From NCBI GenBank assembly GCA_964618805.1, contig CAZUBM010000035.1, forward strand, positions 1 to 14,225: a stretch of DNA of 14,225 bases. The letters are read 5' to 3'. The stretch comes from an uncultured Nitrososphaerota archaeon (lineage in GTDB: Archaea > Korarchaeota > Korarchaeia > Korarchaeales > Korarchaeaceae). The notes beneath the pieces were generated by a model that was not told where the DNA came from, did not search any database, and saw only the letters and a list, made by a program, of their open reading frames with translations. Position 1 is the stretch's first letter. Each line of letters begins with the position of its first letter. Positions 1 through 14,225 of this stretch are shown here, one piece after another. A program made the position numbers and the translations under genes.

Positions 1-68
1 ATGAGTATGTCAGGACAAGATTGGAGAAGGATGGTTATCAAGGTATTGCCAAGCATGAGGCTGAGTAG
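1..68 (+). CDS. Possible 3' end of a gene truncated by the window edge (…EYVRTRLEKDGYQGIAKHEAE*)
   Basis: Frame 3 is open from the window start to TAG at 66-68, converging on the integrase stop at 77. Too short to identify. Confidence 0.3.
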   Translation, partial: EYVRTRLEKDGYQGIAKHEAE

Positions 69-76
69 GCTAAAGT

Positions 77-1282
77 TTATTCCTTGCGCGCTAAGAGAGT
101 TCTGGATTCCAGGATTTGCCTTACCTTCTCCTCTATCATCCTCTCGATTATCTCCGGAGTCATGATGCTTATGAATTCAGCTTTCCTCTTCTCCAGTTCC
201 ATCGCTACTTTCTCATCCAAAGGAAGCCTGCACCTTCCGCAGAAATCCGATTCAGGAGGATTCTCGTAATGGCACCTGGGACACTCTTTTGTTTTCAACT
301 CCTCTTCTTTCTTCTCCTCATCCCTCGAGAGTCTTCCGTAGATCCGTAGGATAGCACTGTCCACATCCCTACCAGAGAGATGAACGTAGGTAGAGGGCAT
401 GTCAGAACCCTGAACCCACCCAAAGTACTCGCACATCTGTGCTTCCGTTAACTTGTTCGCTAGGTGAGTGGCTCTGGAGTGCCTAAAATTGTGAGGATTT
501 ACTGGCACCTTAACCCCAGCCCTTTCTGCAAACTTCTTGAGTTTCAGCCTCACGTACTGATAACTTATCCTGCTTGCTCGCCTTCTTCTCGCTATGCTCG
601 TCCAAAGATAAGAATCCCTGTCTTCTCGATGAGGGTGGTTCTGTATCCAGCTTGATAGATGGGGAACAGAACAAACCAGCCTTATCCTTCTGGAGCCCTT
701 ACCTCCATGAACCTTGATGACTGCTCCGTAATCATCAAAGACAATGTCTTTCAACTTCAGGTTCAATAGCTCGCCTATCCTGCACCCGCTTTCGTAGAGG
801 ACAGAGATAAGGGCCTTATCCCTAATGTTTGTTGCTGCCCGGATAAGCTTCTTAATGTCTTCTTTTGTCAGTATTTCTGGCAACTCTTTGGCATTGCCCT
901 TAGTGCTCGTCCTTATCCACTTAACCTCATCGGGATATTCCTGGCTATTCCATTCAAAGCCGTGAAGCCACTGGAAGAACTTCTTAAGGGTTATTCTGTA
1001 TCCTGCTTTCGTCCACTCGCTGTAATCGCTCCTCTCTATCTTTCCAAGCAACTCCTTGATGTCATCCTTGTCCATCCTGCTAAGCCTCTTGTGAGACCAT
1101 TTGGCTGCTAGCATCTTCAACTTTTCCATGTAGAACAGCACACGAACATTGCTCAGCCCTTGAGAACAGCATTCGTCATGAAATTTAAGGATAAGTTTCT
1201 TCTCTCCTTCTGGAATCCTCTGCGAACTTCTAATGCTTTTCAGGCAAGCCTCTAACCTTTTCCTCGGTTCATGGACGTTCAT
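77..1282 (-). CDS. Tyrosine recombinase/integrase with N-terminal helical (SAM-like) domain and C-terminal double zinc ribbon
   Basis: Catalytic motifs RD…LYESGCRIGE (Arg), HNFRHSRAT (HxxR), FGW and PSTYVH (Tyr). C-terminal CPRC…CGRC. Confidence 0.95.
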   Translation of the reverse strand: MNVHEPRKRLEACLKSIRSSQRIPEGEKKLILKFHDECCSQGLSNVRVLFYMEKLKMLAAKWSHKRLSRMDKDDIKELLGKIERSDYSEWTKAGYRITLKKFFQWLHGFEWNSQEYPDEVKWIRTSTKGNAKELPEILTKEDIKKLIRAATNIRDKALISVLYESGCRIGELLNLKLKDIVFDDYGAVIKVHGGKGSRRIRLVCSVPHLSSWIQNHPHREDRDSYLWTSIARRRRASRISYQYVRLKLKKFAERAGVKVPVNPHNFRHSRATHLANKLTEAQMCEYFGWVQGSDMPSTYVHLSGRDVDSAILRIYGRLSRDEEKKEEELKTKECPRCHYENPPESDFCGRCRLPLDEKVAMELEKRKAEFISIMTPEIIERMIEEKVRQILESRTLLARKE

Positions 1283-1283
1283 C

Positions 1284-1383
1284 GTTATAACCCTTATGAG
1301 TTTGATGATATGAACAATACCCTAGGAGTTATAACTCAAGTCCGAGCGCCGGGGATGGGCATAAGAACTGGAGTTATAACTCC
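1284..1383. repeat. Three GTTATAAC palindromes at 44/45-bp spacing (candidate integrase or regulator binding sites)
   Basis: GTTATAAC at 1284-1291, 1328-1335 and 1373-1380. Copies 2 and 3 extend to GAGTTATAACTC (1326-1337) and GGAGTTATAACTCC (1370-1383). Confidence 0.8.
1346..1359 (-). other. Candidate att core resembling a tRNA 3' end
   Basis: Minus strand reads CCCAT-CCCCGGC-G-C, which fits T-stem 3' strand, acceptor 3' strand and G discriminator. It is a GC-rich island between the two long palindromes, directly upstream of the integrase. Confidence 0.45.
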
Positions 1384-1492
1384 CATGGCTGTATTCTGTT
1401 GTTCTAATATTATTTTGTCCATTGGGATATTTATACTTTCAGCCGTAGGATGATAGACACTGAGAGCCCAAGGATTGAGTTAGAGAGGGGTA

Positions 1493-1556
1493 CCCCCCGT
1501 TTAACTCTATCGGAACTTCTATCGGAACGTAAACGATATAAATTTGTTCCGCTAAA
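1493..1556. promoter_or_regulatory. Putative replication origin with ORB-like boxes next to orc1/cdc6
   Basis: Minus strand 1516-1493 reads GTTCCGATAGAGTTAAACGGGGGG (GTTCC…G-string). There is a tandem second copy of GTTCCGATAGA (1528-1518), an inverted GTTCCGCTAAA (1546-1556) and an AT-rich tract at about 1395-1440. Confidence 0.65.
1531..1543 (+). promoter_or_regulatory. Putative BRE/TATA promoter of orc1/cdc6 (leaderless)
   Basis: AAACGA-TATAAAT, with TATAAA at 1537-1542 about 25 bp upstream of ATG 1565. No SD sequence is visible. Confidence 0.5.
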
Positions 1557-1564
1557 CCTCAACT

Positions 1565-2554
1565 ATGGATGAAGAGATCATTCACAACGAGCTGCCATTA
1601 ACAGAGGTCTTTATTCCGACAAGGCTTTTCCATAGAGAAAGTCAGCTAAGGGAGTTAGAGAGATGCTTAAAACCTCTTTTACGAAACAGGATGCCAGAGA
1701 ACGTTTTCTTGGTTGGCCCTCCTGGAACTGGCAAGACTGTTTTGGCAAGATGGATCCTGGAGAGCTATTTCCGAGGTAGATCAGCCTACATCAACTGCTG
1801 GAAATACGGAAGCACCCATGAAGTGTTGAAAGAAATCTTGCTTAGTCTTGAGATACCTATTCATGGTAGGGAGCCCACTTCAGAGCTGATAAAGAGGCTG
1901 GAACGCTTATTGAGAGCAAGGAAGATATTAATCTGCTTGGACGAGGTTGATCAGCTTAAGAGGTTTGACATCCTGTACATCCTGGCGAGGGGAAACTGTG
2001 GGCTAGTCTTGATATCGAACGATTATCACGCTCTTCTGCATCTCGACGCTAGAATAAGGAGTAGGCTGGCTCTAACTGAAATACACTTTCCAGAGTACAA
2101 GCCAGAGGAACTTTTTGATATACTAGAGGATAGAGTACAGTATTCCTTTAGGCCGGGGTCCTTGCCGAAGGCTTTGATTAGGGTAACCTCTCTGCTGGCC
2201 AAGGGTGATGCGAGGATCGGGCTTGAGATTCTTAGGAGAGCTGGGAGGAAAGCGGAAGACAAAGGTTTGCGAAAGGTGACTCTGGAGGAAATTAGAGAAG
2301 CATCAAAGGAAGCGAAGAAGCTGAGGAAGTCCTACCTTCTCTCGAAGCTGAACGAACATCAAAGGATTATACACGAGATACTCGAGAAGAGAGGGAAGAT
2401 GCCATCAGGCTTGCTATACAAGGAATATTGTAAACTTGTCAAGCATCCTGTGGTTAGCAGGGCTTACAGAAACTACATGCAGAAAATGGTCAAGCTTGGG
2501 CTCGTGAAGGCTGAGGGATACGGAAGATGGAAGAGGTATGAAATCATACTGTGA
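1565..2554 (+). CDS. cdc6: Orc1/Cdc6 family replication initiator (AAA+ plus C-terminal wHTH)
   Basis: FIPTRLFHRE N-terminus, Walker A GPPGTGKT, YINC, Walker B LDEVD, ISND sensor I, DARIRSRL arginine finger, GDAR sensor II, C-terminal winged helix. Confidence 0.93.
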   Translation: MDEEIIHNELPLTEVFIPTRLFHRESQLRELERCLKPLLRNRMPENVFLVGPPGTGKTVLARWILESYFRGRSAYINCWKYGSTHEVLKEILLSLEIPIHGREPTSELIKRLERLLRARKILICLDEVDQLKRFDILYILARGNCGLVLISNDYHALLHLDARIRSRLALTEIHFPEYKPEELFDILEDRVQYSFRPGSLPKALIRVTSLLAKGDARIGLEILRRAGRKAEDKGLRKVTLEEIREASKEAKKLRKSYLLSKLNEHQRIIHEILEKRGKMPSGLLYKEYCKLVKHPVVSRAYRNYMQKMVKLGLVKAEGYGRWKRYEIIL

Positions 2555-2709
2555 ACTATCGTTTTCAGACGAACCAGAAAAACTGCGATGAGAATATCTT
2601 GTCTAGCTATCACATTGCTGATATAATAGGTTGGTGAGAGCGTCTGTGCATCATTTACATCGGTTGGCTATTTCTCCTGATGGATTGGTACACACTTGGC
2701 TAAGGAATA

Positions 2710-3426
2710 TTGAGGATGACTAGCGACATCGTGGATTTCGCTAAAGAGATGCTTGAGAAATTGGAAGAAGAAACGAGAGAAAAGGGCGGTAACAAGTACT
2801 ACACTTGGACCGAGCATCTCAATATTTGGATGAACACGTTTCTGCCTCAGCTACAAGAGCTCTCTGAATTCGAGAAATACAATTCCCTGATGGTCTTGAG
2901 ACTATCGGAGCTCCAAAATTTGATCACTTGGATTATGATCAGTGTCTGGTACGGTAAATATCATCAAGCCATTAGAGAACTCAGGTACATCCTTGATTCT
3001 ATAGGTCAGGCATACTATTTGGATATAGAGCACCCAGAAGCTACCATCTCTTGTAAGTTAGAGATCATCAAAGAGATAGAGAAACAAACATTTGGCGCTA
3101 GGTTGATTGACAGACTGGATCTAAATCATAAGCAGGAACTGAAGAATCTATATTCTGACTTATCTAAATATGCTCACAGCTCTTACCAAGAATTAGAACC
3201 CCTTATCAAAGAAGGCAGGGGTGATTGGCGCGTCACCTTTGCATTTGATGAGGACCAATTTAGTAGAACTGTCGAGCTCACCAACAAAGTGATGGATGCT
3301 GTATACTTTATCATGTTCCACCGATTCCCAAAGATCGCCAAAAGGGTCAAGAATAGTAAAAAGATCATGAAATCGATGGAAGAACTTGGATGTAAGCTCA
3401 GTTTAAGTTATCTAAGAACTATCTAA
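2710..3426 (+). CDS. All-alpha hypothetical protein, HEPN-like/DUF5677-like
   Basis: GKYHQAIRELRYILD and LYSDLSKYAHS match the R…/Y-x-x-LS-x-x-x-H pattern I associate with DUF5677/HEPN-like proteins. The start may be ATG 2716. Confidence 0.6.
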   Translation: MRMTSDIVDFAKEMLEKLEEETREKGGNKYYTWTEHLNIWMNTFLPQLQELSEFEKYNSLMVLRLSELQNLITWIMISVWYGKYHQAIRELRYILDSIGQAYYLDIEHPEATISCKLEIIKEIEKQTFGARLIDRLDLNHKQELKNLYSDLSKYAHSSYQELEPLIKEGRGDWRVTFAFDEDQFSRTVELTNKVMDAVYFIMFHRFPKIAKRVKNSKKIMKSMEELGCKLSLSYLRTI

Positions 3427-3642
3427 CCCCTCGTGCCTTCGTTAGCATAAGAACCAAGATGATCAAGCTCATTTTCTCTTGAGTGGGAAGCATACCTTTC
3501 TGTCCAATTCTGTCGCATTCTGTATAAGGCAGGCTTATAGTCGAATACGATGTACAGCAATGCTCTCCAGGAAGGCAACAGCGCACATTATGCAATATGA
3601 ACGATAAAGAAAAAGTCCTCACGGTTTTGGTGCTTCACACGT

Positions 3643-5430
3643 TCAGTGCAGTATATCATCGAACGAGTAAACATGCGTTGCCACAATCTTCTCAAGTTTC
3701 CTCTCCTTTAGGAAGTGCCTCGCCTCGATGTAATCTCTCTTCCTAACAAAGACCAGGACAAGCCTGTCACATAGTTCTATAGCCCTCAACATATTGCTTT
3801 TCCAGTCAGATTTGTACTCTACTTCCACGAAAACAAGCTCGTCGTCTTTATCAAAAGCTATGTCAACCATCTTGCCGTCCACGCTAAACTCCTTCACTGG
3901 CTCGAAGCCTTTCCTCCTGAGATACCCGTATATCTCATTAACCCAGTAAGCGTGGATGAACCCTCCCTTTCCATATGTCTCCTTGCCCTTCAGCTTCAGG
4001 AAATGGCTAGGCGCCCCCTTAGCCTTTGTCTTGAAGCTAACCTCCTCCAAAAGCCCCTTCTCAAGCAAAGACTTCCTTGCTTTTGAGAACCTCGACCTGT
4101 GCCACCCCAGATGATATGCCCTTTCTGTGTTCTGCATGAAAGGATATTCCTCCACACTTCTCAGCAACTCTAGCTCATCCTCTTTTAGTTCCTCCCTCTC
4201 ATCTATTCTTGGCATGAAACCCTTAAGCCTTTCCTCATCAACCTTCTCCAGCTCTAAATCCAAAGACCTAACTAAGAAAGGGTTGCTTGCCAACGGAGTC
4301 CTCACTACTGCTCTTCTGTTCTTTAGGCTCGTCAGAAAGCTGGCAAGATAACTCACTTCATCGACCTGCACATAGCCCAGCATGCCGGCCACAGCCCTTA
4401 TATCCTTTAGGTCCTGCAACCTGAAGATAAAGATGTTCTGCGCATTCTTCCTAATATCGTCCTCTATGTTCGAGGGGCTCTGGGATATGATGACTAAAGA
4501 TTCGCCCCTCTTCCTCAACCTCGTTGCAAAATCTGTCGTAGCCCAAGTATCGGTTACTATCGCCTTCTTCAGTATTCTGGGGACTAGCAACTGAGCCTCA
4601 TCCGCTATGAACATGTTCCTGATGGCAGAGCTTTCCTCTCTATTCAGCGCTTCCCTGAGGTATGCGGTTGCCAAACAGTTGTAGATGAGCCTGAGCTCCC
4701 TCTTGTAAGCAACCTTCTTGTCCAAGTTATGGAGGTCCACGATGAGGTTGGCATCTTTGAAAGACCCTGGTCCTATGCTAGAGCGCTTGACGAAGAATAT
4801 CCTCCTCAAGACCGGGTTATCCCTGTAGGGGTTCAGCCTAGTTAATAAAGCAGTTCTTGTCGCATCCAGGTTTCTCAGCCTGAAGGGGGTCTCAGGGTAA
4901 TGGTAGATGATGTTATCTATGAGCTCAGGTATGCTCTTGCTTCGCAGGAGGCATTTGTCCAGCAGGAAGTTCATCTGTGGGCTCAAATCTTGGTACTCAA
5001 GCTCTATGCCCTTGAAGATGGTCTCCCTGAGCAAAAGCTTCGTTAACCCCAGGTCTTCGAGCTCAAAAGGATTGACCCTCAGGTTTGTGCCCACCTCATA
5101 ATACTTAACCTCTTTCCTCAGCTTTGGTATGATGTTCTTCCATTCGCCCTCCACATCAAGGATACACAGGTTCAGCCCATTATTCTCTGCCCTGATGGCC
5201 AGGTTCATTGCAGCCCTCGTCTTTCCACTCCCCGTTACCCCATAGAAGGCAAAGTGGTAGCCGAAGTACTCTGTAGGAAGGCGGAAGAACCCACTCTTTG
5301 TATATGCAAGCTCAACCCCTTCTTTGGTTGTAGGTGGCTCGAATGCTCCGAGAAGAGGGGAATGGCAATAGAGGCAGAACTCCCTCTCAGGTGTAACTTT
5401 ACCGCAGTTGAGGCAGATGACATAGCTCAT
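3643..5430 (-). CDS. HerA/VirB4/coupling-protein-like P-loop ATPase with N-terminal zinc ribbon and C-terminal wHTH plus PD-(D/E)XK nuclease-like domain
   Basis: CLNC…CLYC; Walker A GVTGSGKT; ILDVEGEW; Walker B FIADEAQ; RLRKRG…IISQSP. C-terminal H…E…VDIAF…VEVE. GGTGA SD upstream. Confidence 0.85.
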   Translation of the reverse strand: MSYVICLNCGKVTPEREFCLYCHSPLLGAFEPPTTKEGVELAYTKSGFFRLPTEYFGYHFAFYGVTGSGKTRAAMNLAIRAENNGLNLCILDVEGEWKNIIPKLRKEVKYYEVGTNLRVNPFELEDLGLTKLLLRETIFKGIELEYQDLSPQMNFLLDKCLLRSKSIPELIDNIIYHYPETPFRLRNLDATRTALLTRLNPYRDNPVLRRIFFVKRSSIGPGSFKDANLIVDLHNLDKKVAYKRELRLIYNCLATAYLREALNREESSAIRNMFIADEAQLLVPRILKKAIVTDTWATTDFATRLRKRGESLVIISQSPSNIEDDIRKNAQNIFIFRLQDLKDIRAVAGMLGYVQVDEVSYLASFLTSLKNRRAVVRTPLASNPFLVRSLDLELEKVDEERLKGFMPRIDEREELKEDELELLRSVEEYPFMQNTERAYHLGWHRSRFSKARKSLLEKGLLEEVSFKTKAKGAPSHFLKLKGKETYGKGGFIHAYWVNEIYGYLRRKGFEPVKEFSVDGKMVDIAFDKDDELVFVEVEYKSDWKSNMLRAIELCDRLVLVFVRKRDYIEARHFLKERKLEKIVATHVYSFDDILH

Positions 5431-5434
5431 GCTC

Positions 5435-5662
5435 TCACCATATGAGCCTTTTCCAGCAGGAGTCGCATATGTTCATGAAATAGAGCTTCCCCTGCCTCCA
5501 GACTTCCCTTAACCTTATGCAATCTGGGCAAACAATCTTTTTGCATGAGTCGCACACCCTTGCACAAACTACGCATGTTCTTTTGCCACACACTGCACAT
5601 CTTGCCCTGATCTGATCCTTCCTGACCGTGGAGCCGCAGGACTCACATATCCAGAGGTCCAT
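5435..5662 (-). CDS. Small Cys-rich multi-zinc-finger protein
   Basis: 75 aa with six CxxC pairs. Overlaps the upstream ORF, and its stop lies within the GGTGA SD of the ATPase. Confidence 0.8.
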   Translation of the reverse strand: MDLWICESCGSTVRKDQIRARCAVCGKRTCVVCARVCDSCKKIVCPDCIRLREVWRQGKLYFMNICDSCWKRLIW

Positions 5663-5831
5663 ATTTATCCCTTAACTTCTTCTTGAGGCACGTTGGGCAT
5701 AGCATCTCATCGTCTATCCTTGTTAAGCAATCTTTGCAACAGAGCTTCCCGCACCTACTGCACTTCCCGCCTAGATTATCAGCAGTAATTATGTGCCCGC
5801 ATCCTGCAACGATGAACCTCAGCTTTTCCAT
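5643..5831 (-). CDS. Small Cys-rich zinc-finger protein (B-box/LIM/RING-like)
   Basis: 62 aa with CGH, CSRC, CCKDC and CPTC. GGTGG SD upstream. Operonic with its neighbours. Confidence 0.8.
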   Translation of the reverse strand: MEKLRFIVAGCGHIITADNLGGKCSRCGKLCCKDCLTRIDDEMLCPTCLKKKLRDKYGPLDM

Positions 5832-5843
5832 AATCCCACCATG

Positions 5844-6308
5844 CTATCTCAAAGAACTCATTAATGACCTCAAACGAAGTTCAAGGCACTTCAGCTTCTT
5901 GAGCACCCTATCCAGCTTTAGGTTGTCCAGCTTAGGAGGCTGGGTCTTTAGCATCTCTTTGATCATAGAGTTAGCGAGTATCAGTTCGCCCGTATCGCTG
6001 ATCTCATAAGCTTCTGAGATCGGGTTCTTGAACCAAAGTCCCTGAGCCTCGCCCCATTCGAGCAAAACTTTGAGTTTGTCAGATGGACAGTTTATCTTCA
6101 GCCTCAACTGCTGATAGCTAAGCTCGCGAGAGCTCAGCAAACCCAGCACTCTGGCAATAACCCTTTCTGTTTCCTCGGCTAGACCAGAAGGATCATGGCC
6201 ATGTTTACTCATCGCTGTCATCTTCCCAGATGTCGAGAACACTTCCGCATTTCTCGCAGAGAGGACAGCCCAGACGCCAGACGATGCCCCAGGCATTCTT
6301 GCCGTCAT
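5844..6308 (-). CDS. Winged-helix DNA-binding protein with C-terminal coiled coil
   Basis: VLGLLSSRELSYQQLRLKINCPSDKLKVLLEW…GLW…YEISDTGE wHTH pattern. GGAG upstream of 6308, although a later start (6212) is possible. Confidence 0.65.
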   Translation of the reverse strand: MTARMPGASSGVWAVLSARNAEVFSTSGKMTAMSKHGHDPSGLAEETERVIARVLGLLSSRELSYQQLRLKINCPSDKLKVLLEWGEAQGLWFKNPISEAYEISDTGELILANSMIKEMLKTQPPKLDNLKLDRVLKKLKCLELRLRSLMSSLR

Positions 6309-6660
6309 CGCTCCTGTACTCCTTGCATTTATGGCAGTAGCCTCTCATGCTTAAGTTGATGTAGAAGCAAAAGATTTGATTTATCCGAGCATGTATGGCC
6401 GTTTATGCCGAGAGCCAAAGGCTTCTATCTTTCAAGGATCTGGTATGCTTATTTCTCAATAGGGCATGCTGGATGGGAAATGGCGGTTCGTAATTTGGGG
6501 ATTAAAGAGGAATTAGGTGGGGAGGTATAAGGGGGATCAAGCGGGAGAATTCTCCACGACTGGAGGACAATCGAAAGCCTTCAAGGTCTAGCAGGATCAC
6601 CCGCTATAGAAATCTGGTCATGAAACAATCCTATCCGAGGAATTCCCTTAAGCTTTTTAC

Positions 6661-6969
6661 TCATTCTACTCTCATAGTAATTTCTGTTGGAAGTCCTGCT
6701 TTCCTGAGTTCTTCAATCCTCTTAGTGTAATCTTTTACGGAACGTTTTTTCAGGGCTTTCTGAATTTCTTTTTCGCTCTTACCGCAGGCAGAACAACCTG
6801 AAACTATCTCATACTTCTCCTTGGTTCGATAATACTTGATTTTCCTTCCAGCGGCCGCAGACTGAGAGCTTGATGCTTGGAGCATAGAGGGGTAATAAAT
6901 TGCATTTACAGTCTTTTTCCCGCAAAATGGACATTCAATCTTAATCACTTCGGGCTTTACATATGTCAT
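6661..6969 (-). CDS. Zinc-ribbon hypothetical protein
   Basis: CPFCGK…CSACGK, basic C-terminus, GGTGA SD. Starts 26 bp downstream of the REase stop. Confidence 0.8.
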   Translation of the reverse strand: MTYVKPEVIKIECPFCGKKTVNAIYYPSMLQASSSQSAAAGRKIKYYRTKEKYEIVSGCSACGKSEKEIQKALKKRSVKDYTKRIEELRKAGLPTEITMRVE

Positions 6970-6995
6970 GGCGTTCTTCTCACCTTACTTTTTTC

Positions 6996-7874
6996 CTATC
7001 CCTCCTCATACTCATAATATTGTTTTAGTCTTTTCATAAGTAAATCTGCCAATCTTCTATAAGGAGTGCCGGGTTGAGAGTTGAAGAACTCTGATAGAAG
7101 CTTTAGAGTAGTTCCCCGTCTGAATATCGCCTTCATTATCCCTTCTTCCCATAGTTTGTCGTTTTCGAGAAGTTTCCTCCAATACCTTAATCCTAAGTTA
7201 TGGATTTCTTCAAAGCTCTTTTGAGGCGTAATATCAAAATCTATCTCTGGGAGTTCCGGTAGACTTTCTTTCCATCGCTTTAACCATGAAAGCATGTTAT
7301 CCCAGATATTGGGGTGCTGTAAATAATCAAATAGTTCTTTGCCATAAAAAAGATGAAGTTCTACACCATAAAATGCGCCCAATCTGTTCAACTCTCTAAG
7401 ATAATATTTCTTATTTTTTGAAAGATCGGGATCAATGAAATACATAATACCAATTAATCTAGAACCATGCTTTCTGTGCAGAACCTCAAGTTTCGTCTCA
7501 AAATTAGATATTTGCCCTCGTTTCTTCGTGGAGTCGTGGTCGTCTCTTACCTTTTGTTCAATGAAATAATATATCTTTCCATCTGTAAAGTATTGGTCTA
7601 ATGATAGCGTTTCTTCATGCTCATTGACTATATTCTTAGGTAGAACTTTATGTCCCATATCTTCCAGAATTCTCTCTACCAATTCTTCAACAGCGTCTCC
7701 AAACCGGATTTCATGTGATTGTAATAGATGCTGCAGAACTTTAGCACCAGGCTTTGTAGGTCTAAATAAACCTATGAAGCGTTCTGGCCTCTCAGCAATC
7801 TTGCGGAGCAGGTCTTTTTTCTCGCCTTCAAATATATGCTTATTTAGAATCGTGCAAAATTCTTCGTAATTCAT
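6996..7874 (-). CDS. Type II restriction endonuclease, HpyAIV-like (probably GANTC or a related site)
   Basis: PERFIGLFRPTKP…LLQSHEIRFGDA, LDQYF…FIEQKVRDDHDSTKKRGQISNF and MYFIDP (PD-(D/E)XK core). Cognate MTase lies two genes upstream. Confidence 0.8.
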   Translation of the reverse strand: MNYEEFCTILNKHIFEGEKKDLLRKIAERPERFIGLFRPTKPGAKVLQHLLQSHEIRFGDAVEELVERILEDMGHKVLPKNIVNEHEETLSLDQYFTDGKIYYFIEQKVRDDHDSTKKRGQISNFETKLEVLHRKHGSRLIGIMYFIDPDLSKNKKYYLRELNRLGAFYGVELHLFYGKELFDYLQHPNIWDNMLSWLKRWKESLPELPEIDFDITPQKSFEEIHNLGLRYWRKLLENDKLWEEGIMKAIFRRGTTLKLLSEFFNSQPGTPYRRLADLLMKRLKQYYEYEEG

Positions 7875-8881
7875 TTGACCTCCTTCAAATCCAACGTTTT
7901 TGTCTTTTCATGAAAATAGTACTTAATTAGCCTTATCGGCCTCTCTTTATAATCTCTTCTTCTCTTCACAAAATCTAGAACGTTATCGTTAAAGTCTGAT
8001 GCAACAGCAACTGGATGGACCTGTAACGGATTTCTTGCTCGGGTTCTTATAATCCACTTCTCGTAGGAGATGAGTTTCTGCAGTTCCTGCATAGTAAACT
8101 TATAATGTTTCAATTCTAGTATTTGATACCACAATATATCATCTCCATTGTACTTCAGAAGAAGAATATCAATTTCCTTTCTAGCTCCAGTAGGCACATT
8201 AGCAATAAAATCATCGTAATTGCCAAACAGTTCCTTATGCCTTCCGTCTGCAAAATCCTCTAGAAGTAGCGCTTGTAGAGCTGCTTCATAGTGTAATTGT
8301 CCCTGTCTGTCTGTGCGAAACTCTATGGGAAGCGGGTTTCGCTTCTTTATCGGTTTTTGATAATGTATTTCGGGTCCCTCTACAATATTGTTTGCTTTTA
8401 GAAGCCGCTCAATGCATTTGGCCTCCATCTTCGTGATTCCTACACAAGCATGCCTTCCCACGGCATCACCCCGACTTTGCTGGAGCGTCCAAACTTTTCC
8501 CTCATCTCTTAAAGCCCATATTTCATCGATATTTATAGGATTTTGAAAATTATGAATGCATTTGAATTCAACGCGAAATGGTAACGTTTTGTTGACATAC
8601 TTTGCTCCTGGGAAAAGTGGACTGGGGTCAAAATATGGTTTGGAAGTTGCCTCAAATATCCCTATAAGCTCTGGAGGATGTTTCTCACTAACCATACGAT
8701 TAAAAAGTAAAATGTCTCCAGGGCGAATACCAGAAATTTCTGCAATAGCTGATTGCCGTTGTGCATTTGCCTGCCTATTATTTGGGTGAGTAGTTAGAGG
8801 GTCGTTGATCGCTGCAATACCTACTCTATTGTGTTCTTTCCAGGTGTTGTCATTAACTATAAAAATTCTGGTCTTTTTCAT
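7871..8881 (-). CDS. EVE/PUA-like domain fused to a NucS/Mrr-like PD-(D/E)XK nuclease (putative modification-dependent restriction enzyme)
   Basis: N-terminal IRPGDILLF…IGIFEATSKPYFD…PFRVEF (EVE-like). C-terminal YEAALQ…EIDILL…ILELK…LQKLISY. ATGA overlaps with both neighbours. Confidence 0.75.
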   Translation of the reverse strand: MKKTRIFIVNDNTWKEHNRVGIAAINDPLTTHPNNRQANAQRQSAIAEISGIRPGDILLFNRMVSEKHPPELIGIFEATSKPYFDPSPLFPGAKYVNKTLPFRVEFKCIHNFQNPINIDEIWALRDEGKVWTLQQSRGDAVGRHACVGITKMEAKCIERLLKANNIVEGPEIHYQKPIKKRNPLPIEFRTDRQGQLHYEAALQALLLEDFADGRHKELFGNYDDFIANVPTGARKEIDILLLKYNGDDILWYQILELKHYKFTMQELQKLISYEKWIIRTRARNPLQVHPVAVASDFNDNVLDFVKRRRDYKERPIRLIKYYFHEKTKTLDLKEVK

Positions 8882-9825
8882 TTGAATCCCTCCAATTTCA
8901 TATATTGGTTTACTTTTCGTTTGCTGGTTTTTGGTGTCTCTTGTATTATTAATGGTCGTTGAAACCTCTTTTCAATGCCCTTTACATATTTCGGGTTGAT
9001 TTCTACCATGATGAAATCCCGCTCGAATGCTCGCGCAACATACCCCGTTGTGCCAGTCCCAGCTACGGGATCCAAAACTAGGTCTCCCTTTTTTGTGGAT
9101 GTTAGAATAACCCTTTTAAGTAGCTCTACAGGTTTTTGTGTAGAATGCAGTTTCTTGCCTTCCTCGTCTTTCAGCCTCTCCTTACCACTGCATAAAGGCA
9201 ATACCCAGACATTTGCACCTACCTTTCCAATTCCAAACGCTTTTGCATAATCTCTATTGAATGTGTATTTCTTAGCATTTTTGTCTTTAACTGCCCAGAT
9301 GAGGGTTTCGGTTGCATTTGTAAATCTGACACCTAACCAATTTGGCATTGGATTAGTCTTTACCCAAATCACGTTATTCAGTATCCAGTAACCTAAGTCC
9401 TGCATAATTTTCCCGATTCTAAAAATACTATGATATGTGCTTATTACCCATATCGTTGCATTGGGCTTCATCAATCTTCTTACCTCTGTGAGTAATCTTC
9501 GGATAAACTCATCGTATTCTTCGAATGAAGAAAATTGATCCCATGCGTCATTAACCCCTTCCACAATAGTTTTCACTTTCCACCGCCTTAACTGCTTTTC
9601 CGGTAATTGTAGGAAATAAGGTGGATCAATAAATACCATATCAGCAATTTCATTATCTAATTTTTTGAGAACTTCAAAAGCGTCTCCTAGAATGACCTTA
9701 TTTCTTACTTCCTCAAGTGAATACTTCTGCTTAGCAGGCGAATCTTCTATGACAAGGTTCATAATATTATTTTGGTAGGCACTATTATTAAATAAACTTC
9801 TTTGCATCTTTTCTCTTGCATCCAT
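8878..9825 (-). CDS. Beta-class N6-adenine DNA methyltransferase, CcrM/M.HinfI-like
   Basis: DPPY precedes DPVAGTGTT. Family signatures WDQFSSFEEYD, YHSIFRIGKIMQDLGYWILN…WVKTNPMPN…RFTNA and LCSGKERLKD…HSTQKP. Confidence 0.92.
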   Translation of the reverse strand: MDAREKMQRSLFNNSAYQNNIMNLVIEDSPAKQKYSLEEVRNKVILGDAFEVLKKLDNEIADMVFIDPPYFLQLPEKQLRRWKVKTIVEGVNDAWDQFSSFEEYDEFIRRLLTEVRRLMKPNATIWVISTYHSIFRIGKIMQDLGYWILNNVIWVKTNPMPNWLGVRFTNATETLIWAVKDKNAKKYTFNRDYAKAFGIGKVGANVWVLPLCSGKERLKDEEGKKLHSTQKPVELLKRVILTSTKKGDLVLDPVAGTGTTGYVARAFERDFIMVEINPKYVKGIEKRFQRPLIIQETPKTSKRKVNQYMKLEGFK

Positions 9826-9828
9826 CCT

Positions 9829-11241
9829 TTACTTTCCCTTCAAAAAAGGTGAAAAGCATGAGCAACACTCTCCGTAGCAGTAAGAATCAACCACACTTCT
9901 AGTAGCATCATAAAGTATGCCTACATCCCCATCATTATGCCAGATGTACTTTGTAGTCCACTTGAGGTCATTCGGAGGGTTATCATAGGCATCAGGACCG
10001 CTGTGGATGCGTACCGAAGCACCTGGCCCGAGCACGTACCCGCTAGGGAAATTATACCACTGATCAGCTGGTTCGCAACCGCCATCTATGTTCTTATAGC
10101 TTTGAATCTTCCAGTTCGTCATGTCCTGCGAGGCAGTGCCTTGATTCGTGATCTGGATGTACTCGTCACGCGTCTCGTAGCGGATGTAAGTGATTACCAA
10201 GTTGCCCGTTGGCACCTCTGTCGGTGTTGGGGTAAGCGTGGGGGTTGCTGTAGGAGTCAAAGTTGGTGTTAACGTTGGTGTTGCAGGCGTGGCTGTAGTC
10301 GTTGGAGTAGGTGTAGCTACTGGTGGTACGGGCTGGTAACTCTTCAGGATGATGGGAAGGAAGACTGTATGAGTTAATCCTCGCGAGGCAGAAACAGAGT
10401 AGGTTGAGCCATCAGTCGTAACTATGATTGTGCCTTGTTCATCAGTTCTGTAGATTTTTGCTCCAACAGCCTGCAAACGGCTGATTGTTTCGGGGTGAGG
10501 ATGGCCATAAGGATTGTCAGCACCAACTGAAATAATAGCGACTTCTGGCTGGACAGCGGAAAGAAATTCAGCACTGGAGGAATATCTGCTCCCATGATGC
10601 GCAACCTTCAGAACCTCTGCTTCCAATGAATAACCACTGCTTAGCATCCGATTCTCAGCCCCAGTCTCAGCATCTCCAGTCAGCAGGAAGTCTACGGAAC
10701 CGTAAGAGACTTTTAGCACGACTGAATTCTCGTTCTTATCGGCGTACAATGGCTCTGAGGGGTTAAGAACAAGAGCAGTGACTTCGCCCCAAGAGTAGCT
10801 CTCTCCCATCCTTACCGTTGCTGTGAGCACGCCGTTATCCGTTAGAGCTTGGTAGAAATCCTGGCACGTGGTGGTCGTGCAACTCTGCGAGTCCAACCAT
10901 GCTTCTGCCACAGGCATAGCTGATAATACTTCTATGAGCCCACCTATGTGATCTGCATCGCCGTGAGTGGCAACCATTAGTTCGATGTCAGCAACGCCAT
11001 GCTCGTTCAAGTAGGCAACGACGGTAGGGCCGGCCTGTGCCTTGCCTCCGTCCACCAGCACGTCATCACCGTTCGGCAAGTGTAGCCAGCAGGAGTCTCC
11101 TTGGCCGACGTCTATGAAAGTAACGATAAGCGGAGCTGTTGCTGTGATGTTTTCCTGAAAGACTGGAGTGGCGATGAGGAGGAGGATGATGCTGGCTATG
11201 GTGAGTTTGAGGAGAGCATAGAAAGGGTTCCTTTTCACCAT
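9829..11241 (-). CDS. Secreted ComEC/Rec2-type metallo-beta-lactamase-fold nuclease with Pro/Thr linker and C-terminal lamin-tail domain
   Basis: Signal peptide; FIDVGQGD, LVDGG, THGDADHIGG, NENSVV, LLTGDAE, LKVAHHGS, NPYGHP, YRTDEQG; PT repeats; LTD-like DEYIQITN…DMTNWKI…FPSGYVLGPG…IWHNDGD. Confidence 0.9.
   Translation of the reverse strand: MVKRNPFYALLKLTIASIILLLIATPVFQENITATAPLIVTFIDVGQGDSCWLHLPNGDDVLVDGGKAQAGPTVVAYLNEHGVADIELMVATHGDADHIGGLIEVLSAMPVAEAWLDSQSCTTTTCQDFYQALTDNGVLTATVRMGESYSWGEVTALVLNPSEPLYADKNENSVVLKVSYGSVDFLLTGDAETGAENRMLSSGYSLEAEVLKVAHHGSRYSSSAEFLSAVQPEVAIISVGADNPYGHPHPETISRLQAVGAKIYRTDEQGTIIVTTDGSTYSVSASRGLTHTVFLPIILKSYQPVPPVATPTPTTTATPATPTLTPTLTPTATPTLTPTPTEVPTGNLVITYIRYETRDEYIQITNQGTASQDMTNWKIQSYKNIDGGCEPADQWYNFPSGYVLGPGASVRIHSGPDAYDNPPNDLKWTTKYIWHNDGDVGILYDATRSVVDSYCYGECCSCFSPFLKGK
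10207..10332 (-). repeat. Pro/Thr-rich low-complexity linker with degenerate 12-bp units
   Basis: Encodes PVPPVATPTPTTTATPATPTLTPTLTPTATPTLTPTPTEVPT. GTTGGTGTT-like units on the + strand. Confidence 0.85.
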
Positions 11242-11684
11242 TCCGCCCTTTTAGCTAATGGGTTTTCTTGATTGGACCTTACTCAGGTAAAAGGAATCTA
11301 TCCCGAGGAATACCAAGGAATTCGGGTCACTTGGCCACATACACTACATACAGTAATGTCTGCTTCTAAAACTTGCACATCAGGTTATCTACTTGGAGAT
11401 ATTTCTTTCATTTTTAATTGATCGAATCTTCCTTTACCAACTGTAACCATATTTGGATCGCAATTATTATATATATTTGTGGTTTCGGCTAAATCATTCC
11501 ATATCCGGATGAATTTTCGCATACCATTGTTATATCATAACTGGACAACTGAAGCAATTGCGCTGCTACTTGAATTGAAAGCTTGCAGACACTTCCAACT
11601 TGAAAGCCATAAGGGCCAATGACTAATTGTTTCTACAACAATTAAATTAAAAAGGATACGCCCACAAATAGAACTTAGAGGCAA

Positions 11685-12269
11685 ATGAGTTTAACTGAAG
11701 TAATCTTCAACGCAATGCTTATCCTCACCTCCCTGCTAACCCCAACTAATCCTTCCACATCACAAATATCACTGGAAGCAGTTGACACACAGACTCCAAC
11801 CCCCAAGATCGTTTTCTACAACTACAGCTATGTCACCTATTCCTCCCCATTTGCTATGAACTATTCTGAGATATTGTTTGGAGACATCTACACCCCTATA
11901 CAAACGTCCGAAGAAATCACAGAGAGTAAGGTCATCAAGAAAGAGGTTAGTGAAAAGGAAGAAAGGGAGAGGTTTTCATTTGATTGGATCATAGAAGCTG
12001 AGAGGAAATGTAATCTGCCAGAGGGCGCTAAGATAGAAATAGTGGCTGATGAGACCTACACTATGCAAAAAGAAGGTGCTGAACTAAGGATTCAGCGAGC
12101 TCGCTGTTCTGGATGCGATATAACCATTGAGTTCACAGAGTATCCGCAATCAATAGAAGATGCTAAGAGATTGTTAGATGAAGGCAAAGCGAACTATATC
12201 CTGCACAAAAGCGCCATAAGGCTATTCTGGAAATACTCTAAGACCCTTTCTTGTATCAAGAATCTATGA
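11685..12269 (+). CDS. Hypothetical protein, probably exported or membrane-anchored
   Basis: Hydrophobic N-terminus followed by a Thr/Pro/Ser-rich stretch. GAGG SD. One CSGC motif. Family not recognised. Confidence 0.7.
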   Translation: MSLTEVIFNAMLILTSLLTPTNPSTSQISLEAVDTQTPTPKIVFYNYSYVTYSSPFAMNYSEILFGDIYTPIQTSEEITESKVIKKEVSEKEERERFSFDWIIEAERKCNLPEGAKIEIVADETYTMQKEGAELRIQRARCSGCDITIEFTEYPQSIEDAKRLLDEGKANYILHKSAIRLFWKYSKTLSCIKNL

Positions 12270-12273
12270 CCTT

Positions 12274-13473
12274 TCATTCAGGTTTGGGAGCCTTTGTCTT
12301 GTAAAGGAAGACGATGATGCCAACAACAGCTAAAATCCCAACTCCAATGAACATAGAGGTCTTGACTACATTCCCAGTTATCGATAATCCTCCCGCAGTT
12401 GTCGTTGTTGTTTCTATGGTGGGTGCATTCAAAGCTGCACTATAAGCATCGTCGGCTTTTCCTTTCGCAGATTTAGCTTCAGAAACCGCTTTTTCAGCGT
12501 AAGCTTTAGCGCTTGAATAATCCTCATTTGCAAATGCATCGTTAGCCCTCTCAAGATAATCCTGAGCTGAATCAAAACTAGTCTGTGCTTCGCTTAGTAA
12601 GCTTTGTGCCTCACTCACATCTTTGTTTTGTGCAACGGCCTGAGAGATCGCATTCTGAGCTGTCGTTATGCTAGATTGAGCTGTTGTTATGGAATTTTGG
12701 GCATTGGAAATGCTCCCTGAAGCAGCAACTTTTGCCTTGTAGGTATCAATCTTGTTTTGAGTATCGGCTTGTGCACTTGATGCATAGGATTTCGCATTGT
12801 CCGCAAATTGTTCGGCTGTAGTTGCATAATCTGAGGCGACATCAAAATTGCTTAGGTCATTCCTACAAGAATCAAAACTATCCTGTGCGGAATCGTAATA
12901 ACTTTCGGCACTTGCAAGAGAATCTTTAGCTTTTGCTAGATAGTCATCGGCAGTGCTTGTATCAAGGTTATAGGATCTGGCCTCGTTTATCTTTTGCTCT
13001 GCCTTTCTGATTGCGCTCCTTGCTTCATCCATGGCACTTGATGCAGAAGACATGTCTTCTATTGCTTGCTTTTCTTGGTCTGAGGGTTCAGAGTTTATTG
13101 TTACCGAAATCGTACGGGTTTCAACATTGCCACCAGTTCTACCCTTAATCTCAATCTGTTTAACTGTTGTGGTCGTGGGTGTTCCGCCATAAGGTGCACG
13201 GACTTCGATTTCTGGATATAGACTTTGACGGGGACTCGCAGTACGTGACCAAACCACTTCACCGTCGTAGAGGACATCGAAATTGATTTTCTTAAAATGC
13301 TCTAAGCTATGGATTTCAAAGCTTACCTCACCGCTCTGGCAGTTCTTGAGGTTAAAAACGGTAGATGAAATGTCCTTCACTTCGTAACGCTGTGCATTGG
13401 CTATTGTAGAAATCAAGAGAAGAGTCATCAAGAACGAAGTTGCCATTATGCTTTGATAGGTCTTCATAATCAT
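12274..13473 (-). CDS. Cell-surface protein: signal peptide, beta-rich domain, two Ala-rich helical repeats, Thr linker, C-terminal TM anchor
   Basis: N-terminal signal; two similar helical units of about 105 aa; TTTTT…ITGNVV, then a TM helix and basic tail. Confidence 0.85.
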   Translation of the reverse strand: MIMKTYQSIMATSFLMTLLLISTIANAQRYEVKDISSTVFNLKNCQSGEVSFEIHSLEHFKKINFDVLYDGEVVWSRTASPRQSLYPEIEVRAPYGGTPTTTTVKQIEIKGRTGGNVETRTISVTINSEPSDQEKQAIEDMSSASSAMDEARSAIRKAEQKINEARSYNLDTSTADDYLAKAKDSLASAESYYDSAQDSFDSCRNDLSNFDVASDYATTAEQFADNAKSYASSAQADTQNKIDTYKAKVAASGSISNAQNSITTAQSSITTAQNAISQAVAQNKDVSEAQSLLSEAQTSFDSAQDYLERANDAFANEDYSSAKAYAEKAVSEAKSAKGKADDAYSAALNAPTIETTTTTAGGLSITGNVVKTSMFIGVGILAVVGIIVFLYKTKAPKPE

Positions 13474-13488
13474 TTAATGTATTGTAAG

Positions 13489-13500
13489 ATATTTAAATAT
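13489..13500 (-). promoter_or_regulatory. Putative TATA box (palindromic ATATTTAAATAT) for the surface protein gene
   Basis: Centred about 27 bp upstream of the second in-frame ATG (13467). Confidence 0.4.
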
Positions 13501-13583
13501 AATCATCACAACTCGCTACCCCTTAAACCTTAGGTGATTCAGGCGAAGAGATGGTCTTATACGAGAACCTTTGCACGAAAGAC

Positions 13584-13892
13584 CTAAAACTCCCACTTTA
13601 CCCTGGGAACCCTTGGCTTTTCCTCCGCTATCTTGGCTATGCATTCTAGTGCTATCAACCCCTTTGATGTTATCAAATATTGCTTTCCTTTCTTTGCGAT
13701 GTAATCAAATTCTAGGAGTTTATGGAGGTGCTGGTATATCTCGTAGGAGCTTGTCGCCAATCTCAGCTTCTCAAAATCTCCTTTGATGTCGGTATAGCAC
13801 ATGGGCCCCTTCTCCAGCATGGAAAGGATGACAAGTCTTTTGGTAGAGGCAAATACCCGTGAAACTTCTCTAATGGGCTTGATGTCCCTCAT
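13584..13892 (-). CDS. ArsR-like winged-helix transcriptional regulator
   Basis: VFASTKRLVILSMLEKGPMCYTDI…IYQHLHKLLEFDYI…YLITSKG. Confidence 0.85.
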   Translation of the reverse strand: MRDIKPIREVSRVFASTKRLVILSMLEKGPMCYTDIKGDFEKLRLATSSYEIYQHLHKLLEFDYIAKKGKQYLITSKGLIALECIAKIAEEKPRVPRVKWEF

Positions 13893-14225
13893 ATAGTAAT
13901 ATTTTTCCTTATCAATAGAAATAAATCATTGCTTTTTCCTTCTTGCCCTTTATAAGAATTTCGTGATGGTGTTCAGCTTTCATCTTTTCACTATATCTAA
14001 CTCGACTTTGCACTGGCTTGGAAAGGCCAAAGGACATTAACAACGGCAGACACTCAAGCCCTTGTTTCGGGAGAGGTCCGCAGGATCATAAAAATACGTA
14101 TTGTGCGGAGTTGGGTATGGATTGGAGGAGTGAGGTAGTATCCTCGAAAACCCTGCTTGTCGGCTAGTGGGTCGCTCTTTTATTTTTCTAGTTTTCTAGG
14201 CCGAAAATTAAATGTTGCTTTTCTT

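Follow-up and report, generated by a model that had tools for sequence, protein, structure and literature searches.

A probable attachment and regulatory region, mimicking a tRNA-Ser end, between the integrase and cdc6 genes of an archaeal integrative element

The 282-bp spacer that separates a tyrosine integrase gene (int, minus strand) from a divergently oriented cdc6 gene (plus strand) at positions 1283-1564 of the DNA analysed here is best explained overall as the region through which an integrative, plasmid-like archaeal element recombines and is regulated, a reading to which we give a probability of about 0.82. The whole stretch examined, hereafter the window, is the entire contig C35 (14,225 bp), one of the 62 contigs of a 2.18-Mb metagenome-assembled genome (MAG, G000). 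The attachment function is confirmed by three comparative findings: the spacer contains a core that corresponds to a tRNA 3' end on the int strand, the attL junction of an integrated relative (contig L194) falls within this core, and an empty attB is present in an Aenigmatarchaeota locus (L238).

The first-pass annotation, made from the sequence, had described palindromes, a tRNA-end-like motif, an AT-rich tract, boxes and a TATA box in the spacer, and all of these are present near the places where it had put them. The features on which the following sections draw are:

1..76: junction between contigs C35 and C41, a 55-mer overlap; L194 runs across it
77..1282, minus strand: tyrosine integrase of 401 aa with a C-terminal zinc ribbon (Pfam)
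1284..1291: first palindrome copy of GTTATAAC, 1 nt ahead of the int start codon, kept in the integrated L194
1325..1337: P' arm, GGAGTTATAACTC, on the int side; TATA-like, identical in the attL of L194
1346..1360, minus strand: attP core CCCATCCCCGGCGCT, a mimic of the tRNA-Ser 3' end
1346-1354: CCCGGCGCT, the part common to the attP core and attB/attL
1370..1382: P arm, the second GGAGTTATAACTC, on the cdc6 side of the core; missing from the attL of L194
1389..1443: AT-rich tract, 24% GC, in the lowest 1.4% of 45-bp windows in the contig
1473..1511: imperfect inverted repeat around GGGGTACCCCCC, 78% complementary
1506..1556: three GTTCCG boxes that bracket the cdc6 TATA box
1506-1516 and 1518-1528, minus strand: two of these boxes in tandem, TCTATCGGAAC
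1528-1536: BRE-like, A-rich CGTAAACGA preceding the TATA box, assigned by eye
1537..1543, plus strand: cdc6 TATA box, TATAAAT, ~25 nt ahead of the cdc6 ATG
1546-1556: third box, inverted, GTTCCGCTAAA
1565..2554, plus strand: Orc1/Cdc6 family initiator gene, 329 aa (TIGR02928, 2qby_A, Pfam)

The attachment core, its arms and the integrated form

Read on the minus strand from 1360 to 1346, the core CCCATCCCCGGCGCT is arranged like a T-stem 3' strand followed by the acceptor 3' strand and the discriminator. Preceded by AAT, it corresponds exactly to the 3' end that tRNA-Ser genes have in many archaea, including several Bathyarchaeia (a scan with the 3'-end pattern gave at least 120 matches, the archaeal ones being read by eye). 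The agreement of the 15-mer with tRNA-Ser ends is 14/14 or 15/15 in several Bathyarchaeia and other archaea, and 13/15 for the Aenigmatarchaeota tRNA-Ser(GCT) at the site that is used. ARAGORN and Rfam scans of the window and of C41, the contig joined to it, returned no tRNA gene or fragment. Within the MAG's order two of 38 genomes contain the core: one occurrence is that of the window, the other a chance match within a coding region of G012. The first-pass annotation had called for a matching host tRNA, and this expectation was borne out in part: such a tRNA exists in Aenigmatarchaeota-like hosts, whereas the tRNAs of G000 include no exact copy of the 15-mer (tRNA-Asn matches at 14/15 and three tRNA-Ser genes at 13/14). 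The tRNA-Ser ends of G000 have only CCCCGGCGC in common with the 15-mer, and they include the 8-9-nt exchange segment.

The core is set in an array of palindromes. Three copies of GTTATAAC start at 1284, 1328 and 1373, all of them within the spacer and spaced by 44 and 45 bp; three copies were reached in 0 of 200 shuffles of the 14,225-bp window, and C41 has none. Two of the copies form the centres of the identical 13-nt palindromes GGAGTTATAACTC (1325-1337 and 1370-1382), which flank the tRNA-end-like core at distances of 8 and 9 nt, and the arms taken as 1320-1341 and 1367-1388 are 86% complementary. The P'-arm palindrome is a candidate int promoter and/or protein-binding arm, and the P arm would go to attR upon integration.

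What integration makes of this arrangement can be read from L194, a metagenome contig of 4,791 bp with a tRNA-Ser(GCT) gene at 456-562 and int at 626-1825. Its integrase is 97.5% identical in amino acid sequence to that of the window, and its downstream genes are those of C41, at 93-100% identity (100% for the winged-helix protein, wHTH, and 95.6% for the second cdc6 gene, cdc6-2). In L194 a complete tRNA-Ser(GCT) gene occupies the place of the window's cdc6 side and ends 64 bp ahead of the int ATG, at the very position where the 15-mer ends in the window. By blastn, L194 549-1907 aligns with window positions 1359..1 at 96.7% identity and nothing in G000 matches L194 1-548, the homology with the window thus stopping inside the 15-mer. 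From CCCGGCGCT, via the proximal palindrome, to the int ATG the two sequences are identical; further upstream they are unrelated. This integrated form is known from one contig of one sample, and no contig with the attR junction was found among the genome and metagenome contigs searched.

The unoccupied counterpart was recognized in L238, where the attB reads ...CCCACTCCCGGCGCT|TGTC and adjoins the same PRC-barrel gene that lies in the flank of L194; other Aenigmatarchaeota loci likewise have a PRC-barrel gene adjoining an unoccupied tRNA-Ser(GCT). The sequence that attP and attB have in common is CCCGGCGCT (1346-1354), and strand exchange is therefore placed inside it. The crossover that the first-pass annotation had put at about 1350 was thus correct almost to the base, as the comparison of L194 and L238 indicates, and its further proposal, that integration separates int from cdc6, is supported as well, the two genes coming to lie at opposite ends once the element is integrated.

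It may be asked whether the 15-mer resembles a tRNA by chance, the spacer being merely a divergent promoter region. Rfam indeed finds neither a whole nor a partial tRNA in 1250-1600, and exact 10-mer matches to the MAG's own tRNAs do arise by chance, four unrelated ones having been seen. Such a coincidence is contradicted, however, by the base-precise change from tRNA-Ser to window sequence in L194, by the empty attB and by the tRNA found at the same position and on the same strand in relatives of the element (see below). It is extremely improbable, being refuted by the L194 junction and the empty attB unless L194 is chimeric.

The integrase, its relatives and described parallels

The int product matches Pfam Phage_integrase (PF00589) over residues 137-303 (8.1e-24; 84.8 bits against a cut-off of 27.1), with further Pfam matches to a SAM-like N domain and to DZR. 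The residues that we take to be catalytic (R168, K195, H264-x-x-R267, W289 and Y299) were assigned by eye from the order of the motifs, not from a structural alignment, and the CxxC pairs at 334/337 and 348/351 were likewise located by eye. The top-scoring curated model is that of the archaeal chromosome-dimer resolvase XerA (NCBIfam NF040815, 4.2e-37), but the score of 128.2 bits lies far under the 220-bit cut-off and the protein was rejected as a XerA equivalog. Despite this likeness to XerA, the window integrase differs from it in having a 100-aa C-terminal extension with the zinc ribbon and a tRNA-end att site. Integrases of this XerA-like clade with a C-terminal zinc ribbon occur in MAGs of Aenigmatarchaeota, Bathyarchaeia, Methanoperedens and Archaeoglobi, and the viral contig collection gave a single weak integrase match.

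The placement of the attachment site appears to be a family trait. Of 12 genome loci that encode relatives of the integrase, eight have a tRNA called by ARAGORN directly ahead of int and on its strand (three near-identical Methanoperedens copies are among the eight), and a T-arm motif falls in the 260 nt preceding int in 22 of 38 usable loci, that is, those of the 53 loci in which the integrase N-terminus is present and 150 nt or more of sequence lie upstream. Two or three of the 22 T-arm matches (L012, L224, L208) are not clean; in L012 and L224 ARAGORN nevertheless reports a tRNA-Met upstream of int. Homologous elements thus use the same place, a point on which the first-pass annotation had made its interpretation depend. 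The int/cdc6 synteny for which it had also asked was recovered, the divergent cdc6-spacer-int layout (~250 bp) recurring in L199, L201 and L203. L063 is a further case of a tRNA upstream of int, and in L004 an intron-bearing tRNA was read by eye at that place.

Two relatives could be delimited by direct repeats. In G001 a 14-bp repeat of a tRNA-His end bounds a 25.6-kb element, and when its ends are joined conceptually, inverted arms (13/14) lie 12 and 9 nt from the core, an arm plan identical to that of the window. G048 has a 3.8-kb remnant, lacking arms, that is delimited by a 13-bp repeat of a tRNA-Ser end. Direct repeats of tRNA ends were found neither in the flanks of relatives that were initially examined nor in 40 kb of the Methanoperedens element. 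Nine sister-clade loci, with integrases 52-55% identical, show conserved arms around a variable 13-nt core, the equivalent of the P' arm in these elements being the conserved GGGTATAT.

Arms of this kind recall phage lambda, in which the attP core is flanked by arms next to int and integration changes int expression (sib retroregulation). The window resembles lambda in having a core and arms next to int and in the passage of the two flanks to opposite ends, and lambda provides a precedent for the idea of a recombination switch considered below. The two differ in that lambda does not use a tRNA end as its core and in that the window has, in place of arm-site arrays, one copy of an identical palindrome on each side, at 8-9 nt from the core. 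The separation of int from cdc6 upon integration follows from any attP that adjoins int.

Among the archaeal integrases that target tRNA ends and whose gene stays whole, that of the haloarchaeal pleolipovirus SNJ2 is, in the portions of the literature at hand, the closest described parallel. The SNJ2 core comprises 14 bp that exactly repeat the 3'-distal portion of a tRNA gene, and integration depends on Orf2 and Orf3, according to the sections available of the source (PMC5861418). The window shares with the SNJ2 described there a tyrosine integrase and a short core (the window motif has 15 nt, 9 of them common with attB), and with the SNJ2-type elements an int that remains intact upon integration and a division into subgroups with different tRNA cores. 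In that excerpted account, however, distances are tabulated from the int 3' end to the core, whereas the window core lies 64 bp before the int 5' end. With the core on the 5' side of int, an SNJ2-type assignment was not retained, the comparison being one of features as described in those sections. The SSV-type (type I, 'suicidal') integrases are also archaeal tyrosine integrases targeting tRNA genes, and the extracts available place their attP inside the int frame, so that integration splits the gene (PMC7253208, PMC8371274). An assignment to this type was rejected as well, the core lying between genes, 64 bp ahead of the ATG, and the int gene being whole in L194. A full-text literature search returned no description of this integrase clade, and the accessible part of one review (PMC8371274) makes no mention of Bathyarchaeota, Aenigmarchaeota or zinc.

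The cdc6 side of the spacer and the effect of recombination

On the evidence of its profile matches, the cdc6 gene is a genuine member of the Orc1/Cdc6 family. With TIGR02928, a model that takes in the AAA+, lid and C-terminal winged-helix parts, its product scores 195.7 bits (cut-off 181.3) across positions 1-351 of the 366 in the profile. The alignment with Sulfolobus Orc1-1 (PDB 2qby_A, 1.3e-36) extends along the whole protein (residues 9-316), and Pfam adds matches to Cdc6_lid and AAA. The position of the TATA box is the same in both of the relatives that could be aligned (G008:C152 and L016), and the ATCGGAA of the proximal box is partially conserved in G008 only.

In the Pyrococcus study (PMC1904270, as far as its text was available), the TTCC and GAA core motifs are invariant in ORB/mini-ORB repeats. 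A mini-ORB core of the form TTCC-N4-GAA fits exactly in only one of the three GTTCCG boxes, and in the whole window it occurs twice against a shuffle mean of 2.88, meaning that it is not enriched. The boxes are nonetheless candidate binding sites for Orc1/Cdc6, as operator and/or ORB. Because they bracket the TATA box of cdc6 itself, an autoregulatory operator would fit them equally well as an origin.

Whether the spacer is a full replication origin, in which Orc1/Cdc6 would bind the GTTCCG boxes and unwind the AT tract at 1389-1443, is a question on which the evidence leans slightly to the negative side, the odds being somewhat below even. Such an origin would be moved by integration to the attR end. 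Orc1/Cdc6 genes commonly adjoin origins (PMC1904270, PMC1868953, in the parts available), and here a true member of the family is accompanied by three clustered boxes, one of them with the TTCC-N4-GAA core, and by an AT tract 60 bp away. The arrangement recalls the Pyrococcus/Sulfolobus oriC in the passages available of PMC1904270, with an Orc1/Cdc6 gene, boxes just upstream and an AT-rich tract nearby, and one window box has the TTCC/GAA spacing of the 13-bp example quoted there. Unlike an ORB-type oriC, however, the window has three short boxes over the gene's own promoter and no long inverted ORBs flanking the AT tract: the inverted boxes enclose only the 17-bp TATA region, and the AT tract lies to one side of them. 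Boxes placed around the TATA box itself are also the usual layout of an autoregulatory operator, and the proximal box alone is partly conserved, in one relative. In addition, the origin may lie on C41, where a second Cdc6-like gene has a conserved wHTH partner, and the AT tract is surpassed in AT content by several stretches elsewhere in the contig. The tract could possibly be an unwinding element or part of an attP arm. As to the inverted repeat at 1473-1511, most of it may perhaps be dispensable, because one contig of sample X4 skips 1441-1499, a weak indication coming from a single contig.

In the preferred reading of the spacer as a recombination and regulatory region, the integrase, encoded 64 bp away, would exchange strands within CCCGGCGCT with the 3' end of the host tRNA-Ser(GCT), as is expected from knowledge of its family. 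Integration would rebuild an intact tRNA and leave int directly behind it (attL), with the Orc1/Cdc6 gene and its promoter ending up at the far end of the element (attR). The right half of the spacer (~1500-1564) would function as the cdc6 promoter, producing a leaderless mRNA, and the initiator would probably bind the three GTTCCG boxes, resulting in autoregulation and possibly in origin function.

The first-pass annotation had gone further and viewed recombination as a switch. This idea may be developed as follows: the joining (attP) or parting (attL/attR) of the arms would alter int/cdc6 transcription and couple excision to replication. The three copies of GTTATAAC would have two roles, as an array bound by the integrase or a partner and as the int TATA element, with the recombination state setting transcription. 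In the circle, the core and the int promoter would be held clamped by the two arms 45 bp apart; integration would then carry the distal arm off, together with the Orc1/Cdc6 gene and the ORB-like boxes, to the other end. The phasing of the three copies by 44-45 bp is consistent with this, as are the location of one at a TATA-like position ~50 bp before the int ATG and of another abutting the ATG, and the fact that integration takes one of the three palindromes from the int side. However, the integrated int retains 64 bp unchanged upstream with two of the three palindromes, and cdc6 has a conserved TATA box of its own ~190 bp from the core. The 64 bp before the ATG being identical in L194, the TATA-like palindrome (~-50) included, int need not lose its promoter upon integration, and the proposal of a switch acting on int expression was not sustained. 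A regulatory role for recombination is doubtful, with low odds, and the dual function of the GTTATAAC array is just as improbable. If true, they would amount to a recombination-coupled switch between the integrated and the replicating state in a DPANN plasmid.

State of the element, its host and significance

With an arm on either side of its core, the window is an unrecombined attP (P-core-P') junction, from an episome or from a tandem copy. The first-pass annotation had interpreted it as an excised attP or as the junction of tandem elements, which finds support in the two arms around the core, in the attL of L194 and in the attB of L238. Logan contigs from four samples span the junction, which is the only form seen in them, on the understanding that these are assembled contigs, which hide rare variants. 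The contig of X1, the probable source sample, covers 996-1563 and that of X7, from a different study and about 96% identical, covers 672-1402, both across the core; the gaps in cover in X3, X4 and X7 are not to be taken as absence. The same 1-nt deletion at 1406 is present in X3, X4 and X7.

Together, C35 and C41 amount to 24.4 kb with genes of mobile-element type only and no host flank. Their cargo includes the second Cdc6-like gene with its winged-helix partner, a CedD/HerA-like ATPase, a DNA methylase with an EVE-domain protein, a STAND NTPase and HTH regulators; for most cargo genes Pfam and PHROGs gave no clue. Just past the int stop codon there is a 3.57-kb insertion polymorphism, L195 having the insert between window positions 76 and 65. 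An X1 contig has a loose end at window position 65. Regarding circularity, the right end of the window and the far end of C41 overlap neither each other nor another contig.

An intact junction alone is no proof of an episome or of a site that is active, because P-core-P' sites of the sister clade sit inside chromosome-size contigs (L005, 2 Mb; L199, 400 kb), and the architecture recurs in contigs of 116 kb (L200) and 72 kb (L202). The junction of the window could likewise be internal to tandem or nested integrated elements, or be an intact but unused chromosomal site, instead of belonging to a free circle. To the shared architecture of those large contigs may be added the missing circular closure of C35 + C41 and, in G001, a hint of a nested island, given by another integrase that adjoins a tRNA-Arg(CCT) at a distance of 32 kb. 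On the other hand, the 24.4 kb of C35 + C41 have mobile-element-type genes only and lack any host flank, and the junction is the sole form in the contigs of four samples. Moreover, the second and third core copies that a tandem array needs are not present in G001, where the core of the sister-clade site occurs once and copies of its arms are absent elsewhere in the genome. A junction of any of these kinds seems rather unlikely. A possible 13-bp AT-rich repeat near a tRNA-Arg, considered in connection with the intact G001 site (contig C3, around 1.546 Mb), may be due to chance.

The sequence comparisons point to an Aenigmatarchaeota-like (DPANN) archaeon as the probable natural host, C35 and C41 having probably been mis-binned into G000. 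The PRC-barrel protein in the L194 flank is 88% identical to homologues in Aenigmatarchaeota MAGs, the homologue of G000 itself being only 30% identical, and the flank has matches in none of the 43 genomes of G000's phylum, G000 included. By tetranucleotide distance, C35 and C41 rank 41 and 43 among the 43 contigs of at least 9 kb, that is, among the most deviant. G000 carries a distantly related module on contig C12. Contig breaks located exactly at the 3' ends of tRNA-Asn (C29/C1) and tRNA-Ser(TGA) (C28/C3) were considered as integration scars of the window element; they could not be attributed to it, because the shared 55-mers end one base past the expected attL branch point.

In summary, the data resolve attP, attB and attL to the base in an uncharacterised clade of archaeal tyrosine integrases, whose members use just the last 9-15 nt of tRNA genes and have attP ~64 bp ahead of int, between palindromic arms. 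In practical terms, two contigs of the MAG are probably mis-binned, and a compact recombination system becomes available. The layout is an ordinary one for integrating elements, and the host is probably a tiny symbiotic archaeon. Mobile elements of DPANN archaea have been little described, and the element examined here is likely a self-replicating, integrating element of such an archaeon.

Replication-type genes of the element

Immediately behind the integrase gene (int) of the element lies a conserved module, in which int is followed by a convergent winged-helix gene and then by a divergent second Cdc6-like gene. It was located on C41, the contig of the metagenome-assembled genome (MAG) that overlaps the left end of the window:

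C41, 689-1941: module copy, with counterparts in the sister clade of integrases (L004, L005, L196-L203)

The C41 copy shares 57-61% identity with the sister-clade copies in its winged-helix gene and 38-42% in its Cdc6-like gene, the latter scoring 88 bits against the Orc1/Cdc6 model, under the 181-bit cut-off. Together with the cdc6 of the window, the element thus has two Cdc6-like genes. A related module is found within the MAG (C12, about 30,870-39,013), in surroundings without a nearby integrase of the int family; it comprises a Cdc6-like gene (47% identity to the C41 copy), a HerA/CedD-like ATPase (48% identity to window 3643-5430) and small zinc-finger proteins.

The closest genomic relative of the window cdc6 (47% amino acid identity) occurs in a congeneric genome (G008:C152, 12325-13122), where it is split into three short reading frames, its promoter layout being the same as that of the window gene. 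The gene on its divergent side is not an integrase; it encodes 532 aa and belongs to no known family.

Integrases, sites and tRNA ends elsewhere

Intact, unrecombined arm-core-arm sites stand within chromosomes in front of the sister-clade integrases of L005 (G001:C3, about 1,546,415), L199, L200 and L202; the contigs concerned measure between 72 kb and 2 Mb. The genome G001 has a single occurrence of the 12-nt core and no copies of the arms; a further integrase, 32 kb away, adjoins tRNA-Arg(CCT). Two other integrase-like sequences were detected in the MAG, namely a 55-residue fragment with 51% identity to residues 136-190 (C29, 691-858) and a 702-aa open frame with the integrase domain in two parts about 1.2 kb apart (C4, 45032-46756), possibly reflecting an insertion such as an intein inside a chromosomal Xer-like gene.

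The neighbourhood of the target site, formed by tRNA-Ser(GCT) and a PRC-barrel gene (C5, 83257-83699), is common to the MAG and to Aenigmatarchaeota, with 30% identity between the PRC-barrel proteins; this pairing is an unusually deep synteny. Contig breaks of the MAG were also seen at two other tRNA genes:

C29 18570-18643 / start of C1: exactly at the 3' end of tRNA-Asn(GTT)
start of C28 / end of C3: exactly at the 3' end of tRNA-Ser(TGA)

Both suggest population heterogeneity, possibly due to other integrated elements at these tRNA ends. Their branch points do not match the attL of the window element.

Variable regions and cargo

The break between C41 and the window (C41 1-55 / window 1-76) falls at a polymorphic spot. 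In a metagenome contig with a 96% identical integrase (L195), a 3.57-kb insertion directly past the int stop codon separates window positions 76 and 65; its 685-aa product matches no Pfam family. One contig of run X1 departs from the window at 65. Other blocks are skipped in contigs of other samples:

2557-3493: orf238 (X4 and X7)
6368-9857: o102, o292, EVE-domain and DNA-methylase genes (X1)
3587-9857: larger block (X4)

Given these absences, the restriction-modification-like cassette looks like variable cargo.

Two proteins of the window hint, from their sequence matches, that the element may have DNA uptake or transfer functions. The first (9829-11241) combines metallo-beta-lactamase and lamin-tail domains and matched a PHROG annotated as tail protein at 7e-71. 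The second, a 595-aa ATPase (3643-5430), is closest to CedD (8.9e-17, below the cut-off), the ATPase that translocates DNA in the Ced DNA-import system.
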